In this document: one piece after another, positions 1 through 64,000 of the stretch
Layout: the number at the start of each line of letters is the position of its first letter
Position numbering within the stretch: the stretch's first letter is position 1
Assembly: GCA_947488755.1 (NCBI GenBank)
Contig: CANLAD010000001.1
Span: 198,247-262,246 of the forward strand
DNA from: an uncultured Erythrobacter sp.
GTDB lineage: Bacteria > Pseudomonadota > Alphaproteobacteria > Sphingomonadales > Sphingomonadaceae
DNA length: 64,000 nt
Direction of reading: 5' to 3'
Made by a program: the position numbers and the translations under genes
Notes under the pieces: model-generated
Databases searched by the model: none
Told to the model about the DNA's origin: nothing
Seen by the model: the letters and a program-made list of their open reading frames with translations, nothing else

Positions 1-515
1 TCGACTTCGCCGGTGCCGAGATCGGCGAGGTAGAAGCGCGTGTCGTAAACACGCGACAGCTTTTCGTTCTTGGGAAACCAGCGCGCGAAGGGGGTGATCT
101 GCGAAAGATCGAGCGACCAGTCGAAAGCGTCCAGCACGGGCGCAAGCGCCTTCACTTCTTCCAGCATAGCGCGGGCCTGACGCGCTCTCTCGGCGTTGAT
201 CTCACCCGCGAGGCCGAGCGCCAATCCCGTCTCTTCAAGCGTTTCGCGGATCGCAGCGATCTGGTGCGCAGCTTCATCGGGCGTCAGGGCAATGCTCGCG
301 TCAGCCGCCACTTGTTCGCCCAGCGCAGAATCTGCCGGATCCACCCGCCCGCCTGGAAACACCGCCATACCGCCCGCAAAGGTCAGATTGCGCGAGCGAA
401 CCGTCATCAACACCTGCGGATCGCCGCCATCTGGGCAGGCGCGAAAGATGATGATGGTCGCGGCGGGAATACCTTCAGGAGAAGTCTCAGCCGCGCGCTG
501 CGTATCTGTGCTCAT
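1..515 (-). CDS. NUDIX hydrolase (N-terminal part; gene continues beyond left window edge)
   Basis: Not in the ORF track because it runs off the edge. Minus-strand ATG at 513-515. My translation is MSTDTQRAAETSPEGIPAATIIIFRACPDGGDPQVLMTVRSRNLTFAGGMAVFPGGRVDPAD...AAIRETLEETGLALG, which contains the Nudix box (G-x5-E-x7-REUxEExGU). Confidence 0.75.
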   Translation of the reverse strand, partial: MSTDTQRAAETSPEGIPAATIIIFRACPDGGDPQVLMTVRSRNLTFAGGMAVFPGGRVDPADSALGEQVAADASIALTPDEAAHQIAAIRETLEETGLALGLAGEINAERARQARAMLEEVKALAPVLDAFDWSLDLSQITPFARWFPKNEKLSRVYDTRFYLADLGTGEV

Positions 516-648
516 GGCCGGAGTGATGGCCTGCTAATCGGATCTTGCCAAGTCCGGGAGTGCGTGATGTCGGATTACCTTACAAAAGCACTTCGACGAA
601 GATCCGGTCAATCCGCTAAGTATCAGATACTAGGGAGAAATACGCTTT

Positions 649-664
649 TGGCACGGGTTATGCA
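649..664 (+). promoter_or_regulatory. candidate sigma54 (-24/-12) promoter
   Basis: TGGCACGGGTTATGCA versus consensus TGGCAC-N5-TTGCA. GG/GC spacing is correct and there is one mismatch in the -12 box. It lies in a 300-bp non-coding gap, about 85 nt upstream of a strong intrinsic terminator. Confidence 0.35.
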
Positions 665-674
665 GTGTTAGTTA

Positions 675-777
675 CAACTCGATTGGTCTTCGAGATGAGG
701 TGCAGCCTTCCTGGTTCTTTGGCTCCACCTCCCCCATACGAAAAACCGCCTCGCTCACCCGTGCGAGGCGGTTTTTT
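675..777 (+). ncRNA. candidate small RNA of about 100 nt (boundaries inferred)
   Basis: Predicted start is about 12 nt after the -12 GC. Stem-loop 1: CTCGA-N7-TCGAG (678-694). Stem-loop 2: GAGGTG.AGCC-loop-GGCT.CACCTC (697-731). A C-rich single strand CCCCAUACG follows, then the terminator hairpin CCGCCTCGC/GCGAGGCGG plus a T6 run (746-777). No convincing ORF. Confidence 0.3.
741..777. terminator. bidirectional rho-independent terminator
   Basis: AAAAA-CCGCCTCGC-tcacccgt-GCGAGGCGG-TTTTTT: a perfect 9-bp GC-rich stem flanked by an A-run and a T-run. On the minus strand it ends the bolA-grxD unit (grxD stop at 816). On the plus strand it would end the candidate sRNA. Confidence 0.75.
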
Positions 778-815
778 GTTGTCTGGCAAGGTGAAAAGGC
801 GTGCGTCGCCCGGTG

Positions 816-1148
816 TCAGCTATCGGCCTTGGCGACCGATTTTTCGTTCATCAATTGCTGCAATTCGCCCGCTTCGAACATCTCCATCATGATGTCGCTG
901 CCGCCGACGAATTCGCCTTTGACGTAAAGCTGCGGGATGGTGGGCCAGTCGGAATACGCTTTGATCCCCTGGCGGATCTCCATGTCCTGCAAAACGTCGA
1001 CGCTTTCATAAGCGACGCCGCAATGATCGAGGATCGCGATTGCGCGGCTGGAAAAGCCGCATTGCGGGAAAAGCGGCGTGCCCTTCATGAACAGGACGAC
1101 GTCATTATCTTTGACGACGGTGGAAATGCGCTCGTTGCTGTCAGCCAT
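816..1148 (-). CDS. grxD: Grx4-family monothiol glutaredoxin
   Basis: 110 aa from ATG 1148, with SD GGAGG 9 nt upstream; the ORF track begins 5 codons earlier at TTG. CGFS active site (PQCGFSSRA) and the WPTIPQLYV motif are present. Confidence 0.9.
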   Translation of the reverse strand: MADSNERISTVVKDNDVVLFMKGTPLFPQCGFSSRAIAILDHCGVAYESVDVLQDMEIRQGIKAYSDWPTIPQLYVKGEFVGGSDIMMEMFEAGELQQLMNEKSVAKADS

Positions 1149-1189
1149 AGTCGGCCCCTCCAAAAGCCCGGGAATGTTGTTCCGGGAAT

Positions 1190-1423
1190 TTAGTTGGGGA
1201 CCAGCGTGGTGACTTGCAAGGCGTGCAGTTCATTGCCCATTTTGTCGCCGAACGCGGCATAGACCATCTTGTGCTGCTGGACGCGGCTCTTGCCGACGAA
1301 TTGGGGCGCGGTAACCGTCGCAGCCCAATGGTCGTCATCCCCGGCAAGGTCTTTCAACTCGACCTGCGCACCAGGCAGAGCTTCGGTGATCCTCGTTTCG
1401 ATTTCGGCAGCCGACATCGGCAT
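1190..1423 (-). CDS. BolA family protein
   Basis: 77 aa. Contains the BolA-like region ...DDDHWAATVTAPQFVGKSRVQQHKMVYAAF...ELHALQ and shows the classic pairing with the downstream monothiol glutaredoxin. Confidence 0.85.
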   Translation of the reverse strand: MPMSAAEIETRITEALPGAQVELKDLAGDDDHWAATVTAPQFVGKSRVQQHKMVYAAFGDKMGNELHALQVTTLVPN

Positions 1424-1447
1424 TGCGCGTCTCCCCTGGCTCGCCCG

Positions 1448-1771
1448 TCAGCTTTCGCTCATCAGCTGGCGCTTGGCCTCGATCGTCTTTTCTTCCAGTT
1501 TCGCGCGAATGTCGGCCTCGCTGACATCGGCATCAGCCGCAGTGAGATCGCCGAGCAATTTGCGGATCACGTCTTCATCGCCCGCTTCCTCGAAATCGGC
1601 CTGAACGACCGCTTTCTTGTAAGCGTCGGTTTCCTCCTGCGTCAGATCCATGAGCCCGGCGGCCCACTCGCCCAGCAGGCGGTTGCGGCGGGCGGCGACC
1701 TTGAAGGCCATCTCGCCGTCCATCGCGAACTTGGCTTCCTCGCCGCGCTGGCGGTCCTGAAAATCGGTCAT
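1448..1771 (-). CDS. F1-ATPase inhibitor zeta subunit (DUF1476)
   Basis: 107 aa from the internal ATG (MTDFQDRQRGEEAKFAMDGEMAFKVAARRNRLLGEWAAGL...GDEDVIRKL). This closely parallels the Paracoccus zeta subunit as I remember it. The longer ORF-track start adds an Arg/Trp-rich non-homologous extension. Confidence 0.85.
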   Translation of the reverse strand: MTDFQDRQRGEEAKFAMDGEMAFKVAARRNRLLGEWAAGLMDLTQEETDAYKKAVVQADFEEAGDEDVIRKLLGDLTAADADVSEADIRAKLEEKTIEAKRQLMSES

Positions 1772-1841
1772 TGGTCTGGCCTTTCGAAAAGCGTGATGTA
1801 CCACGTCCGAATACGCCTGCGAGCGCGCCCCGGCAAGCCGA

Positions 1842-2840
1842 TCAATCCATCGTGATGACCAGTTTTCCGACAGCCTCGCGGTTCTCCAGTTTCGCGATCG
1901 CATCACCTGCACGCTCCAGCGGGAAGGTCTCCGATACCATCGGGTCGATCTTGCCCGCCTTTAGGAGGTCGAACAGCTCTTCGACCTGTTTGCGAAACTT
2001 CACTGGTTCGCGCGCGGTGAAGGCACCCCAGAACACGCCGCAGATGTCGCAGCTTTTCAGCAGCGTCAGATTGAGCGGCATCTTCGCGATACCAGCCGGG
2101 AAGCCGACGACGAGGAAACGGCCCTCCCATGCGATCGCGCGCAGGGCCGGTTCGGAATATTGCCCGCCGACGATGTCGTAGACGATGTTTGCACCTTCGG
2201 GTCCGCAAGCCTGTTTGAACGCCTGGCTGAGTTCTTTGGATGCCGCCTTGTCCATGTCCTCGCGCGGGTAGATCACCACTTCGTCCGCCCCGGCCTTGCG
2301 CGCCACCTCGCCCTTGGCTTCGTTCGACACGGCCGCGACGACGCGCGCGCCGAAGGCTTTGGCAAGCTCTACCGCTGACAGGCCGACGCCGCCCGCTGCG
2401 CCGAGGATCAGCACGGTGTCGCCCTTCTTGATGTGGCCGCGATCCTTCAGCCCGTGGATCGTCGTGCCGTAGGTCATCAGCAGGCTGGCGGCCTTTTCGT
2501 AGGGAATGCCATCGGGCACCTTGAACATGCGGTCAGCGGGCACGACCGCCTTTTCGCGCAGGCCTCCATTGCCGATCCCCGCCATCACGGTATCGCCGAC
2601 CTCGAAGCCTTCGACCCCTTCACCCAACGCCTCGATCCGGCCTGCAATTTCGCCGCCGGGGGAATAGGGGCGCTCGGGCTTGAACTGGTAGAGGTCGCGG
2701 ATCATCAGCGTATCGGGATAGTTGATCGCGCAGGCTCTCACATCGACCAGCACCTCGCCCTTGCCGGGGCTGGGCACGTCGATTTCGTCCAGTGTGAGCG
2801 TTTCCGGGCCGCCGGTCTCGTGGGTGCGAATGGCTTTCAT
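1842..2840 (-). CDS. NADPH:quinone oxidoreductase (medium-chain dehydrogenase/reductase family)
   Basis: 332 aa from MKAIRTHETGGPETLTLDEIDVP. It has the GroES-like N-domain and a Rossmann motif (ILGAAGGVGLSAVELAK). The ORF-track start overlaps the leuD end and was rejected. Confidence 0.85.
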   Translation of the reverse strand: MKAIRTHETGGPETLTLDEIDVPSPGKGEVLVDVRACAINYPDTLMIRDLYQFKPERPYSPGGEIAGRIEALGEGVEGFEVGDTVMAGIGNGGLREKAVVPADRMFKVPDGIPYEKAASLLMTYGTTIHGLKDRGHIKKGDTVLILGAAGGVGLSAVELAKAFGARVVAAVSNEAKGEVARKAGADEVVIYPREDMDKAASKELSQAFKQACGPEGANIVYDIVGGQYSEPALRAIAWEGRFLVVGFPAGIAKMPLNLTLLKSCDICGVFWGAFTAREPVKFRKQVEELFDLLKAGKIDPMVSETFPLERAGDAIAKLENREAVGKLVITMD

Positions 2841-2856
2841 GGGTGTCCTTTGATGC

Positions 2857-3456
2857 TTAGATGTTCGTGCCGGTGGCAAGCCAGCCTTGCGCGCCTGCGC
2901 GGCGGGTTTCGAACCGGTCGATGGCGTCCTGCCGCTCCAGTGTGAGCGCGACCTCGTCAAGGCCGTTCATCAGGCAGTGGCGACGGAATGGGTCGAGCTC
3001 GAAGGCGAACCGGTCCTGATAGAGGGTGGTGACGGTCTGGCTTTCCAGATCGACGGTGATTTCCTGGCCCTCGCCCGCGACCTCCATCAGGCGTTCGATC
3101 GCCTCCTGCGGTAGGACGACCGGCACGATCCCGTTCTTCACCGCATTGCCGGAGAATATGTCGGAGAAGCTGGGCGCGATGACGGCGTGAATGCCGAGGT
3201 CGAGCAGGGCCCAGGCGGCGTGTTCGCGGCTCGACCCGCAGCCGAAATTGTCGCCCGCGATCAGGATCGGCGCGCCTGTGAACTGCGGATCGTCGAACAC
3301 GTTCCCGGGCGTCTGGCGGATCGTCTCGAACGCGCCTTTGCCAAGCCCGTCGCGGGTGATGGTCTTGAGCCATTTCGCCGGAATGATCACGTCGGTATCG
3401 ACGTTCTTCGCGCCGAACGGAATGGCGCGGCCTGCGACTTCTTTAACGGCTCTCAT
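2857..3456 (-). CDS. leuD: 3-isopropylmalate dehydratase small subunit
   Basis: 199 aa; contains [17 protein letters not shown] and sits adjacent to leuC. Confidence 0.95.
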
Positions 3457-3486
3457 GCCTGCCTCAACCCCACCCGGCTCACGCGG

Positions 3487-3654
3487 TCAGTCGGTCTCGG
3501 GCGGTTCGCCCGATGGCACGGTGCCGGGGGAGGCTTTTTCGTCCGGCTTCTTGCGAAAGCGGCGTCCGGCATAGAGCAAGCCTGCGGCGATCGCGGCAGA
3601 GCCGATCGTGGCCGCCGCGCCGATGGCGGCTTTGGTGGTTTTGCGGTTCGTCAT
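3487..3654 (-). CDS. small single-pass membrane protein (hypothetical, 55 aa)
   Basis: Below the ORF-track length cut-off. My translation: MTNRKTTKAAIGAAATIGSAAIAAGLLYAGRRFRKKPDEKASPGTVPSGEPPETD, i.e. a basic N-terminus, a hydrophobic helix, and a basic then Pro-rich tail. It fills the leuC-leuD spacer on the same strand. The 61-aa Arg-rich ORF in the other frame (3479-3664) looks spurious. Confidence 0.45.
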   Translation of the reverse strand: MTNRKTTKAAIGAAATIGSAAIAAGLLYAGRRFRKKPDEKASPGTVPSGEPPETD

Positions 3655-3691
3655 GGTTTTTCAATGCGCCGGGTTACAAAGGGTTGCAAGC

Positions 3692-5125
3692 TTACTCCGA
3701 TAACTCGCGCACGTCCACGAGATGTCCGGCGACTGCCGCGGCGGCAGCCATCGCCGGTGACATCAGATGCGTGCGCGCGCCCGGACCCTGTCGGCCGACG
3801 AAGTTGCGGTTGCTGGTTGAAGCGCAGCGTTCGCCCGGCGGCACCTTGTCGGGGTTCATGCCAAGACATGCCGAACAACCCGGCTCGCGCCATTCGAAAC
3901 CGGCCTGCTTGAACACCTCGTCGAGCCCTTCGTCCTCGGCCTGCCGTTTGACCAGCCCCGAGCCCGGCACGACGATCGCCCAGCGCACGCTTGGTGCCTT
4001 TGTGCGCCCCTTCAGTACCCGTGCTGCGGAGCGCAGATCCTCGATCCGGCTGTTGGTGCAGCTGCCGATAAAGACGTTCTCGACGGGGATGTCCGTCATC
4101 GCCGTGCCGGGGGAAAGCGCCATGTAATCAAGGCTTTTGCGCGCCGCATCCTGCTTGGCTTCATGCGGAAAATCGTCGGGCGAGGGCACCGCGCCGCTGA
4201 TCGGCACCACGTCCTCCGGACTGGTGCCCCAGGTGACGGTCGGCGCGATATCGGCAGCATCGATAGTCACGCTTTTGTCGAAAGTGGCGCCAGGGTCGGT
4301 GTTCAACGTCCGCCAGTATGCAACCGCCGCGTCCCAATCCGCGCCCTGCGGAGCCATAGGGCGGCCTTGCAGATAGGCAAACACGGTTTCATCGGGTGCA
4401 ATCAACCCGGCACGCGCGCCCGCCTCGATGCTCATATTGCACACGGTCAGGCGCTCCTCGACGCTCATCTTTTCGAACACCGGTCCGCGATATTCGATCA
4501 CGTGGCCCGTGCCGCCCGCCGCTCCGATTTGCCCGATGATGTGGAGGATCAGATCCTTGGCCGTGATGCCAGGACCAAGCACGCCTTCGACCCGCACCTC
4601 CATCGTCTTGGACTGCTGGAGCAGCAGCGTCTGCGTCGCCAGCACATGCTCGACCTCGCTGGTCCCGATCCCGAATGCGAGCGCGCCCAGCCCCCCGTGG
4701 CAGGCCGTGTGCGAATCTCCGCACACGATCGTGCTGCCCGGTAGCGAAAAGCCCTGTTCAGGGCCGACGACATGCACGATCCCCTGCTCGGCAGCGGTCG
4801 CGTCGATGTAGCGTATGCCGAAATCGCGCACGTTGCGTTCAAGCGCGTCAAGCTGCGCGGCGCTTTGGGGGTCGGCGATCGGCAGCCGCTCCCCGTCAGC
4901 GCCGACACGCGGCGTCGTCGGCAAATTATGATCGGGCACGGCGAGGGTCAGCTCGGGTCGCCGCACCTCGCGACCCGACAGCTGCAAAGCCTCGAACGCC
5001 TGAGGGCTCGTGACCTCGTGGACCAGATGGCGGTCGATATACACAAGCGCGGTCCCGTCCTCGCGGGTTTCGACGACATGGTCGTCCCAGATCTTCTGAT
5101 AGAGTGTGCGCGGGCGGCTGGCCAT
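3692..5125 (-). CDS. leuC: 3-isopropylmalate dehydratase large subunit
   Basis: 477 aa from [18 protein letters not shown]. Aconitase-family cluster ligands are present ([24 protein letters not shown]). Confidence 0.95.
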
Positions 5126-5249
5126 TGCTTGTGTCTTTCGTGAATGGGACCACCGGAATAGCGGCAGCTGGGCAACACTGGCAAGACGGCGCGACGACCT
5201 GCGCCGGATTGTCATGGAAACGAAAGGGTTTTGTGCCTAACTGACAGTC

Positions 5250-5648
5250 ATGTCAGCAAGCCCGTTCACTCACCCGATCACTGTCGCGCCCGAAGATATC
5301 GACTTCATGGGCCATGTGAACAATGCGCGGTATCTGAACTGGGTGCAGGATGCGGTGCTGGCACATTGGAACAAGATTGCGCCTGCCGAAGACGTAGCGA
5401 GCAAGGCGTGGGTTGCGCTCAAGCACGAGATTACCTATCGCAAGCCCGCTTTCCTCGAAGACGATGTGATCGCGCAGACCGTGCTGGAGCGTTACAATGG
5501 TGCGCGCGCATTCTATCGCACGGTGATTCGTCGCGGCGAGGATGTGCTGGCCGAAGTGCAGTCGAGCTGGTGCTGCATCGATGCAAAGACCCTGCGCCCC
5601 GCGCGCATCGGCGAGCATCTGCGCGAATTCTTCTTTCCCGACGACTGA
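5250..5648 (+). CDS. acyl-CoA thioesterase, 4HBT/YbgC-like hotdog fold
   Basis: 132 aa; VAPEDIDFMGHVNNARYLNW is the typical YbgC/4HBT N-terminal catalytic region. Confidence 0.8.
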   Translation: MSASPFTHPITVAPEDIDFMGHVNNARYLNWVQDAVLAHWNKIAPAEDVASKAWVALKHEITYRKPAFLEDDVIAQTVLERYNGARAFYRTVIRRGEDVLAEVQSSWCCIDAKTLRPARIGEHLREFFFPDD

Positions 5649-5711
5649 TTTGCGCGCGCTCATACTTGCGTCCATATGCACCCTAATGCCGCATTCGCGC
5701 GTAACTGACGC

Positions 5712-6500
5712 ATGACCCAAGCCGTTTATGCCCTCCCGACCCGCGCAACGCAGGGTGCTATCGGCATCATGCTCGCCGCGCTGATCGCGGGCGGGTGGTT
5801 GTTCATCCACTTCTACGGCATGTTCGTGTTCGAGTTGAGCTGGGCGAACCTCCCCGTCGCGCTGGCGATGGCAGTGGTGCAGTGCTGGCTGTCGGTCGGC
5901 GTGTTTATCGTCTGCCATGATGCGATGCACGGGAGCCTGGTCCCGGGGGCGAAACGGTTCAATTCCGCGATTGGCGCGGTGCTTCTGGCCTTATACGCAG
6001 GCTTCGCATGGCGCACTTTGCGCGACGCCCATTTCACGCATCACAAGATGTCGGGCCGCGCAGGCGATCCCGATTTCGACGAGCACAATCCGTCGAGTTT
6101 CCCGCGCTGGTACGCGACCTTCTTCCGGCGTTATTTCGGATGGCGCTCGCTGCTGTTCGTGCATACGATCGTGGGGCTGTACTGGTTCGTGTTCGACGTG
6201 CCGTTTGCGCAGATATTTGTCCTGTACGGCCTGCCCGCGCTGCTTTCCTCGCTCCAGCTGTTCTATTTCGGCACCTACCGCCCGCACCATCAGGCGGAGA
6301 CGCGACCCTTCGCGGACAAGCATAACACGCGATCCGACACGTTCGGCACGCTTGCAAGTCTCGCCACCTGCTTTCATTTCGGCTATCATCTGGAGCATCA
6401 TCGCAGGCCCGACGTGCCGTGGTGGGCACTGCCCGCCGCCAAGCGCGCAGGGGTGGGCGGACCAACGCGCGACCGACAGGAGAGGGAGATCGTCGCATGA
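5712..6500 (+). CDS. crtW: beta-carotene 4-ketolase
   Basis: 262 aa. It aligns by eye along its whole length with Paracoccus CrtW. Histidine boxes HDAMHG, HFTHH and HLEHH are present, plus PDFD and FGTYRPH. Confidence 0.9.
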   Translation: MTQAVYALPTRATQGAIGIMLAALIAGGWLFIHFYGMFVFELSWANLPVALAMAVVQCWLSVGVFIVCHDAMHGSLVPGAKRFNSAIGAVLLALYAGFAWRTLRDAHFTHHKMSGRAGDPDFDEHNPSSFPRWYATFFRRYFGWRSLLFVHTIVGLYWFVFDVPFAQIFVLYGLPALLSSLQLFYFGTYRPHHQAETRPFADKHNTRSDTFGTLASLATCFHFGYHLEHHRRPDVPWWALPAAKRAGVGGPTRDRQEREIVA

Positions 6501-6997
6501 CATGGGCAGAATGCATCGCCGTGACCCTCGCCGCGCTGATCGGCATGGAGCTCTTCGCCTGGTACGCGCACAAATACATCATGCACGGCTGGGGCTGGGG
6601 CTGGCACCGCGATCATCACGAACCGCACGACAATTATTTCGAGAAGAACGATCTGTTCGCCGTCGTCTTCGGCACGATCAACGCGACCATGTACATTTTC
6701 GGCGCGCTGTATTGGGATGCGCTGTGGTGGGCGGCGCTCGGCGTCAACCTCTACGGCGTGATCTACGCGCTCATCCATGACGGTCTGGTCCATCAGCGCT
6801 TCATGCGCTGGGTGCCCAAGAAGGGCTATGCCAAGCGGCTGGTTCAGGCGCACAAGCTGCACCACGCGACGATCGGCAAGGAAGGCGGCGTCAGCTTCGG
6901 CTTCGTTATCGCGCGCGATCCGGCGGTGCTGAAGGCGGAGCTGCGAGAGCAGGCGAAAAGCGGCACGGCGAAGGTCCGCGAAAGCGCACGGGCCTAG
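6497..6997 (+). CDS. crtZ: beta-carotene 3-hydroxylase
   Basis: 166 aa from ATG 6497, which overlaps the crtW stop (ATGA). Contains AWYAHKYIMHGWGWGWHRDHHEPH, HDGLVHQR and AHKLHHA. Confidence 0.9.
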   Translation: MTWAECIAVTLAALIGMELFAWYAHKYIMHGWGWGWHRDHHEPHDNYFEKNDLFAVVFGTINATMYIFGALYWDALWWAALGVNLYGVIYALIHDGLVHQRFMRWVPKKGYAKRLVQAHKLHHATIGKEGGVSFGFVIARDPAVLKAELREQAKSGTAKVRESARA

Positions 6998-7009
6998 CGC
7001 CGAACCGCG

Positions 7010-7357
7010 CTACTCTGCCCGCGTCCAGATCCAAGCGCCGACCAGTACAAGCGCCGCGACCGAAATCCACGCGTACGGGAAACCCAGTGTTGCCCACGTG
7101 AAGACCACTCCGGCGACCAGCGACAGGATAGAGATTACCTTCACACGCCGCGGAATGGCCCGCCGCTCGCGCCATTCCTTGACCTGCGGGCCAAAGGTCG
7201 GATGCTCGAGAATGCGGCGCTCCCATGCGGGGTTGCTGCGCGCAAAGCAGAACGCTGCGACCAGCAGGAACGGAACCGTCGGAATTATCGGCAGCGCCGC
7301 TCCGATTGCGGCGAAGGCGACGAACAGCAATCCGGCGGCGAGATAGAGCCGCCGCAC
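7010..7357 (-). CDS. ybaN: DUF454 inner-membrane protein (YbaN family)
   Basis: 115 aa; LPIIPTVPFLLVAAFCFARSNP...HPTFGPQVKEWRE is typical of YbaN. Confidence 0.8.
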   Translation of the reverse strand: MRRLYLAAGLLFVAFAAIGAALPIIPTVPFLLVAAFCFARSNPAWERRILEHPTFGPQVKEWRERRAIPRRVKVISILSLVAGVVFTWATLGFPYAWISVAALVLVGAWIWTRAE

Positions 7358-7360
7358 GGC

Positions 7361-7774
7361 TCAGGCATCCGCCAGCCGCGCCGCGTGCTCTTTTACCAGC
7401 GCGATCATGTTGGGCACACCTTGGGTACGGTTGCTCGATAGCTGGTTCTTGAGGTCAAACGGTTCGAGCGCGCCGGTCACGTCCATCCTCGCGACTTCGG
7501 GTGCAGGCTTGTCCTGCACGGCGGCGATGACCAGTGCGACGATGCCCTTGGTGATCGCAGCGTTGCTGTCGGCGAGGAAGTGCAGGCGGTCCGATGGTTC
7601 GCCAGCCGTGGGATAAACCCACACCGCCGCCGAACATCCGCGCACCAGAGTCGCATCGGTCTTGAGCGCATCGGGCATGGGGTCGAGCTCGCGGCCAAGC
7701 TCGATCAGCATCGAATAGCGCTCGTCGCCTTCGAGAAATTCGTACTCTTCGCGGATGTCGTCGAGGGATCGCAT
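7361..7774 (-). CDS. sufE: SufE-family cysteine desulfuration (sulfur acceptor) protein
   Basis: 137 aa; contains ERYSMLIELG...LVRGCSAAVWVY with the conserved acceptor Cys. Confidence 0.85.
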   Translation of the reverse strand: MRSLDDIREEYEFLEGDERYSMLIELGRELDPMPDALKTDATLVRGCSAAVWVYPTAGEPSDRLHFLADSNAAITKGIVALVIAAVQDKPAPEVARMDVTGALEPFDLKNQLSSNRTQGVPNMIALVKEHAARLADA

Positions 7775-7817
7775 GGCGCAGCATCTAGGGAGCGCGAGGG
7801 TCGAGGGGAAGGGGCTG

Positions 7818-8069
7818 TTACAGTTCGACCCCGCTTGCGATCGCTTCGAGCTTGCGGATGCGTTCCTTCAGATCGGCGATCTCGATCCTTGCCGATCCCG
7901 CAGGAGCACCGCCTTCGATCTCGCGCGGTTGATTCTGGCGCGCCTCGATCCGCTCCAACTCGCTGCGTTTCAATTCAAGCCACCCCTGCCATGCGCGCAG
8001 CAGGGCGAAGGCGACGACGCACAGGCCGACAAGGCAGGTTGCGGCGATCATCAAGGTGGGTTCGATCAC
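7818..8069 (-). CDS. Psp-zipper paralog 5 (PspB/PspC-tail-like single-pass membrane protein)
   Basis: 83 aa. The GTG start overlaps the paralog-4 stop (GTGA). TM helix TLMIAATCLVGLCVVAFALL. A shorter motif, IADLKERIRKLEAIASGVEL, sits at the C-terminus. Confidence 0.55.
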   Translation of the reverse strand: MIEPTLMIAATCLVGLCVVAFALLRAWQGWLELKRSELERIEARQNQPREIEGGAPAGSARIEIADLKERIRKLEAIASGVEL

Positions 8070-8431
8070 AGATTCTGCTCCTTCCCATCGTCTTCGGAGG
8101 TCAGCGCCGTCCCGCCGTCCTTGGCGGAGCCGTTGGGCACTCTAAGTGCTTCGATCTCGGCGGCAATCCGGGCACGCTCGCGCGCGTCCTCGCTGTTGGT
8201 GTCCGTCGCGATCCGCTCGAGCACTTGAAGCCGCTCGCGCAATTGTTCGATCTCGCGCCGGGTTTCCTCGGCCTCGGCTTCGGCACGGGCCTGCGTTTCC
8301 GGCGATATCTCGGGCTTGTTGAAGACCTCGTTCCCGCGATTGTCGGTCGTGATCCCTGCTCGCGCCTTGGCGAGTTGCACGATGCCCCAGACCACGATCG
8401 CGATGATGGCGACGAGAGCCCAGCCGCTCAT
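8066..8431 (-). CDS. Psp-zipper paralog 4 (PspB/PspC-tail-like single-pass membrane protein)
   Basis: 121 aa from ATG 8431, which overlaps the paralog-3 stop (TGATG); the ORF track starts one codon earlier at TTG 8434. TM helix GWALVAIIAIVVWGIVQLA. Motif LRERLQVLERIATDTNSEDARERARIAAEIEALR. Confidence 0.7.
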   Translation of the reverse strand: MSGWALVAIIAIVVWGIVQLAKARAGITTDNRGNEVFNKPEISPETQARAEAEAEETRREIEQLRERLQVLERIATDTNSEDARERARIAAEIEALRVPNGSAKDGGTALTSEDDGKEQNL

Positions 8432-8697
8432 CAAGCGGTCTCCCGATTTGTCTGGTTTGGTCCTTGACGCAGGCTCTCGATTTCCTCCGCCAGATCCGCC
8501 GATCGATCGGTCGCTATGCGCTCCAGAACGCGGACCCGGTCTTCAAGGTCGGCGGGTTTGCTGGGAGGCCGTGCCTTCTGCCCCTTCGCTGCGGATCGGC
8601 GGCGCAGCAGGAGATAACCGCCCGCGCCGCCGACCAGCGCAGCCAGAGCCGCGATCTGCAGGGCGTCCATGACGAGGCTCGTATCCGCGCTGAACAT
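8431..8697 (-). CDS. Psp-zipper paralog 3 (PspB/PspC-tail-like single-pass membrane protein)
   Basis: 88 aa. The ATG overlaps the paralog-2 stop (TGATG). TM helix ALQIAALAALVGGAGGYLLL. Motif LEDRVRVLERIATDRSADLAEEIESLR. Confidence 0.65.
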   Translation of the reverse strand: MFSADTSLVMDALQIAALAALVGGAGGYLLLRRRSAAKGQKARPPSKPADLEDRVRVLERIATDRSADLAEEIESLRQGPNQTNRETA

Positions 8698-9032
8698 CAG
8701 GCGGCGCCTTCTTCATTGCTGGTCGCCAGCGTCGGACGGCGCAGGTTCTCGATCTCGTGCCCCAGACCGTAACCGCTATCGGTGACGATCCGCTCCACGT
8801 TGGCGAGCCGGTCCTTGACCGAACCCAGCTCGGCGCGAAGCTCGGCGTTTTCCTGAGTGAGCAAAGCGACGCGCTGCTTCGCTTCATTGTCCGTCGTGGG
8901 CTTGATCTGCTGGCCCCACGACCCCTCCAGTGGATAGCCGTTCTTGACGCGAAGCCAGGTGGTGAAAACCCAGCCCGCGACGCCTGCAAGACCGACAGTC
9001 ATCAGCAATTCGGTGGTTACTAGTTCAAGCAT
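8697..9032 (-). CDS. Psp-zipper paralog 2 (PspB/PspC-tail-like single-pass membrane protein)
   Basis: 111 aa. The ATG overlaps the paralog-1 stop (TGATG). TM helix LLMTVGLAGVAGWVFTTWL. Motif VKDRLANVERIVTDSGYGLGHEIENLR. Confidence 0.7.
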   Translation of the reverse strand: MLELVTTELLMTVGLAGVAGWVFTTWLRVKNGYPLEGSWGQQIKPTTDNEAKQRVALLTQENAELRAELGSVKDRLANVERIVTDSGYGLGHEIENLRRPTLATSNEEGAA

Positions 9033-9346
9033 CAGACTTTCTCCTTGCTTGGCATGTCGAGTGGCACGCCTGCGCCCTGCTGTTCCACTTCGCGCGTGTC
9101 ACGCAGCGCTTCGATCTGGGTGGCGACGTCGTAACCGCGATCGGTGACGATGCGTTCTAGCACCTGCACGCGGTCCTCGAGCTGCTGGACCTGGTTGGCA
9201 TATTGCGCGGCTTTTTCGGCGGTGTGCTGTGCCGTCGCATCGGTTTTGATTTCGGCCATCTTCTGCTGGTGCTTAGCCCAGATGGCAACGACCGGTATGC
9301 TTACTCCGATGATCGGAATCATCAGCGCTAGAACTCCAGTGTCCAT
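9032..9346 (-). CDS. Psp-zipper paralog 1 (PspB/PspC-tail-like single-pass membrane protein)
   Basis: 104 aa. SD GAGGGGA lies upstream of ATG 9346, 26 nt after the pspC stop. TM helix GVLALMIPIIGVSIPVVAIWA. Motif LEDRVQVLERIVTDRGYDVATQIEALR. Confidence 0.7.
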   Translation of the reverse strand: MDTGVLALMIPIIGVSIPVVAIWAKHQQKMAEIKTDATAQHTAEKAAQYANQVQQLEDRVQVLERIVTDRGYDVATQIEALRDTREVEQQGAGVPLDMPSKEKV

Positions 9347-9372
9347 ATTATTTCCCCTCGTTTCGGCAGGCC

Positions 9373-9747
9373 TCAGCGCAGCTGTTCAATCTCGGCCGTC
9401 AGGCGCTGGTTGCTGCTGACGTAATAGGTTTCCACATCGGCCAGCCTGCGGTCGATATCGCGGAACCGGGCGCGGATTTCGCGGGCGGTGCGCTTCGGGC
9501 TTTGCCGCACGCTCTGCCAGTATTTCTGTTCGCCCGCGTCACGATAAAGATGCGGTGGCTTCTTGTTGAGTAGGAAGCCGGCGACGAAATAGGCGAGCAG
9601 CGGCCAGCCGAGCGCGATCGTGAGGCCGACGAGGCCGATCCGGATCCAGAACGCATCGACACCGGTATAGTCGGCAATCCCCGAACAGACGCCCATCAGC
9701 TTGGCATTGTGCTTGTCGCGGTAGAGGGTTGTGCGGGGGCTGTTCAT
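9373..9747 (-). CDS. pspC: envelope stress response membrane protein PspC
   Basis: 124 aa. The PspC domain is LYRDKHNAKLMGVCSGIADYTGVDAFWIRIGLV (compare E. coli GMVRGVCAGIANYLNVPVKLVRILVV). One TM helix. The zipper tail is IDRRLADVETYYVSSNQRLTAEIEQLR. The start overlaps the pspB stop (ATGA). Confidence 0.85.
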   Translation of the reverse strand: MNSPRTTLYRDKHNAKLMGVCSGIADYTGVDAFWIRIGLVGLTIALGWPLLAYFVAGFLLNKKPPHLYRDAGEQKYWQSVRQSPKRTAREIRARFRDIDRRLADVETYYVSSNQRLTAEIEQLR

Positions 9748-10052
9748 GCGGATGTTCCTTTCTTTTCGGCCATCAGCTTGTCGAGTTCGCGCAGCTGCTG
9801 GTTATCGGTTTCCTGGTCGGCCTGGAGGCGCTTGACCGGGGAGTAGGTCGGATCGTCGGCAGCGACGAGCCGCTCGACCGTGTCCATGCGTTCATCGAGC
9901 CGCTTGGCGAGGTTGTAGAGCTCTTCGAGCAGAACCTCGTCATCGGTGGTGATGGTCGCGGCGGTCTTCCATTTGGTGGTGTAGTGCAGGATCAGCCACG
10001 GCAAACCGATGAAAAGGGTGCCGACAATCAGCAGGGCGATAAATCCGTCCAT
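9744..10052 (-). CDS. pspB: envelope stress response membrane protein PspB
   Basis: 102 aa. FIGLPWLILHY compares with E. coli LPIWLWLHY. LAKRLDERMDTVERLVAADDP compares with E. coli AKRMRERIQALESILDAEHP. Confidence 0.8.
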   Translation of the reverse strand: MDGFIALLIVGTLFIGLPWLILHYTTKWKTAATITTDDEVLLEELYNLAKRLDERMDTVERLVAADDPTYSPVKRLQADQETDNQQLRELDKLMAEKKGTSA

Positions 10053-10055
10053 GGC

Positions 10056-10742
10056 TTATTCTCCCTTGTCCTGCTCGGGCTTGCCGAGCGCTTTTTTCAT
10101 CTGTTCGAGCTCGTCGTCGATCTGGTCCGACCCTTCGAGCGCGGCGATCTCGTCCGACAGGCTCGGCGGCGCGTCGGCTGCGATGTTCATCGCATCGGCA
10201 CGGCCCTCGGCGTAATCGACCCGGCGTTCGAGCTGGTCGAACCGGGACAGCGCCTCGTCGGTGCGTTCGGTGCTCATCAGCGTGCGCAGCTTGACGCGGT
10301 TTTCCGCGCTTTCGAGCCGCGCGGCGATTGCACTCTGGCGGCTGCGTGCCTCGCGCAGGCGATGCTGCAGCTTCTGGATGTCGTCCTCGTACGCGCGCAG
10401 CGCATCGTCGAGCACGGCGATTTCGGTCTTGAGCTGGTCGCCCATCTCCGCCGCCTTCTTCTTCTCGACCAGAGCCGCACGGGCGAGGTCTTCGCGATCC
10501 TTCGACAGCGCGAGCTGCGCCTTCTCGCCCCAGTCGGCCTGGAGCTTGTCGAGCTTGACCACGTGGCGGTGCATCTCTTTCTGGTCGGCAATGGTGCGCG
10601 CCGCGCTGGCGCGGACTTCGACCAGCGTTTCCTCCATTTCGAGGATGATCATGCGGATCATCTTCGTGGGATCGTCTGCCTTGTCGAGCATGTCGTTGAA
10701 ATTGGCTGCGATAATGTCGCGGGTGCGACTGAAAATGCCCAT
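10056..10742 (-). CDS. pspA: phage shock protein A
   Basis: 228 aa from ATG 10742, with GGAG about 10 nt upstream. MGIFSRTRDIIAANFNDMLDKADDPTKMIRMIILEMEETLVEVR is nearly colinear with E. coli PspA ([44 protein letters not shown]). The ORF track extends 72 codons further upstream (see findings). Confidence 0.9.
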   Translation of the reverse strand: MGIFSRTRDIIAANFNDMLDKADDPTKMIRMIILEMEETLVEVRASAARTIADQKEMHRHVVKLDKLQADWGEKAQLALSKDREDLARAALVEKKKAAEMGDQLKTEIAVLDDALRAYEDDIQKLQHRLREARSRQSAIAARLESAENRVKLRTLMSTERTDEALSRFDQLERRVDYAEGRADAMNIAADAPPSLSDEIAALEGSDQIDDELEQMKKALGKPEQDKGE

Positions 10743-10966
10743 GAAGGCTACTCCGTCGAGAAAAGGGTTGGTGTCGGATTGGCGGGAAGTTTTTTCTTCG
10801 CTGCGACGCTCGCTGCCCTGAGCGCGACCCTGTGTCCGCGACTGGGTCGGCGTGGGGCTGCGACGAAGCGCCTCGATTTCCTCATCCAGCCGCGAAAGCG
10901 CGCGTTTCGGCGGGCTCTTGCGCTCGGGGCCGAGGGGGTCGTTATCCTGTTTGCTCACGACCCGTC

Positions 10967-11134
10967 TCAGGCCAGTTCAAGCGTGAAGGCGGGTTGGTCG
11001 ATCGTCGTCGCCACTCCAACCATCGGAGCATCGAGCGTCATCTGGGTCGACAATGCGATCATCGCTGTCATCGCGGCAATGCTGGCGAGCGAAGCGCGGT
11101 CCAGCTTGGTAGCGAAGAAGTTGCGGTTGTACAT
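10967..11134 (-). CDS. small hydrophobic protein, first ORF downstream of the sigma54 psp promoter (hypothetical, 55 aa)
   Basis: ATG 11134 is preceded by SD GAGAGGA. Sequence: MYNRNFFATKLDRASLASIAAMTAMIALSTQMTLDAPMVGVATTIDQPAFTLELA. G/C at codon position 3 is about 78 percent by my hand count. It lies about 40 nt downstream of the -12 element. Confidence 0.5.
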   Translation of the reverse strand: MYNRNFFATKLDRASLASIAAMTAMIALSTQMTLDAPMVGVATTIDQPAFTLELA

Positions 11135-11179
11135 GATCGGTCCTCTCAACAGGGTCGGTGCGTGTATTGCCCTTCATTC

Positions 11180-11195
11180 TGCAACCAGCGTGCCA
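11180..11195 (-). promoter_or_regulatory. sigma54 (-24/-12) promoter of the psp operon
   Basis: The minus strand reads TGGCACGCTGGTTGCA, a full match to TGGCAC-N5-TTGCA. It is about 100 bp from the divergent pspF start, and GCAAT/ATTGC repeats (11211-11275) lie between them as possible activator sites. Confidence 0.8.
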
Positions 11196-11295
11196 AACCT
11201 GAGATGCCCCGCAATTCCGCGATATTACCGGCTCACAGTCATTATCGCAATGGGATCTATTGCCAAACATTGGGATTTTTCACTATAACGTGGTC

Positions 11296-12342
11296 ATGGA
11301 GCGCGAAAACCAGTTCATCGGGCAATCCGGGGCCTTTCTCGATGCAGTCGAGCGCACCTCTAAAGCTGCGCCGTTGAGCCGTCCCGTACTCGTCATCGGC
11401 GAGCGCGGCACCGGCAAGGAACTGATCGCCGAGCGTCTCCACCGCCTCTCGACCCGCTGGGACGAGCCGTTGGTGACGATGAACTGCGCGGCTTTGCCCG
11501 AAACGCTGATCGAAGCCGAGCTGTTCGGGCACGAGGCCGGAGCCTTTACCGGTGCTACCAAATCGCGCGCCGGTCGGTTCGAGGAAGCCGACAAGGGGAC
11601 GTTATTTCTCGACGAACTGGGCACTTTGTCGATGGGGGCGCAGGAGCGGCTGTTGCGTGCGGTCGAATACGGCGAGGTAACGCGAATCGGTGCATCGCGA
11701 CCGATCCGGGTCGACGTGCGGATCGTCGCCGCCACGAATGACGACCTGCCCGCGCTCGCCAAGAGCGGCGAATTTCGCGCCGACCTGCTCGACCGCCTGA
11801 GCTTTGAAGTCATCACCCTGCCGCCGCTGCGCGTGCGCGAAGGCGACGTCGGCGTGCTGGCGGAGCATTTCGCGCGGCGCATGGCGGCCGAGCTGGACTG
11901 GCCCGCCTGGCCCGGTTTTGCATCGCATGTAATGGACAGCCTCGAAAACCATCCCTGGCCGGGCAATGTGCGCGAGCTTCGCAATGTGGTCGAGCGCGCG
12001 GTCTATCGCTGGGACGATCCCGAAACGCCGATCGCGCATGTCCAGTTCGACCCCTTCGATAGTCCGTGGAAGCCGAGCAAGCCTTCGCATCGCCGCTCCG
12101 ATTCTCCCGCACCCGCTGCCAACGCTCCCGAAGCGGCGGACTTCGCATCAACCGCACCGTGCTTTGATGAGATCGAAGACCTGCGCGCCGCGGTTGATGC
12201 GCACGAACGCGCCATCGTCGAGCACGCGCTGGGCAAGCATCGCTGGAACCAGCGCCAGACCGCCAAGGCGCTGGGCCTCAGCTACGATCAGCTGCGCCAT
12301 TGCATCAAGAAACACGCGCTGATGGAGGAAACGGCGGACTAG
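11296..12342 (+). CDS. pspF: sigma54-dependent transcriptional activator PspF
   Basis: 348 aa from MERENQFIGQSG. There is no N-terminal receiver or sensor domain. Colinear with E. coli PspF: PVLVIGERGTGKELIAERLH, the GAFTGA loop (GHEAGAFTGA), GTLFLDELG, WPGNVRELRNVVERAVYR, and a C-terminal HTH (QRQTAKALGLSYDQLRHCIKKH). Confidence 0.9.
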   Translation: MERENQFIGQSGAFLDAVERTSKAAPLSRPVLVIGERGTGKELIAERLHRLSTRWDEPLVTMNCAALPETLIEAELFGHEAGAFTGATKSRAGRFEEADKGTLFLDELGTLSMGAQERLLRAVEYGEVTRIGASRPIRVDVRIVAATNDDLPALAKSGEFRADLLDRLSFEVITLPPLRVREGDVGVLAEHFARRMAAELDWPAWPGFASHVMDSLENHPWPGNVRELRNVVERAVYRWDDPETPIAHVQFDPFDSPWKPSKPSHRRSDSPAPAANAPEAADFASTAPCFDEIEDLRAAVDAHERAIVEHALGKHRWNQRQTAKALGLSYDQLRHCIKKHALMEETAD

Positions 12343-12472
12343 CCTCTTGCGCTTCGCGGCGCGCTCGCCTACTTCCCTCATATCACGACATCGTCGAGAT
12401 TTCGAAGCGCTGGCGCCGCGAGGGGCCGGCCCCAATCGGCTTTGTCACACGAATGCTTTAAGCAAGGACCGC

Positions 12473-13054
12473 ATGACCGATATCGCGCGCATCACCGAAG
12501 TTATCGAACCTGAAGCGCAGGCGCTGGGTTTCGAGCTGGTGCGCGTGAAGATGATGCCGTCCGAAGCGGGTGACGGCGGGCAGGCGCTGCAGATCATGGC
12601 GGAAGATCCCGCGACCGGGCAGCTTGTGATCGAGCAATGCGCGCAGCTGTCGCGCCGCGTTTCCGATGCGATCGACTCTCGCGAGGAATCTGGCGAAACC
12701 CTGATTGAGGGGGCCTACCACCTCGAAGTGTCCTCGCCCGGCATCGACCGTCCGCTGACGCGCGACAAGGACTTTGCCCGATGGGCCGGGCACGAAGCGC
12801 GGATCGTCATGGTCAAGGGTTTTGAAGGCCAGCGAACCTATACCGGCGAGCTCAAGGGCATGGAGGACGGTCTGGTCGTTATCGACAATCCCGAAGCTGG
12901 CGAGGCGCGCCTCCCAAAGGACCAGATCCACAACGCGAAGCTCATCCTGACCGATGCGCTGATCGCGGCCACGCAACCGATCGACACCACCGGTGCCGAC
13001 GACATCGTCGAAGATACTGAAACAGACGACCAAGAAGAAAAGGCAGACAACTGA
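12473..13054 (+). CDS. rimP: ribosome maturation factor RimP
   Basis: 193 aa from MTDIARITEVIEPEAQALGFELVRV. The stop overlaps the nusA ATG (TGATG). Confidence 0.9.
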   Translation: MTDIARITEVIEPEAQALGFELVRVKMMPSEAGDGGQALQIMAEDPATGQLVIEQCAQLSRRVSDAIDSREESGETLIEGAYHLEVSSPGIDRPLTRDKDFARWAGHEARIVMVKGFEGQRTYTGELKGMEDGLVVIDNPEAGEARLPKDQIHNAKLILTDALIAATQPIDTTGADDIVEDTETDDQEEKADN

Positions 13055-14796
13055 TGGCCAGTGCCATTTCCGCCAACAAGGCTGAATTGCTCGCAATCGC
13101 GAATTCCGTCGCGTCCGAGAAGATGATCGACAAGTCCATCGTCATCGAGGCGATGGAGGAGGCGATCCAGAAATCGGCGCGCAATCGCTACGGCGCGGAA
13201 AACGACATTCGCGCGAAACTCGATCCGCAGACCGGCGATCTGACGCTGTGGCGCGTGGTCGAGGTGGTCGATGAGGTCGAGGATTACTTCAAGCAGGTCG
13301 ATCTCAAACAGGCGCAGAAATTGCAGGACGGTGCCGCAGTTGGAGACTTCATCGTCGATCCGCTGCCTCCGGTCGATCTGGGCCGCATCGACGCGCAGAG
13401 CGCGAAGCAGGTGATCTTCCAGAAGGTCCGCGATGCCGAGCGCGAACGCCAGTTCGAAGAGTTCAAGGATCGCGCCGGCGAAATCATCACCGGCGTCATC
13501 AAGTCGGTCGAATTCGGCCATGTGATCGTCAATCTCGGCCGGGCCGAAGGCGTCATCCGCCGCGATCAGCAGATTCCGCGTGAGGCTGCGCGTGTCGGCG
13601 AACGTGTCCGCGCGCTCATCACCAAGGTGGAGCGCAACAATCGCGGGCCGCAGATCTTCCTCAGCCGCGCCGCGCCCGATTTCATGCGCAAGCTGTTCGC
13701 GCAGGAAGTGCCCGAAATCTATGACGGCATCATCGAGCTCAAGGCCGCCGCGCGCGATCCTGGCAGCCGCGCAAAAATCGGCGTGATCAGCCACGATTCC
13801 AGCATCGATCCAGTCGGCGCCTGCGTCGGCATGAAGGGCAGCCGCGTGCAGGCCGTGGTGCAGGAATTGCAGGGCGAGAAGATCGACATCATCCCCTGGT
13901 CGGAAGACACCGCCACCTTCGTCGTCAACGCGCTCCAGCCCGCCACCGTCGCGCGCGTCGTGCTTGACGAGGACGAGGCGCGGATCGAAGTCGTCGTGCC
14001 TGACGATCAGCTCAGCCTCGCGATTGGTCGCCGCGGTCAGAACGTGCGGCTCGCCAGCCAGCTTACCGGTCACCAGATCGACATCATGACCGAGGAAGAG
14101 GCGAGCGAGAAGCGCTCCAAGGAATTCGCCGAACGCTCCAAGATGTTCGAGGAAGAACTCGACGTCGACGAGACGCTCTCGCAGTTGCTGGTTGCCGAAG
14201 GCTTCGCCGAGCTGGAAGAGGTCGCCTATGTCGAGCTCGCCGAGCTCGCAGCGATTGAAGGGTTCGACGAGGAGCTTGCCGAAGAGCTTCAGAGCCGCGC
14301 AATCGAAGCGCTCGATCGGCAGGAGGAGGCGCACCGCGCCACCCGTCGCGAACTGGGCGTCGAGGACGACCTCGCCGAACTCCCGCATCTCAGCGAAGCG
14401 ATGCTGGTCACGCTGGGCAAGGGCGGCATCAAGACGCTCGACGATCTGGCCGATCTTGCGACCGATGAGCTGATCGCCAAGAAGCGTGAAGCTCCGCGCC
14501 GCCGCAACAACTCGCCCGATGGACCGCCGATGCGCCGTCCACAGCGCGAGCAGGACAAGGGCGGCGTTCTGGGCGAATACGGCCTGACCGAAGAGCAGGG
14601 CAACGAGATCATCATGGCCGCCCGCGCGCACTGGTTCGAAGACGAAGAGCCGCAGGCGGCTTCGTCAGGATCGGATACCGAAGAGCCGCAGGCGGCTTCG
14701 TCAGGATCGGATACCGAAGAGCCGCAGGCGGCGCAAGAAGAGGCTCCCGCTAAGGAGCAGACTCAGGAGGCCGCCGATGCGGACTCCACCCAATGA
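13054..14796 (+). CDS. nusA: transcription termination/antitermination factor NusA
   Basis: 580 aa. Contains N-terminal, S1 and two KH regions (GACVGMKGSRVQAVVQELQGEKIDII; LAIGRRGQNVRLASQLTG), C-terminal HhH repeats, and an acidic tail with a tandem repeat. Confidence 0.95.
   Translation: MASAISANKAELLAIANSVASEKMIDKSIVIEAMEEAIQKSARNRYGAENDIRAKLDPQTGDLTLWRVVEVVDEVEDYFKQVDLKQAQKLQDGAAVGDFIVDPLPPVDLGRIDAQSAKQVIFQKVRDAERERQFEEFKDRAGEIITGVIKSVEFGHVIVNLGRAEGVIRRDQQIPREAARVGERVRALITKVERNNRGPQIFLSRAAPDFMRKLFAQEVPEIYDGIIELKAAARDPGSRAKIGVISHDSSIDPVGACVGMKGSRVQAVVQELQGEKIDIIPWSEDTATFVVNALQPATVARVVLDEDEARIEVVVPDDQLSLAIGRRGQNVRLASQLTGHQIDIMTEEEASEKRSKEFAERSKMFEEELDVDETLSQLLVAEGFAELEEVAYVELAELAAIEGFDEELAEELQSRAIEALDRQEEAHRATRRELGVEDDLAELPHLSEAMLVTLGKGGIKTLDDLADLATDELIAKKREAPRRRNNSPDGPPMRRPQREQDKGGVLGEYGLTEEQGNEIIMAARAHWFEDEEPQAASSGSDTEEPQAASSGSDTEEPQAAQEEAPAKEQTQEAADADSTQ
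14644..14732 (+). repeat. 36-bp perfect tandem repeat, about 2.5 copies, in frame within nusA
   Basis: GAAGAGCCGCAGGCGGCTTCGTCAGGATCGGATACC occurs at 14644-14679 and 14680-14715, with a 17-nt partial third copy to 14732. It encodes EEPQAASSGSDT twice, then EEPQAA. Confidence 0.95.
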
Positions 14797-15496
14797 TCGC
14801 CTGACGTCCGACATCGCCGAACGCACGCCTCCCGCGAAGCCGAGCGCTTCCGGGAGCGAGCGACGCTGCGTGCTGTGCGGGGAGAGCTTCCCGCGCGAGA
14901 CGCTGATCCGGCTCGCCGTTTCGCCCGAAGGCCAGGTGCTGCCCGATGCTGCGGGCAAGGCACCCGGACGCGGCGCATGGATCGCGCCCGACCGCACCGC
15001 TCTTGAAGCGGCGATGGCCGATGGCCATCTCAAACGTGCGTTGATGCGCGCGTTCAAAGGCGGGCCGGAAGGCGTGACGCTGTCCTGGGCCGATGATCTT
15101 CCCGATCAGATCGAGGCCGCGCTGAAGCGCAACTTGCTCGATCGTCTGGGGCTTGAACTGCGCGGTGGGAGTATCGTGCTGGGGTCCGCGCGGATCGAAG
15201 AGCAGGCGCGCACTGGTCGGATCGCTTTGCTGTTGCATGCAAACGACAGCAGCGAGGACGGGCGCAAGAAGCTCGACCAGGCGTGGCGCGTGGGTACTGA
15301 TTCTCAGGGGTCAGGCGCGCGCGGCACCGTCTTGCCACTGGACCGGGCGGCGCTGTCTGTGGCATTGGGCCGCGACAACGTCGTCCATCTGGGCGTATCC
15401 GGCGCGGGCGGCACGGTGGCAGGTTCCTCCGCCGCGAGCGAACGGATCGGACACGCGGTGACACGCCTATCGCGTTTCGCAGGTGGCGATCCCTGA
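14777..15496 (+). CDS. YlxR/DUF448 RNA-binding protein with C-terminal L7Ae/YlxQ-like region
   Basis: 239 aa. RRCVLCGESFPRETLIRLAV...GRGAWI is the YlxR signature. It occupies the canonical slot between nusA and infB. The ATG overlaps the nusA 3' end by 20 nt. Confidence 0.8.
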   Translation: MRTPPNDRLTSDIAERTPPAKPSASGSERRCVLCGESFPRETLIRLAVSPEGQVLPDAAGKAPGRGAWIAPDRTALEAAMADGHLKRALMRAFKGGPEGVTLSWADDLPDQIEAALKRNLLDRLGLELRGGSIVLGSARIEEQARTGRIALLLHANDSSEDGRKKLDQAWRVGTDSQGSGARGTVLPLDRAALSVALGRDNVVHLGVSGAGGTVAGSSAASERIGHAVTRLSRFAGGDP

Positions 15497-15583
15497 CGAG
15501 CTAGGCCCCGGCCAAGATGACGACGACGCGCGGATTTCGCCAGCGCGACGACATGACGAATTTTGAAGGACTGACGAGCTATA

Positions 15584-18133
15584 ATGAGCGACGACAACGA
15601 AAAACGCACCCGTAAACCGCTGGGCCTGAAGAGGGCGGTCGATGCTGGCGAGGTCAAGCAGACCTTCAGCCACGGCCGCACGAACAAGGTCGCGGTTGAG
15701 GTGAAGCGGCGCCGCAAGCTCGTGAAACCGGGCGAGACGCCCGAACCTGCACCGACACCGGCTCCAGCGCCAGAACCGGCGCCCGCACCCGCTCCCGCGC
15801 CCGCCCCGGCACCCGCCGCGAAGAAGCCTGCGCCCAAGCGCGTGTCCTCCAGCGATGAGACCCCGCAGGAGCGCGTCGCCCGCATGCAGCGCGAGGCTGA
15901 GGAAGATCGCCTGCGTCAGGCCGAAGAGGCGCGCAAGCGTGACGAGGAAAAAGCCAAAAAGGCTGCCGAGGAAGAGAAGAAGCGCGCCGAAGACAACCGC
16001 GCGCAGGAAAAGCAGGCCGAAGCCGATGCCGAAAAGCAGGCTGAGGACGAGGCTAAGGCCAGCGAAGAAGCGGCAAACGAGGCTGCCGATGCGTCGGCTG
16101 CGGCTTCCGCAGAAACCGCCAAGACCGCGCCCGCCGCCCGCAAGTTCACACCTGTGGCTCGGCCCGAGCCCAAGCGTCCCGAGAAAAAGAAGAAGAAGGA
16201 CGACAAGCAGGTCGCTCCCAGCGGCAAGGACAAGCGTCGTTCGGGCAAGCTGACGGTCACGAAAGCGCTGAACGAGGATGAGGGGCGCCGCGCGCGCAGC
16301 CTCGCCGCGCTCAAGCGTGCGCGTGAAAAAGAACGCCGGATGCAGGGCGGCGGATCGTCCAAGCCGCGCGAGAAACAGGTGCGCGACGTGGTCGTGCCCG
16401 AAGCGATCACGGTGCAGGAGCTCGCCAACCGCATGGCCGAAAAGGGCGCGGATCTGGTGAAGGCCCTGTTCAACATGGGCATGATGGTCACCGTCAACCA
16501 GACGATTGACGCCGACACCGCCGAGCTGCTGGTCGAGGAATTCGGCCACAATATCGAGCGCGTGTCCGAAGCCGACATCGATATCGACACCAGCGGTGAG
16601 GACGATCCCGAAGAGACGCTGAAGCCGCGCCCGCCGGTCGTCACGATCATGGGGCATGTCGATCACGGCAAGACCAGCCTGCTCGATGCACTGCGCGGCA
16701 CTGACGTGACCAAAGGCGAGGCCGGGGGCATCACCCAGCACATCGGCAGCTATCAGGTGACGACGAAGGACAAGCAGAAGGTCACCTTCCTCGATACGCC
16801 GGGCCACGCAGCGTTCACCGACATGCGTCAGCGCGGGGCTAACGTTACCGATATCGTTGTTCTGGTGGTTGCCGCCGATGACGGGATCATGCCGCAGACG
16901 ATCGAGGCCATCAATCACACCAAGGCGGCTGGCGTTCCCATGATCGTCGCCATCAACAAGGTCGACAAGCCCGAGGCGAACCCGGACAATGTTCGCAACC
17001 GCCTGCTCGAACACGAAGTCATCGTCGAGAAGCTTTCGGGCGAGGTGCAGGACGTCGAGGTTTCCGCGAAGGAAAAGTCCGGGCTCGACGAACTGCTCGA
17101 GGCGATCAACGTGCAGGCCGAATTGCTGGAACTCAAGGCGCGCCCTGATCGCGATGCCGATGCGACGGTGATAGAGGCACAGCTCGACAAGGGCCGCGGC
17201 CCGGTCGCGACCGTGCTCATCACGCGCGGCACGCTCAAGCGCGGCGATACCTTCGTGGTCGGCACGGAAAGCGGCCGCGTGCGCGCGATCGTCAACGATG
17301 CGGGCAAGCAGATCAAGGAAGCCGGCCCCTCCATGCCGGTCGAAGTGCTCGGCCTTGGCGGCGTGCCGTCGGCGGGCGATCAGCTGAGCGTGGTCGAGAA
17401 CGAACAGCGCGCTCGTGAAGTCGCTGAATACCGTCAGGAAAAGGCGACCGAACAGCGCACCGCACTCGCGCCGACCAGCTTCGACACGATGTTCAACAAC
17501 CTGCAATCGGACGTCATCGAATGGCCGGTTCTGGTGAAGGCGGATGTGCAGGGCTCGGTCGAAGCGATCGTCACTGCGCTGCACAACATCTCGACCGACG
17601 ACATTAAGGTGCGTGTTCTGCACGCAGGCGTAGGCGCGATTACCGAGAGCGACGTCAGCCTGGCGGCAGCATCGAACGCGCCGATCATCGGCTTCAACGT
17701 GCGCCCCAATGCCAAGGCGCGCGAACTGGTGAAGCGCGATAATGTGCGCATGATGTACTACGACGTGATCTACAACCTGACCGAGGAAGTCGCCAAGGAA
17801 ATGGCGGGCGAGCTTGGTCCGGAGCGGATCGAAACAGTCGTCGGCCGCGCCGAGATCAAGGAAGTGTTCCGCTCGGGCAAGAAGGACAAGGCTGCCGGTC
17901 TGCTGGTCACCGACGGCGTCATCCGCAAGGGCCTGTTCGCACGTCTCACGCGCGACGATGTCATCGTATCGGCCACCACCATCGCCTCGCTGCGGCGGTT
18001 CAAGGACGACGTGGACGAGGTCCGCTCAGGACTTGAATGCGGCGTGGTGCTGGAAGACACGAATGACATCAAGCCGGGCGACAGCCTCGAAGTCTTCGAA
18101 GTCGAGGAGCGCGAGCGGACGATCGAGGTTTGA
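15584..18133 (+). CDS. infB: translation initiation factor IF-2
   Basis: 849 aa. G-domain motifs GHVDHGKTSLLD, DTPGH and NKVD are present. The N-terminal region is low-complexity Pro/Ala and Lys/Glu-rich. Confidence 0.97.
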   Translation: MSDDNEKRTRKPLGLKRAVDAGEVKQTFSHGRTNKVAVEVKRRRKLVKPGETPEPAPTPAPAPEPAPAPAPAPAPAPAAKKPAPKRVSSSDETPQERVARMQREAEEDRLRQAEEARKRDEEKAKKAAEEEKKRAEDNRAQEKQAEADAEKQAEDEAKASEEAANEAADASAAASAETAKTAPAARKFTPVARPEPKRPEKKKKKDDKQVAPSGKDKRRSGKLTVTKALNEDEGRRARSLAALKRAREKERRMQGGGSSKPREKQVRDVVVPEAITVQELANRMAEKGADLVKALFNMGMMVTVNQTIDADTAELLVEEFGHNIERVSEADIDIDTSGEDDPEETLKPRPPVVTIMGHVDHGKTSLLDALRGTDVTKGEAGGITQHIGSYQVTTKDKQKVTFLDTPGHAAFTDMRQRGANVTDIVVLVVAADDGIMPQTIEAINHTKAAGVPMIVAINKVDKPEANPDNVRNRLLEHEVIVEKLSGEVQDVEVSAKEKSGLDELLEAINVQAELLELKARPDRDADATVIEAQLDKGRGPVATVLITRGTLKRGDTFVVGTESGRVRAIVNDAGKQIKEAGPSMPVEVLGLGGVPSAGDQLSVVENEQRAREVAEYRQEKATEQRTALAPTSFDTMFNNLQSDVIEWPVLVKADVQGSVEAIVTALHNISTDDIKVRVLHAGVGAITESDVSLAAASNAPIIGFNVRPNAKARELVKRDNVRMMYYDVIYNLTEEVAKEMAGELGPERIETVVGRAEIKEVFRSGKKDKAAGLLVTDGVIRKGLFARLTRDDVIVSATTIASLRRFKDDVDEVRSGLECGVVLEDTNDIKPGDSLEVFEVEERERTIEV

Positions 18134-18150
18134 GCGCAGGAGTTGGCTGA

Positions 18151-18588
18151 ATGAGCGAAGCCGACCCCTTCGCCGTGGACAGCGATGCCTCCCCCCACGC
18201 CTCGCTGCTCGGCTCCGAGTTTGTCTCCTTCGACGAGGCGACGCAGACCGCGACCATGCGCTTTACCGTAAAGCGCGAGATGACCACCTGGCGCGGCGGC
18301 GTGCAGGGTGGGCTGGTCGCGGGCTATCTCGATGATGTGATGGGCTATGCCTATGTCGCAGCGACTGGCGGCGAGCAGGCGCCGCTCAACCTTGATCTCA
18401 GTATGACGCTGATCCGGCTAATTCCCGAAGGTTCGCTGATTGGGAAGGGCCGGGTGGTGAAGGCCGGACGCCGCGTCGTCTTTCTCGAAGGCGAGCTGCT
18501 GTCCGAGGACGGCACTCTGATGGCCCGCGCGACCTCCACCGCGCTCCCGACACCGCGTCCTTCGCCCGAAACGACAGGGATGGAATGA
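18151..18588 (+). CDS. PaaI-family (hotdog fold) thioesterase
   Basis: 145 aa. Contains ...[32 protein letters not shown]...[19 protein letters not shown], typical of the PaaI/YigI family. Confidence 0.75.
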
Positions 18589-18995
18589 TGGCAAAACGGC
18601 AAGACTTCACCGCCGAACAGCACTCGGTTCGCGTCCTGAAAGTGGGCGAGCGGGTGCGGCATATTCTGTCGGAGCTGCTCGCGCGGCAGGAGGTGCATGA
18701 CGAGACGGTCAGCGCCTCCAATCTCGCGGTCACCGAAGTGCGGATGACGCCCGATCTGCGCAATGCGACCGCTTATGTGAAGCCGCTATTGGGCGCGGAT
18801 GAGGACGATGTGGTCCTTGCGCTGCGGCAGAACACCGCCTTCCTCCAGCGCGAGGTTGCCAAGCGCCTCGGCCTGAAATTCGCGCCCAAGCTCAAATTCC
18901 GCAAGGACGAAAGCTTTTCCGAAGCCGATCGGATCGAGGCGCTGCTGCGCGATCCGAAAGTGGCGCGCGATCTCGACAGCGATGATGCCGAATAA
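18585..18995 (+). CDS. rbfA: ribosome-binding factor A
   Basis: 136 aa; [17 protein letters not shown]...[17 protein letters not shown]...LKFRKDES. The start overlaps the upstream stop (ATGATG). Confidence 0.92.
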
Positions 18996-19008
18996 GTGAG
19001 CGCGCTGG

Positions 19009-19593
19009 TTAGCGCGGCACCATCCGCGCGCGCAGGCTGATATCGACCGTATTGCCGACAATCAGCTGATAGCTCTTCATGCCGTAATCGCGGCGATCGA
19101 TCTCCATCTCGGCGGTGAACTCGACCGGCTGGCCGGTGCGCGCGCTGGGATCGCTGGCAAAGGTCACGTCGAGCGTTTCGGAGCGGGTTACGCCCCGCGC
19201 GGTCAGCTCGCCTGTCAGGGTTCCGCGGGTGGGTGATGAAAGCTCCAGCGAACGGCCCACGAAACGGATCGTGGGATAGCGTTCCACCCAGAAGAATTTC
19301 TCTCCACGCAGCCGCTTCAAGGTGGTTTCGTCCGGCGCCTCGATAGTGACGGCATCGAAGGTGACGTCGATTATCGCCTGCTCGGGAGCGCCGCGCACGA
19401 TTGTGACCGCACCTTCCATTCGCGGGAACCGCGCGGTTTTGCTGGCGAAGCCGAAAAACGCGACTTTGGCTGACACGTCGCTCGAATTACCATCAAGTTG
19501 ATAGTCGAGCGCGCCGCCGCCTTGTGCGGCGAGGCTCATGGGTAGGAGCATCGCGGCAAAGGCCACGAAGGGGGCGGCGAACATGCGGTTCAT
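19009..19593 (-). CDS. YceI-family periplasmic protein
   Basis: 194 aa from ATG 19593. Signal peptide MNRMFAAPFVAFAAMLLPMSLAAQ. YceI-like core: ...FFWVERYPTIRFVG...GELTARGVTRSE...IDRRDYGM. An alternative ATG at 19632 overlaps the abgT stop. The 469-aa ORF in the track is an artefactual extension into the abgT region. Confidence 0.8.
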   Translation of the reverse strand: MNRMFAAPFVAFAAMLLPMSLAAQGGGALDYQLDGNSSDVSAKVAFFGFASKTARFPRMEGAVTIVRGAPEQAIIDVTFDAVTIEAPDETTLKRLRGEKFFWVERYPTIRFVGRSLELSSPTRGTLTGELTARGVTRSETLDVTFASDPSARTGQPVEFTAEMEIDRRDYGMKSYQLIVGNTVDISLRARMVPR

Positions 19594-19631
19594 GGTCGAA
19601 TTGCGTTTCAGGACAGCAATCTGTTTCGCCA

Positions 19632-21266
19632 TCACTCGAACGTGCCTTCGACCGCTTGCGCCTCGATCGTCGTCGGCACTTCCATGAAGACGCTGGCGCC
19701 CGGTCCAAGCGGCAGGTCGAACACCACCCAGCCTATCGTCATCGCGAGGCCGGATATCATCAGTCCGACGGAAAACGGCAGCATGATCGCGGCGAGCGAT
19801 CCAAGGCCGAAATCGCGGTCCCAGCGCTGGCAGAAGATCAGTATCAGCGGGAAATAGACCATCAGCGGGGTGATGATGTTGGTTGCGCTGTCGCCGACGC
19901 GATAGGCGGCGGTGGCCATCTCCGGCGAGATGCCGAGCAGCATCAGCATCGGCACCATAACGGGTGAGATGAGCGCCCACTTGGCGCTCGCCGAACCGAC
20001 GAACAGGTTGAGCGCGGCGGAAACGAGGATGATCGAAGTCAGCAGCGCCCATGCGGGCATATTCGTGCTGCCGAGGAAATCCGCGCCGTTCACCGCCAGG
20101 ATCAGGCCGAGGTTGGACCAGGCGAACATCGCGACGAAATGCGCGGCAGCAAAGGCGAGGACGAGGTAATAGGCCAGATCCTCCATTGCGCCCGACATCA
20201 TTTTGACGAGGTCGCGGTGGTCGCCGATCGTGCCCGCCGCCTTGCCGTAAGCCCAGCCTGCGAACAGGAACAGAATGAAGAAGCCCGCGACCAGGCTCTT
20301 GTAAAACGGGTTCAGCCGGGCTTCGGGCGTTGCGCTCTCGTCGATCAGCGGGGTGCCCGGCCCGAGGGTAAAGGCGACCCAAAGCCCGACCACGAACAGC
20401 ACCGCGAGACCGGCCCATTTCAGACCTTTCTTCTCATCGGCGGTAAGCGGCCTGTCCGTCTCCTCGTCGGCAGCGGCATTATCGGCGCGTTCGGCGCTCC
20501 ATGTGCCAAGTCGCGGCTCAATCATGCGGTCGGTGACGAACCAGATGACGGGCAGGAAGACAAACGTCATGGCCGCGATGAAGTACCAGTTTCCGACGAT
20601 ATTGGCGGTGAAATCGCCGAAGACGGTCTCGACGCTGGCTTCGGTGATTCCGAACAGCAAAGCGTCAAGCTGACCGGGCAGGAGGTTGGCGGAAAAGCCT
20701 CCCGAGACGCCTGCAAACGCCGCGGCGATCCCGGCGATGGGATGGCGGCCAGCGGCGTGGAAGATGATCCCGGCGAGCGGGATAAGCACGACATAGGCGG
20801 CATCGGCGGCGAGGTTGCCGATCATCCCGACCAGAACCACGATCGGCGTCAGCAGCGCCTTGGGCGCATCGCGAACTCCGGCGCGCATAGCGGTGCCGAA
20901 CAGCCCGGCCCGCTCCGCCACGCCCGCACCCAGCATCACCACGAGGACATAGCCCAGCGGATGGAAGTGGGTGAAGGTGGTCGGCATCTCGACCCACAGA
21001 CGCTGAATGTTCTCGGCGGATAAAAGGCTGGCAGCCGAGATGACGCGCGCCGCGCCGGTATCGGGATCGACCTCGGTCGGATGCGAAACGGCCACGCCCG
21101 CAACGCTCGCCAGAACCGAAACGAGGATCAGCGCGAAGATCAGTCCGAAAAACAAAAAGACCGGATCGGGCAGCTTGTTGCCGCTCCGCTCGATCCAGCC
21201 GAGAAAGCCGGTCATGCCTTGTTTGTCTGTGCCGGTCCCGGTCGCATCGGCTGCCGCAGTCGCCAT
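19632..21266 (-). CDS. AbgT-family transporter (p-aminobenzoyl-glutamate/antimetabolite efflux type)
   Basis: 544 aa from MATAAADATGTGTDKQGMTGFLGWIERSGNKLPDPVFLFF. Polytopic membrane protein typical of AbgT/MtrF. Confidence 0.85.
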   Translation of the reverse strand: MATAAADATGTGTDKQGMTGFLGWIERSGNKLPDPVFLFFGLIFALILVSVLASVAGVAVSHPTEVDPDTGAARVISAASLLSAENIQRLWVEMPTTFTHFHPLGYVLVVMLGAGVAERAGLFGTAMRAGVRDAPKALLTPIVVLVGMIGNLAADAAYVVLIPLAGIIFHAAGRHPIAGIAAAFAGVSGGFSANLLPGQLDALLFGITEASVETVFGDFTANIVGNWYFIAAMTFVFLPVIWFVTDRMIEPRLGTWSAERADNAAADEETDRPLTADEKKGLKWAGLAVLFVVGLWVAFTLGPGTPLIDESATPEARLNPFYKSLVAGFFILFLFAGWAYGKAAGTIGDHRDLVKMMSGAMEDLAYYLVLAFAAAHFVAMFAWSNLGLILAVNGADFLGSTNMPAWALLTSIILVSAALNLFVGSASAKWALISPVMVPMLMLLGISPEMATAAYRVGDSATNIITPLMVYFPLILIFCQRWDRDFGLGSLAAIMLPFSVGLMISGLAMTIGWVVFDLPLGPGASVFMEVPTTIEAQAVEGTFE

Positions 21267-21427
21267 TTGAAAGTGATCCCCATCAATTCCTTTTGAACGG
21301 TTGGGACTAGCATCGCGGCACGCGCCTGTCTTGCCCCTTAACAACCTGTTGTGCCGCGCTTGGTACCCCTTGTGTACTTCTTGCGCCCCGTTCTGGCGCA
21401 CCGCGAGAAGGGTGGTAACAGGCACCT

Positions 21428-22003
21428 ATGGCCAAGCTGTATTTCTACTATGCCAGCATGAATGCGGGGAAATCCGCCACGTTGCTTCAGGCGGATTTCA
21501 ATTATCGCGAGCGCGGAATGGCGACCATGCTCTGGACCGCGGCGCTCGATACCCGCTCGGCGGGCAAGATCCGCAGCCGGATCGGGCTTGAGGCTGATGC
21601 GCGGCTTTACGATCGCGAGACCGATCTGCTGGGCGACGTGCGCGGAGTGCATCGCAGCTCGCCACTCGATTGCGTGCTGCTGGATGAAGGGCAATTCCTG
21701 ACGTCTGCGCAGGTCTGGCAACTCGCCGCAATCGCCGACGATCTGGGTCTTCCCGTGCTTTGCTATGGCCTGCGCACCGACTTCAGGGGCGAGCTTTTCC
21801 CGGGTTCAGCGGCGCTGCTCGGCATCGCTGACGCTTTGGTGGAACTGAAAGCTGTATGCCATTGCGGGCGCAAGGCGACCATGAACCTTCGGCTTGATGC
21901 TGACGGCGAGCCAGCGCGCGAGGGTGCGCAAACCGAAATCGGCGGGAATGAGAGCTACGTGGCCCTGTGCCGCCGCCATTTTCGCGCTGCGCTGAACGAT
22001 TGA
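21428..22003 (+). CDS. tdk: thymidine kinase
   Basis: 191 aa. P-loop SMNAGKSATLLQ; LDEGQFL; zinc-ribbon Cys pairs (CHCGRKAT...VALCRRH). Confidence 0.92.
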   Translation: MAKLYFYYASMNAGKSATLLQADFNYRERGMATMLWTAALDTRSAGKIRSRIGLEADARLYDRETDLLGDVRGVHRSSPLDCVLLDEGQFLTSAQVWQLAAIADDLGLPVLCYGLRTDFRGELFPGSAALLGIADALVELKAVCHCGRKATMNLRLDADGEPAREGAQTEIGGNESYVALCRRHFRAALND

Positions 22004-22043
22004 TCGTTGTCCGGCACTGGCCTCGCGGCGCGCGCCTTCCCAT

Positions 22044-22763
22044 ATGACGGTTATGTCCGACACACTCGTCATGGCGATCATCCTGATCCCCTGCATCGTC
22101 ATCGCCATCGTCTTTCACGAGGTCGCGCATGGCTGGATGGCGAAGGCGCTGGGCGACCCGACCGCGAGCGAACGCGGGCGGCTGACGCTCAACCCGCTGC
22201 CCCATGTTAGCCCGGTCGGCACGCTGTTGGTCCCCGGCGCATTGCTGTTGGCAGGCGCTCCCGCGTTCGGCTGGGCCAAGCCTGTCCCGGTGAACAAGTG
22301 GCGGCTGTCCAACCCGCGATATGGTATGATGGCAGTCGCCGCTGCGGGGCCGGGCATGAACTTCCTGCTCGCGCTGGTTGGCGCCGCCTTGATTGGTCTG
22401 TTCGGCGAGGGCGAGCGTCTTGCGGCGAGCGGTACTTTGGCCATGGTGGTCGATGGCAGCGGCGCAGTCCAGCCATTCGACAGCGCAATGATCTACTTCA
22501 TCCTGATCAACATTTTCCTTGGTCTTTTCAACTTGTTGCCGATCCCGCCCTTCGACGGTTCGCACATTCTCGGCGGTCTGCTTCCCGGTGGCCTGCGCCG
22601 TCATTGGGAGCGCTTGCAGCGCTTCGGGATTTTTCTGATACTCGGCGTCATCGCGTACAGCTGGGTGTTCGGCACCGGCTGGCTTCAGGTCACGGTTCTG
22701 CCGCTGGTCGAGTGGGCCCTGGATTTTTTCCTCGGCCTTGTCGGTTATGATCTAGCTTTGTAG
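22044..22763 (+). CDS. site-2 protease family (M50) membrane metalloprotease
   Basis: 239 aa. HEVAHG (HExxH) lies in the first TM region; NLLPIPPFDGSH is the second M50 motif. Confidence 0.85.
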   Translation: MTVMSDTLVMAIILIPCIVIAIVFHEVAHGWMAKALGDPTASERGRLTLNPLPHVSPVGTLLVPGALLLAGAPAFGWAKPVPVNKWRLSNPRYGMMAVAAAGPGMNFLLALVGAALIGLFGEGERLAASGTLAMVVDGSGAVQPFDSAMIYFILINIFLGLFNLLPIPPFDGSHILGGLLPGGLRRHWERLQRFGIFLILGVIAYSWVFGTGWLQVTVLPLVEWALDFFLGLVGYDLAL

Positions 22764-24266
22764 TGCGACCGCGGCGTCGAACCAGCGCGCGACACGGGCC
22801 TGTTCTTCCTCGTTCAGGTGCAGATAGAGTTTGGAGCGCCGCTTGAGCACGTCTTCGGCACAGCGCGCAAATTCGCAGCGCACGAGGTAGCGCAGCTCTG
22901 CCTCATAGAGGTCGCCGCCAATATGCTCACCCAGATCGTTGATAGCCTCCGCACCGCCCAGCACGTCCACCATTCGCGTGCCGTAAGCCCGCGCAAGCCG
23001 ACGCAGCATTGGCCCGGGTAGCCACGGATTGGCAGCATGTTGCCGATCGAGAAACGCCTCGAAGCCGCGCGCGTCGACATCACCACCGGGGAGCGGTCTG
23101 TCGGCAGTCCACTCGCTTCCGGGCGCCCCGAGTTTCGCGAGCGCATGTTCGGCGAGCTTGCGATAGGTCGTGATCTTTCCGCCAAAGATCGAAAGCAGCG
23201 CTGGTCCCGCCCGGTCCAGCTCGAAAACATAGTCCCGTGTCACGGTCGAATTCGAGGCGGCGTTGTTCTCATAAAGCGGGCGCACGCCGGCGTAACTTGC
23301 GATCGCTTGCTCGGGATCGACATCCTTTTCGAGGTACTCGTTGACGGCGGCGCAGATATATCGCGCTTCCTCACCGCTGATGTCGATCTTTGAGGGATCG
23401 CCGGTGAACAGCACGTCAGTCGTCCCGACCAGCGTGAACTCGCGCTCATACGGGATCGCAAAGACGATGCGCCCGTCGCCGTTCTGAAAAATGTAGGCGT
23501 GATCGCCCGCGAACAGGCGCGGGAAGATCAGGTGACTGCCTTTCACGAGACGCAGGTTGGTGTGGCTCTCTTGGGGCAGGGCCCGCCCCAGAACACTATC
23601 GACCCACGGACCCGCGGCATTGACGACCTGCCGTGCGGTGATCTGCTCCTCACCGTCCGCACCGCATAAGGTCGCCCTCCAGAACGCGTCGCCGCGTTCG
23701 AGGCCGGTGCATTCGGTGCGGGTGCGGATATGTGCGCCGCGCTCTTGTGCATCCATGCAATTGAGGACGACCAGCCGCGCATCTTCGACCCAGCAATCGG
23801 AATATTCGAAGCCCTCGGTCAAACGCCGTTCAAGCACGTCGTCATGCGGCGGAGTGCGCAAGTCGACCGTTCGCGTAGGCGGGAGCAGCTTGCGCCCGCC
23901 GATATGGTCGTAGAGAAACAGGCCTAGCCGCAGCAGCCAACGCGGACGCATCCCGATGTCATGCGGCAGGACGAAGCGAAGCGGCCAGATAATGTGCGGC
24001 GCGATGGCGAGCAGCCGCTCGCGCTCGATCAGGCTTTCACGCACAAGCCGAAACTCGCGCTGTTCGAGATAGCGCAGGCCGCCATGGACCAGTTTGGTCG
24101 AAGCGCTGGACGTGTGCTGTGCGAGATCGTCTTTTTCGACCAGACACACGCGCATCCCGCGCCCCGCCGCATCGCGCGCGATCCCCGCGCCGTTAATGCC
24201 GCCCCCGATGATCAGCAGGTCGAATGGCTCTTCTTGGGTTGGGATACGACGGCTCGCAAACGGCAG
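22752..24266 (-). CDS. glpD: glycerol-3-phosphate dehydrogenase (FAD-dependent); start codon unresolved, CTG 24266 assumed
   Basis: Colinear with E. coli GlpD (SSASTKLVHGGLRYLE, RDY..., GGKITTYRKLAEHAL). The FAD motif FDLLIIGGGINGAGIARDAAGRG is encoded in frame upstream of the first ATG (24155). Between it and the in-frame TAG (24285-24287) there is no ATG, GTG or TTG. Confidence 0.85.
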   Translation of the reverse strand: MPFASRRIPTQEEPFDLLIIGGGINGAGIARDAAGRGMRVCLVEKDDLAQHTSSASTKLVHGGLRYLEQREFRLVRESLIERERLLAIAPHIIWPLRFVLPHDIGMRPRWLLRLGLFLYDHIGGRKLLPPTRTVDLRTPPHDDVLERRLTEGFEYSDCWVEDARLVVLNCMDAQERGAHIRTRTECTGLERGDAFWRATLCGADGEEQITARQVVNAAGPWVDSVLGRALPQESHTNLRLVKGSHLIFPRLFAGDHAYIFQNGDGRIVFAIPYEREFTLVGTTDVLFTGDPSKIDISGEEARYICAAVNEYLEKDVDPEQAIASYAGVRPLYENNAASNSTVTRDYVFELDRAGPALLSIFGGKITTYRKLAEHALAKLGAPGSEWTADRPLPGGDVDARGFEAFLDRQHAANPWLPGPMLRRLARAYGTRMVDVLGGAEAINDLGEHIGGDLYEAELRYLVRCEFARCAEDVLKRRSKLYLHLNEEEQARVARWFDAAVALQS

Positions 24267-24336
24267 ATCGGCAGGGCGAGCGGTCTAGCTGCCCCAGCAC
24301 GGCCTTGCTGGCAAGCGTGGCCTCGACGTAGCCGGG

Positions 24337-25212
24337 TCAGGCAGGTTCGCGAGCAGGGGCGAACTGTGCGAGCGCGCAGCGGTGGCTGTCTGCATAACGC
24401 TCGCCGATCATCGCGGCGTATGTCTCGACGGTATCCAGCCCGCTTTCAAGGCATGTCAGGAAGGCATCAGTGATACGCTGCTGTTGGTCGGGAGCCGGCA
24501 CCGCCTCGGCCACGCGCATGACAAAGCCGCGGATGGTATCATTGCGCGTTGGTCTTGCATTGCGGGCGGAGGGGCCGGGCATCCGAGTGATGGCATCGAG
24601 AACGCCAAGATGTTCCAGTATACCCGCTCCGGGAAACGCGCCCGCAGCAGTAAAGTCATGGGCGACAACACGCGCACCGGTGCGCTCTGACAGCCTAGAG
24701 AGGTCGCGGGCGTGATCAAAAGCATAATACCAGTACGGCGTCCCCGCGTCGGGCATGGGCGCGGCCATATGGACAAAGCCGCGCCGCATCACATCGTAGA
24801 AGAGCTGGAAAGCGTCGGCATAGATGTGATGCTGAAGCTGCGCGAACAGGCTGGCGAACGCTTGACCCGGGTCGCGCAGCACCACGTGCCATTCGACTTC
24901 GGCAATCCCGGCCATCTCCGCCGCGCGTTCGATCGCGGCCAGCGGTCGGTCATCGTAAAGCGCACCCTCGAGATCTTCGGATGACAGGATCAGCGCCGAA
25001 CACGCCGCCTCGCTTGCCTCGCGCGCCATCTTTATCAGCGGCTGCTCATCGCCCGCCAACAGCCGCCACGCAGCGGCATGATGCGCGGGATATCCGGATT
25101 GATGCTGATAATAGACACCGCGCGCCGCAAGCTGTGCATGATGGTCGTTCAGAACGTGCTGAAGGTAGGTCGAGCCGGTTTTGTGGAGGCCGGGATGGAT
25201 GATCAGCTTCAT
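24337..25212 (-). CDS. hypothetical protein, sulfotransferase-like N-terminal P-loop
   Basis: 291 aa from MKLIIHPGLHKTGSTYLQ. This resembles the 5'-PSB loop (PKxGTT/S) of sulfotransferase-fold proteins. The rest shows no motif I can name. Confidence 0.5.
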   Translation of the reverse strand: MKLIIHPGLHKTGSTYLQHVLNDHHAQLAARGVYYQHQSGYPAHHAAAWRLLAGDEQPLIKMAREASEAACSALILSSEDLEGALYDDRPLAAIERAAEMAGIAEVEWHVVLRDPGQAFASLFAQLQHHIYADAFQLFYDVMRRGFVHMAAPMPDAGTPYWYYAFDHARDLSRLSERTGARVVAHDFTAAGAFPGAGILEHLGVLDAITRMPGPSARNARPTRNDTIRGFVMRVAEAVPAPDQQQRITDAFLTCLESGLDTVETYAAMIGERYADSHRCALAQFAPAREPA

Positions 25213-25329
25213 GGCGCAGGTCGTGGCACGCCAGGCTGAAAGCGCCGTGTGTGCATCCATAGGGTTGAGCCCCTATTCGATTGATCGCATCGCTGGATTT
25301 ACAAGGTTCGCCCGCTTACAGGCTCGCGC

Positions 25330-26232
25330 ATGGTGAACGGCTGGATCATACTCGACAAGCCGCGCGGGCTTGGATCGACGCAGGCCGTGGCTGCGGTGAA
25401 GCGGAACCTGCGCGAAGGCGGCTATCCGAAAACCAAGGTGGGGCATGGCGGCACGCTCGATCCGCTGGCCGAGGGGGTTCTGCCGATCGCGCTCGGCGAA
25501 GCGACGAAACTGGCAGGGCGGATGCTCGATGCCAGCAAGGTCTATGATTTCACGATCCGCTTCGGCGAGCAGACCGACACGCTCGACACTGAGGGTGAAG
25601 TCGTGGAACGTAGCGATGCGCGCCCTTCGAGCGCCGAGGTAGAGGCCATCCTGCCGCGCTTTACCGGCCATATCGAGCAGCTTCCCCCGGCGTATTCCGC
25701 GCTGAAGGTCGAAGGAAAGCGCGCCTACGATCTCGCACGGGCTGGTGAGGATGTGGAATTGAAAGTGCGGTCTGTCACGGTCCACTCACTCAATGTCGCG
25801 GCCGACCCGAGCGAGGACCAGATCACTCTCACCGCTCACGTCTCCAAGGGCACCTATATCCGCAGCCTCGCACGCGATATTGCCGGCGCTCTTGGAACCT
25901 GCGGCCATGTCACCTATTTACGTCGGACCAAGGCTGGCCCTTTCCGAGAGGAACAGGCGATTTCGCTGGACTTGCTGAACGAAATCGGTAAGGGCGCGAG
26001 CCTTGAAGACCTCCTCCTGCCGCTTGAGGCGGGGCTGGACGACATCCCGGCCCTTTCCCTCTCCCAGACAGACGCGCAGGCGGTCCGCCAGGGCCGGGTC
26101 TTGTCTGGATTGCCCCAACCATCCGGGCTCTATTGCGCGATGCTGGACAGCGTCCCCGTTGCGCTTGTGGAGATTTCGGATGGCACGGCCAAGGTCGTCC
26201 GGGGCTTCAACCTTCCCGATGTCGCTGAGTAA
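25330..26232 (+). CDS. truB: tRNA pseudouridine(55) synthase
   Basis: 300 aa; [17 protein letters not shown]...[16 protein letters not shown], including the catalytic Asp. Confidence 0.95.
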
Positions 26233-26246
26233 GAGAGAAAATACCC

Positions 26247-26516
26247 ATGTCGGTTACCGCTGAACGCAAGCAAGAAATCATCAAGGACAACGCCCAGGCC
26301 GATGGCGATACGGGCAGTCCCGAAGTCCAGGTCGCGATCCTGACGGAGCGCATCAAGAACCTGACCGAACACTTCAAGGGCAACCACAAGGACAACCATT
26401 CGCGCCGTGGCCTGCTGATGATGGTCAACAAGCGTCGCAACCTGCTCGCCTATCTCAAGAAGAAAGATGTCGAGCGGTACAACGCGCTGATCCAGAAACT
26501 GGGTCTGCGCAAATAA
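26247..26516 (+). CDS. rpsO: 30S ribosomal protein S15
   Basis: 89 aa; [24 protein letters not shown]...[14 protein letters not shown]. Confidence 0.97.
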
Positions 26517-26525
26517 GAGTTTCGT

Positions 26526-26554
26526 GAAAGGCGGCTCCCTGGGGGCCGCCTTTC
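26526..26554 (+). terminator. rpsO terminator / pnp leader hairpin
   Basis: GAAAGGCGGCTCC-ctg-GGGGCCGCCTTTC is a stem of about 13 bp, 10 nt after the rpsO stop. It is followed only by TTTCT, so it may be a partial terminator or processing hairpin as in enterobacterial rpsO-pnp. A further hairpin, CCCGCGC...GCGCGGG, lies near 26650-26678. Confidence 0.5.
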
Positions 26555-26692
26555 TAGCATTTGGGCATCGGCGACATCCGGTCGCTTGCCTGAGGGGCAG
26601 ACAGACGCCCCACACCGGTCCGGGCCGGTCTCACCCGGAAACAGTAGGCCCCGCGCGCGCAATAAGGCGGCGCGGGTCACAAAGGAAAATCA

Positions 26693-28993
26693 ATGTTCGA
26701 CAAGAAAACCGTATCGCTGGAGTGGGGCGGAAAGACCCTCACTCTGGAAACCGGACAGATCGCCCGTCAGGCAGACGGCGCCGTTCTGGCTATTTATGGC
26801 GAAACCGTGGTGCTGTGCGCCGTGACCGCCGCCCGCAAAGTGAAGGAGGGGCAGGACTTCTTCCCGCTCACCGTTCACTATCAGGAAAAGTTCTCTGCCG
26901 CCGGACGCATTCCGGGCGGCTTCTTCAAGCGCGAAGGCCGCGCGACCGAGAAGGAAACGCTCACCAGTCGCCTGATCGATCGCCCAGTGCGCCCGCTCTT
27001 CCCCGAAGGCTTCTACAACGAAATCAACGTCATCTGTCAAGTTCTCAGCTATGATGGCGAGACCGAGCCCGATATCGTCGCGATGATCGCGGCCTCGGCT
27101 GCGCTGACGATCAGCGGCCTGCCCTTCATGGGTCCGATCGGCGCCGCGCGCGTCGGCTTCACCAATGACGGCGAATACGTCCTCAACCCGAGCATCACCG
27201 ATGCGCTGGGTGAAGAAGGCAATCTCGACCTGGTGGTCGCTGCGACGCAGGACGCGGTGATGATGGTTGAGTCCGAAGCGAAGGAACTCACCGAAGAGCA
27301 GATGCTCGGCGCGGTTCTGTTCGCGCATGAGGAAAGCCGCAAGGTTATCGGCGCTATCATCGATCTCGCTGAACAAGCCGCGAAAGACCCGTGGGAACTC
27401 GACCCCGTCGAGGACAAGACCGCGGTTCTGGAAGAGTTGCGTGGCGTTATCGGCGACGACCTCGCCGCCGCTTACAAGATCACCGACAAGGGCGATCGAC
27501 AGGACGCGGTCAACGCCGCCCGTACCAAGGCGCGCGAGCACTACGCCGATCTCGAAGAGAGCGATCCGGCCGAATACATGGGCCGCATCAAGCTCGTGAA
27601 GAAGCTGGAAAGCGACATCGTTCGCAAGGCGATCCTGAAGGACGGTCAGCGTATCGACGGCCGCAAGACCGACGAGGTTCGCCCGATCGAAGCGATGGTC
27701 GGCCTGCTGCCCCGCACGCACGGCTCGGCGCTGTTCACCCGCGGTGAAACGCAGGCGATTTGCACCACCACGCTGGGTACCAAAGATTCCGAGCAGATGA
27801 TCGACGGGCTCGAAGGCCTGTCGTACAACAATTTCATGCTGCACTATAACTTCCCGCCCTATTCGGTCGGTGAAGTGGGTCGCTTCGGCTTTACCAGTCG
27901 GCGTGAGACCGGCCACGGCAAGCTCGCCTATCGCGCGCTGCATCCGGTTTTGCCTGACAATGAGGAGTTCCCGTACACGATCCGCGTTCTGTCGGACATC
28001 ACCGAGTCCAACGGCTCGTCCTCGATGGCGACGGTCTGCGGTGGCAGCCTTTCGATGATGGATGCCGGCGTTCCACTGAAGCGTCCGGTATCGGGCATTG
28101 CGATGGGTCTGATCCTGGAAGGTGACGATTTCACCGTCCTGTCCGACATTCTGGGTGATGAAGATCACCTGGGCGACATGGACTTCAAGGTGGCCGGATC
28201 GGAACAGGGCATCACCAGCCTCCAGATGGACATCAAGGTCGCCGGCATCACTCAGGAAATCATGACTCAGGCGCTTGAGCAGGCAAAAGCCGGCCGTGCG
28301 CACATCCTGGGCAAGATGACCGAGGCGCTCAGCAGCTCTCGCGGTGAAGTGTCGAAGCACGCTCCGCGTATCGAGACGATGCAGATCGACAAGTCGAAGA
28401 TCCGTGACGTCATCGGTACAGGCGGCAAGGTGATCCGCGAGATCGTTGCCGAAACCGGCGCCAAGGTCGACATCGACGACGAAGGCACGATCAAGATCAG
28501 TTCCTCCAATGCCGACGAAATCGAAGCCGCGAAGAAGTGGATCGAAGGCATTACCGAGGAAGCCGAAGTCGGCAAGATCTACACCGGCAAGGTCGTGAAC
28601 ATCGTCGATTTCGGTGCATTCGTGAACTTCATGGGTGGCAAGGACGGCCTCGTCCACGTCTCCGAAATGAAGAACGAACGGGTCGAAAAGCCGACCGACG
28701 TCGTGTCCGAAGGCCAGGAAGTGAAGGTCAAGGTGCTGGAGATCGACAATCGCGGCAAGGTCCGCCTGTCGATGCGCGTTGTCGATCAGGAAACCGGCGA
28801 AGAACTCGAAGACACACGCCCGCCACGCGAAAAGCGTGAAGGCGGTGGCAAGAGAGACGGTGGCCGCGGCGGCGATCGTCGTGGTCCGCGCGGTGGCGGT
28901 CGTGGCCGTGGCGGCGACCGCGGAGGTCGTGAGGGCGGAAACGGGGGTGGCAATGACGGCCCCGCAGCGCTGCCCGACTTCCTGAAGGACTGA
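26693..28993 (+). CDS. pnp: polyribonucleotide nucleotidyltransferase (PNPase) with Arg/Gly-rich C-terminal tail
   Basis: 766 aa. Two RNase PH domains plus KH ([10 protein letters not shown]) and S1 ([15 protein letters not shown]...GLVHVSE) domains. The tail is [45 protein letters not shown]. Confidence 0.97.
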
Positions 28994-29018
28994 TCCTTCG
29001 GCACAATGGTGAAGACGT

Positions 29019-29056
29019 GGCCTGTCCGGTTCCGACCGGGCGGGCCTTGTTTTTTT
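29019..29056 (+). terminator. rho-independent terminator after pnp
   Basis: An imperfect GC-rich hairpin, GGCCTGTCCGGT-tcc-GACCGGGCGGGCC, is followed by TTGTTTTTTT. Confidence 0.65.
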
Positions 29057-29079
29057 GAACGGGTTTGAAGGAAGGCGCG

Positions 29080-29763
29080 ATGCTCAAACGCGAACTGATT
29101 GACACCGCCGTCATCGAGGACGGCGAGACGCTTGAACTCTACTCGCACGGTCGCGACTTCATGATCGTGCTCGGTCGCAACGAGTTGATGAGCACGCGGA
29201 TGCGCTTCTCCGAAGAGCAGCTTGCCGAGCTGACGTTCGACCGGCTGGAGAGCAAGGCCGCCCGCATTCTGATCGGCGGATACGGAATGGGCTTCACCCT
29301 GCGTGCAGCACTCGCACGCATGGACCAGGGCGGCGAAGCGGTCGTGGGCGAGATCGCGCCGGCGATTATCGAATGGGCGAAAGGGCCGATGGCCGAACTT
29401 ACCGGCGAAACACTCGAAGACCCGCGCGTGGACCTTAAAATCTGCGATGTAAGAGCGCTCATCGACGATGCGAACGATGGCACATGCGCAAAGTTTGACG
29501 CAATCCTGCTCGATGTCGACAACGGACCTGACGGTCTGGTTCGCGCCGACAACAACCGGCTGTACAGTCGTACAGGTCTCGGCAAGGCCCGCGATGCGCT
29601 CGTACCCGGCGGCATCCTGGCGGTCTGGTCGGCCGCGCCGGACCCGGCTTTCCGGCGACGCTTGAAGGATGCGCGCTTCGATGTCGAAGAGCGCCGGGTC
29701 CGCTCACGCCCGAACAACAAGGGCGCGCATCACGTCATCTGGTTCGCGCGGAAATCGGCCTGA
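29080..29763 (+). CDS. spermidine synthase-like class I methyltransferase-fold protein
   Basis: 227 aa from ATG 29080, with SD GAAGGAAGG. Contains ILIGGYGMGFTLRAAL (SAM-type glycine motif) and DAILLDVDNGP. Confidence 0.65.
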   Translation: MLKRELIDTAVIEDGETLELYSHGRDFMIVLGRNELMSTRMRFSEEQLAELTFDRLESKAARILIGGYGMGFTLRAALARMDQGGEAVVGEIAPAIIEWAKGPMAELTGETLEDPRVDLKICDVRALIDDANDGTCAKFDAILLDVDNGPDGLVRADNNRLYSRTGLGKARDALVPGGILAVWSAAPDPAFRRRLKDARFDVEERRVRSRPNNKGAHHVIWFARKSA

Positions 29764-29783
29764 CTTTATCCTGACACTCTCGC

Positions 29784-30728
29784 TCAGAAATCGTAGATGA
29801 TCGTCACGCGGCTGAGCGTATCGGTCTTTTCCGCTCCTTGCGGCGGGTCGGTGTCATGCTCGAGCGTGTAGGACAGCCGGACGGCCAGACTGTCGGCAAT
29901 GTCCGCCTGTAGCCCGGTATCGGAGATAAAGGTGCTGCTGCCCGACTGGACGAAGGCGCTGGCGTCCTGTGTCAGCGCGATGACCGGAGAGATCTGCCAG
30001 TCGAGATCGAGCGACGCGTTGCCCGCGACACTACTCGTGCTGCTTCCGTCGACCAGTTCGGTGCGACGATAGGCCGGACCGGCTTGCACCGACAGGCTGA
30101 GCGCTTCGCGATCGAAAATGTCGTAACCCAGGCCGCCCGACACTGCATAGCGCGCCGAAAAACCCTGGAATCGGTCGCGCTCGTAAAGCGCCAGCGCGTA
30201 GGCAAAAAGGTGCTGGGACAATCGCAGATTTGGCTCGTAAGCGGCGAGAAACTGTTCGCGGGTCGTGACCCCGTTGGATTCCTGGTAATCCGCCCGTCCG
30301 CGTAGGGTGTGACTCCAATCGATACCCTCGCGCGTCAGCGATATCGCCGCGGTGATCCCGGTGTTTTCGGCATTGCCGGTCGAGTTGAACGCACCAAGCT
30401 CGCCTTGTCCGGACCAATTCTCGAAGAATCCCGCATTGCGGATCTCCCGGCGCTCCGCCCGCTCCTCCGCGGCTTGAGCCTCAGCCAGATCGGTTTCGTA
30501 CATCGTCAGCAGCGCGTCAATTTCTGCGGCATCTTGTGGATTTGCCGCGCGTGCGATCTCTATCACCGTACGCGCCTTTTCCTCATCCCCGGTCGCGATC
30601 GCAGCGTCGATCATGTCGCGCACCGGTTCGGGAAGCTGCGCCAGTGATGGGGTTGCCCCCGCGAGGGCTGCGCTTGCAATCAGCGCCGCTGCAGGCCGCT
30701 TTAGGAGATATCTCAATCGAACTTCCAT
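29784..30728 (-). CDS. DUF481 outer-membrane beta-barrel protein
   Basis: 314 aa. It has a signal peptide, the alternating beta-strand pattern GELGAFNSTGNAENTGITAAISL, and the C-terminal sequence ...LSRVTIIYDF ending in Phe. Confidence 0.75.
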   Translation of the reverse strand: MEVRLRYLLKRPAAALIASAALAGATPSLAQLPEPVRDMIDAAIATGDEEKARTVIEIARAANPQDAAEIDALLTMYETDLAEAQAAEERAERREIRNAGFFENWSGQGELGAFNSTGNAENTGITAAISLTREGIDWSHTLRGRADYQESNGVTTREQFLAAYEPNLRLSQHLFAYALALYERDRFQGFSARYAVSGGLGYDIFDREALSLSVQAGPAYRRTELVDGSSTSSVAGNASLDLDWQISPVIALTQDASAFVQSGSSTFISDTGLQADIADSLAVRLSYTLEHDTDPPQGAEKTDTLSRVTIIYDF

Positions 30729-30743
30729 TCATCAACTAGGCGT

Positions 30744-30775
30744 AAAAAACCCGGCAGTCGCAAACGACAACCGGG
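30744..30775 (-). terminator. rho-independent terminator after gcrA
   Basis: On the minus strand, the hairpin CCCGGTTGTCG-tttg-CGACTGCCGGG is followed by TTTTTT. Confidence 0.55.
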
Positions 30776-30797
30776 CCTTTCAACACTTACGATAAGG

Positions 30798-31511
30798 TCA
30801 GCGCACCCGCGGCCCGCCAAACGGCAGAGGCGGTGGGGGACGGCGGGCACCGCGGGGCAGCTGCGCCTGGAACGCTCGCCCGCAATGCTCGACGCAATAG
30901 GGGAAGCCGGGATTCACCTCAGCGCCGCAGAAATGGAAGTCCGGTTCACCCGGATGGCCCATCGGCCAGCGGCAGACCTTGTCTGAAAGGTCGAGCAGGC
31001 TGGTCTTGTCCGCGATCTCCGGGCTGGGCTTTGCTGGCACCAGACGGCGCGGCGGAGCCGGGGGGATCGGCGCCTGCTGATCGCCCGGACCTTGCCGCAG
31101 AAACCCGCCGGGACCGACCGAAACGATTTTCGGCAGATCAGGTGTCGGATTGGGCATCGGCTGAGAATTGCTGCCGCCTGCCGGCGCGGGCGGTTGGCTC
31201 GCGGCGGCCGGTTTGGCAGCCTGAGGTTTCGCAGCAGGAGCGCCGCCGGTCTTCGCTGCGGGCTTAGGCGCGGCGGGCTTGTTGGTGTCCGCCTTCTTTG
31301 CGGTTGGCGCCTTTGCGGCGGCCTTCTTCGGAGCTTTCCTCTTCTCGTTCGCCTTCACCGGTGAGGGGCGCGACTTCAGGCCTAAGCGATGCGCCTTGCC
31401 GATCACTGCATTGCGGCTCACTCCGCCCAACTCGTCCGCGATCTGGCTCGCCGTGGCGCCGCCTTCCCACATTTTCTTGAGCGTCGCGATGCGCTCGTCG
31501 GTCCAACTCAT
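30798..31511 (-). CDS. gcrA: cell cycle regulator GcrA
   Basis: 237 aa. MSWTDERIATLKKMWEGGATASQIADELGGVSRNAVIGKAHRLGL is the GcrA N-terminal DNA-binding domain. A Pro/Ala-rich linker follows. The conserved C-terminus is CRWPMGHPGEPDFHFCG. Confidence 0.92.
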   Translation of the reverse strand: MSWTDERIATLKKMWEGGATASQIADELGGVSRNAVIGKAHRLGLKSRPSPVKANEKRKAPKKAAAKAPTAKKADTNKPAAPKPAAKTGGAPAAKPQAAKPAAASQPPAPAGGSNSQPMPNPTPDLPKIVSVGPGGFLRQGPGDQQAPIPPAPPRRLVPAKPSPEIADKTSLLDLSDKVCRWPMGHPGEPDFHFCGAEVNPGFPYCVEHCGRAFQAQLPRGARRPPPPLPFGGPRVR

Positions 31512-31590
31512 GCTCTTGTATCTCCATCGAGCGCCGCTGATCCGCGGCGCGCTTGTAACATCCGTGTCGACGCCTTAGGCGCTCTTACCC

Positions 31591-32478
31591 ATGGCCGACC
31601 TCACATCGACGAACAGCACCGCAAATGCCGCTTCCGACCAGACCCGGTCCGAGGCGGGCACCCGTTTTGCACCACGCGGCGTTCCGGTGATTACCGGGAT
31701 CAACCGCATTGGCATTCTGGCGCTCTATATGAAGGAGGTGCGTCGGTTTCTCAAGGTGCAGACGCAGACGGTGTGGGCTCCGGCGGTCACGACGCTGCTG
31801 TTTCTCGTGATATTCACCGTCGCTTTGGGACGCGAAGGGCGCGAAGTGCTCGGTGTGCCGTTTGCAAGCTTTGTCGCGCCCGGTTTGATCGTCATGGGCA
31901 TGATGCAGAACGCCTTCGCCAATTCGAGCTTCTCCCTGCTTTCGGGAAAGATGCAGGGGACCATAATCGATTTGCTGATGCCACCGCTTTCCTCGGGCGA
32001 ACTGATGGCCGGGATCATCGCCGCGGCAATGACCCGCGCGATTGCTGTTGGCTGCGCCGTGGCGCTGGCAATGGCATTGTGGCCGGGCGTGACCCTTCAC
32101 GTGGCTCATGGCTGGGCGATTGTCTGGTTCGGCCTGATGGGCGCTGCGTTGCTCGCGCTGCTAGGCCTCGCGACCTCTATCTGGGCAGAGAAATTCGATC
32201 ACAACGCGGCGATCACCAACTTCATCATCGCCCCGCTCTCGCTGCTGTCGGGCACCTTCTATGTGATCGACAACCTCGCCCCGACATTCCAGGCGGTCAG
32301 CCGGGCAAACCCGTTTTTCTACGTGATCTCCGGATTTCGCTACGGCTTTTTGGGGGAGAGCGATATCGGTTCCGACGCCGATGTGGTGGTGGCAGCGGTC
32401 GGTATCGGGGTGCTCAACATAGCGCTGGCGATTGGTGTGTTCGCTCTCCTTCGCTCCGGGTGGAAGCTGAAGAGTTGA
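31591..32478 (+). CDS. ABC-2 type transporter permease
   Basis: 295 aa with six predicted TM segments; YMKEVRRFLKVQTQTVWAPAVTTLLFL is typical of the ABC-2/YadH family. No ATPase gene is adjacent. Confidence 0.75.
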   Translation: MADLTSTNSTANAASDQTRSEAGTRFAPRGVPVITGINRIGILALYMKEVRRFLKVQTQTVWAPAVTTLLFLVIFTVALGREGREVLGVPFASFVAPGLIVMGMMQNAFANSSFSLLSGKMQGTIIDLLMPPLSSGELMAGIIAAAMTRAIAVGCAVALAMALWPGVTLHVAHGWAIVWFGLMGAALLALLGLATSIWAEKFDHNAAITNFIIAPLSLLSGTFYVIDNLAPTFQAVSRANPFFYVISGFRYGFLGESDIGSDADVVVAAVGIGVLNIALAIGVFALLRSGWKLKS

Positions 32479-32506
32479 GCGCTACTTGAGCGCCGCGCCG
32501 CGAAGA

Positions 32507-32887
32507 TCAATGCGTGAGTGAGCGCCGCATCCGATAGCGGCCTTCTCTGAACCGCTCGAACAGTTCGGGCACGGTGGGATGGTCGATCGGACCCCCATCG
32601 GCATCCGCCACCAAATTGCCCTGGCTGACATACGCGACGTAGCTCGATTCCTCGTTTTCGGCGAGGAGATGGTAGAACGGCTGATCGCGCGGTGGGCGAA
32701 TTTCCTCGGGGATCGATTCGTACCATTCCTCGCTATTGGCGAAAACCGGATCGACATCGAACACCACGCCGCGAAAGTCGAACATGCGATGCCGCACGAC
32801 ATCGCCGATGCCAAAGCGGCTGCGGGTGAAGCGCGGCGCATTGATCGTGCGCCCGGCCTGGCTCGAAAAGAAATGTGCGCGTTCCAT
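32507..32887 (-). CDS. hspQ: heat shock protein HspQ (YccV, hemimethylated DNA-binding family)
   Basis: 126 aa from ATG 32887. SRFGIGDVVRHRMFDFRGVVFDVDPVF compares with E. coli [33 protein letters not shown] is also present. Confidence 0.85.
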   Translation of the reverse strand: MERAHFFSSQAGRTINAPRFTRSRFGIGDVVRHRMFDFRGVVFDVDPVFANSEEWYESIPEEIRPPRDQPFYHLLAENEESSYVAYVSQGNLVADADGGPIDHPTVPELFERFREGRYRMRRSLTH

Positions 32888-33121
32888 ACGCGGGAAATAT
32901 GGGCGCTTTGCGCGATAAGGCAAGCGAAGCGCAGCTTTGTTCCACCCGATATACCCGCTTTTTGCGCGATGCGTGGCTATTTCGCCTGATAGAGGACTTG
33001 GCAAGGCCCAGCCCGTGCGCTAACGGGCGCGCTCCCTTCGACCAGTCGCATATCGCATGGGCAGAACGCGGCAAACGTTTGCTGGATGGCTTGGCCGTCC
33101 GATGAAACGCCAAGGGGACGC

Positions 33122-33211
<90 letters not shown>

Positions 33212-33220
33212 TTTGCCACA

Positions 33221-33898
33221 TCATGGTCGAGCCCACATCCGCACAAGGTTCGCGATCGATTTGTCTAGGGTGAGCAGCTCTGCCGTGTCTGCGGCGGGCT
33301 TTCCTCGCAGCGAGGCGCGCAGATTTTCCAGGTCGAAGAGCACTTCGCGCTGGGCGGGATCGGGGACGAGGCTTTCGATCCAGCCCACCGCGGCAATGCG
33401 CTGACCGGTGGTGACAGGTGCGACTTCGTGGATGCTGGTCGATGGATAGAGCACCAACTCTCCTGCCTGCGCCTTTATCCGAGAGATCGCACCGGCGGCG
33501 TGCACGACGAGCTCGCCGCCCTCGTATTCGGCCGGAGCATTCAGAAACAGTGTGAAAGAGGTATCGGTGCGCAGTCGGGCGCTGCCAGAACCCATGATCG
33601 CATTGTCGACATGCGCGCCATAATGCCCACCACCTGACGTTCGGCTGATCATGATCGGTGTGATCCGCCTTGGCCGGGCGAACGCCTGCACGACCGGATT
33701 GTTTTTTATGGTTGCCAGCAGTTTCTCGCGCAGATCTCTGCCCGCAGCGCTGTCGAGCACGGCCTGCTCGTTGCGCTTCATGGCCTTCGCCGTCCGACCG
33801 GCGGTGGCGCGACCATCTCGCCAGCCGAGCGTGTCGATTGCCTCTCGTATGGAGCGCAAGGTTTGTTCATCGTCGATAGCTTTGACGGTCAGGATCAT
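33221..33898 (-). CDS. Fe(II)/2-oxoglutarate-dependent oxygenase, PiuC/YbiX (PKHD-type hydroxylase) family
   Basis: 225 aa from MILTVKAIDD. Contains the GGHYGAHVDNA (HxD) facial triad, a distal His in TSIHEV, and RIAAVGWIES. The 559-aa ORF in the track is an artefactual extension. Confidence 0.85.
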   Translation of the reverse strand: MILTVKAIDDEQTLRSIREAIDTLGWRDGRATAGRTAKAMKRNEQAVLDSAAGRDLREKLLATIKNNPVVQAFARPRRITPIMISRTSGGGHYGAHVDNAIMGSGSARLRTDTSFTLFLNAPAEYEGGELVVHAAGAISRIKAQAGELVLYPSTSIHEVAPVTTGQRIAAVGWIESLVPDPAQREVLFDLENLRASLRGKPAADTAELLTLDKSIANLVRMWARP

Positions 33899-33979
33899 AC
33901 GTTTTCCAAATGAGAAGCGTTTGCAATAAGCGCGCGACGCGCTAAGGCACGCTGCTGTGTTATCCTCGGAGAAAGCCGA

Positions 33980-34810
33980 ATGAAAGTTGAGCTCAAGACC
34001 TGGACGCAACTTGGTGTTGCGACCGCATTGGTTGGTGCTGGTCTTTCCGGATGCGCTGATGAAGCGGACACCGGAGCCGAGCCTGCAGCTTCCGCATCGC
34101 AGAGCGGCGAGATGGGAGAGGGCGGTGAAGGTGGCGAAACCGGCGAAGGCGGCGTTTCGGTCGCGGACGCTGCGCGCGATCCGGTCGTTTACAACACCGC
34201 GCTGGCTGTCGCCGAAGCACACGCGATTGCGGCGCGCGACGCTTTCGCTGCCGGTCGCACCGATGCCGCCGCCGAGATGTTCGCGCATCCGATTTCCGAA
34301 GTGCTCGCGGATATGGATCCGGTTTTTGAAGAGCGCGGGGTCGGTGATTTCAAGCCACTCTTCGAACAGGCCTCGAGAACCGCGCTGGACGGCGACAGCG
34401 AGGCACGGGTCGAAAATCGCTTTGACGCGATCATCACCGCATTGCGCGACGCGTCTGAAAAAGCGCCTGAAAACGGCCTCAGCGATGCGGCGGTTTCGGG
34501 TGCGGTGGCCGCCGATATGATCGACCGCGCGGCGGCGATGTATCGCGAAGCCGGGAGCAGTGATCGCTATGAGCCGTATCTCGATGGGTATGGCTTTTAC
34601 AAAACGGCGCAGCGCAGGTTCGACACAGCGCATGACGGGCTGGAGGATGAAAACCGCAGGTTGCACGATTCCATCGAAGAGGCTTTGACGCTGCTGGAGC
34701 GCGCCTATCCGGGCGTCGAAAGGCCGGTGGAACTCAATGCGGATCAGAGCGAATTGCTCGCGATTGCCTCGCAGGTCATGTTGCGTCGTTTGCCAGGACC
34801 GCGAGGGTGA
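33980..34810 (+). CDS. hypothetical lipoprotein (helical)
   Basis: 276 aa. Lipobox LVGAGLSGC. A Gly/Glu low-complexity linker (GEMGEGGEGGETGEGG) follows, then an Ala/Asp/Glu-rich helical body. I recognise no family. Confidence 0.6.
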   Translation: MKVELKTWTQLGVATALVGAGLSGCADEADTGAEPAASASQSGEMGEGGEGGETGEGGVSVADAARDPVVYNTALAVAEAHAIAARDAFAAGRTDAAAEMFAHPISEVLADMDPVFEERGVGDFKPLFEQASRTALDGDSEARVENRFDAIITALRDASEKAPENGLSDAAVSGAVAADMIDRAAAMYREAGSSDRYEPYLDGYGFYKTAQRRFDTAHDGLEDENRRLHDSIEEALTLLERAYPGVERPVELNADQSELLAIASQVMLRRLPGPRG

Positions 34811-34848
34811 AGCCTTGAAGTTGGCCCGGGGCGGCGCACATTGCGTTG

Positions 34849-35214
34849 ATGCAAGAGAGCGATCCATCACACGCGGTGACAGTCTGGTATGATGGTGCAT
34901 GTCCGCTGTGTCAGCGCGAGATTGCGGTGATGCGGCGGCTCGATAAGCGTGGCGCGATCGACTTCCTCGATGTGTCGCAGGATGACGATCCTTCTTGCCC
35001 GATCGACCGTGCCGACCTGCTCGCCCGGTTCCACGCCCGCGAGGATGGCGAAGTGCTGAGCGGGGCGGCGGCGTTCGCGGCGATGTGGCGCGCGATTCCG
35101 CGTCTGCGTCCGTTGGGTCTGCTGGCGCGCAACCGGATCGTTATGGCCGTTCTCGAACGCGCCTATCGCGTTTTTCTGAAGGTGCGACCGGCGCTCCAGC
35201 GCCTCGTTTCCTGA
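34849..35214 (+). CDS. DCC1-like thiol-disulfide oxidoreductase (DUF393)
   Basis: 121 aa from ATG 34849; WYDGACPLCQREI is the DxxCxxC signature. Confidence 0.85.
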   Translation: MQESDPSHAVTVWYDGACPLCQREIAVMRRLDKRGAIDFLDVSQDDDPSCPIDRADLLARFHAREDGEVLSGAAAFAAMWRAIPRLRPLGLLARNRIVMAVLERAYRVFLKVRPALQRLVS

Positions 35215-35292
35215 CAACTGCGAAAAGTCTTGCCGTGTGGCGCCGCCTCGGTGCACCGTGCGCCCTGATGAAGTCATGAGGGGACAAGCGGC

Positions 35293-36456
35293 ATGAGCAA
35301 TTTCGGCGGAATGCAGAACGAGATCTACAACGCCGGGCTGCAAGGCATTCTGCCCGATTACCCGGTCGATTTCGCCACGCTCGAGGCACGTGCGCACGAA
35401 GCGCTGGGGCCGATGATGACGAACTACGTCGCGGGCGGCTGCGGCGACGAGTACACGCAAGACTCCAATGCCAGCGCATTCCATCACTGGGGCATGGTTC
35501 CGCGCATGATGGTCGACTGTTCCGAGCGTGACCTGTCGATCGATCTGTTTGGTCTGAAACTCCCTTCTCCCCTGTTCATGGCTCCGATCGGCCTCAATGG
35601 CGAAGCGACGCAGGATCGGCACGGCGACATGGCGGCGGCGAAGGCTTCGGCGATTACGGGCGTGCCGTTCTGCGCCTCGACCTTGTCGAACGATCCGCTT
35701 GAGGACGTTCACGCGGCCTGCGGGGACACACCCGCCTTCTTCCAGCTCTACACCCCCCGCAATCGCGAGCTTGCCGAGAGCCTCATCAAGCGGGCCGAGA
35801 CGGCGGGCTACAAGGCGATCGTCGTCACGCTCGACACATGGCTGACCGGCTGGCGACCACGCGATCTCAACGCTTCGAACTTTCCGCAGCTGCGCGGCAA
35901 GGTGATGCAAAACTACTTCTCCGATCCGGTGTTTCGCAGCCTGCTCGACAAGCCGCCCGAAGAGGATCCCAAGGCCGCGATCTTCCTGTTCGCAGCGATT
36001 TTTGGCCAGGTGCTGACCTGGGAGGATATGGAGTGGTTCAAGTCCGTCACTGATCTCCCCATCGTGCTCAAAGGCATCTGTCATCCCGACGATGCGCGCC
36101 GCGCCGTCGATAGCGGCGCGGATGCGGTCTACTGCTCCAATCACGGCGGGCGGCAGGCCAATGGCGGGATCGCGACCATCGACCTGCTAGAGGACGTAGT
36201 GAAAGCAAGCGGCGACATCCCGGTCCTGTTCGACAGCGGCATTCGCTCCGGCACCGATGCGGTCAAGGCGCTGGCGATGGGCGCGACCGCGGTCGGCGTT
36301 GGGCGTCCCTACACCTACGGTCTTGCGATTGGCGGGGCGGAGGGCGCGGCATGGGTGCTGCGCTCGATCCTCGCCGAAGCGGACCTGCTGATGGCGGTGA
36401 ACGGCTACCCGACGCTCGATGCGGTGCGCGAGGCGGGGGGCCAGCGGACCGCGTGA
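35293..36456 (+). CDS. FMN-dependent alpha-hydroxy acid oxidase/dehydrogenase (lactate 2-monooxygenase-like)
   Basis: 387 aa; contains PMMVDCSERDLSIDLFG, VVTLDTW, YCSNHGGRQ and FDSGIRSGTD. Confidence 0.85.
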   Translation: MSNFGGMQNEIYNAGLQGILPDYPVDFATLEARAHEALGPMMTNYVAGGCGDEYTQDSNASAFHHWGMVPRMMVDCSERDLSIDLFGLKLPSPLFMAPIGLNGEATQDRHGDMAAAKASAITGVPFCASTLSNDPLEDVHAACGDTPAFFQLYTPRNRELAESLIKRAETAGYKAIVVTLDTWLTGWRPRDLNASNFPQLRGKVMQNYFSDPVFRSLLDKPPEEDPKAAIFLFAAIFGQVLTWEDMEWFKSVTDLPIVLKGICHPDDARRAVDSGADAVYCSNHGGRQANGGIATIDLLEDVVKASGDIPVLFDSGIRSGTDAVKALAMGATAVGVGRPYTYGLAIGGAEGAAWVLRSILAEADLLMAVNGYPTLDAVREAGGQRTA

Positions 36457-36501
36457 CGCGAATGCCACGCCGCGCAAGTTTTTCAGCTCCTTTGTAGTAT
36501 C

Positions 36502-36546
36502 GCGGATTGACTGGGCCGATTAGGTCACAGCCAATCCGCATTTTTG
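36502..36546 (+). terminator. probable rho-independent terminator after the hydroxy-acid oxidase gene
   Basis: GCGGATTG...CAATCCGC is an 8-bp stem, with inner CTG/CAG pairs and a large loop, followed by ATTTTTG. Confidence 0.45.
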
Positions 36547-36798
36547 CGCAATTTGTTAACGTTTACGATGTTATCCACAGCCTCACAGTCAGAAGCACGT
36601 TCAAACACACGGGGCGACAGGTGGAAAAACCGACAATCATCTCTTCGCATCCGGACACTTTCGGCCGGACAAAGTGCCATCAGGACGAGCACTCCCGCCA
36701 ATTGCGATACGGACGGATCCTTCCGCTCCAGCGTGCCTCGCTGCTCGATCGCCTGACGGGTCGCGTCACCGCCGGTTGAGTGCCATCGGATCGATGGA

Positions 36799-38250
36799 TC
36801 ACGGCGCAGCCTTCGCGACCGTGACCAGCTTCGTCTCGGTGTAGCCGAGATAACCCTCTTCGCCACTTTCCGAACCGAACCCGCTATCGCCGATCCCGCC
36901 AAACGGCGTTTCGGGCGATCCGACCGCGAAGTGGTTGATTGCAACCATCCCCGCCCGCAGCGCGCTGCCGAGATAATGGCTCTCGTCCAGCGAACTGGTG
37001 AAGGCATAGGCGGCGAGGCCATAGCGCAGCGAATTGGCGATCCCGACCGCATCCGCGATGTCGTCATACGGCACGATCCCGGCGACTGGCCCGAACGGCT
37101 CCTCGGTCATCAGACGGCTGTCGCGCGATGGCCCGGCGATGACCGTCGGCTGGAAGAAGTGCCCGGCGCCCTCGATCACCGATCCTCCCGTCACGACTTC
37201 TCCATCGTTGCCACCCATCGCGCCGACCAGATCTTTCATCGCATCGACCCGGCCTGCATGGGCAAGGGGGCCCATCGCCACTTCGTCATCGCGGCTGGCA
37301 TCGCCGACCTTTAACTGGCTGGCGCGCTCGGCAAACTCGCTGACGAACCTGTCATAAATGCCACGCGCGACGAGGAAGCGCGTGGGCGAGACGCAGACTT
37401 GCCCGGCATTGCGGAATTTGGTCGCGGCGCAGGCGGCGACGGTGCGCTCGAAATCCGCGCTTTCGCCGATTACCACCGGCGCATGACCGCCCAGCTCGGC
37501 GGTGAAGCGCTTCATGTCTTTCGCCGCCAGCGCGCCGAGATGCTTGCCCACCGCAGTCGATCCGGTGAAGCTGATCTTGCGCGAGAGGGGCGAGGCGATG
37601 AGATGTTCGGAAATCATCGCCGGATCGCCGTAGACAAGGTTGATCGCGCCCGCTGGCACGCCCGCTTCGACGAAGCATTCGACCAACAATTGCGCGGAAG
37701 CAGGCGTGGTTTCGGCAGGCTTGATGATGCACGAACACCCCGCCGCCAGCGCGCCCGCCAACTTCTTTGCGGGCAAGTTGATTGGGAAGTTCCACGGTGT
37801 AAACAGCATGGCCGGGCCGATCGGCTCGTGCGTCACGCGCTGTTGCAGCAGGTGAGCCCCGCGCACCGGGACCAGCCGCCCGCCCTGGCGCTTCGCCTCT
37901 TCGCCCAGAAAGTCGATCAGGTCCGCCGCACTGGTCGTTTCGCCCAGCGCCTGAGCTTTCGGCTTGCCCACTTCCAGCGTAACCACCCGCGCGATTTTCG
38001 GCGCGCGCTCGCGCAGCAATTCGGCTGCGCGGCGGATGATGCGATGGCGCTCGGCACCGGGGACCGCCGACCACTTCGGGAACGCTTCGTCGGCGGCGGC
38101 AAGGGCTGCGTCGAGTTGCTCCTTCGACGCCTTCGGACATTGGCCCAACACCTCTTCATTGGCGGGATTGGCGACCGGCATCGTCCCATCGCCGCCATCG
38201 CTCACCCATTCGCCGCCGATAAGCATCTTGATTGTGGGATAGTCGGTCAT
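36799..38250 (-). CDS. NAD(P)-dependent aldehyde dehydrogenase (succinate-semialdehyde dehydrogenase-like)
   Basis: 483 aa from MTDYPTIKMLIGGEWV, with SD AAGGA. Contains ELGGHAP and the catalytic Cys in FRNAGQVCVSPTR. Confidence 0.88.
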   Translation of the reverse strand: MTDYPTIKMLIGGEWVSDGGDGTMPVANPANEEVLGQCPKASKEQLDAALAAADEAFPKWSAVPGAERHRIIRRAAELLRERAPKIARVVTLEVGKPKAQALGETTSAADLIDFLGEEAKRQGGRLVPVRGAHLLQQRVTHEPIGPAMLFTPWNFPINLPAKKLAGALAAGCSCIIKPAETTPASAQLLVECFVEAGVPAGAINLVYGDPAMISEHLIASPLSRKISFTGSTAVGKHLGALAAKDMKRFTAELGGHAPVVIGESADFERTVAACAATKFRNAGQVCVSPTRFLVARGIYDRFVSEFAERASQLKVGDASRDDEVAMGPLAHAGRVDAMKDLVGAMGGNDGEVVTGGSVIEGAGHFFQPTVIAGPSRDSRLMTEEPFGPVAGIVPYDDIADAVGIANSLRYGLAAYAFTSSLDESHYLGSALRAGMVAINHFAVGSPETPFGGIGDSGFGSESGEEGYLGYTETKLVTVAKAAP

Positions 38251-38551
38251 GGGATGATCCTTCGTGCTCTTGTTGGAATTACTTGACACATCTGACACTG
38301 CGTCAGGTCGTAGTTCTGGCTTCAAAATACTGATTTACATAGGAAATTAGTCGAAAAACTCTACCTGACACTTATCCTACACGCTTTCGCAAAATCGGCG
38401 TTCAAAACCCGTTCGTGATGGCACGGAGCGGGCCGGTAGGAAATGGCGGCATGGCTTTTCCCATGCAGATCATTGCAATCGGCATCGTTACATTTGAAAC
38501 TGTGTTGCGCATGGCGTAGCGGGTCCGGGCCTTTAGCCCAAGGAGTGATTC

Positions 38552-39634
38552 ATGCTGGTCGGCGTTCCCAAGGAAATCAAGCCATCCGAATTTCGCGTCG
38601 GCCTCACACCGGAGGCGGCGCGCGAGTATATTGCCGCCGGACACCAGATCGTTGTCGAGAGCGGTGCGGGTGCCGGGATCGACAAATCGGACGAGGACTA
38701 TGCTGCGATCGGAGCCGAAATCGTCGATAGCGCGCAGGAAGTGTTCGCCCGCGCCGGGATGGTGGTGAAGGTCAAGGAACCGCAGCCTTCCGAATGGGTG
38801 CAATTGCGCGAGGGGCAGATCCTGTTCACCTACCTCCACCTCGCTCCCGATCCCGATCAGGCGCGCGGACTAATGGAATCGGGCGTGTCTGCGGTCGCGT
38901 ATGAGACGGTGACAGGGCCGGACGGTGGACTGCCGCTGCTCGCGCCGATGAGCGAGGTCGCCGGGCGGCTCTCGATCGAAGCGGGCGCGCAGGCGCTGCG
39001 CGCGAGCAATGGTGGGCGCGGCACGCTGATGGGCGGAGTGCCCGGCGTGCTTCCGGCGCGCGTGGTGGTGCTGGGTGGCGGAAATGTCGGCACGCAGGCC
39101 GCGCGCATGGCCGTGGGGCTGGGCGCGAATGTCGAGATTTTCGACAAATCGCTTCCGCGCCTTCGCCAGCTCGACGAGATGTTTCAGGGGCGGGTCAGCA
39201 CCCGCTATTCCACCGCGGGCACGATCGAACAGGCGATTTCCGAAGCGGACGTGGTGATTGGCGCCGTGCTGATACCGGGCGCGAGCGCGCCGCATCTGAT
39301 CCCGCGCGAAGACCTGAAACTGATGAAGAACCGCGCGGTTCTGGTGGATGTCGCGATCGATCAGGGCGGGTGTTTTGAAACATCCAAGCCGACGACCCAC
39401 CAGAACCCGACCTATGAAGTCGACAACATCATCCACTATTGCGTTGCCAACATGCCCGGTGCGGTGCCGCTGACCTCCAGCTATGCTCTCAACAACGCAA
39501 CCCTGCCGTTCGGACTGGAGCTGGCGGCGCAGGGGGTGAAGGCGTGCGAGGCCGATCCATACCTCGCGCCGGGGCTGAATGTGCACGAGGGCAAACTTGT
39601 AAATTCTGCAGTGAAAGAGAGCCTCGGCTTCTGA
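38552..39634 (+). CDS. ald: alanine dehydrogenase
   Basis: 360 aa; contains MLVGVPKEIKPSEFRVGLTP, the NAD fold VVVLGGGNVGTQAA, and VDVAIDQGGCFETS. Confidence 0.92.
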   Translation: MLVGVPKEIKPSEFRVGLTPEAAREYIAAGHQIVVESGAGAGIDKSDEDYAAIGAEIVDSAQEVFARAGMVVKVKEPQPSEWVQLREGQILFTYLHLAPDPDQARGLMESGVSAVAYETVTGPDGGLPLLAPMSEVAGRLSIEAGAQALRASNGGRGTLMGGVPGVLPARVVVLGGGNVGTQAARMAVGLGANVEIFDKSLPRLRQLDEMFQGRVSTRYSTAGTIEQAISEADVVIGAVLIPGASAPHLIPREDLKLMKNRAVLVDVAIDQGGCFETSKPTTHQNPTYEVDNIIHYCVANMPGAVPLTSSYALNNATLPFGLELAAQGVKACEADPYLAPGLNVHEGKLVNSAVKESLGF

Positions 39635-39781
39635 TTGTTGCATGAAACCGCACAAATGGTGCACCGGTTTCGACGGAAATTCCTTTGCCTAGCTGCTATG
39701 TAAATCGGGCCGAGAGGAACCCGGTCAGGGCGTTCGACATGGGGTCGAGTAGAAGGGACCGGCCACACTTCGAGTGTCATC

Positions 39782-40492
39782 ATGCAACATTTCGACTCAC
39801 GTCCGCTGGTTCGCCAGGTCAATCATGATGCGGACATCGCTGTTCATGTTCCGCCCCAGTCGAAAAGCGACCGCATCGCCTTCGCGTTCGTAAAGCTGCT
39901 GCGCTTTTTCGCCGACCGGTTCTTTGCCCGGCGCTATGGCCACCGCGCGGTTATCCTTGAAACCGTCGCCGCCGTACCGGGCATGGTCGGCGGGCTGTGG
40001 CAGCACCTTCGCGCGCTGCGGTTGATGCGCGATGACGAGGGGTGGATCCGCACGCTTCTGGACGAAGCGGAGAACGAGCGGATGCACCTGATGACGTTCA
40101 TCGAGGTCGCGCAGCCCAACTGGTTCGAGCGCGCGCTGATCGTCGCGGTGCAGATGGTGTTCTACAATTTCTACTTCTTCCTCTACCTCGTCGCCCCGCG
40201 CACGGCGCACCGTGTGGTCGGCTATTTCGAAGAGGAAGCGGTGATCAGCTACACCGCCTATCTCGCCGAGATCGACAGCGGTCACCAGAAGAACATTCCG
40301 GCCCCGCAGATCGCGATCGATTACTGGCAGCTCGCGCCGGATGCCACCCTGCGCGATGTCGTGATCGCGGTGCGCGCCGATGAGGCGGAGCATCGCGATG
40401 TGAACCACGGATTCGTCGACATCCTCGATGCCAAGCGCGGGAAGCGGCCGGCGGAGACGATCGGCGAGGAGGAGCTGGTGCAGACCAGCTAA
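39782..40492 (+). CDS. aox: alternative oxidase (cyanide-insensitive di-iron ubiquinol oxidase)
   Basis: 236 aa. All four di-iron carboxylate motifs are present: [31 protein letters not shown] and [12 protein letters not shown]. Confidence 0.9.
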
Positions 40493-40499
40493 CGCGCCG

Positions 40500-41030
40500 T
40501 CAGACTGTCTCGGCAGGCCATTTCTGCACGGAGGCCGGGGGCGGGGAAGGCTTGAACTCCGCCTCGTCCAAGGCTCCGATCGCGCGTTCGCGGTCGGCGG
40601 GGGTGAATTCGCCCGTTGTCAGGCAGAATTCCACCGCATTGCCACTGGGATCGGTGGTGTAGATCGAATGGCACCAATTGTGGTCGATCTCGTACACCTC
40701 TAGCCCCGCGGCCTGCCATTTGCCGCGCCACTGTTCCAGCTGCGCGGGAGTCTCCACCGAGAAGGCGTAGTGATTTGTCATCGGCGGTAGCTTGGCCGCG
40801 CGGTTAAGATCAAAGATGTAATCGTCGGCGTCCGGGCCGTCATGCAGCTCCCAAAACGCGATGAACGTGCTGTCATCGCCATCCATGCGGTAGAAGAAAT
40901 GCTTGCCCCACCCGCCGGTGAGGAGCGGCGCGACTTCGACCTTGACCAGCTCGAACCCCATCACGCCTTCGTAGAATTCGTGCGTGGCGCGCATGTCCTT
41001 CGCCGCGAGTGCGAGGTGTTGGTAGGGCAT
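40500..41030 (-). CDS. VOC (glyoxalase/bleomycin resistance/dioxygenase) family protein
   Basis: 176 aa from MPYQHLALAAKDMRATHEFYEGVMGFELV, with SD GAGAGGAG. Contains the paired beta-alpha-beta-beta-beta module pattern (HYAFSV...HSIYTTDPSGNAVEF). Confidence 0.75.
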   Translation of the reverse strand: MPYQHLALAAKDMRATHEFYEGVMGFELVKVEVAPLLTGGWGKHFFYRMDGDDSTFIAFWELHDGPDADDYIFDLNRAAKLPPMTNHYAFSVETPAQLEQWRGKWQAAGLEVYEIDHNWCHSIYTTDPSGNAVEFCLTTGEFTPADRERAIGALDEAEFKPSPPPASVQKWPAETV

Positions 41031-41065
41031 TGGCAGGTCTCCTCTCGGCGCCAGCATAGCAGCTT

Positions 41066-42079
41066 TCAGGGGTGGGCGACCACCTCCTGCTCGATCGAAC
41101 CGAAAATCGAGTGGCCATCTTCATCGCGCATCTCGACCCTCACCGTGTCGCCCGGCTCCATGAAGCGGGTGCTGGGTTCGCCGTCGCGGATCGTTTCGAT
41201 CATGCGGATTTCCGCAATGCAGGAATAACCGCGCCCGCCCTCGCTCACCGGCTTGCCCGGATCGCCTTCCGGCCCCTGGTTCGACACCGTGCCCGACCCG
41301 ATGATCGAGCCTGCGCACAGCGAGCGGGTCTTCGCCGCATGCGCCACCAATTGCGCCAGGTTGAAGGTCGCATCTTCGCCCGCCTGCGCGCGGCCGAACG
41401 GTTCACCGTTGTAATCGACCATCAGCGGCAGGTGGACGAGGCTGTTCTTCCACGCGCTCCCCAGTTCGTCGGGCGTGACCGAGACCGGCGAGAAGGCGCT
41501 GGCGGGCTTGGACTGGAAGAAGCCGAAACCCTTGGCCAGTTCGCCCGGAATCAGGCCGCGCAGGCTCACATCGTTCACCAGCATGACCAGCTTGATGTGG
41601 TTCGCCGCATCCGCGACGCTGACGCCCATCGGCACGTCGTCGACCACCACCGCGATCTCACCCTCCATGTCGCAACCCCATGCGACATCGGCCAGCGGGA
41701 TGTCCGCGCGCGGCGGGAGGAAGCCGTCGCTGCCGCCCTGATACATCAGCGGATCGGTGTAAAAGCTTTCCGGAATCTCGGCCCCGCGCGCCTTTCGCAC
41801 CAGTTCGACGTGATTGATGTAGGCGCTGCCGTCGGCCCATTGGTAGGCGCGGGGCAACGGCGAATGCGCCTCACGCTCGTGGAAGCGTTCGCATGGCACC
41901 GCCTCATGCTCGACATCGCGCGCCAGAACTTCGAGCTTGGGGCCGCATTCGCTCCAATTGTCGAGCGCGGCCTGCATGGTGGGCGCGATGTTGTCGGCGG
42001 CGCAGTAGCGGGTGAGGTCTTTCGACACGACGACGAGCTTGCCGTCGCGCGTGCCATCATTGAGGCTTGCGAGTTTCAT
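41066..42079 (-). CDS. fumarylacetoacetate hydrolase (FAH) family protein
   Basis: 337 aa; contains GDVAWGCDMEGEIAVV, LVMLVNDVSLRGL and GSIIGSGTVSN. It is adjacent to maiA. Confidence 0.85.
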   Translation of the reverse strand: MKLASLNDGTRDGKLVVVSKDLTRYCAADNIAPTMQAALDNWSECGPKLEVLARDVEHEAVPCERFHEREAHSPLPRAYQWADGSAYINHVELVRKARGAEIPESFYTDPLMYQGGSDGFLPPRADIPLADVAWGCDMEGEIAVVVDDVPMGVSVADAANHIKLVMLVNDVSLRGLIPGELAKGFGFFQSKPASAFSPVSVTPDELGSAWKNSLVHLPLMVDYNGEPFGRAQAGEDATFNLAQLVAHAAKTRSLCAGSIIGSGTVSNQGPEGDPGKPVSEGGRGYSCIAEIRMIETIRDGEPSTRFMEPGDTVRVEMRDEDGHSIFGSIEQEVVAHP

Positions 42080-42086
42080 GTGGCTC

Positions 42087-42728
42087 CTAGTTGTTCTGCG
42101 GATTGTCGGGTTGGTTGTCGGGATGCGCGCGCTGGAACGCTGGCAGAGCGAGACACGCCGCCTCGATCCGGGTGATGCGCGGGTGGAGCGTCAGATCGTA
42201 ATGGAACCGGCGCGCATTGTAGATCTGCGGGATCAGCACGCATTCGAAGATGCCCGGCGCATCGAACAGGAAGCTGCCCGTATCGAGCTGCTTCAGGCGC
42301 TTTTCCACCGGGTCCAGCGTGCGTTTGAGCCAATGGCGGTACCAGTGATCGATCACGCTTTGCGGGTGGCCGAGCGGTTCCTTCAGATATTTGAGCACCG
42401 GCAGATTGAGCGGCGCGTGCAGTTCGGTCGCGATGGCATAGGCGAGTTCACGCGCGGTGTAGCGATCCTCTATCTCGCGCGGCAGCAGCGGCTTTTCGGG
42501 ATAGGCCTCATCGAGCCATTCGAGCAACGCCATCGACTGCGCCCGGTCGCGCCCATCGGCGTCGAGCATCGGGACTGAACCGAAGGGGTTGCGGCTGGTG
42601 AAATCACGGTCTTTTTGTCCGCCTTCAAGCAGGTTGACCGGCTCGTTTTCGTATTCGAGGCTCTTCAGCTCCAGCGCGATGCGCAGGCGGTAGCTGGTCG
42701 AACTGCGGTAATAACCGTGGAGGATCAT
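42087..42728 (-). CDS. maiA: maleylacetoacetate/maleylpyruvate isomerase (GST zeta class)
   Basis: 213 aa; ILHGYYRSSTSYRLRIALELK is the zeta-class signature (SSxxxRxRIAL). NPFGSVPML is also present. Confidence 0.88.
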   Translation of the reverse strand: MILHGYYRSSTSYRLRIALELKSLEYENEPVNLLEGGQKDRDFTSRNPFGSVPMLDADGRDRAQSMALLEWLDEAYPEKPLLPREIEDRYTARELAYAIATELHAPLNLPVLKYLKEPLGHPQSVIDHWYRHWLKRTLDPVEKRLKQLDTGSFLFDAPGIFECVLIPQIYNARRFHYDLTLHPRITRIEAACLALPAFQRAHPDNQPDNPQNN

Positions 42729-42864
42729 TTTTTTTTGCGCACCCCATCCGGGGCGCGACTTCCTCGCTCATGCGACCTGAAGGTCGCGTCGCTGCGGGCG
42801 GGCGGTCGCCCTTGCGGACCTGCCGGCCCGTCGATCCCCTCAAAGCCTGCTGCAACAAGTCGCT

Positions 42865-44082
42865 TCATGCAAATGCCGGAATACCGGTGATCGCGCGGCC
42901 CAGGATGAGCGCATGCACGTCATGCGTACCTTCATATGTGTTCACTGTTTCCAGGTTCACCGCGTGGCGAATGACCTGATATTCCTCGCTGATGCCATTG
43001 CCGCCATGCATGTCACGGGCGGTGCGGGCGATATCGAGCGCCTTGCCGACATTGTTGCGCTTCACGATCGAGATCATGTCCGGGCTGAACCGCCCTTCAT
43101 CCATCAACCGCCCAACGCGCAGGCTCGCCTGAAGACCGAGCGCGATATCGCTCATCATGTCGGCGAGCTTTTTCTGGAAAAGCTGTGTTGCGGCGAGCGG
43201 GCGGTCGAACTGTTTGCGATCGAGGCCGTATTGGCGCGCGGCGTGAAGGCAGAATTCCGCCGCACCCATCGCGCCCCACGAAATGCCGTAGCGCGCGCGG
43301 TTGAGGCAGCCGAATGGACCTTTCAGGCCCTGCACGTTCGGCAACAGCGCGTCGGCGGGCACCTTTACCTCGTCCATGACGATCCCGCCGGTGGTCGAAG
43401 CGCGAAGCGACAGCTTGCCTTCGATCTTCGGCGCGGAGAGACCTTTCATGCCCTTTTCAAGGACGAAACCGCGGATCGCGCCATCATGCGCTTCGGACTT
43501 GGCCCAGACGACGAACACGTCGGCAAACGGCGAATTGGAGATCCAGGTCTTCGCACCGGAAATCGAGAAGCCGTCGCCGTCCTTTTTCGCGGTTGTTTTC
43601 ATGCCTGCCGGGTCGGACCCCGCATCGGGTTCGGTCAGGCCGAAGCAGCCGATCAGCTCGCCACTTGCAAGCCCCGGGAGGTATTTCGCGCGCTGTTCGT
43701 CCGATCCGTAGGCGTGGATCGGATACATGACGAGGCTGGACTGGACGCTCGCCATCGAGCGATATCCGCTGTCCACCCGCTCGATCTCGCGCGCGATCAG
43801 GCCATAGGCGACATAGCCCGCATCGGCGCCGCCATATTCTTCGGAGATGGTCGCGCCGAGCAGTCCGGCCTTGCCCATCAGCGGGAACAGTTCAGGCGCG
43901 CTGACCTCGTTGCGGAACGCCTCGATCACGCGCGGTTGAAGTTCGCTTTGCGCAAAGCCGTGCGCCGCGTCGCGGATCATCCGTTCGTCTTCGGTCAGCT
44001 GCGTTTCGAGGTCGAACGGGTCTTCCCAATTGAACGGGACAATTCCCGAATTGGCGGCTTTGGGGGAAGTGGGGGCGTGCAC
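42865..44082 (-). CDS. gcdH: glutaryl-CoA dehydrogenase (acyl-CoA dehydrogenase family)
   Basis: 405 aa from GTG 44082, with SD AGGAG 8 nt upstream; the ORF track starts at TTG 44139. Contains [22 protein letters not shown] and the ACAD motifs [10 protein letters not shown] and YEGTHDVH. Confidence 0.88.
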
Positions 44083-44197
44083 TGGTCGGCTCCTGCGATT
44101 GCGTGCATCGGCTTTCGCAGAGGCAGGCGAGTCCCGCAAGGGCGCGCGCGGTGGCTCTTTCGCGCGGGGACCGGCGGGGCTTTCCGCTCCCGCGCGT

Positions 44198-44554
44198 TCA
44201 GTCGGGTTGCAGCACCGTGCTCACCGCCTGCAACATGGCGGTGGGCGGACAAGGCTTGGAAAGTGTGACTGCGGAGGGAAATTGCGCTTTCACCTCGTCG
44301 GCCGAATGCCGACCGGAATGAAAGATGATCGGCACTTTCTCATCGGCGAGCTTCTGCGCGAGGGGGAAGACGACGCCGTCGTTGAGGGTTATGTCGAGGA
44401 TCGCGAGATCGGGCTTTTCTTTCTGGAAAGCGAGCATGGCGGAGGAAATGCCGGAATGCGGGCCCTCGACTTCAAAGCCCGCTTCCTCGACCGTGTCGCA
44501 CAGGTCAAAGGCGGTAATGAGCTCGTCCTCGGCTACCAGAATGCGGTGGGCCAT
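44198..44554 (-). CDS. single-domain response regulator (receiver only)
   Basis: 118 aa from [18 protein letters not shown]. Acidic pocket ED, phospho-acceptor Asp in LAILDITL, and conserved Lys in LSKP. No output domain, and no kinase in the window. Confidence 0.85.
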
Positions 44555-44654
44555 GATGCGTCCTTCCCTACGGCGCCGCACGATGCGCGCGCTCGCCATA
44601 TTCCGCTCCTCAGTGGAAGCGTAACATAGCTTTCACACTAAAGCATCCGCGAAC

Positions 44655-45380
44655 CTATCGGTTCCGGCCGAATGTTGCGTCGAAAGCCTCCTGATCGCCT
44701 GATTGCAGCAGGCGCGCCTGCTCCACCCATTGATCGCGCCGGATGCGACCCGAAAAGCGGCCCAGCTTTGCATCGATCCGATCGATATCCGCGTCGTCCC
44801 AGCCAGCGATCTGGTCAAAGCGCGTGATCCGTTCATCGCGCAGCATCGCCGCGAGCTTCGGCCCCAGGCCCTTGATCCGGGTGAGGTCATCACCATCCGC
44901 ATTGTCCGAAGCGGGAGGAGATGCGGGTTCCGGTGGCTTTGCCGGTGTGGCAGGCGGAGAGGGGCGGGTCCGCTCCCCCTCGCGCGCTTCGGGATGCGGA
45001 GCCGTTTGTGTATCGCTCGCCTCGGTCAGCGTCTGTGGCTGTTCGTGCGGACGCGGCGGCACGGGATCGCCCACCGTTGGCGCAACCGTGACGCCCGCCT
45101 CGGCATCGGCATCCTCGCCAGCGGTCGCGATTGTGTCCGAATTGGCATTCGCCGAGGTCTGGCCATAGACGATCTCGGTCGCCTTGGGGGAGTCGATCAG
45201 CGCCTGATTTCGCGTCGGTTTGCCACCGCCCTCCTCCAGCTTTTCTGCATCCGGTCCCGTGCTTTCATCGTCGATAACGGTGGTCTTGCGATTGGAACGC
45301 GCGACCAGCCAGATAACGATCAGAAGCAGAACCAGCCCGATCAGAATGAAGGGCAGGGCAGTGGCGAATTCAGGAGACAT
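44655..45380 (-). CDS. membrane-anchored protein with C-terminal helix-hairpin-helix-like domain (hypothetical)
   Basis: 241 aa. N-terminal TM helix ALPFILIGLVLLLIVIWLVA. A long acidic/Pro-rich disordered linker follows. The C-terminus is DDLTRIKGLGPKLAAMLRDERITRFDQIAGW. Confidence 0.6.
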   Translation of the reverse strand: MSPEFATALPFILIGLVLLLIVIWLVARSNRKTTVIDDESTGPDAEKLEEGGGKPTRNQALIDSPKATEIVYGQTSANANSDTIATAGEDADAEAGVTVAPTVGDPVPPRPHEQPQTLTEASDTQTAPHPEAREGERTRPSPPATPAKPPEPASPPASDNADGDDLTRIKGLGPKLAAMLRDERITRFDQIAGWDDADIDRIDAKLGRFSGRIRRDQWVEQARLLQSGDQEAFDATFGRNR

Positions 45381-45483
45381 CTAGCGGACCTCTTGGGAAT
45401 GGTTCGGGTTGGCCGCGCCCTTAGCAAAGGCGCGCACCCCATTCCAAGCGTCCGCGCGCCGCGCTTGTTCCGCGCGGCGGTAT

Positions 45484-47172
45484 TTAACCCCCGCCGCGCA
45501 TCGCGCCCGCCAGTTCGTTCAGTTCGAGAAATTCCTGCCGCAGAAATTCCGACTGTCGACCGGCAAGCGCGCCGATATCATCATGGTCAAAATCCATCAT
45601 CAGCTCATCGCTGCGCAGCACTTGCCCATAGGCGGCCACAGCGGCGGCGAAGGCGAAGTCGCCGCGCGGGCGTCCTGCGTCGATGAAAGCGTCGCTGTGC
45701 ACCACGCGATCGACCAGCCGCGAAGTCTCGCCATCGGGCAGTTTGAAGCGCAGTTTCACGTGCGCGGCCTCGGCCATGCGGCGCGCGGCTTCGGAGCGCG
45801 GAGCTTCTTCGTATCGGCGCGGAGCGATCCAGCCCTTCGTCCCGGCCCGCACGACCTCGTAAACCGCCGTTACCTGATGGCCGGCGCCGATATCGCCCGC
45901 ATCAACCGCGTCATTATCGAAATCCTCTTCTCGCAGCACGCGGTTCTCGTATCCGACCAGGCGATATTGCGAGATGACAGCGGGGTTGAATTCGACCTGG
46001 ATCTTCACGTCCTTGGCGATGGTGAAGAGCGTGCTCGACATTTCATCGCCAAGCACCTTTTTCGCCTCAAGCGCACTGTCGATGTAGGCGTAATTGCCGT
46101 TCCCGTGATTGGCTATCTGCTCCATCAGGGCTTCGTTGTAATTGCCGGTGCCAAAGCCCAGCGTTGTTAGCGTGATGCCGCTGTCGCGCTTTTTCTCGAT
46201 CATTTCGACCAGCGTATCGCGATCCGACACGCCGACATTGAAATCGCCATCGGTGGCGAGGATCACGCGGTTGACGCCGCCTTCGATAAAGTTGTCCTCC
46301 GCGATGTTGTAGGCGAGTTCGAGGCCCGCACCGCCCGCGGTCGATCCTCCGGCGGAAAGCTGGTCGAGTGCGCGCCGAATCTTCGCGGTGCTGCTGGTCG
46401 GTTCGAGCACGAGGCCAGCTGCTCCGGCGTAGACGACGATCGAGACGCGGTCATCCTCGCCCAATTCGCCGGCCAGACCCGATAGTGCAGTCTTGACCAG
46501 TGGGAGCTTATCCGGGTTGTTCATCGATCCCGATACGTCCATCAGGAATACGAGGTTGGCGTCAGGGCGCTCATTGCGCTCGATATCGTAGCCGCGAAGG
46601 CCGATGCGCATGAGATAGGTGTCATCGTTCCACGGCGTGCGCGCGACGTCGGTGGTGATGGAGAACGGCACGTCGCGGCTTTGCGGCGCGGGATAGTCGT
46701 AGCGGAAATAGTTGATCATTTCCTCGGTCCGTACCGCGTTTTGCGGCGGCAACTGGCCGGTGCTGACGAAGCGCCGCATATTGGCATAGGCTCCGGTGTC
46801 GACATCGACGCTGAAGGTGCTGACCGGCTCCGCGCTGGTGAGCCTGACCGGGGAGACTTCCTCGCCGTCATAACGCTCTCTGCTCGGATCGACGGCCACG
46901 CGCACGGGCGGGATATGATGCATGGCTGGCGCGGCGGCAGGAGGAGCGTAGGCGTTTGAGTCCTGCGTTTCGCTTCGCATACGAGAAGCGGTGACCGTAA
47001 TTGCTTGCGGCGCCTCCTCAGCGTCGACCGTGGTCACCTGCTCTGGCGCTTTGTCTCCGCCAGGCGATGTGCTGCAGGCGGCTAGCAGGCCAACATGGCC
47101 AAGCGCCACTGCCCCCAAAATCAAATATTTCCGCGTCTTTGGATGGTGGGCGTCGAACTCGGTTTCCGGCAT
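45484..47172 (-). CDS. von Willebrand factor type A domain lipoprotein (YfbK-like)
   Basis: 562 aa. Lipobox GLLAAC. Contains FSVDVDTGAYANMRRF, the MIDAS motif VFLMDVSGSM, and GTGNYNEALMEQIANHGNGNYAYI. Strong SD GAAGGAGGA. Confidence 0.85.
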   Translation of the reverse strand: MPETEFDAHHPKTRKYLILGAVALGHVGLLAACSTSPGGDKAPEQVTTVDAEEAPQAITVTASRMRSETQDSNAYAPPAAAPAMHHIPPVRVAVDPSRERYDGEEVSPVRLTSAEPVSTFSVDVDTGAYANMRRFVSTGQLPPQNAVRTEEMINYFRYDYPAPQSRDVPFSITTDVARTPWNDDTYLMRIGLRGYDIERNERPDANLVFLMDVSGSMNNPDKLPLVKTALSGLAGELGEDDRVSIVVYAGAAGLVLEPTSSTAKIRRALDQLSAGGSTAGGAGLELAYNIAEDNFIEGGVNRVILATDGDFNVGVSDRDTLVEMIEKKRDSGITLTTLGFGTGNYNEALMEQIANHGNGNYAYIDSALEAKKVLGDEMSSTLFTIAKDVKIQVEFNPAVISQYRLVGYENRVLREEDFDNDAVDAGDIGAGHQVTAVYEVVRAGTKGWIAPRRYEEAPRSEAARRMAEAAHVKLRFKLPDGETSRLVDRVVHSDAFIDAGRPRGDFAFAAAVAAYGQVLRSDELMMDFDHDDIGALAGRQSEFLRQEFLELNELAGAMRGGG

Positions 47173-47283
47173 CTTGGTCCTCCTTCAATGACGGAGCCGA
47201 AAGTCCCATCGTGTCGATGAACGGTGCATGAGTTTCGATTAACAACGACCATCTTTTGGCCACAATTAACCATCTTGCGTGAG

Positions 47284-48864
47284 TTATTGGGTGGGTTGTT
47301 TGGCTTTTGACCCCGCTTCGGCAGCGGGAGCGGGCGCCACGTTCTTGCGGAACAGCATCTTGTCCTCCTCGCCAAAGCCACGCTTCCAAATGACCCACAG
47401 GTAAATCGCGAGGATCGCGGGCATTCCAAACAGCAGTTCCACCCATTCGGGCAATTGCGTTGCCACAAAGCCCACGATTACGGCAGGTCCGGCGGCCCAG
47501 ACCAACGCCCAGCGCCAATTGCTCACCGGTGCCTTCAGCAGGGTCTTGAGCACGATTGCCTTGACCAGACTCGACACCGCCAGCGCGATGAACAGAGCCC
47601 CCGCTGCGCCCGCCGCCTGGAAGCCTTCGTCCCAGCCATAAGCCTGCGCCACAAGGATCAGCACGATTGTCAGCACCGCCTGCAATGTGATGACGCCCAC
47701 ACTGATCGCGAGATTGCGCTTGCGGGCGATGTAGACCAGCACCCCTTCGGAGACGACCGCCATCGAGGCCACGACTTCGGCGGCCAGCAACAGGGCAAGC
47801 GCGCCGGTCCCGCCGACAACCTCCGGTCCGCCCAGGCCCATCACAGCCTCGCCCGGAATGCCGAGCGCAAGCGCGATCCCCAATTGCAGCGCGATGATCC
47901 AGAAACCGACCTGCCGCACCTGGCTGGCGATGGCCGACATATTGCCGATCTTCAGGTTCTTGGTGATGACCGGGGACAGGATCGGCTCGAAACTGGTCTT
48001 GAGCTTTTGCGGCAGGCTCGCGATCTGCTGCGCGAAGAAATAGGTGCCGACCGTGCCGGGCGACACGAAATAGCCCAGGATGATGACATCGAGCAGCCGC
48101 GTACCGCGCTCGATCACATCGGCCCCCACCAGCGGCAATGCGCGGCCGATCATGTCGATCAGATAACGCGGTCGCGGGCGCCATCCGCGCGGGGCACCGT
48201 AAGTGCGGCCAAACGACCAGGCGGCAGTCGCAAGCCCGGCATAGATCGACACCAGAAACGCGAGCGCCAGCCCGCCATCGCCGATACCCGGCACGAGCAG
48301 GAACGCCCCCGCCGCGATCGAGATTGCCCAGGGCTCCACGATGGCGCGCGCGCGCACGGTGGTGGCAATGTCATAGCGATAGGCCTGTGCGGCGAGCAGG
48401 ATCTCGGTCAGCGCATAGCCGGGCAGCGCGGCGATCATCCACTTGTCGAGCGGGGAATTGACGCCATTGGGAAACATCACCGCCGGGAATGTCCAGAGCA
48501 GGGCGGCGACCGGTATCGTGACGACCAAGGCAGCCAGCAATCCATCGAATACGAGATTGGTCTTGACCCGCTCGCTTCCCGGCTCGGCATCCTCTGCGCC
48601 TTGCGTCAATCGTTGGGCGAGGCCGCGCTTTTCTCCCAGCGCGCAGACCAGTGCGAGGATTTCGATGATGACGAACGCGGAGGCGAAACGCCCCATCTCC
48701 TCGACGCCGTAGAGCCGGTAGCCGATGAACAGGAACGGCAGACGCGCGACCAGCCTGATGACGAAGCCCATCGCATTGGTGCGGCCACCCTTGGCAAGGG
48801 TCGCCATATCGTCGCCCCCCTTCGCCGGTTCGGGTTGGGCGTGTGCGCCGGGGGGAATGCTCAT
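47284..48864 (-). CDS. MOP-superfamily oligosaccharide/polysaccharide flippase-like membrane protein
   Basis: 526 aa, polytopic (12 or more hydrophobic segments), with Wzx/MurJ-like topology. The ATG overlaps the gpsA stop (ATGA). Confidence 0.65.
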   Translation of the reverse strand: MSIPPGAHAQPEPAKGGDDMATLAKGGRTNAMGFVIRLVARLPFLFIGYRLYGVEEMGRFASAFVIIEILALVCALGEKRGLAQRLTQGAEDAEPGSERVKTNLVFDGLLAALVVTIPVAALLWTFPAVMFPNGVNSPLDKWMIAALPGYALTEILLAAQAYRYDIATTVRARAIVEPWAISIAAGAFLLVPGIGDGGLALAFLVSIYAGLATAAWSFGRTYGAPRGWRPRPRYLIDMIGRALPLVGADVIERGTRLLDVIILGYFVSPGTVGTYFFAQQIASLPQKLKTSFEPILSPVITKNLKIGNMSAIASQVRQVGFWIIALQLGIALALGIPGEAVMGLGGPEVVGGTGALALLLAAEVVASMAVVSEGVLVYIARKRNLAISVGVITLQAVLTIVLILVAQAYGWDEGFQAAGAAGALFIALAVSSLVKAIVLKTLLKAPVSNWRWALVWAAGPAVIVGFVATQLPEWVELLFGMPAILAIYLWVIWKRGFGEEDKMLFRKNVAPAPAAEAGSKAKQPTQ

Positions 48865-49868
48865 CTGCTCCGATCCGCGCGTTCGGCCTTGAGCGGGCGG
48901 GCGAGGAGTTCGTCGACGATCTGGCGTGGTGCTTCGCCTTGCAGAATCGCATCAACTGCGGTGACGATCGGCATAGCAATATCGCGGCGCGTCGCCAGGT
49001 CGGCCAGCACCGGCGCAGTATGCGCGCCTTCAGCCACGGTGGTGCGGTCGGCCATGAGGTCCGCGGCGCTACGGCCTTCACCCAGAGCCTTTCCGAGCGA
49101 GAAATTGCGGCTTGAGGTGGAGGAGCAGGTGAGGACCAGATCGCCCAGCCCGCACAGTCCGCTCAGCGTTTCCGCGCGCGCGCCAAGCGCCTCGCCAAAC
49201 CGCAGCATTTCGGAAAACCCCCGCGCGATCAGCGCCGCGCGCGCATTCTGGCCAAGCGCTAAACCGTCTACCACGCCGCACGCAATGGCGAGCACGTTCT
49301 TGATCGCCCCGCCAATCTCCGCGCCCGTCACGTCGTCGGTGTAGTAGGGGCGAAAGGTGCGCCGCGCGATGGCGGGGGAGAGCCGGTCCCATTGTTCGCG
49401 TCCACCTTCGCAGGCCAGGGTGACGGCGGTGGGCAGCCCGCCAGCGACCTCGTGTGCGAAGGTCGGGCCCGAGAGGACCGCGATGGCGCTGCCCGGACAG
49501 GCGGCACGCGCGACGTCGTTCATCAGCCGCCCGGTCCCGGCCTCAATCCCCTTGGAGCACAGGACAAGATCGCGCGGCGGTTTGGACAGGCCCGATAACA
49601 CTGTCCCGAGCACTTGCGCAGGCGTGACCGACAGCACGATGTCTAACGGCGCAAGATCCGCGAGGTCGCCCGTGGCGCGGATGTTTTCGGCAAGTTCGGC
49701 GCTTGGCAGATAGACCGGGTTGCGATGCTGCGCGTTGATCGCTTCGACCACCTCGACTTCGTAGGCCCACAGCACCACGTCGCGCCCGTCGCTCGCCAGC
49801 ATCTGTGCAAGGGCGGTGCCCCATGCGCCCGCGCCGATGACGCCGATGGTTTGATCGCTGGAGCTCAT
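48861..49868 (-). CDS. gpsA: NAD(P)H-dependent glycerol-3-phosphate dehydrogenase
   Basis: 335 aa from [21 protein letters not shown]. Contains [10 protein letters not shown] and [12 protein letters not shown]. The start overlaps the tsaD stop (ATGA). Confidence 0.92.
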
Positions 49869-50941
49869 GCCTTCACCCCCGCACCGCGCACCATCTCCGC
49901 CTCCGGATCGAGCGGCCAGCGCGGACGTGCTTTGAGGTCGAGCGGGTCGCCGCGAAAATCGGTACCCTCGGCGATCAGACGCTCGCATCCCGCCCATGCA
50001 ATCATCGCAGCGTTGTCTGTGCACAGGGCGAGCGGCGGCGCAACGAAGCGCATGTCGTGGCTCGCCGCGAGCTGTTCGAGAGCGCCGCGCACGGCCTTGT
50101 TGGCGGCAACGCCTCCCGCGACGACAAGGGCGGGAAACGAGCCTTCACCTCGCAGCGCATGTTCGAGTCGGTCCACCAGGCACTCGATCGCGGCCCGCTG
50201 GAAGCTCGCGGCGATATCAGCGGCTGCGTGCTGGCCAGTATCGTATGCTCGCAAAACCGCGCTTTTCAGTCCGGCGAAGGAAAAGTGCGGCTCCTTCGAC
50301 CCCTTCAGCGGGCGCGGCAGAGGCACCGCCCCAGGATCACCATCCAACGCTAGCTTTTCCACCGCGGGGCCGCCGGGATAACCCAGCCCGAGAATCTTTG
50401 CGGTCTTGTCGAACGCTTCGCCGAGCGCGTCGTCGATCGTCGTAGCGAGCCTGCGATAGTGTCCGATCCCTTCGACAGCGAGGATCTGGCAATGTCCGCC
50501 TGACACGAGCAACAACAGGTAGGGAAAGCCAAGCTCCGCATCCGCGAGGCGGGGCGACAGGGCGTGACCCTCGAGGTGGTTGACCGCGATCAGGGGCTTG
50601 TCCGCCGCCATCGCCAGCGCCTTCCCGCTGACAAGCCCGACCATTACCCCGCCGATCAATCCCGGCCCGGCGGTCGCCGCGATCGCGTCAATGTCGGCGA
50701 GCGTAAGACCTGCATCGGCGAATACGCCTTCGATCATGGGGGCGAGCCGTTCCGCATGGGCGCGCGCCGCGATTTCGGGCACAACGCCGCCATAGGGCGC
50801 GTGTTCGGCCTCCTGGCTCGCGATTTGCTCGGCCAGGACGGTACGATCCGTGCGAACCAGCGCCACGGCGGTCTCGTCGCAGCTCGATTCGATACCGAAC
50901 ACGATGCGGCTTTTTTCAGGGCTGTGCGCTTCCGATCCCAT
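49865..50941 (-). CDS. tsaD: tRNA N6-adenosine threonylcarbamoyltransferase
   Basis: 358 aa; contains [27 protein letters not shown] and VVAGGVAAN. Confidence 0.95.
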
Positions 50942-50985
50942 CGCGCTTCCATCTAGACCCTGTGGAAGCTAGGGCAAGCGCGACC

Positions 50986-51927
50986 ATGACCGACACACGC
51001 AATTCCGACATTCAGATCCGATTGGGAACACGCAATTCCCCGCTTGCGATGGCGCAGGCGCATGAGACCCGTGCGCGGCTCTGCGCGGCGCATGGCTGGG
51101 CGGAAGACGCCGTCGAGCTTGTGCCGGTGGTCGCGAGCGGGGACAAGGTGCTCGACCGGCCACTCTCCGAAATCGGTGGCAAGGCGCTGTGGACCAAGGA
51201 ACTGGACCTGTGGCTGCGCGAGGGACGGATCGACGTCGCGGTCCATTCGGCCAAGGATGTCGAGACCGATCGGCCGGAAGACTTCACCTTTGCGGCTGCA
51301 TTGCCGCGCGCGGACCGGCGCGACAGTCTGGTGGGCGCGGACAGCATCGCCGCGATCCCCCAAGGTGCAACCGTAGGGACGAGCGCGCCGCGCCGCGCCG
51401 CGCAATTACTGAACCTGCGCCCCGATTGCGAGGTGGTGACCTTTCGCGGCAATGTCGCAACCCGGCTGGGCAAGCTCGAAGCGGGCGAAGCGGATGTTAC
51501 CTTTCTCGCCGCAGCCGGGTTGGAGCGATTGGGGCAGGCGGAGGTCGGTGTGCCGCTCGATAAGACCGAATGGATCCCTGCGGCCGCGCAAGGGGTGATT
51601 GCGCTCGAAGCGATGACGGCGAACGACACCGCGATGCGCGCTGTCGCCGCGATCGACCATGCGCCGACCCGCGCCGAATTCGAAGCGGAACGTGCGCTGC
51701 TCGCCCGGCTGGGCGGTACGTGCCACAGCCCGGTCGCTGCGCTGTGCGAACACGATGGCGGGGCGCTGTCAATGCGCGCGGCATTGTTCAGCCCGGACGG
51801 GCGCGAGCGGATCGAAGGCACCGCACGCTTTGCAGCTGGCGAATACCACGCTGTCGCGGCGCTCGCCGACGATCTGCTAGCCCGCGCCACGCCGGGCATC
51901 GCTCCGCATTTTCGCGCAATCGGATGA
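50986..51927 (+). CDS. hemC: hydroxymethylbilane synthase (porphobilinogen deaminase)
   Basis: 313 aa from ATG 50986 (the ORF track starts at GTG 50962). Contains IRLGTRNSPLAMAQA, RGNVATRLGKL and the cofactor Cys in GGTCHSPVAAL. Confidence 0.92.
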   Translation: MTDTRNSDIQIRLGTRNSPLAMAQAHETRARLCAAHGWAEDAVELVPVVASGDKVLDRPLSEIGGKALWTKELDLWLREGRIDVAVHSAKDVETDRPEDFTFAAALPRADRRDSLVGADSIAAIPQGATVGTSAPRRAAQLLNLRPDCEVVTFRGNVATRLGKLEAGEADVTFLAAAGLERLGQAEVGVPLDKTEWIPAAAQGVIALEAMTANDTAMRAVAAIDHAPTRAEFEAERALLARLGGTCHSPVAALCEHDGGALSMRAALFSPDGRERIEGTARFAAGEYHAVAALADDLLARATPGIAPHFRAIG

Positions 51928-52610
51928 CGCAAAAGGCGACGGGGCTGGTGGCGATCCGGCCCGAGCCAGGTCTGACATCGACACTCGCGCTGGGCCGCGA
52001 ACTGGGTCTACCGATCATCAGCGCGCCGCTGTTCGAGATTCGCTCTCGCGAATGGGAAGCCCCCGGTGCCGACACGATAGATGCGCTTCTGATCGGTAGC
52101 GCCAATGCTTTTCTGCATGGCGGAGAGTGTCTTTCTCGCTTTGCGGAAAAACCTGTCCACGCCGTGGGCAAAGCGACCGCGCGTGCTGCCAAGGATGCCG
52201 GTTTCACAATCGCTGCGATCGGCGCGGGCGGATTGCAAAACGTGCTCGATGCAATCGTGCCACCCGCGTGTCTTTTACGGATCGCCGGGGCGGAGCATGT
52301 CGCGCTCGATGTGCCCGATGGAATCGCGATCCACACCGTGATCGCCTATGAAAGCGTCGCCAGGCCGCTCGACCCTGCGTTGATCTCACAAGCTGGGGAT
52401 CATCCATTGGTCCTGCTCCATTCCGCAGCCGCCGCTGCGCATTTCGCTGCAGAATGCGACCGCTTGGGAATCGCGCGGGATCGGATTTCACTTGCTGCGC
52501 TCGGCCCCCGCATCTCCGCCGCCGCAGGGGAGAACTGGCGCGCTGTCCACGTCGCTCCGCATCCATCGGACCGTCAAATGTTGGAAATGCTGCGCGAGAC
52601 GTGCATATAG
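51924..52610 (+). CDS. hemD: uroporphyrinogen-III synthase
   Basis: 228 aa. The ATG overlaps the hemC stop (ATGA). Low-identity HemD-like two-lobe pattern (LLIGSANAF...VHAVGKATA...LLHSAAAA). The call relies partly on its position after hemC. Confidence 0.7.
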   Translation: MTQKATGLVAIRPEPGLTSTLALGRELGLPIISAPLFEIRSREWEAPGADTIDALLIGSANAFLHGGECLSRFAEKPVHAVGKATARAAKDAGFTIAAIGAGGLQNVLDAIVPPACLLRIAGAEHVALDVPDGIAIHTVIAYESVARPLDPALISQAGDHPLVLLHSAAAAAHFAAECDRLGIARDRISLAALGPRISAAAGENWRAVHVAPHPSDRQMLEMLRETCI

Positions 52611-52682
52611 GGCGCGCAAACGCCGCAAGCGCGCTCGCACCGGATCGGTGGGCGCGCAGGCAGGCTGACATAACGGACGGGT

Positions 52683-53633
52683 ATGGCTTCGAAATATTCC
52701 AGCCGCCGCAAACCGGCCTCCACGCGAGGCTATCTGTTGGCGGGACTGGCTTCCTTCATTCTTGGCGGCGTGCTGGTTGGCTACGTCGTGTATTACAACG
52801 TCGATGGCGAGGAAACTGCCTCGGTCGAGGCGGCGGCTGATGCCACAACGCAGGGCCTGTCGGACACCCCATCGCCGACGCCAACGGCTTCCGCGGCACC
52901 ATCACCAAGTCCGCTTGCCGACGCGGTTGCTGCGCTGGGCGGTGCGGATGCGGGGGAGGAGGCCGCAGAGGCCGTCAATCGCGTCGCCGAACAGCAGGGC
53001 GGTCTGGATCAGCGCCTTGCCGCAGCCGAACAGCGGCTCGCCCGGCTCGACCTGCAGGCTCAGGCGGCGGCGGGGAATGCCGCGCGGGCCGAGGGGCTGC
53101 TGATTGCGTTTGCGACCCGCCGTGCGGTCGAACGCGGGGCGGAGCTTGGCTATCTCGCCGATCAATTGCGCCTGCGCTTTTCCGATCAATGGCCCAATGC
53201 GGTCAGCACCATCATCAATTTCGCGCGCGATCCGATCCGCATCGACAATCTTACCGCGCGACTTGAAGGGCTGGCCCCTGAACTGGTCGAGCGCGACGAG
53301 GGCATGAGCTTGGATCTGCTGCAGCGCGAGATTGGCAGCCTGTTCGTCATTCGCCGCGAAAGCACGCCTTCGCCGCAGCCCGAACGAAGGCTTGAACGCG
53401 CGCGCATCGCGCTCGAACAGGGCCGGTATCAGAACGCGATCGACGAAATCAGCGGGCTGCCGGGCGCAGACGAGGCGCAGAGCTGGATCGCCGATGCCGA
53501 GCGGTATCGCGATGCGATGCAGGCGCTCGAAGTGATCGAGACCGCCGCCGTACTCGACCAGAGCGGCTTGCGCGATGGCGCGGGCAATGTCGTGCGCCAG
53601 CCGAGCCCGGTCGACCAGACCGGAAGCGAGTGA
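52683..53633 (+). CDS. mitofilin/Mic60-like (HemX-related) inner-membrane protein
   Basis: 316 aa with an N-terminal TM helix (YLLAGLASFILGGVLVGYVVY). It also has a Pro/Ala/Ser linker and a coiled-coil segment (QRLAAAEQRLARLDLQAQAAAG). The C-terminal region is WIADAERYRDAMQALEVIE. It lies immediately after hemC-hemD. Confidence 0.6.
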   Translation: MASKYSSRRKPASTRGYLLAGLASFILGGVLVGYVVYYNVDGEETASVEAAADATTQGLSDTPSPTPTASAAPSPSPLADAVAALGGADAGEEAAEAVNRVAEQQGGLDQRLAAAEQRLARLDLQAQAAAGNAARAEGLLIAFATRRAVERGAELGYLADQLRLRFSDQWPNAVSTIINFARDPIRIDNLTARLEGLAPELVERDEGMSLDLLQREIGSLFVIRRESTPSPQPERRLERARIALEQGRYQNAIDEISGLPGADEAQSWIADAERYRDAMQALEVIETAAVLDQSGLRDGAGNVVRQPSPVDQTGSE

Positions 53634-53634
53634 T

Positions 53635-54861
53635 CTAGACCTTCAGCAGCTCGGGCAGATCGCCCGAAACGCCGCGCGCTTCATCCATAAAAAAGCCCTT
53701 TAGCGCAGGCGTGCGCTGGACTGCGGACATACCGATCCGCCGTGCTGCGGAGGCCGCCGCGCCGGGCACGCCGAACAGCCGCGTCAGCCCATCGGTTGCG
53801 AGTGCGACCATGAAGCTGTCGAGCCCGCGCCAGTTCTCATAGCGCTTGAGCAATTGCGCGTCGCCAAGGTCGAGCCCGATGCGCGCGCCGTCGGCCAGCA
53901 CTTCGACCAGCGCTCCGACATCGCGCAGGCCCAGATTGAGGCCCTGTCCAGCGATCGGGTGAATGCCGTGCGCTGCATCGCCCACCAGCGCGAGCCGCTC
54001 GCCGGTGATCTTCGCGGTGTGGTGAAAACCAAGCGGCCAGCTTGAGCGCGCGCCCACGCTCGTCACCTCGCCCAGCACATCGCCCATGCGCTTTTGCACT
54101 TCGGCAAGGAACGCGCGGTCGCCCAGCTTCATCACCGCGTTGCCGTCCTCTTCGGACACGGTCCAGACCAGCGAAGAGCGGTGCGTGCCGTCCGCGTCGT
54201 CGTCCAGCGGCAGCAGCGCGAAGGGGCCGGCGGGGTAGAAGATCTCCCATGCGACGTTGTGATGCGGTTTGGAATGGGTCAGCCCGGCGATGATCGCGCG
54301 ATGCTCGTAATCCCATTTGGCGATGGTGATCCCTGCCTCTTCCCGCGTTGGCGAGCCGCGACCCTCCGCCGCGATCATCAATCGGCCTTTCAGCTTGCGC
54401 CCATCCTCGAGTACGGCCGCGACCCCGAACTCGCTGCGCTGACGCTCGGCGATTTCCGCCTTCGCGACCCAGTTGATAAGCGGCTCTTCCGCCGCCGCTT
54501 CGAACAGAGCGAGGCGCAGGCGGCGGTTGGGGAACATCCGGCCCAGCGTGCCTTCGTCGGGGCCGGGCGTGAAATCGAGCCTGCCGGGCTTGTTCTGGTC
54601 CGTCACGGCAATGCTGGCGATGTCGCAGGCGAACGGTTCGAGCCGCTCGGCGATGCCGATATTGGTGAACAGGTGCCAGCTCGCGGTCGAGATTGCGGTC
54701 GCCCGGTCATCGAAACCCTCGCGCGTCAGTTCAGCGGGATCGGCCCGGTCGATGACGTGGCTGGACATCCCTTGCTTTGCAGCGGCAAGCGCCAGCGTCA
54801 TGCCGACCAAGCCTCCGCCAAGGATCAGCAGGTCGCGGGTTTCGGTTTGTGCATCGTTCAT
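53635..54861 (-). CDS. UbiH/UbiF/VisC/COQ6-family FAD-dependent ubiquinone biosynthesis hydroxylase
   Basis: 408 aa; contains DLLILGGGLVGMTLALA, LVGDAAHGIHPIAGQGLNLGLRD. Confidence 0.88.
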   Translation of the reverse strand: MNDAQTETRDLLILGGGLVGMTLALAAAKQGMSSHVIDRADPAELTREGFDDRATAISTASWHLFTNIGIAERLEPFACDIASIAVTDQNKPGRLDFTPGPDEGTLGRMFPNRRLRLALFEAAAEEPLINWVAKAEIAERQRSEFGVAAVLEDGRKLKGRLMIAAEGRGSPTREEAGITIAKWDYEHRAIIAGLTHSKPHHNVAWEIFYPAGPFALLPLDDDADGTHRSSLVWTVSEEDGNAVMKLGDRAFLAEVQKRMGDVLGEVTSVGARSSWPLGFHHTAKITGERLALVGDAAHGIHPIAGQGLNLGLRDVGALVEVLADGARIGLDLGDAQLLKRYENWRGLDSFMVALATDGLTRLFGVPGAAASAARRIGMSAVQRTPALKGFFMDEARGVSGDLPELLKV

Positions 54862-54953
54862 ACGTATTTCTGTAACCCTTCAAGCACTCTTGGCCGAACC
54901 CCATATGCGCGGCTAGGTCCGCTCCTACTTTGACACAGCGACAAGAGGCAAGA

Positions 54954-57008
54954 TTGTTCGCCGCACCCCGCATTGCACCTGCTGCATGGCTAAAGGCGCT
55001 GTTTTGCGCTTTGGCTGTCGTCGTGCTCTCTGGAGAGGTGCTCGCGCAGGACCGTGAGCCACGCGTCGGCGACGATAATATCTCGGTCGATCTCTACGCC
55101 GATGGCGAGCCGCGCGCGGGCGAGATCTGGATGCTGGCGCTCAGGTTCAGGCCGAGTGGGCCGGAGTGGCACGGATACTGGTCGAACCCCGGCGATGCGG
55201 GGCTGGGCATGCAGCTGGAGCTTGATCTGCCCGAAGGCTGGCGGGCGGGTGAGCCGCTCTATCCGGTGCCCGAAAGGCTGACCATCGCCGGGCTGATGAA
55301 CCACATTTATGAGGGCGAATATGCGGTGTTGGTGCCGGTTCGCGTTCCCGATGGTGCGGCTACCGATGGCCTACTGCAGGTCACGGGCTTCGTCGAATAT
55401 CTCGCCTGCACCGACGAAATCTGCGTGCCGCAGGATGCGGCCTTGCGCTCCCGAACGGGCGGCGGTTTCACGCGCTGGCGGGCCGAGGTCGCGCCGCTGC
55501 TCGATGCGAGTGGAGCCTTTGCTGTTTCGCAGGAGACGCTGAGGCTCTCCGTGCCGCTGCCGGAAAGCGTGGAGCTGGATGATCCGCACGCCTTTATCGG
55601 CACCACCGATCTGGTCGATTATGCTGCGCCGCAGACCTTCCGGCGCAGCGGTGACCGGCTCATCGCCGAAATCTCGCTAGACGAATTCGGGATGGGTCGG
55701 GCGGAGGAGGTGACGGGCATTCTCGCCTTCGACGATGAGATCGGGGTCCGGTTCGAAGCGGTGCGCGGCGATGTCCCAGCGGGCGGTGAGATTATCGCCG
55801 GGCCGGTCGGCGCGCGCACACCGCCATTATGGACGCTGGTGCTCGGTGCGCTGGTCGGCGGGCTGATCCTGAACATCATGCCCTGCGTCTTCCCGATCCT
55901 CAGTCTCAAGGCGCTGTCGCTGGTGGGCGCCGGTGGCGGGGAGGGCGAGGCGCGCCGTGAGGGATTAGCCTACACCGCGGGGGTCGTGTTGGCCTGCGTC
56001 ACGCTCGGCGCAATCATGCTGGCTCTGCGCGCAGCGGGGGAGCAGGTAGGCTGGGCGTTTCAGTTGCAGGAACCGGGCGTGGTGGTCGCCCTGTTGGTGC
56101 TGGCGAGCGTTATCACGGCAAACCTTGCAGGCGTGTTCGAACTCCCCGGCGTCAGCACTGGCGCAGGATCGCAGCGCGGCGCGTTCGCGACCGGCCTGCT
56201 CGCCGCCGTAGCTGCGACGCCCTGCACAGGGCCGTTCATGGCAGCGGCTCTCGGAGCGGCTTTGTTGCTGCCAACCGCGCAGGCCCTGCTCCTGTTTGCG
56301 CTGCTTGGGCTGGGGCTGGCGCTGCCATTCCTCGCGATCGGCTTCGTGCCCGCGCTGCGGCGAATGCTGCCCAAGCCCGGCCCGTGGATGGAGCGGTTTC
56401 GCCGGGCGATGTCGATCCCGATGGGGCTGACCGCGCTCGCGCTCGTCTGGTTGACCGTCCAGCTCGGCGGACGCGGGTTCGCGATGTTCGCGCTGGTCGT
56501 CGTGTTCGGTGTGGTCCTCGCGCTCGCCGTGGTGGGACGATTGCAGCGGGGCGGAAAGATGGCGTGGCCCGCCTTCGGCCTCGTCGCCGCGCCGTTCCTG
56601 GTGTTTGGCGCTTTTGCCTTGCCGTCGAGCTATGCTGCGCCGGTCGGCGATGCGCGTGAAAGCCCGCTTGATCCGCGCCCGTTCAGCCGAGAGGCTCTGG
56701 CTGAGGCGCGGGCGACTGGTCAGCCGGTGTTCGTTTGGTTCACCGCCGACTGGTGTGTCACCTGCAAGGTCAATGAAGGCGTCGCGATCGAGCGGGAGAC
56801 GACCGCGCGCGCCTTCGAGGAGGCGGGGGTCATCTCGCTCGTCGGTGACTGGACCGCGCGCGATGCGGAGATTGCCGGGTTCCTCGCGGATCAGGGCGCG
56901 GCGGGCGTGCCGCTGTATCTGTGGTATGAACCGGGCGGTGAGGGTGAAACCCTGCCGCAAGTGCTCACCCCCGACATGTTGACGCAGCGCGCCGCACGCG
57001 CCCGCTAA
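54954..57008 (+). CDS. DsbD-family thiol:disulfide interchange (protein-disulfide reductase) membrane protein
   Basis: The ORF track starts at TTG 54930. I prefer the in-frame TTG 54954, which has SD AGAGG 5 nt upstream and begins directly at the signal peptide (AAWLKALFCALAVVVLSGEVLAQ). The central TM core contains MPCVFPILSLK and ATPCTGPFM. The C-terminal thioredoxin motif is WCVTCKVNE. Confidence 0.85.
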   Translation: MFAAPRIAPAAWLKALFCALAVVVLSGEVLAQDREPRVGDDNISVDLYADGEPRAGEIWMLALRFRPSGPEWHGYWSNPGDAGLGMQLELDLPEGWRAGEPLYPVPERLTIAGLMNHIYEGEYAVLVPVRVPDGAATDGLLQVTGFVEYLACTDEICVPQDAALRSRTGGGFTRWRAEVAPLLDASGAFAVSQETLRLSVPLPESVELDDPHAFIGTTDLVDYAAPQTFRRSGDRLIAEISLDEFGMGRAEEVTGILAFDDEIGVRFEAVRGDVPAGGEIIAGPVGARTPPLWTLVLGALVGGLILNIMPCVFPILSLKALSLVGAGGGEGEARREGLAYTAGVVLACVTLGAIMLALRAAGEQVGWAFQLQEPGVVVALLVLASVITANLAGVFELPGVSTGAGSQRGAFATGLLAAVAATPCTGPFMAAALGAALLLPTAQALLLFALLGLGLALPFLAIGFVPALRRMLPKPGPWMERFRRAMSIPMGLTALALVWLTVQLGGRGFAMFALVVVFGVVLALAVVGRLQRGGKMAWPAFGLVAAPFLVFGAFALPSSYAAPVGDARESPLDPRPFSREALAEARATGQPVFVWFTADWCVTCKVNEGVAIERETTARAFEEAGVISLVGDWTARDAEIAGFLADQGAAGVPLYLWYEPGGEGETLPQVLTPDMLTQRAARAR

Positions 57009-57559
57009 CCCGAGCGGCAGGCGGCGATCAGCTCGCCCGGAAGCGGGCTTGGACCAAGCGATACCTTTCCCGCGCCCGGCACCGTCGCGGTTAGCCCGCG
57101 TGGTCCGGCAAGCGGTTCCCAGAACTCCGCATCGGCGCCGTGCGTGCCCTGCCAAGCAAGCCTTTCAGCCACGATTTCCGCATCGACCGGAAGGCGGCTC
57201 ATGTAGCCATTGCCGATCAGAGCCATCAGCGCCTCGGCTCCCTCGTCGGCCAATGCAAAGCGCGTGATGCGAAGGGAGTGCGGCTCCGCATCCTCCCGCA
57301 CGCATTCAAGCGCAATCAGCGCCGCCTCGCCCGGCACGCCGTACACAATCCGCTCGCCGTCCGAACTTGAGGCCCAGACCGCGTCGGTCGTATCTGGCGA
57401 AGCCAATGGCGTGGACGCGAAAACCGGCTCGGGTTCGGAGGTCGCACGGTTGATCTCCGCATCCGACGGTGGCGGTTTGCAGGCCGCGCAGAGCAAAACC
57501 AGCGCCATGGCGCCGAACAGATATTGCTTTCGTTCAGGCATAAAGGGCCGGTCGGCCAT
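57005..57559 (-). CDS. hypothetical lipoprotein
   Basis: 184 aa. Lipobox LVLLCAAC. No recognisable family. Its 3' end overlaps the convergent dsbD-like stop by 4 nt. The start could instead be ATG 57541. Confidence 0.55.
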   Translation of the reverse strand: MADRPFMPERKQYLFGAMALVLLCAACKPPPSDAEINRATSEPEPVFASTPLASPDTTDAVWASSSDGERIVYGVPGEAALIALECVREDAEPHSLRITRFALADEGAEALMALIGNGYMSRLPVDAEIVAERLAWQGTHGADAEFWEPLAGPRGLTATVPGAGKVSLGPSPLPGELIAACRSG

Positions 57560-57705
57560 ACCGATCTGTCGCCATTAAGTCAGGTCTTGAACACACGGCC
57601 AAATCCGTAGGCGACGCGCCGCGACCGGATCAAGCGCGAAGGGCTACGCGATCGTGGTCACGGCCACTTACCGGTGCGCGGGCGACAGAAATCTACACCG
57701 CGCAT

Positions 57706-57738
57706 CGAAAAGGGCAGCCGAACCAGGTCCGGCTGCCC
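57706..57738 (-). terminator. rho-independent terminator after the acidic mini-protein gene
   Basis: On the minus strand, GGGCAGCCG-gacctggtt-CGGCTGCCC (perfect 9-bp stem) is followed by TTTTC. Confidence 0.6.
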
Positions 57739-57769
57739 TTGTGGTTCAGCTCATCGAGCCGACGTTCGA

Positions 57770-58024
57770 TCAATCGTCGCCGGGCTCGTAATCGTCGCTG
57801 TCATCATCGTCGCTATCGGTGTCGTCATCGTCGGAATCATCGCCGTCGCTGTCGTCATCGGTGTCCATGTCCTCGGGCTCGGCGCCTTCGTCCTCGGTTT
57901 CCGTCTCTTCCTCCTCTTCCTCGTAAGGCTGGACGGCAGCGTCTTCGGCTTCGGCAGCGAGCGCGGCACCGGGAAGGGCGATTGCGAGCGGAGCTGCGAT
58001 GAGTGCGGTAAGGGTGGTTTTCAT
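57770..58024 (-). CDS. secreted poly-acidic small protein (hypothetical)
   Basis: 84 aa. Signal peptide MKTTLTALIAAPLAIALPGAALA. The mature part of about 61 residues is about 60 percent Asp/Glu by my count and has no Lys, Arg or His (…YEEEEEETETEDEG…DDDSDGDDSDDDDTDSDDDDSDDYEPGDD). A terminator follows immediately downstream. Confidence 0.6.
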   Translation of the reverse strand: MKTTLTALIAAPLAIALPGAALAAEAEDAAVQPYEEEEEETETEDEGAEPEDMDTDDDSDGDDSDDDDTDSDDDDSDDYEPGDD

Positions 58025-58133
58025 GTGTTGTCTCCAAGAGGGCTACGTCAGCGTGCGTCCATACCCATATCGCACAGCTTTTTCCGTGTGTTTCAATGAT
58101 ATCGACCGACCGTGGCCTTAACGCGACGCGGCG

Positions 58134-60329
58134 CTACGGCTTCCCGCCCATCTTCTTGTATCGCGTCTTGCCATAGCGCGTCTTGCGCGTGCCCGGCTTG
58201 CCCTCGTTGGAGCGACCGACGCGCGGCGCTTTCTTCTGCTCGTCGGGCAGGCCGAGTTCGTCGTTCTCCAGCCGCCGGATTTCGTCGCGCAAGCGGCCTG
58301 CCTCCTCGAATTCGAGGTTCGCGGCGGCATCGCGCATGCGCTTTTCCAGATCCTCGATATAGCCGCGCAGATTATGCCCGACGAGATTGTTGACCTCCTC
58401 ATCGCCGGTATCGACAGTGACCCCGTCCTGAGACGCGGTGTGCGCGACGATATCGGCGATATCGCGCTTGATGGTGGTCGGCGTGATACCGTGCTCTTCG
58501 TTGAAGGCCTTCTGCTTTTCCCGCCGACGATCGGTCTCCGCCATCGCGCGTTCCATGCTGCCGGTCACCCGATCGGCATACAGGATCACCCGGCCATCGA
58601 CATTGCGCGCGGCGCGGCCGATCGTCTGCACCAGCGAGGTTTCCGAGCGCAGAAAGCCTTCCTTGTCCGCATCGAGAATGCACACCAGCCCGCATTCGGG
58701 AATGTCGAGCCCCTCGCGTAGCAAATTGATGCCGACCAGCACATCGTACACGCCCATGCGCAGGTCGCGGATCAGTTCGATGCGCTCCAGCGTCTCGACG
58801 TCGGAGTGCATGTAGCGAACCCTCACGCCCGCTTCGTGCATGAATTCGGTCAGGTCTTCCGCCATCCGCTTGGTCAGGGTCGTGACGAGCGTTCGATAGC
58901 CGTTCTGCGCGGTCTTCTTGCACTCTTCGATACAGTCCTGAACCTGATCCTCGACCGGGCGGATATCGACTGGTGGGTCGATCAGCCCGGTGGGGCGGAT
59001 CACCTGTTCGGCGAACACACCGCCGGTCTGCTCCATCTCCCAAGAACCGGGCGTCGCCGAAACGCAGAACGTCTGCGGGCGCATCGCGTCCCACTCGTTG
59101 AAGCGCAAAGGGCGGTTGTCGATGCAGGACGGAAGGCGAAAGCCGTATTCGGCCAGCGTAATCTTCCGCCGATGGTCCCCGCGGGCCATCGCGCCGATCT
59201 GTGGCACGGTCTGGTGGCTTTCATCGACAAAGAGCAGCGCGTTTTCGGGCAAATATTCGAACAGGGTCGGCGGCGGTTCGCCCGGCAGGCGTCCGGTCAG
59301 GAAGCGCGAATAGTTCTCGATCCCGTTGCACGAGCCGGTCGCCGCGATCATTTCCAGATCGAAATGCGTGCGCTGTTCCAGACGCTGGTGTTCGAGCAGC
59401 TTGCCCTCTTCTTCCAGCTCCTTGAGCCGTTCGGCCAGCTCGAACTTTATCGCTTCCGCCGCCTGTTTCATGGTCGGGCCGGGCGTCACATAGTGCGAAT
59501 TCGCATACACGCGCACCTTCTCAAGCACGGCGCCCTTCTTGCCGGTGAGTGGATCGAATTCGGCAATCTCCTCGATCTCGTCGCCAAAGAAGCTGATCCG
59601 CCAAGCCATGTCCTCATAGTGCGAGGGGAACAGCTCCAGATTATCGCCGCGCACCCGGAAGCACCCTCTGGTGAAAGCGGCGTCGTTACGTTTGTACTGA
59701 AGGGCTACCAGCTTGCGGATCAGCTCGCGCTGGTCGACCGACTCATCCTTCTTGATGTCGAAGATCATGGCCGAATATGTCTCGACCGAACCGATGCCGT
59801 AGAGGCAGGAAACCGACGCCACGATCACCACATCGTCTCGTTCGAGCAGGGCGCGCGTGGCCGAATGGCGCATCCGGTCGATCGCCTCGTTCACGCTCGA
59901 TTCCTTCTCGATATAGGTGTCCGAGCGCGGGACGTAAGCTTCGGGCTGGTAATAGTCGTAATAGCTGACGAAATACTCGACCGCGTTTTCCGGGAAGAAG
60001 CTTTTCATCTCGCCGTAAAGCTGCGCGGCGAGGATCTTGTTCGGCGCGAGGATCAGGGCGGGGCGCTGCAATTCCTCGATCACCTTGGCCATCGTGAAGG
60101 TCTTGCCCGATCCCGTCACGCCCAGCAGCGTCTGGGTCTGGTCGCCCGCTCGCGTGCCCTCGACCAGTTCGCGGATCGCGGTGGGCTGATCGCCCGCCGG
60201 TTCATAATCCGAGACCAGCTTGAACTTCTTGCCCGGCATCGACTTTTCCGGGCGATTGGGGCGGTGCGGAGTGAATTCCTCCCCGGTTTCGGGTTCGGCA
60301 AGACCGCGGCGGATGACGAGCTGGGACAT
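58134..60329 (-). CDS. uvrB: excinuclease ABC subunit B
   Basis: 731 aa from [14 protein letters not shown] (ATG 60329). Contains Walker [13 protein letters not shown], helicase motifs, and the C-terminal UVR domain [17 protein letters not shown]. The 839-aa ORF-track version adds a non-homologous extension. Confidence 0.97.
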
Positions 60330-60408
60330 GGGGGGAATATGTGGGCAGGCTCGCGGCTTGTGAAGTAGCGGACCTGGCTCTAGCGTGGGCGCCTGATTGG
60401 AGAACGAC

Positions 60409-60951
60409 ATGAAAAACGCATTTCTGCCTGCCCTCGCTGCCCTGTCCCTTGTTGCCTGCGGCGGCGGAACCGATGCCGACACAGACGGCGACGGCGAAGT
60501 AACAGCCGATGAGGCGCAGGCCCTGGCTGAGCGGTCGGGCGATGCGATCAAGCCGGAGCCGGGCAAATACCGCGCCACCATGACTTTCGTGAACGCCGAC
60601 ATACCCGGCGCTCCGCCCGAAATGGCCGAGATGATGGGCAACCAGATGACCAACAGCTACGAATTCTGCATGACGCCCGAAATGGCCGATCAGGGCTTTG
60701 GCGAGGCGATGCAGGGCAATGATGCCGACAATTGCACGATCGGCCAGTTCAGCATCGACGGCAACCAGATGGACATGGCCATGACCTGCGACGATCCCAA
60801 TGCCGGACAGATGGAAATGACGATGAGCGGCACGGTCTCGCCGACCGAATCCGACATTACGATGGTTTCAAAAGGCGTGTTCGGCGAAATGGGCGATGCC
60901 GAGATCGAAATGAAGGTGAAGCAGGAACGCATCGGGGAATGCGATAGCTGA
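60409..60951 (+). CDS. DUF3617-like methionine-rich lipoprotein
   Basis: 180 aa from ATG 60409, with SD GGAGA. Lipobox LSLVAC. The mature part has 17 Met and 4 Cys by my count (…[12 protein letters not shown]…[10 protein letters not shown]…GQMEMTMSG…). Confidence 0.65.
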
Positions 60952-60976
60952 GCCGTCGCGCAACTTAGACGACAAT

Positions 60977-61014
60977 GGGGCGGGGCGCGTCAGGCGTTGC
61001 CGCCCCTCTTCTTT
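60977..61014 (+). terminator. rho-independent terminator after the DUF3617-like gene
   Basis: GGGGCGG-loop-CCGCCCC (7-bp stem) is followed by the T-rich TCTTCTTT. Confidence 0.5.
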
Positions 61015-61086
61015 GCGACGCGGCGCGTTGCGGAAACCTTAGCTTTCACCGGTCATTCATAGGTCAGGACATAAAAGCCGCAACGA

Positions 61087-61860
61087 ATGCCATCCAGACT
61101 TTCCCTTCCCGACCTTACCATGCCTTCGCTCGGCGAAACCGAGCTGGCTCGCCGCATCCAGCTCGCGAGCGAGCCGGAACCCGAGCAGGTCTCTCGCCCG
61201 CGTTTCTGGCGCGTGGTTGGGGAGTTTCAGTATCTTCTCGAACCGTTCCGCCGACTGTTTCGCAAGGTCGATATTGCGAAATCGGACAACCCCTCGATCG
61301 TGCTGATCCTTCCCGGTTTCGCGACGAATCCCAGTAAGATGCGCTACATGGCGCGTCAGATCGAGCGCGCCGGACACAAGACGAAGCGTTGGGGTCTGGG
61401 ACGAAATTGGGGAGCGAGCGAGGACTTGCTGACTCAACTTGAAAGCCGGCTCGATGCGGTTTGCGCGCGCTACGATCAGCCGGTCGTCCTGCTGGGATGG
61501 AGCCTCGGCGGGCTGTATGCGCGTGAACTGGCCAAGCGGAAGCCGGATTGCATCAGCAAGGTCATCACGATGGGGTCGCCCTTTTCCGGCTCCCCGCGCG
61601 CCAACAATGTCTGGCGGGCCTATCAGTTCGTGACCGGGCATCGGGTCGATCAGGCGCCGATCGAAGCCGATCTGGCGCATAAGCCGCCGGTCGAAACGGT
61701 CGCTTTGTGGAGCGCAAACGACGGCGCGATCCACCCGCGCAGCGCCGCGGGTTATCCCGGAGAGCGTGACCGTGCGGTCGCGCTTCGCTGCACGCATATG
61801 GGCTTTTCCTATTCGACCGAGGCGATCGGCGCGGTTCTGGAAGAACTCGAACGCGGTTGA
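61087..61860 (+). CDS. alpha/beta-fold hydrolase (lipase/esterase-like)
   Basis: 257 aa. The nucleophile elbow is GWSLGG in VVLLGWSLGGLYARELA. ITMGSPFSG is also present. Confidence 0.75.
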   Translation: MPSRLSLPDLTMPSLGETELARRIQLASEPEPEQVSRPRFWRVVGEFQYLLEPFRRLFRKVDIAKSDNPSIVLILPGFATNPSKMRYMARQIERAGHKTKRWGLGRNWGASEDLLTQLESRLDAVCARYDQPVVLLGWSLGGLYARELAKRKPDCISKVITMGSPFSGSPRANNVWRAYQFVTGHRVDQAPIEADLAHKPPVETVALWSANDGAIHPRSAAGYPGERDRAVALRCTHMGFSYSTEAIGAVLEELERG

Positions 61861-61958
61861 TCCTTTCCTTTTTCAGGCGCACCGCTAGGGTGACTGAAAG
61901 GGACCGAAGGGGACTCAAAGAAACCTAGAGCCGCCAGCGGTGGCAGGCACGGAGATCA

Positions 61959-63386
61959 ATGGGGGACGCCCAGACCAATTTCGACGAGATGAAACATGCG
62001 GACGGAGAAATCCGCCCCGCCTACACCGATTATTGCAAATGGTATGACGAACAGGATCCCCGCTGGCTGAAGCGCAAGAATTCCGAAGCTGATGAAAGTT
62101 TCCGCCGCACCGGCATTACCTTCAACGTCTATGGCGAGGATGAGGCCGAGGAGCGGCTGATCCCGTTCGACATGGTACCGCGGGTCATCACCGCGGGGGA
62201 ATGGCGGCGCCTTACGCGTGGGATCGAGCAGCGTGTGCGCGCGCTCAATGCGTTTCTATATGATCTCTATCACCGTCAGGAGATTATCCGCGCGGGGCGG
62301 GTGCCCGAACGCCTGTTCCGCAACAATGCCGCGTGGCTGCCCAACATGGTTGGCTTTACACCGCCGGGCGGGATCTACACGCATATCTCCGGGATCGATC
62401 TGGTGCGCACGGGGCCGAACGACTTCTTCGTGCTGGAAGACAATGCGCGCACGCCATCGGGCGTTTCCTACATGCTGGAGAACCGCGAGACGATGATGGC
62501 GATGTTCCCCGACCTCTTCAGCCGGGTCGCGGTCGAAAGCGTTTCCAACTATCCGCGCCGCCTCGCCCGCAGCCTTGCCGCCTGCGCACCGCCCAAATGT
62601 GAAGGAACGCCCCGGATCGCGGTGCTGACACCGGGGATCTACAACTCGGCCTATTTCGAACATGCCTTCCTTGCCGACCAGATGGGCGCCGAGTTGGTCG
62701 AGGGGAGCGATCTGCGCGTCGTCAACGGTCGTGTGCAGATGCGCACGACCAGCGGCTATACGCCGGTCGACGTGTTGTATCGCCGGGTCGACGACGATTA
62801 TCTCGACCCGCTTACGTTCGAGCCCGACAGCGTGCTGGGCGTGCCGGGCATCATGGATGTCTATCGATCGGGCGGGATCACCATCGCCAACGCGCCGGGC
62901 ACCGGGGTTTCGGACGATAAGGCGATCTATTCCTTCATGCCCGAAATCGTGGAATTCTATACCGGCGAGAAGGCGTTGCTGCCCAATGTCGAAACCTGGC
63001 GCTGCGCGGACGAGGACAGCCTCGCCTACGTGCTCGACAACCTTGAAGAACTGGTCGTGAAGGAGGTCCACGGTTCTGGCGGCTACGGCATGCTGATCGG
63101 CCCGACCGCGACGAAGAAGGACATCCGCACCTTCCGCGCCAAGCTCGAAGCGAACCCCGAGAACTATATCGCCCAGCCCACGCTCTCGCTTTCGACCTGC
63201 CCGATCTTCACCGCGAAGGGCCTCGCCCCGCGTCATGTCGACCTGCGGCCCTTCGTACTCGCGTCGCCCAAGGGAATCGACATCACGCCCGGCGGTCTGA
63301 CCCGTGTGGCGCTGAAAAAAGGATCGCTGGTCGTCAATTCGAGCCAAGGGGGCGGCACCAAGGATACCTGGGTGCTCAAGGACTGA
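61959..63386 (+). CDS. circularly permuted type-2 ATP-grasp protein (COG2308 family)
   Basis: 475 aa; contains RTGITFNVYGE...IPFDMVPRVI, DNARTPSGVSYMLENR, and VVKEVHGSGGYGMLIGP. Confidence 0.85.
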   Translation: MGDAQTNFDEMKHADGEIRPAYTDYCKWYDEQDPRWLKRKNSEADESFRRTGITFNVYGEDEAEERLIPFDMVPRVITAGEWRRLTRGIEQRVRALNAFLYDLYHRQEIIRAGRVPERLFRNNAAWLPNMVGFTPPGGIYTHISGIDLVRTGPNDFFVLEDNARTPSGVSYMLENRETMMAMFPDLFSRVAVESVSNYPRRLARSLAACAPPKCEGTPRIAVLTPGIYNSAYFEHAFLADQMGAELVEGSDLRVVNGRVQMRTTSGYTPVDVLYRRVDDDYLDPLTFEPDSVLGVPGIMDVYRSGGITIANAPGTGVSDDKAIYSFMPEIVEFYTGEKALLPNVETWRCADEDSLAYVLDNLEELVVKEVHGSGGYGMLIGPTATKKDIRTFRAKLEANPENYIAQPTLSLSTCPIFTAKGLAPRHVDLRPFVLASPKGIDITPGGLTRVALKKGSLVVNSSQGGGTKDTWVLKD

Positions 63387-63402
63387 TGGCGGAGTTGCGC
63401 TC

Positions 63403-64000
63403 ATGCTAGGCCGGACCGCCAATGGCCTGTTCTGGATGTTCCGCTACCTCGAGCGGGCGGAGAACACCGCGCGCCTGCTGGAAGCAGGGCTGCGAATGGC
63501 GCTGACCCGCGACCTCACCACTGCGCGCGAGGAATGGCGCTCGGTGATCTCAACGCTCGGTCAACGCAGGCAGTACGAAGCTGGTTACGAGGATTACGAA
63601 GGCCCCTCGGCGTGGAATTTCGTTTTGCGCGACAAGGCCAATCCGGCCAATGTGCGCGAGATGTTCGGCGCGGTGCGTTCGAACGCGCGCGTGGCCCGCA
63701 CCAGCATTTCCAGCGAGATGTGGGAAGCGGTCAACGAAAGCTGGATGAAGCTTGATTCCATGCTGTCGCGCCCGGTCAGCCAGAGCGCGGTTGGCGACGT
63801 CGTCACCACCATCCGGCGGGCGGGCACACAGGTTCACGGCGCGCTCGATGGATCGATGCTGCGCAATGAGGCATATCATTTCGCCCGCGCTGGCACCTAT
63901 GTCGAACGCGCGGAAAGCACGGCGCGTATCCTCGACATGAAATATTACCTCCTGCTGCCCTCGCTCAATCACGTCGGCTCCAGCCTCGATAGCGGGCAAT
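63403..64000 (+). CDS. alpha-E domain protein (COG2307 family), 5' part; continues beyond right edge
   Basis: The ORF is open from ATG 63403 to the window end. My translation is MLGRTANGLFWMFRYLERAENTARLLEAGL...SMLRNEAYHFARAGTYVERAESTARILDMKY, the typical alpha-E N-terminal signature. It is the usual partner of the upstream ATP-grasp gene. Confidence 0.8.
   Translation, partial: MLGRTANGLFWMFRYLERAENTARLLEAGLRMALTRDLTTAREEWRSVISTLGQRRQYEAGYEDYEGPSAWNFVLRDKANPANVREMFGAVRSNARVARTSISSEMWEAVNESWMKLDSMLSRPVSQSAVGDVVTTIRRAGTQVHGALDGSMLRNEAYHFARAGTYVERAESTARILDMKYYLLLPSLNHVGSSLDSGQ

Follow-up and report, generated by a model that had tools for sequence, protein, structure and literature searches.

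The window analyzed here, a 64-kb stretch of DNA (64,000 nucleotides) from an uncultured Erythrobacter sp., carries on its minus strand a psp operon in the order X-pspA-pspB-pspC, followed by five further small genes (P1 to P5), with pspF in divergent orientation and a sigma-54 promoter between pspF and X (Table 1). The products of pspA, pspB, pspC, and pspF all score above the curated NCBIfam/Pfam cut-offs, and the promoter, TGGCACGCTGGTTGCA, is the sole zero-mismatch match to TGGCAC-N5-TTGCW within the window. The open reading frame of pspF opens at a TTG; an ATG at 11296 is the likely start. No Rfam matches were found in positions 7000-12500.

Table 1. Features of the psp operon and its appended gene array, with positions in the window.
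Feature	Position	Strand	Remarks
pspF, sigma-54 enhancer-binding activator	11260..12342	+	TIGR02974 483.6 bits (cut-off 443.55); Pfam Sigma54_activat and HTH_8
sigma-54 (-24/-12) promoter of the psp operon	11180..11195	-	TGGCACGCTGGTTGCA; between divergent pspF and ORF X
ORF X, 55-aa hydrophobic small protein	10967..11134	-	promoter on one side, pspA on the other; ATG and GAGAGGA ribosome-binding site
pspA, long form, 300 aa from GTG	10056..10958	-	TIGR02977 277.5 bits (cut-off 242.95), residues 73-291
M2 motif in the PspA N-terminal extension	10842..10895	-	SRLDEEIEALRRSPTPTQ; strict M2 regex in 76/80 PspA ORFs
pspB, 102 aa	9744..10052	-	TM and M1 motif RLDERMDTVERLV; TIGR02976 85.5 bits (cut-off 51.7); PF06667 75 bits
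pspC, 124 aa	9373..9747	-	PspC domain and C-terminal tail; TIGR02978 124.9 bits (cut-off 104); PF04024 64.4 bits
P1, 104 aa, orthogroup C	9032..9346	-	TM, M1 (LEDRVQVLERIVTD), M2 (QIEALR), GVPL tail
P2, 111 aa, orthogroup D	8697..9032	-	TM, conserved juxtamembrane box KNGYPLEGSWG, M1, M2
P3, 88 aa, orthogroup E	8431..8697	-	accessory member; variable copy number (0-3 per locus)
P4, 121 aa from ATG, orthogroup A	8066..8431	-	TM, M1, insert, M2 (IAAEIEALR)
P5, 83 aa, GTG start, orthogroup B	7818..8069	-	TM, M1-only C-terminus (ADLKERIRKLEAIASGVEL); always the final array gene

The original prediction described five minus-strand ORFs of 104, 111, 88, 121, and 83 aa after pspC; all five lie where they had been placed, and each peptide motif quoted for them is present verbatim. 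The same holds for the gene junctions, ATGA between pspB and pspC, three times TGATG within the array, and GTGA between P4 and P5. The span given for the five-gene array, 7818-10052, needs narrowing as pspB and pspC also fall within it; P1 to P5 alone occupy 7818-9346. pspC and P1 do not overlap; the 26 nt between them include a GAGGGGA ribosome-binding site. In the mechanical ORF list P4 starts at a TTG one codon earlier, which gives 122 aa. The array order in the window is C-D-E-A-B in terms of the orthogroups described below.

A scan for related loci with the P1-P4 alignment as query, the counts of which rest on the best 80 loci listed, recovered at least 79 species-level Sphingomonadales loci with three to nine array genes, always between pspC and sufE. 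This synteny survey, which had been suggested together with the prediction, returned the array throughout these Sphingomonadales loci. The array genes of the listed loci fall into six orthogroups of conserved order with a C-D-A-B core, and the same orthogroups are also present in Sphingopyxis and Sphingomonas. Group C has members in 76/83 listed loci, group A is present in 80/83 and second to last every time, and group B occurs in exactly one copy in 81/83. Group E occurs in 46/83, and its window member P3 is missing from a close relative (L001). The majority of the 83 listed loci, and Sphingopyxis and Sphingomonas too, keep ORF X 5' of pspA; ORF X has no Pfam match. Distinct, positionally fixed orthogroups argue for specialized roles over plain dosage. 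Recent tandem duplication was considered as an origin of the array and rejected; DNA repeats amount to just a 56-nt motif-coding stretch at 68-71% identity.

The ORFs could be spurious, or decaying and functionless duplicates, as each array protein of the window forms a cluster of its own at 90% identity, copy number varies from three to nine, and the array proteins diverge more quickly than PspA, PspB, and PspC (P1 shares 72% identity with its orthologue at related locus L018, as compared to 94% for PspA). However, dN/dS was well under 1, with 0.10-0.29 for P1 (group C), 0.13-0.31 for P2 (group D), 0.14-0.43 for P4 (group A), 0.10-0.27 for P5 (group B), and 0.19-0.52 for P3 (group E), for which orthology is less certain; all of these values are approximate because dS approaches or exceeds 1 for most pairs. 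The range for P1, P2, P4, and P5 (0.10-0.43) is similar to that of the core psp genes. Orthogroups are kept across Sphingomonadales families, and 297 of 360 internal array junctions in the listed loci (82%) overlap by 1 or 4 nt. Decay in relatives, named in advance as evidence against the array, was confined to one clear frameshift remnant among ~435 array genes of the listed loci, next to dN/dS values of ~0.1-0.4. The P1-P5 profile has >7,900 homologous 90%-identity clusters, and P5 has 4,409, none of which carries a name or a Pfam domain. By these conservation data a spurious or decaying origin appears effectively refuted, and we regard it as vanishingly improbable. The array genes are real and under purifying selection with conserved order, and the claim of real, translationally coupled genes is borne out by their conservation in the listed loci, the overlapping junctions, and dN/dS well below 1. 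A tblastn search of P2 against plasmids gave one match, on an 880-kb Sphingomonas replicon, where the RefSeq label is 'hypothetical protein'.

Two sequence motifs connect the array to its operon. M1, L-x-[DE]-R-[VLI]-x-x-[LV]-E-[RA]-I-[VA]-[TS], is present in all five array proteins and in canonical PspB; M2, [EQ]-I-E-x-L-R, is present in P1-P4 and elsewhere at the end of PspC, the tail of which combines a divergent M1 (VETYYVS) with M2 (RLTAEIEQLR). The M1 regex matched 81/81 PspB, 126/132 P1-like, and 70/81 P5 proteins, and 22 of 14,157 unrelated ORFs; the strict M2 regex matched none of these 14,157. Among 15,065 stop-to-stop ORFs of the 83 listed loci, an HMM of the array proteins retrieved 443 array, 75 PspC, and one PspB ORF, every one of them encoded on the strand of the operon. 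This pattern of shared motifs is far beyond chance.

Curated family models respond weakly to the individual proteins, and all of P1-P5 stay under the curated thresholds for PspB and PspC. P1 matches PspB at 19.4 bits with PF06667 (cut-off 25.6) and at 25.8 bits with TIGR02976 (E 9.5e-6, cut-off 51.7), and P2-P5 have no PspB match with either model. The matches of P1 (positions 66-121, E 4.7e-4) and P2 (positions 71-121, E 1e-3) to TIGR02978 cover the PspC tail, PF04024, the PspC domain proper, matches none of the five, and P3 and P5 match no curated PspB/PspC model at all. Models of PspD and of the rhodanese PspE found no match among P1-P5 in Pfam or NCBIfam at E<=1. The profile search that had been proposed against PspB and PspC models thus yielded subthreshold matches for P1 and P2 and none for P3 and P5. 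Considering 149 array members, 54 match TIGR02978 PspC and 30 match TIGR02976 PspB at E<=0.01 (best E 2.8e-10), and the next most common family, an IS1182 transposase model, reaches 16/149 (best E 8.6e-4). No unrelated characterized family recurs at a comparable share among these members. The description as PspB/C-type paralogues stands insofar as PspB and the PspC tail are the only consistent database likeness, and falls short insofar as no curated cut-off is passed.

Profile-profile comparison with hhalign links the array groups to each other at 94-99.9% probability (group B to A at 95%, to E at 94%) and to the PspC tail at 94.9% for group D (E 4e-8), 82% for E, and 65% for F, with the caveat that short coiled-coil-like helices can yield spurious profile similarity. 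Against 80 local PspB sequences group C reaches a probability of 56%, F one of 37%, and A one of 25%, and D, E, and B stay at <=7%. An HMM of these PspB sequences matches 3/435 array proteins, a local PspC-tail HMM matches 51/79 group D members, and the array HMM picks up PspC at 75 listed loci with ~23 bits. Judged from these profiles, the array proteins are related to the C-terminal tail of PspC, and their link to PspB appears weaker.

Low profile scores could also mean that the array encodes autonomous small coiled-coil membrane proteins, e.g., stabilizers or scaffolds, that do not bind PspA, PspB, or PspC and resemble PspB and PspC through generic heptad composition. In line with this, the best hhalign probability against local PspB is 56%, individual members match bZIP, ZapB, and other coiled-coil families weakly, and a representative library also gave long proteins of 860-1776 aa with 10-14 matched stretches. 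Generic composition, however, does not lead one to expect the non-heptad residues (ER-I-V-T-D, E-I-E-x-L-R) that are common to array proteins and PspC at equal distance from the C-terminus, the restriction of the strict M2 regex, PspB and PspC as the only families matched by many members, or an array directly 3' of pspC in ~80 listed species without exception. Independent work with sensitive profiles also assigned PspB domains to such proteins (PMC11237479). We therefore consider the coiled-coil explanation distinctly unlikely. Odd long or fused matches from this library appear to be chimeras or ORF-calling errors.

Hydropathy and the positive-inside rule place the start of a TM helix at residues 2-9 in all six groups, with K/R nearly absent ahead of the helix and numbering 2.4-4.3 over the 15 residues that follow. 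The array proteins are thus predicted to have one TM helix each, in N-out/C-in orientation, and a long cytoplasmic amphipathic helix. AlphaFold2 modeled the P1 monomer as a single continuous helix over residues 3-91 (pLDDT 75, pTM 0.32) that is otherwise featureless.

The array might instead be functionally tied to the downstream sufE, i.e., to sulfur transfer for Fe-S clusters. sufE follows the array in all of the at least 79 complete loci listed, and no convincing minus-strand terminator was found before the end of sufE, just weak 5-6-pair pattern matches within coding sequence; the first good one lies past sufE at 7333-7354. However, an untranslated gap of 43 nt separates P5 from sufE, in contrast to the overlap-coupled array, and an unrelated 222-aa gene parts the two in Sphingomonas. 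In Zymomonas mobilis, also of the Sphingomonadales, sufE (ZMO1067) was down when pspA-C were up (PMC8645129, supplement). The array proteins, moreover, resemble Psp and not Suf proteins, and we consider a role linked to sufE highly improbable. The perfect sigma-54 site ahead of X-pspA and the terminator-free stretch down to sufE speak for one PspF/sigma-54 transcription unit, and this unit with its translational coupling leads us to expect that the array is made together with PspABC under envelope stress.

Almost all that is known of the Psp mechanism comes from E. coli and Yersinia, in which PspA moves between PspF and the membrane under the control of a single PspB and a single PspC. Within the Sphingomonadales, the psp genes of Zymomonas respond to ethanol and inhibitors. 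[quoted passage not shown] P1-P5 are predicted to be single-pass inner-membrane proteins with a leucine-zipper-like helix of the PspB/PspC-tail type, and should be expressed together with PspABC upon envelope stress. They are probably added membrane-anchored copies of the zipper domain by which PspC binds PspA or PspB. More tentatively, and with somewhat less than even confidence, we propose that the array proteins give PspA additional docking sites anchored in the membrane, are partners of PspB/PspC, or both; in this way they could set the threshold, the gain, or the membrane-recruitment capacity of the Psp response. Hetero-oligomerization and a tuned release of PspA from PspF, as the original prediction had it, are plausible in view of this known binding element in PspC. 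We consider it likely that the five genes are old, diversified paralogues that carry a zipper helix of PspB/PspC-tail type. Sphingomonadales would keep, in the listed loci, three to nine specialized copies of the PspB/PspC zipper domain, and if these copies bind PspA, PspB, or PspC, they offer a natural system for studying how partner-switching sets response threshold and capacity.

LiaI of Bacillus subtilis is a small polytopic membrane protein with a LiaI-LiaF-TM domain that is co-induced with the PspA homologue LiaH and thought to recruit LiaH to the membrane. In its small size, co-induction, and presumed recruiting role LiaI is a functional analogue, with no sequence relationship to the array and under two-component instead of sigma-54/PspF control. 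The array proteins share with PspB of E. coli and Yersinia a size of ~75-100 aa, a predicted N-terminal single TM (N-out/C-in), a cytoplasmic amphipathic helix with an M1-type RxxERIxxLExI, and a PspF-dependent operon. They differ from it in that P1-P5 remain below curated cut-offs, P1-P4 add M2, and the operon already encodes a bona fide PspB. With M1 followed by M2, P1-P4 are built like the C-terminal leucine-zipper domain of PspC (Flores-Kim & Darwin 2015/2016; Jovanovic et al. 2010), and the matches of P1 and P2 to PspC are confined to the last ~50 TIGR02978 positions. Unlike PspC they have a plain N-terminal TM anchor in place of a PF04024 domain. Overall, diversified paralogues of the PspB/PspC-tail zipper that are presumably co-expressed psp membrane proteins seem the best explanation, and one in which we have good confidence.

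The assertion that no multi-paralog zipper array had been described does not hold. Ravi et al. 2024 (mSystems 9:e00847-23, PMC11237479) list this architecture in Table S3 for Erythrobacter litoralis (AOL22920.1 context) as 'PspB duplicates in the operon', call the PspC tail a divergent PspB domain, and assigned the PspB domain by their own profiles. The E. litoralis layout has the identical order, with divergent pspF, X (the counterpart of our ORF X), pspA, pspB, pspC with a PspB-like tail, and five single-TM PspB-domain genes, and no architectural difference separates it from the window, which derives from the same or a closely related genus. At least two further single-TM genes after pspC on the same strand, the general form of this layout, are found in the window and at the at least 79 listed loci with pspC and sufE. 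Such arrays are not mentioned by Huvet et al. 2011. The existence of the array is thus already known; the published account (PMC11237479) consists of one sentence and one table row and contains no orthogroups, copy-number survey, PspA-extension motif, or function. The interest that goes beyond this account lies in function, orthogroup structure, and a motif common with the PspA extension.

PspA at this locus has a conserved, translated N-terminal extension of ~70 aa, which is possibly new. The motif RLDxEIEALR is common to this extension, the end of PspC, and the ends of P1-P4, and hhalign of the PspC tail against the extension gave 83% probability. Among these carriers of M2, the PspA extension is a feature of Erythrobacteraceae. 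It is intriguing to speculate that in Sphingomonadales M2 (RL-x-x-EIE-x-LR) is a code, so far undescribed, for docking or competition within the Psp system, in which array, PspC tail, and PspA extension would compete or pair at a common site and the three to nine paralogues would set how PspA is split between membrane and PspF; we regard this as doubtful. If true, the M2 code would be a mode of regulation for which the enterobacterial model has no known counterpart. Homologues of the extension amounted to just 20 partial proteins, too few to map its spread or for a structure alignment. The canonical PspA start (MGIFSRTRDII) lies at 10742 with a GGAG 9 nt upstream. The extension is kept in 76 listed loci, and its codon-position entropy of 0.71/0.54/1.33 bits (77 listed loci) is the signature of protein-coding sequence.

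We classify the five additional genes downstream of pspC (P1–P5) as coding for PspB/PspC-tail-type domain proteins on the basis of profile comparisons, and comparative analysis confirms them as real genes, in line with the original prediction. All five are called as genes in an NCBI genome of 3.2 Mb. A profile built from them retrieves 7,937 or more homologous clusters (90% identity), each annotated as 'hypothetical protein' without a Pfam domain; named homologues derive from Erythrobacter, Qipengyuania, Parerythrobacter, and Sphingopyxis. A locus scan with one genome per species yielded >548 confirmed loci, the best 80 of which were combined with two metagenomic relatives and the window (83-locus set), and ORFs were called in each. 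The layout pspF<-X-pspA-pspB-pspC-[array]-sufE, with X being a small ORF between promoter and pspA, is present in 79/79 loci having both pspC and sufE (best 80 of >548 plus three). Loci in this set of the best 80 of >548 plus three carry three (2 loci), four (21), five (23), six (18), seven (8), eight (6), or nine (1) array copies. Array-internal junctions overlap by 4 nt (180/360) or 1 nt (117/360), together 82%, and the spacer between pspC and the first array gene measures 17–39 nt in 72 of 75 loci of the set.

Nei-Gojobori dN/dS ratios between the window and seven relatives, which are approximate because dS was often >1, were 0.10–0.29 (P1), 0.13–0.31 (P2), 0.19–0.52 (P3), 0.14–0.43 (P4), and 0.10–0.27 (P5), with 0.05–0.33 for core psp genes of the same genome pairs. 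Only one clear or likely frameshift remnant was seen among ~435 array genes. The readings as spurious ORFs or as decaying duplicates are thus rejected, given the homologues, the kept layout, the overlap coupling, the low dN/dS, and the near absence of frameshifts. DNA repeats within the array are confined to a 56-nt motif-coding stretch of 68–71% identity, which indicates that the paralogues are old. The frameshift remnant is located on a MAG (locus L060, ~4835–4903), where the end of a P2-type gene, coding for the EIExLR-type motif M2, runs on in another frame (…GAEIDTLRD…). In the same pairs (L018, L001, and others), dS of the array genes (7818–9346) was ~0.9–1.8 and exceeded that of pspA/B/C (9373–10958) and sufE (~0.35–1.4, mostly <1), which could stem from recombination between paralogues, from a weaker bias in codon use, or from a method artefact.

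The window features are compiled in the table. The range originally assigned to the five ORFs does contain them but also takes in pspB and pspC. The quoted motifs were each found verbatim in the window, and the junction sequences were confirmed as ATGA between pspB and pspC, TGATG at P1/P2, P2/P3, and P3/P4, and GTGA between P4 and P5. The pspC and P1 genes do not overlap but are 26 nt apart, with a Shine-Dalgarno sequence (GAGGGGA) in the spacer. Across the 64-kb window, the sigma-54 site is the sole match with zero mismatches. ORF X has no Pfam match, is kept across Sphingomonadales, and corresponds to 'X' of Ravi et al. and probably to ZMO1062 of Zymomonas, which was named pspD in one paper.

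Features of the psp locus (window positions unless a locus or protein is named)
Feature	Position	Strand	Remarks
pspF	11260-12342	+	divergent from psp operon; above curated NCBIfam and Pfam cut-offs
sigma-54 promoter	11180-11195	-	TGGCACGCTGGTTGCA, perfect match
ORF X	10967-11134	-	55 aa, hydrophobic, MYNRNFFATKLDRASLASIAAMTAMIALSTQM...; between sigma-54 promoter and pspA
pspA	10056-10958	-	above curated NCBIfam and Pfam cut-offs
PspA N-terminal extension	10743-10958	-	~72 aa upstream of canonical MGIFSRTRDII start
M2 block in PspA extension	10842-10895	-	middle conserved block, SRLDEEIEALRRSPTPTQ
pspB	9744-10052	-	above curated NCBIfam and Pfam cut-offs
pspC	9373-9747	-	above curated NCBIfam and Pfam cut-offs
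P1	9032-9346	-	104 aa; group C
P2	8697-9032	-	111 aa; group D
P3	8431-8697	-	88 aa; group E
P4	8066-8431	-	121 aa counted from ATG; group A
P5	7818-8069	-	83 aa; start GTG; group B
sufE	7361-7774	-	after P5
terminator-like site	7333-7354	-	first strong one; only after sufE
fused array units	L086 5001-5621; proteins P0058, P0066, P0049, P0025		head-to-tail pairs

Louvain clustering of 435 array proteins resolved six orthogroups, five of which include one of P1–P5 each; the sixth, F, is without a member in the window and occurs in 42/83 loci (best 80 of >548 plus three). The order of the groups is kept across the 83-locus set, most commonly as C-D-A-B (18 loci) and C-D-E-A-B (12, including the window), further as C-F-D-E-A-B (8) and C-F-D-A-B (7). 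A and B are found in nearly every locus and close the array in every case; E and F are the variable groups, and the very close relative L001 is without P3. The groups extend beyond Erythrobacteraceae, as seen in Sphingopyxis macrogoltabida (F-D-C-A-B, with short spacers instead of overlaps) and on an 880-kb replicon of Sphingomonas parapaucimobilis (F-A-B, labelled 'hypothetical protein' in RefSeq). The family is modest in size: an exhaustive HMMER search over 1.84 billion cluster representatives yielded 2,214 matches at E<=1e-3, with 299 at E<=1e-10. In the other searches, all members with a name or a placement belong to Sphingomonadales. Group F proteins (L003-L082, e.g., L018 6324-6677) carry a P2-like juxtamembrane box, NNWIRAKHGY-LEDEWGG, which is common to groups F and D. 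Some assemblies encode proteins of ~200 aa that are head-to-tail fusions of two array units (D+A, E+A, C+C). One base dropped at a TGATG/ATGA junction would give such proteins, which may be assembly errors or pseudogenes, as a second TM helix would flip the topology.

The most hydrophobic 19-mer starts at residues 2–9 in each orthogroup, with almost no Lys/Arg before it and 2.4–4.3 within the 15 residues after it in every group, which predicts an N-out/C-in single-pass topology like that of PspB. AlphaFold2 modelled P1 (70 homologues) as a single unbroken helix over residues 3–91 (mean pLDDT 75, ~90 over M1). Motif M1 (LxDRVxVLERIVTD) is present in PspB and all array groups and as a degenerate copy in the PspC tail. 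M2 (EIExLR) is located at the extreme end of PspC, occurs also in the array groups A, C, D, E, and F, and is absent from PspB and P5. Among 14,157 unrelated ORFs of the same loci, the post-hoc regular expressions matched 22 (M1) and 0 (strict M2).

Profile comparison by hhalign linked groups C, F, D, E, and A among themselves (98–99.9% probability), and P5 (group B) was joined via A (95%) and E (94%). The PspC tail was matched by D at 94.9% (E 4e-8), by E at 82%, and by F at 65%; for local PspB sequences the highest value was 56% (group C). An array-only HMM found the PspC ORF in 75 loci (~23 bits) and PspB in one locus of the 83-locus set. When 149 array members were scanned against curated libraries, 54 matched TIGR02978 (PspC; tail positions only), 30 TIGR02976 (PspB; best E 2.8e-10), and 10 Pfam PspB. 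No unrelated family recurred at a comparable share, the next being weak matches to an IS1182 transposase model (16/149, best E 8.6e-4). The proposed interpretation as PspB/PspC-tail-like membrane proteins is supported by profiles and topology prediction. Matches to both families stayed below cut-off, and none of P1–P5 reached a curated one. Given the stronger PspC-tail matches, we place P1–P5 nearer to the PspC tail and do not claim formal PspB membership.

M2 also recurs in PspA. In 76 loci of the 83-locus set (best 80 of >548), the pspA ORF is ~70 codons longer 5' of MGIFSRTRDII, and this extension contains the conserved blocks PLGPER, SRLD[AE]EIEALRRSPTPTQ, and NPFLDGVAF, the middle one being M2 (strict match in 76/80 PspA ORFs of the set). 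Codon-position entropy over the M2 block (0.71/0.54/1.33 bits) indicates that selection acts on the extension peptide. The extension aligned with the PspC tail (hhalign, 83%) and group F (92.5%) and is absent from Sphingopyxis PspA. As GGAG lies 9 nt 5' of the canonical ATG, both a long and a short PspA isoform may be made. This distribution points to M2 as a short functional motif common to PspA, PspC, and the array, and the M2-bearing extension may be a new observation.

The PspBC membrane complex of Yersinia and E. coli is turned on by stress, and the PspC-PspA interaction needs the PspC leucine-zipper motif (PMC3068692). P1–P4 would in effect represent this PspC zipper domain on a simple membrane anchor and P5 a PspB-like version with M1 only. 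Since the array is predicted to be under the same sigma-54 promoter as PspABC and translationally coupled, its proteins should, once induced, be made in constant proportion to PspABC. Our best-supported proposal, somewhat short of probable, is that they could serve PspA and/or PspB/PspC as extra modules for docking at the membrane or for partner switching; the fixed orthogroup order indicates that their roles would be specialised.

The claim that no multi-paralog zipper array had been described fails, because Ravi, Anantharaman et al. 2024 (mSystems 9:e00847-23; bioRxiv 2020) catalogued an architecture that agrees with that of the window in every gene, X and the five additional ones among them. 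They also state that PspC carries a fused divergent C-terminal PspB (section 'Diversity of the pspFABC operon') and offer no functional analysis. Such arrays are not mentioned in the earlier evolutionary survey of Huvet et al. 2011, and searching full texts for studies of Psp in Sphingomonadales yielded nothing further. What is left of interest, which is modest, lies in function, the architecture of the orthogroups, and M2 as a shared motif.

In each of the 79 complete loci (83-locus set, best 80 of >548), sufE is the gene behind the array. In Zymomonas RNA-seq data, sufE went down when pspA-C went up (PMC8645129), and the link is therefore probably a conserved neighbourhood only, not co-regulation. 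The stretches adjoining the psp locus (5712–6997, plus strand, and 7010–7357, minus strand) hold a pair of ORFs of fatty-acid desaturase and hydroxylase type, CrtW/CrtZ-like in look, whose L001 counterparts match PF00487 and PF04116, together with a membrane protein of the DUF454 type (PF04304, E 6e-33). This neighbourhood is kept in relatives.

Follow-up and report, generated by a model that had tools for sequence, protein, structure and literature searches.

Models of the Psp response rest on enterobacteria, in which the promoter served by PspF and sigma54 yields PspA as its first and principal product. In Escherichia coli and Yersinia enterocolitica, the divergent pspF gene encodes a sensor-less activator, a −24/−12 promoter with a conserved upstream block is located approximately 100 nt away, and pspA, pspB and pspC follow downstream of this promoter. 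A PspA-family gene also has a small neighbor in Bacillus subtilis, where the liaIH operon, induced by stress, encodes the small membrane protein LiaI immediately ahead of LiaH, a PspA homologue.

The locus analyzed here is part of a 64-kb stretch of DNA from an uncultured Erythrobacter sp. (the whole of this stretch is referred to as the window), and it contains all of the enterobacterial elements listed above. The difference concerns what follows the promoter: the enterobacterial operon opens with pspA (Ravi et al. 2024, PMC11237479), whereas here an ORF encoding 55 aa comes first, and the PspA behind it has a 72-aa N-terminal extension and two start sites. We consider it likely (probability about 0.8) that this DNA contains the control region and the leading cistron of a psp operon which depends on PspF and sigma54 and departs from the enterobacterial gene order.

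Within the 64-kb window, TGGCAC-N5-TTGCA is matched without mismatch at one place only, the putative promoter TGGCACGCTGGTTGCA (positions 11195-11180, minus strand); from base composition, about 0.03 exact matches would be expected. A preliminary description of this DNA had reported a full match to this consensus, approximately 100 bp from the divergent pspF start; the match is indeed exact and unique, and the distance between the −24 element and the pspF ATG (11296) is 101 nt. An element of the form TGGCAC-N5-xTGCx, placed approximately 101 nt from pspF, was retained in all 30 same-genus loci. The transcription start is predicted, from the −12 spacing, at approximately position 11169.

The pspF gene (11296-12342, plus strand) encodes a sigma54 enhancer-binding protein which, judged by its Pfam domains (Sigma54_activat, 204 bits; AAA_lid_14; HTH_8), has no N-terminal sensor domain, and the same genome contains an rpoN gene (Sigma54_DBD, 222 bits). 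The likely start of pspF is ATG 11296 (MERENQ...), since the products of the relatives align from residue 1 of this form. In a mechanically generated ORF list the gene begins at TTG 11260, a start which is disfavored by the same alignment; the codons between TTG 11260 and ATG 11296 overlap the conserved block described below.

This block, of 43 nt (11251-11293, assigned to neither strand), has the form CCA..TATAGTGAAAAATCCCAATGTTTGGCAATAGATCCCA and includes a CCAA-N3-TTGG inverted repeat. It is situated 56-98 nt upstream of the −24 element and adjoins the pspF start; more than 80% of its columns are conserved across the 30 same-genus loci, and its core, CCCAATGNTTGGCAA, occurs only once in the whole genome. 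We propose the block as a candidate PspF binding site (enhancer), and also as a candidate site for autoregulation of pspF.

The first ORF downstream of the promoter (10967-11134, minus strand) starts with ATG 11134 and ends with the TGA at 10969-10967. As claimed in the preliminary description, its 55 codons are preceded by the Shine-Dalgarno sequence GAGAGGA, which we located at 11147-11141; relatives have ribosome sites of the GGAG or GGGAGG type 5-10 nt before the ATG. A longer version of the ORF (60 aa, from TTG 11149) was rejected, the conserved start being the ATG with the Shine-Dalgarno sequence. The coding-like GC content at codon position 3, first counted by hand as about 78%, was computed as 0.78, against 0.54 and 0.48 in the two other frames and 0.78-0.84 in the neighboring genes.

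Comparison with relatives revealed that the peptide is present in 33 of 36 other genomes of the genus (Erythrobacter/Porphyrobacter by source names). In the same-genus loci, whose pspF and pspA are 80-90% identical to those of the window, the promoter, the small ORF and pspA occur in the same order (30/30), and the ATG, the GGAG-type site, a length of 50-70 codons and the stop are all kept (30/30). The ORF is also present in 17 loci of other genera; conservation of the ORF in related genomes had been proposed as a check, and relatives that keep the promoter without the ORF, which would have spoken against a genuine first cistron, are clearly not the pattern observed in the genus. Ten residues of the peptide are invariant over the 30 loci (M1, F6, K10, A14, S18, A21, M22, Q31, E53 and A55).

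The substitutions are of the coding type. Pairwise differences per site amount to 0.38, 0.27 and 0.56 at codon positions 1, 2 and 3, respectively, and pN/pS is 0.52 over the ORF as compared with approximately 1 in the shifted frames of the same DNA. The ratio falls to 0.37 in the ungapped helix block and to 0.37-0.38 in the last five codons (0.09 in the pspA core), and length differences between relatives preserve the frame. The codons of the C-terminal Glu (GAA in 10 loci, GAG in 20) and of the final Ala (GCC in 11, GCA in 12, GCT in 4, GCG in 3) vary synonymously, which indicates that conservation acts at the amino-acid level. With its conserved start, ribosome site and stop, its codon-periodic substitutions and the purifying selection acting on it, the small ORF is, by these sequence measures, a real protein-coding gene, under less constraint than PspA: in terms of pN/pS the peptide changes at roughly four times the rate of the PspA core, and within the genus its tail shows little conservation. 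Gene order and the coding-type substitutions together support the original suggestion that the transcript opens with the cistron of a small membrane or secreted peptide.

Many spurious ORFs occur in GC-rich genomes, and the conserved sequence might instead be a non-coding 5′ leader, an RNA element or protein-binding DNA in which the open frame is incidental. We regard this as extremely improbable in view of the codon periodicity, the pN/pS of about 1 in shifted frames, the frame-preserving length changes and the conserved ATG, Shine-Dalgarno sequence and stop. Moreover, no Rfam match was found in 10600-11400, and the leader of the ORF is unstructured (z = +1.29), folding less well than shuffled sequences. 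In four RNA runs, searched at 80% likeness, reads fell only on the pspA core and came from other organisms, and depth over the small ORF, the extension and the promoter was at most 6, in one run. The candidate runs shared at most 0.07 of the sampled words with the window; this coverage says nothing on expression.

The encoded peptide has a basic N-terminus and a single helix, after which comes a variable tail, rich in Ala, with a conserved L-E-L-A at its C-terminal end. AlphaFold predicted a single confident helix (residues 4-34) followed by a disordered tail. The basic N-terminus and single hydrophobic segment that had been noticed on first reading correspond to Lys and Arg residues at positions 1-13 and a hydrophobic stretch at approximately residues 14-29 (about 16 residues; maximum Kyte-Doolittle value of 1.9 over 15 residues). 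A core this short and moderately hydrophobic is more in keeping with a signal peptide than with a classical transmembrane helix. When a crude −3/−1 rule is applied, an A-x-A-like site can be placed near residue 38-42 in the majority of 49 family members, and cleavage at this site would leave a tail of 11-19 residues ending in V-E-[IL]-A. The peptide appears to be built like a Sec signal peptide or a signal anchor; its n- and h-regions are better conserved than is usual in signal peptides, which suggests a sequence-specific role, perhaps that of an uncleaved anchor.

Searches of Pfam (E ≤ 0.01), NCBIfam and the ESM Atlas assigned the peptide to no named family, and all of the 520 database proteins that it matches are unnamed or "hypothetical". 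An exhaustive profile search of 1.84 billion representatives yielded 101 clusters at 50% identity, nearly all of which contain proteins of 42-106 aa matched from the first residue, and no long relatives. Two longer or fused matches, from another database, were rejected, since their ORFs had been called too long owing to poor assemblies or wrongly placed starts.

Within the sampled Sphingomonadaceae, the family profile matched 61 of 201 genomes, in 36 of 112 genera, while PspA was found in 184 of the 201. Two of the matches (genomes G115 and G213) were rejected as spurious, being located inside long open frames on contigs other than that of pspA; when these are set aside, the ORF is present in about 59 of the 201 genomes. 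The C-terminal motif of the family is V-E-[ILM]-A, and in the 17 parsed loci of other genera the peptide has 50-53 aa and ends in V-E-[IL]-A.

Analysis of the DNA downstream of the small ORF changed the gene model of pspA. According to the preliminary description, pspA begins 225 nt further on. This holds for the PspA domain, whose canonical start (ATG 10742) lies 224 nt after the stop of the small ORF, but the pspA reading frame itself starts much earlier, at GTG 10958, 8 nt after that stop. The canonical core (10056-10742, minus strand; 228 aa) contains the PspA/IM30 domain (PF04012, 129 bits), and the form started at GTG 10958 has 300 aa, of which residues 73-291 match TIGR02977 (277 bits). 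Two further genes follow on the same strand: pspB (10052-9744; PF06667, 75 bits) and pspC (9747-9373; PF04024, 64 bits).

The N-terminal extension (10743-10958, minus strand; 72 codons, with the motifs DPLGPER and RLDEEIEALRRSPTPTQ) is an open frame in every same-genus locus: between the small-ORF stop and the canonical start (MGIFS...), the pspA frame was uninterrupted in 30 of 30. Its conserved motifs across these loci are DPLGPER, APAQP, SRLD[AE]EIEALRRSPTPTQ and FLDGVAF, and in this motif block conservation at the three codon positions is 0.89, 0.90 and 0.66. AlphaFold predicted the extension to be disordered except for a short helix at RLDEEIEALRR. Long forms of 300-345 aa are already called "phage shock protein PspA" in public annotation.

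The EIExLR motif of the extension (10880-10910) recurs at the C-terminus of PspC (9373-9400) and also ends four of the five downstream PspB-like paralogues (7818-9346). It may represent a shared docking helix.

The canonical ATG 10742 is preceded by GGAGTAGCCTTC (10743-10754, minus strand), which is 73-100% conserved in the 30 loci, mostly 100%, third codon positions included. Near-invariance that extends to third positions points to a retained internal ribosome site, and the internal GGAG was also kept in the 17 parsed loci of other genera. Two forms of PspA, of 300 and 228 aa, are therefore probably made.

An invariant 12-nt block directly before the canonical start might alternatively be read as part of a promoter of pspA itself, located inside or after the small ORF, with the peptide and pspA forming separate transcription units. 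This appears very unlikely to us, because the block consists of GGAG and a spacer, i.e. a ribosome site, and the whole interval is coding. The 224-nt stretch belongs to the pspA frame, and hence there is no spacer of the kind where a second promoter would be needed. The absence of a second −24/−12 element before pspA, which had been noted earlier, was borne out by a search between 11180 and 10742 at up to two mismatches; the same interval contains no sigma70-like site, and in the wider region 10600-11400 neither a sigma70-like promoter nor a terminator-like site was found, including after the small ORF.

The two reading frames are closely joined. Each of the 30 same-genus loci has a start codon in the pspA frame at a distance of −4 to +10 nt from the stop of the small ORF, and in all 17 parsed loci of other genera the stop and the long-pspA start overlap as ATGA or GTGA, which suggests that overlap is the common arrangement. 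In the window (10959-10969) the overlap has been lost, TGA being followed by an 8-nt spacer and then GTG; coupling may consequently be weaker here.

Taken as a sequence of events, the arrangement suggests the following mechanism. PspF would bind the conserved block beside its own start and activate the −24/−12 promoter at 11195-11180, giving a transcript that would begin at approximately 11169. Translation would begin behind an unstructured leader of about 35 nt, and its first product would be the 55-aa peptide (basic N-terminus, hydrophobic helix of about 16 residues and short tail ending hydrophobic-Glu-hydrophobic-Ala). Ribosomes finishing the small ORF would stand at, or within 10 nt of, the start of the long, 300-aa PspA, so that this form is probably made by translational coupling with the peptide. 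The canonical 228-aa PspA, which has its own invariant GGAG site, could be made independently.

Coupling of this kind could be all that the ORF is for. It would then be a leader acting in cis, which brings ribosomes to the start of long pspA and determines the proportion of the long and short PspA forms; the peptide would have no function of its own, and its importance would lie chiefly in coupling. In every locus examined the stop overlaps the start (ATGA/GTGA) or is at most 10 nt from it, the tail of the peptide is poorly conserved, and the genomes which carry the Erythrobacter-type peptide family (A1) and have a listed pspA all place at least 280 open codons in the pspA frame, which are the observations expected of such a leader. 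A pure coupling ORF, however, needs only an open frame, whereas here selection acts on amino acids, as is evident from the ten invariant residues, the pN/pS of 0.37 in the helix block and the synonymous Glu and Ala codons; furthermore, the window keeps the peptide although the overlap is lost. We therefore treat a role in cis alone as a tentative explanation, unlikely but deserving serious attention.

The reading in which the peptide itself has a function is best framed by analogy with LiaI and LiaH: the peptide may be a small envelope-located Psp accessory, a membrane partner or anchor co-produced with the long PspA. We would accept an even bet on this proposal. A complex prediction for the peptide with PspA residues 1-100 gave a score of 0.00, which is evidence neither way.

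The slot between the promoter and pspA is also occupied in other Sphingomonadaceae. In family genomes without this peptide family, approximately 34 of 38 parsed loci have a first cistron that bears a signal peptide by sequence (basic N-terminus, hydrophobic segment and A-x-A-like site), and the distance from promoter to pspA in these loci is 240-680 nt. A protein of 162-172 aa with a TonB_C domain is encoded in 5 of these 38 loci, and the remaining loci of this kind have short first ORFs of 46-105 aa. TonB_C-type first genes were located in six loci altogether (L047:739-1227, L050:176-682, L051:5558-6076, L076:394-900, L081:428-925 and L091:178-696).

In loci L031-L046, L048, L049 and L075-L090, many first ORFs resemble the signal-peptide part of the TonB_C gene alone, and many of these short ORFs end in PLA, SLA, YLA or ALA (hydrophobic-Leu-Ala), like the V-E-L-A end of the Erythrobacter type; a non-polar C-terminus is recurrent among these first ORFs.

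No first ORF was found in 4 of the 38 loci. In three of them (L044, L073 and L080) the promoter lies 57-114 nt from pspA, and in the fourth (L041) the pspA extension starts 37 nt after the promoter.

The closest described counterpart of the TonB_C type is ZMO1062 of Zymomonas mobilis, placed between pspF (ZMO1061) and pspA (ZMO1063). In the Zymomonas locus, which we reached via a qPCR primer from a paper, the order is pspF, sigma54 promoter, a gene for a 172-aa TonB_C protein of the ZMO1062 type and pspA, with 2 nt between the last two genes. Like the ORF of the window, ZMO1062 is first after the sigma54 promoter, stands directly before pspA and has an N-terminal segment resembling a signal peptide. 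The Zymomonas sp. homologue (locus L051; 172 aa) has a TonB_C domain (27.1 bits against a cut-off of 24.6), in contrast to the 55-aa peptide of the window, in which Pfam detects none, and the Zymomonas PspA, unlike that of the window, has no N-terminal extension. In the literature, ZMO1062 figures only as a hypothetical member of the psp cluster (PMC3495753); a table of genes responding to temperature places it next to pspA, ZMO1063 (PMC8237431), and one study labelled it "putative phage shock protein pspD".

The full-length TonB_C genes in the same slot in six of the loci examined raise the question of whether the small ORF is a decaying remnant of a longer gene of the ZMO1062 kind, consisting of a signal peptide and a TonB_C domain, and is nearing loss. 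The short ORFs of Sphingomonas-type genomes do align with the N-terminal 45-55 residues of the TonB_C genes, at up to 54% identity. The Erythrobacter-type family, in contrast, showed no significant similarity to the N-termini of the Sphingomonas and TonB_C types (A2) in hhalign (probability 0.8%), and for this reason we claim for the two an equivalent position, not homology. The exhaustive profile search likewise gave small proteins only. A gene in the course of decay would also not be expected to persist, as this family does, in about 36 genera with its start, Shine-Dalgarno sequence, stop and C-terminal motif all preserved. We consider descent by decay improbable.

In Sphingomonadaceae the first product of the psp promoter would usually be an exported or membrane-inserted protein instead of PspA, and in the Erythrobacter lineage it would be a peptide of about 50 residues, from a family without described function, physically coupled to a longer form of PspA. 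The locus is a psp operon variant headed by an uncharacterised small protein family, whose ORF already stands as "hypothetical protein" in public databases. Such a first-cistron partner, including the TonB_C type, is absent from two large Psp surveys (PMC11237479 and PMC9239133, the latter of which names liaIH). Should the peptide act as a partner of PspA, or adjust the ratio of the isoforms, a much-studied envelope-stress system would gain a new component; should the ORF serve coupling alone, the gene model of these operons would still be corrected.

Three described systems offer themselves for comparison, the first being the small Psp proteins of E. coli. PspD and PspG are small, like the peptide of the window, and are produced from PspF-dependent promoters. 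Their position differs, in that pspD follows pspC and pspG is unlinked, whereas the ORF described here comes first, and Ravi et al. (PMC11237479) found PspD in Gammaproteobacteria only. Caution about this analogy, voiced when the ORF was first described, was justified: the peptide has no similarity to either protein, with no match in Pfam (E ≤ 0.01) or NCBIfam.

The second comparison is with regulatory leaders, and the features in common are an upstream small ORF with an export signal and a conserved C-terminal end beside the downstream start. SecM, MifM and VemP are secretion-monitoring leader peptides, in which an N-terminal export or insertion signal is placed ahead of a gene of membrane homeostasis. 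Force-sensing arrest peptides have the arrest motif more than approximately 40 residues behind the signal, and the downstream ribosome site is held in a stem-loop. The peptide of the window, on the other hand, has about 20-25 residues from helix to stop and no known arrest motif, and, with ORFs that abut or overlap, no stem-loop exists between the cistrons. An arrest peptide of the SecM type was therefore rejected on geometry, the peptide being too short for a pulling-force sensor.

Sensing of another kind can be imagined, in which the fate of the peptide at Sec/YidC, at signal peptidase or at a protease that reads C-termini would report the state of the inner membrane, and the ATGA coupling would then set the amount of long versus canonical PspA, giving the phage-shock response a translational branch of its own. 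The peptide may, for this purpose, be a minimal export substrate, composed of a signal peptide and an 11-19-residue tail with a hydrophobic-Glu-hydrophobic-Ala end. Taken jointly, the sensing and the isoform-setting steps strike us as very doubtful.

The third comparison, with LiaI, is the one on which the proposal of an envelope-located accessory is modelled. The two proteins have no sequence relationship, and they are regulated differently, by LiaRS in the one case and by PspF and sigma54 in the other. The analogy is a functional one: as with LiaI, the ORF is the first cistron, stands directly before a gene of the PspA family and would be expressed with it from the same stress promoter.
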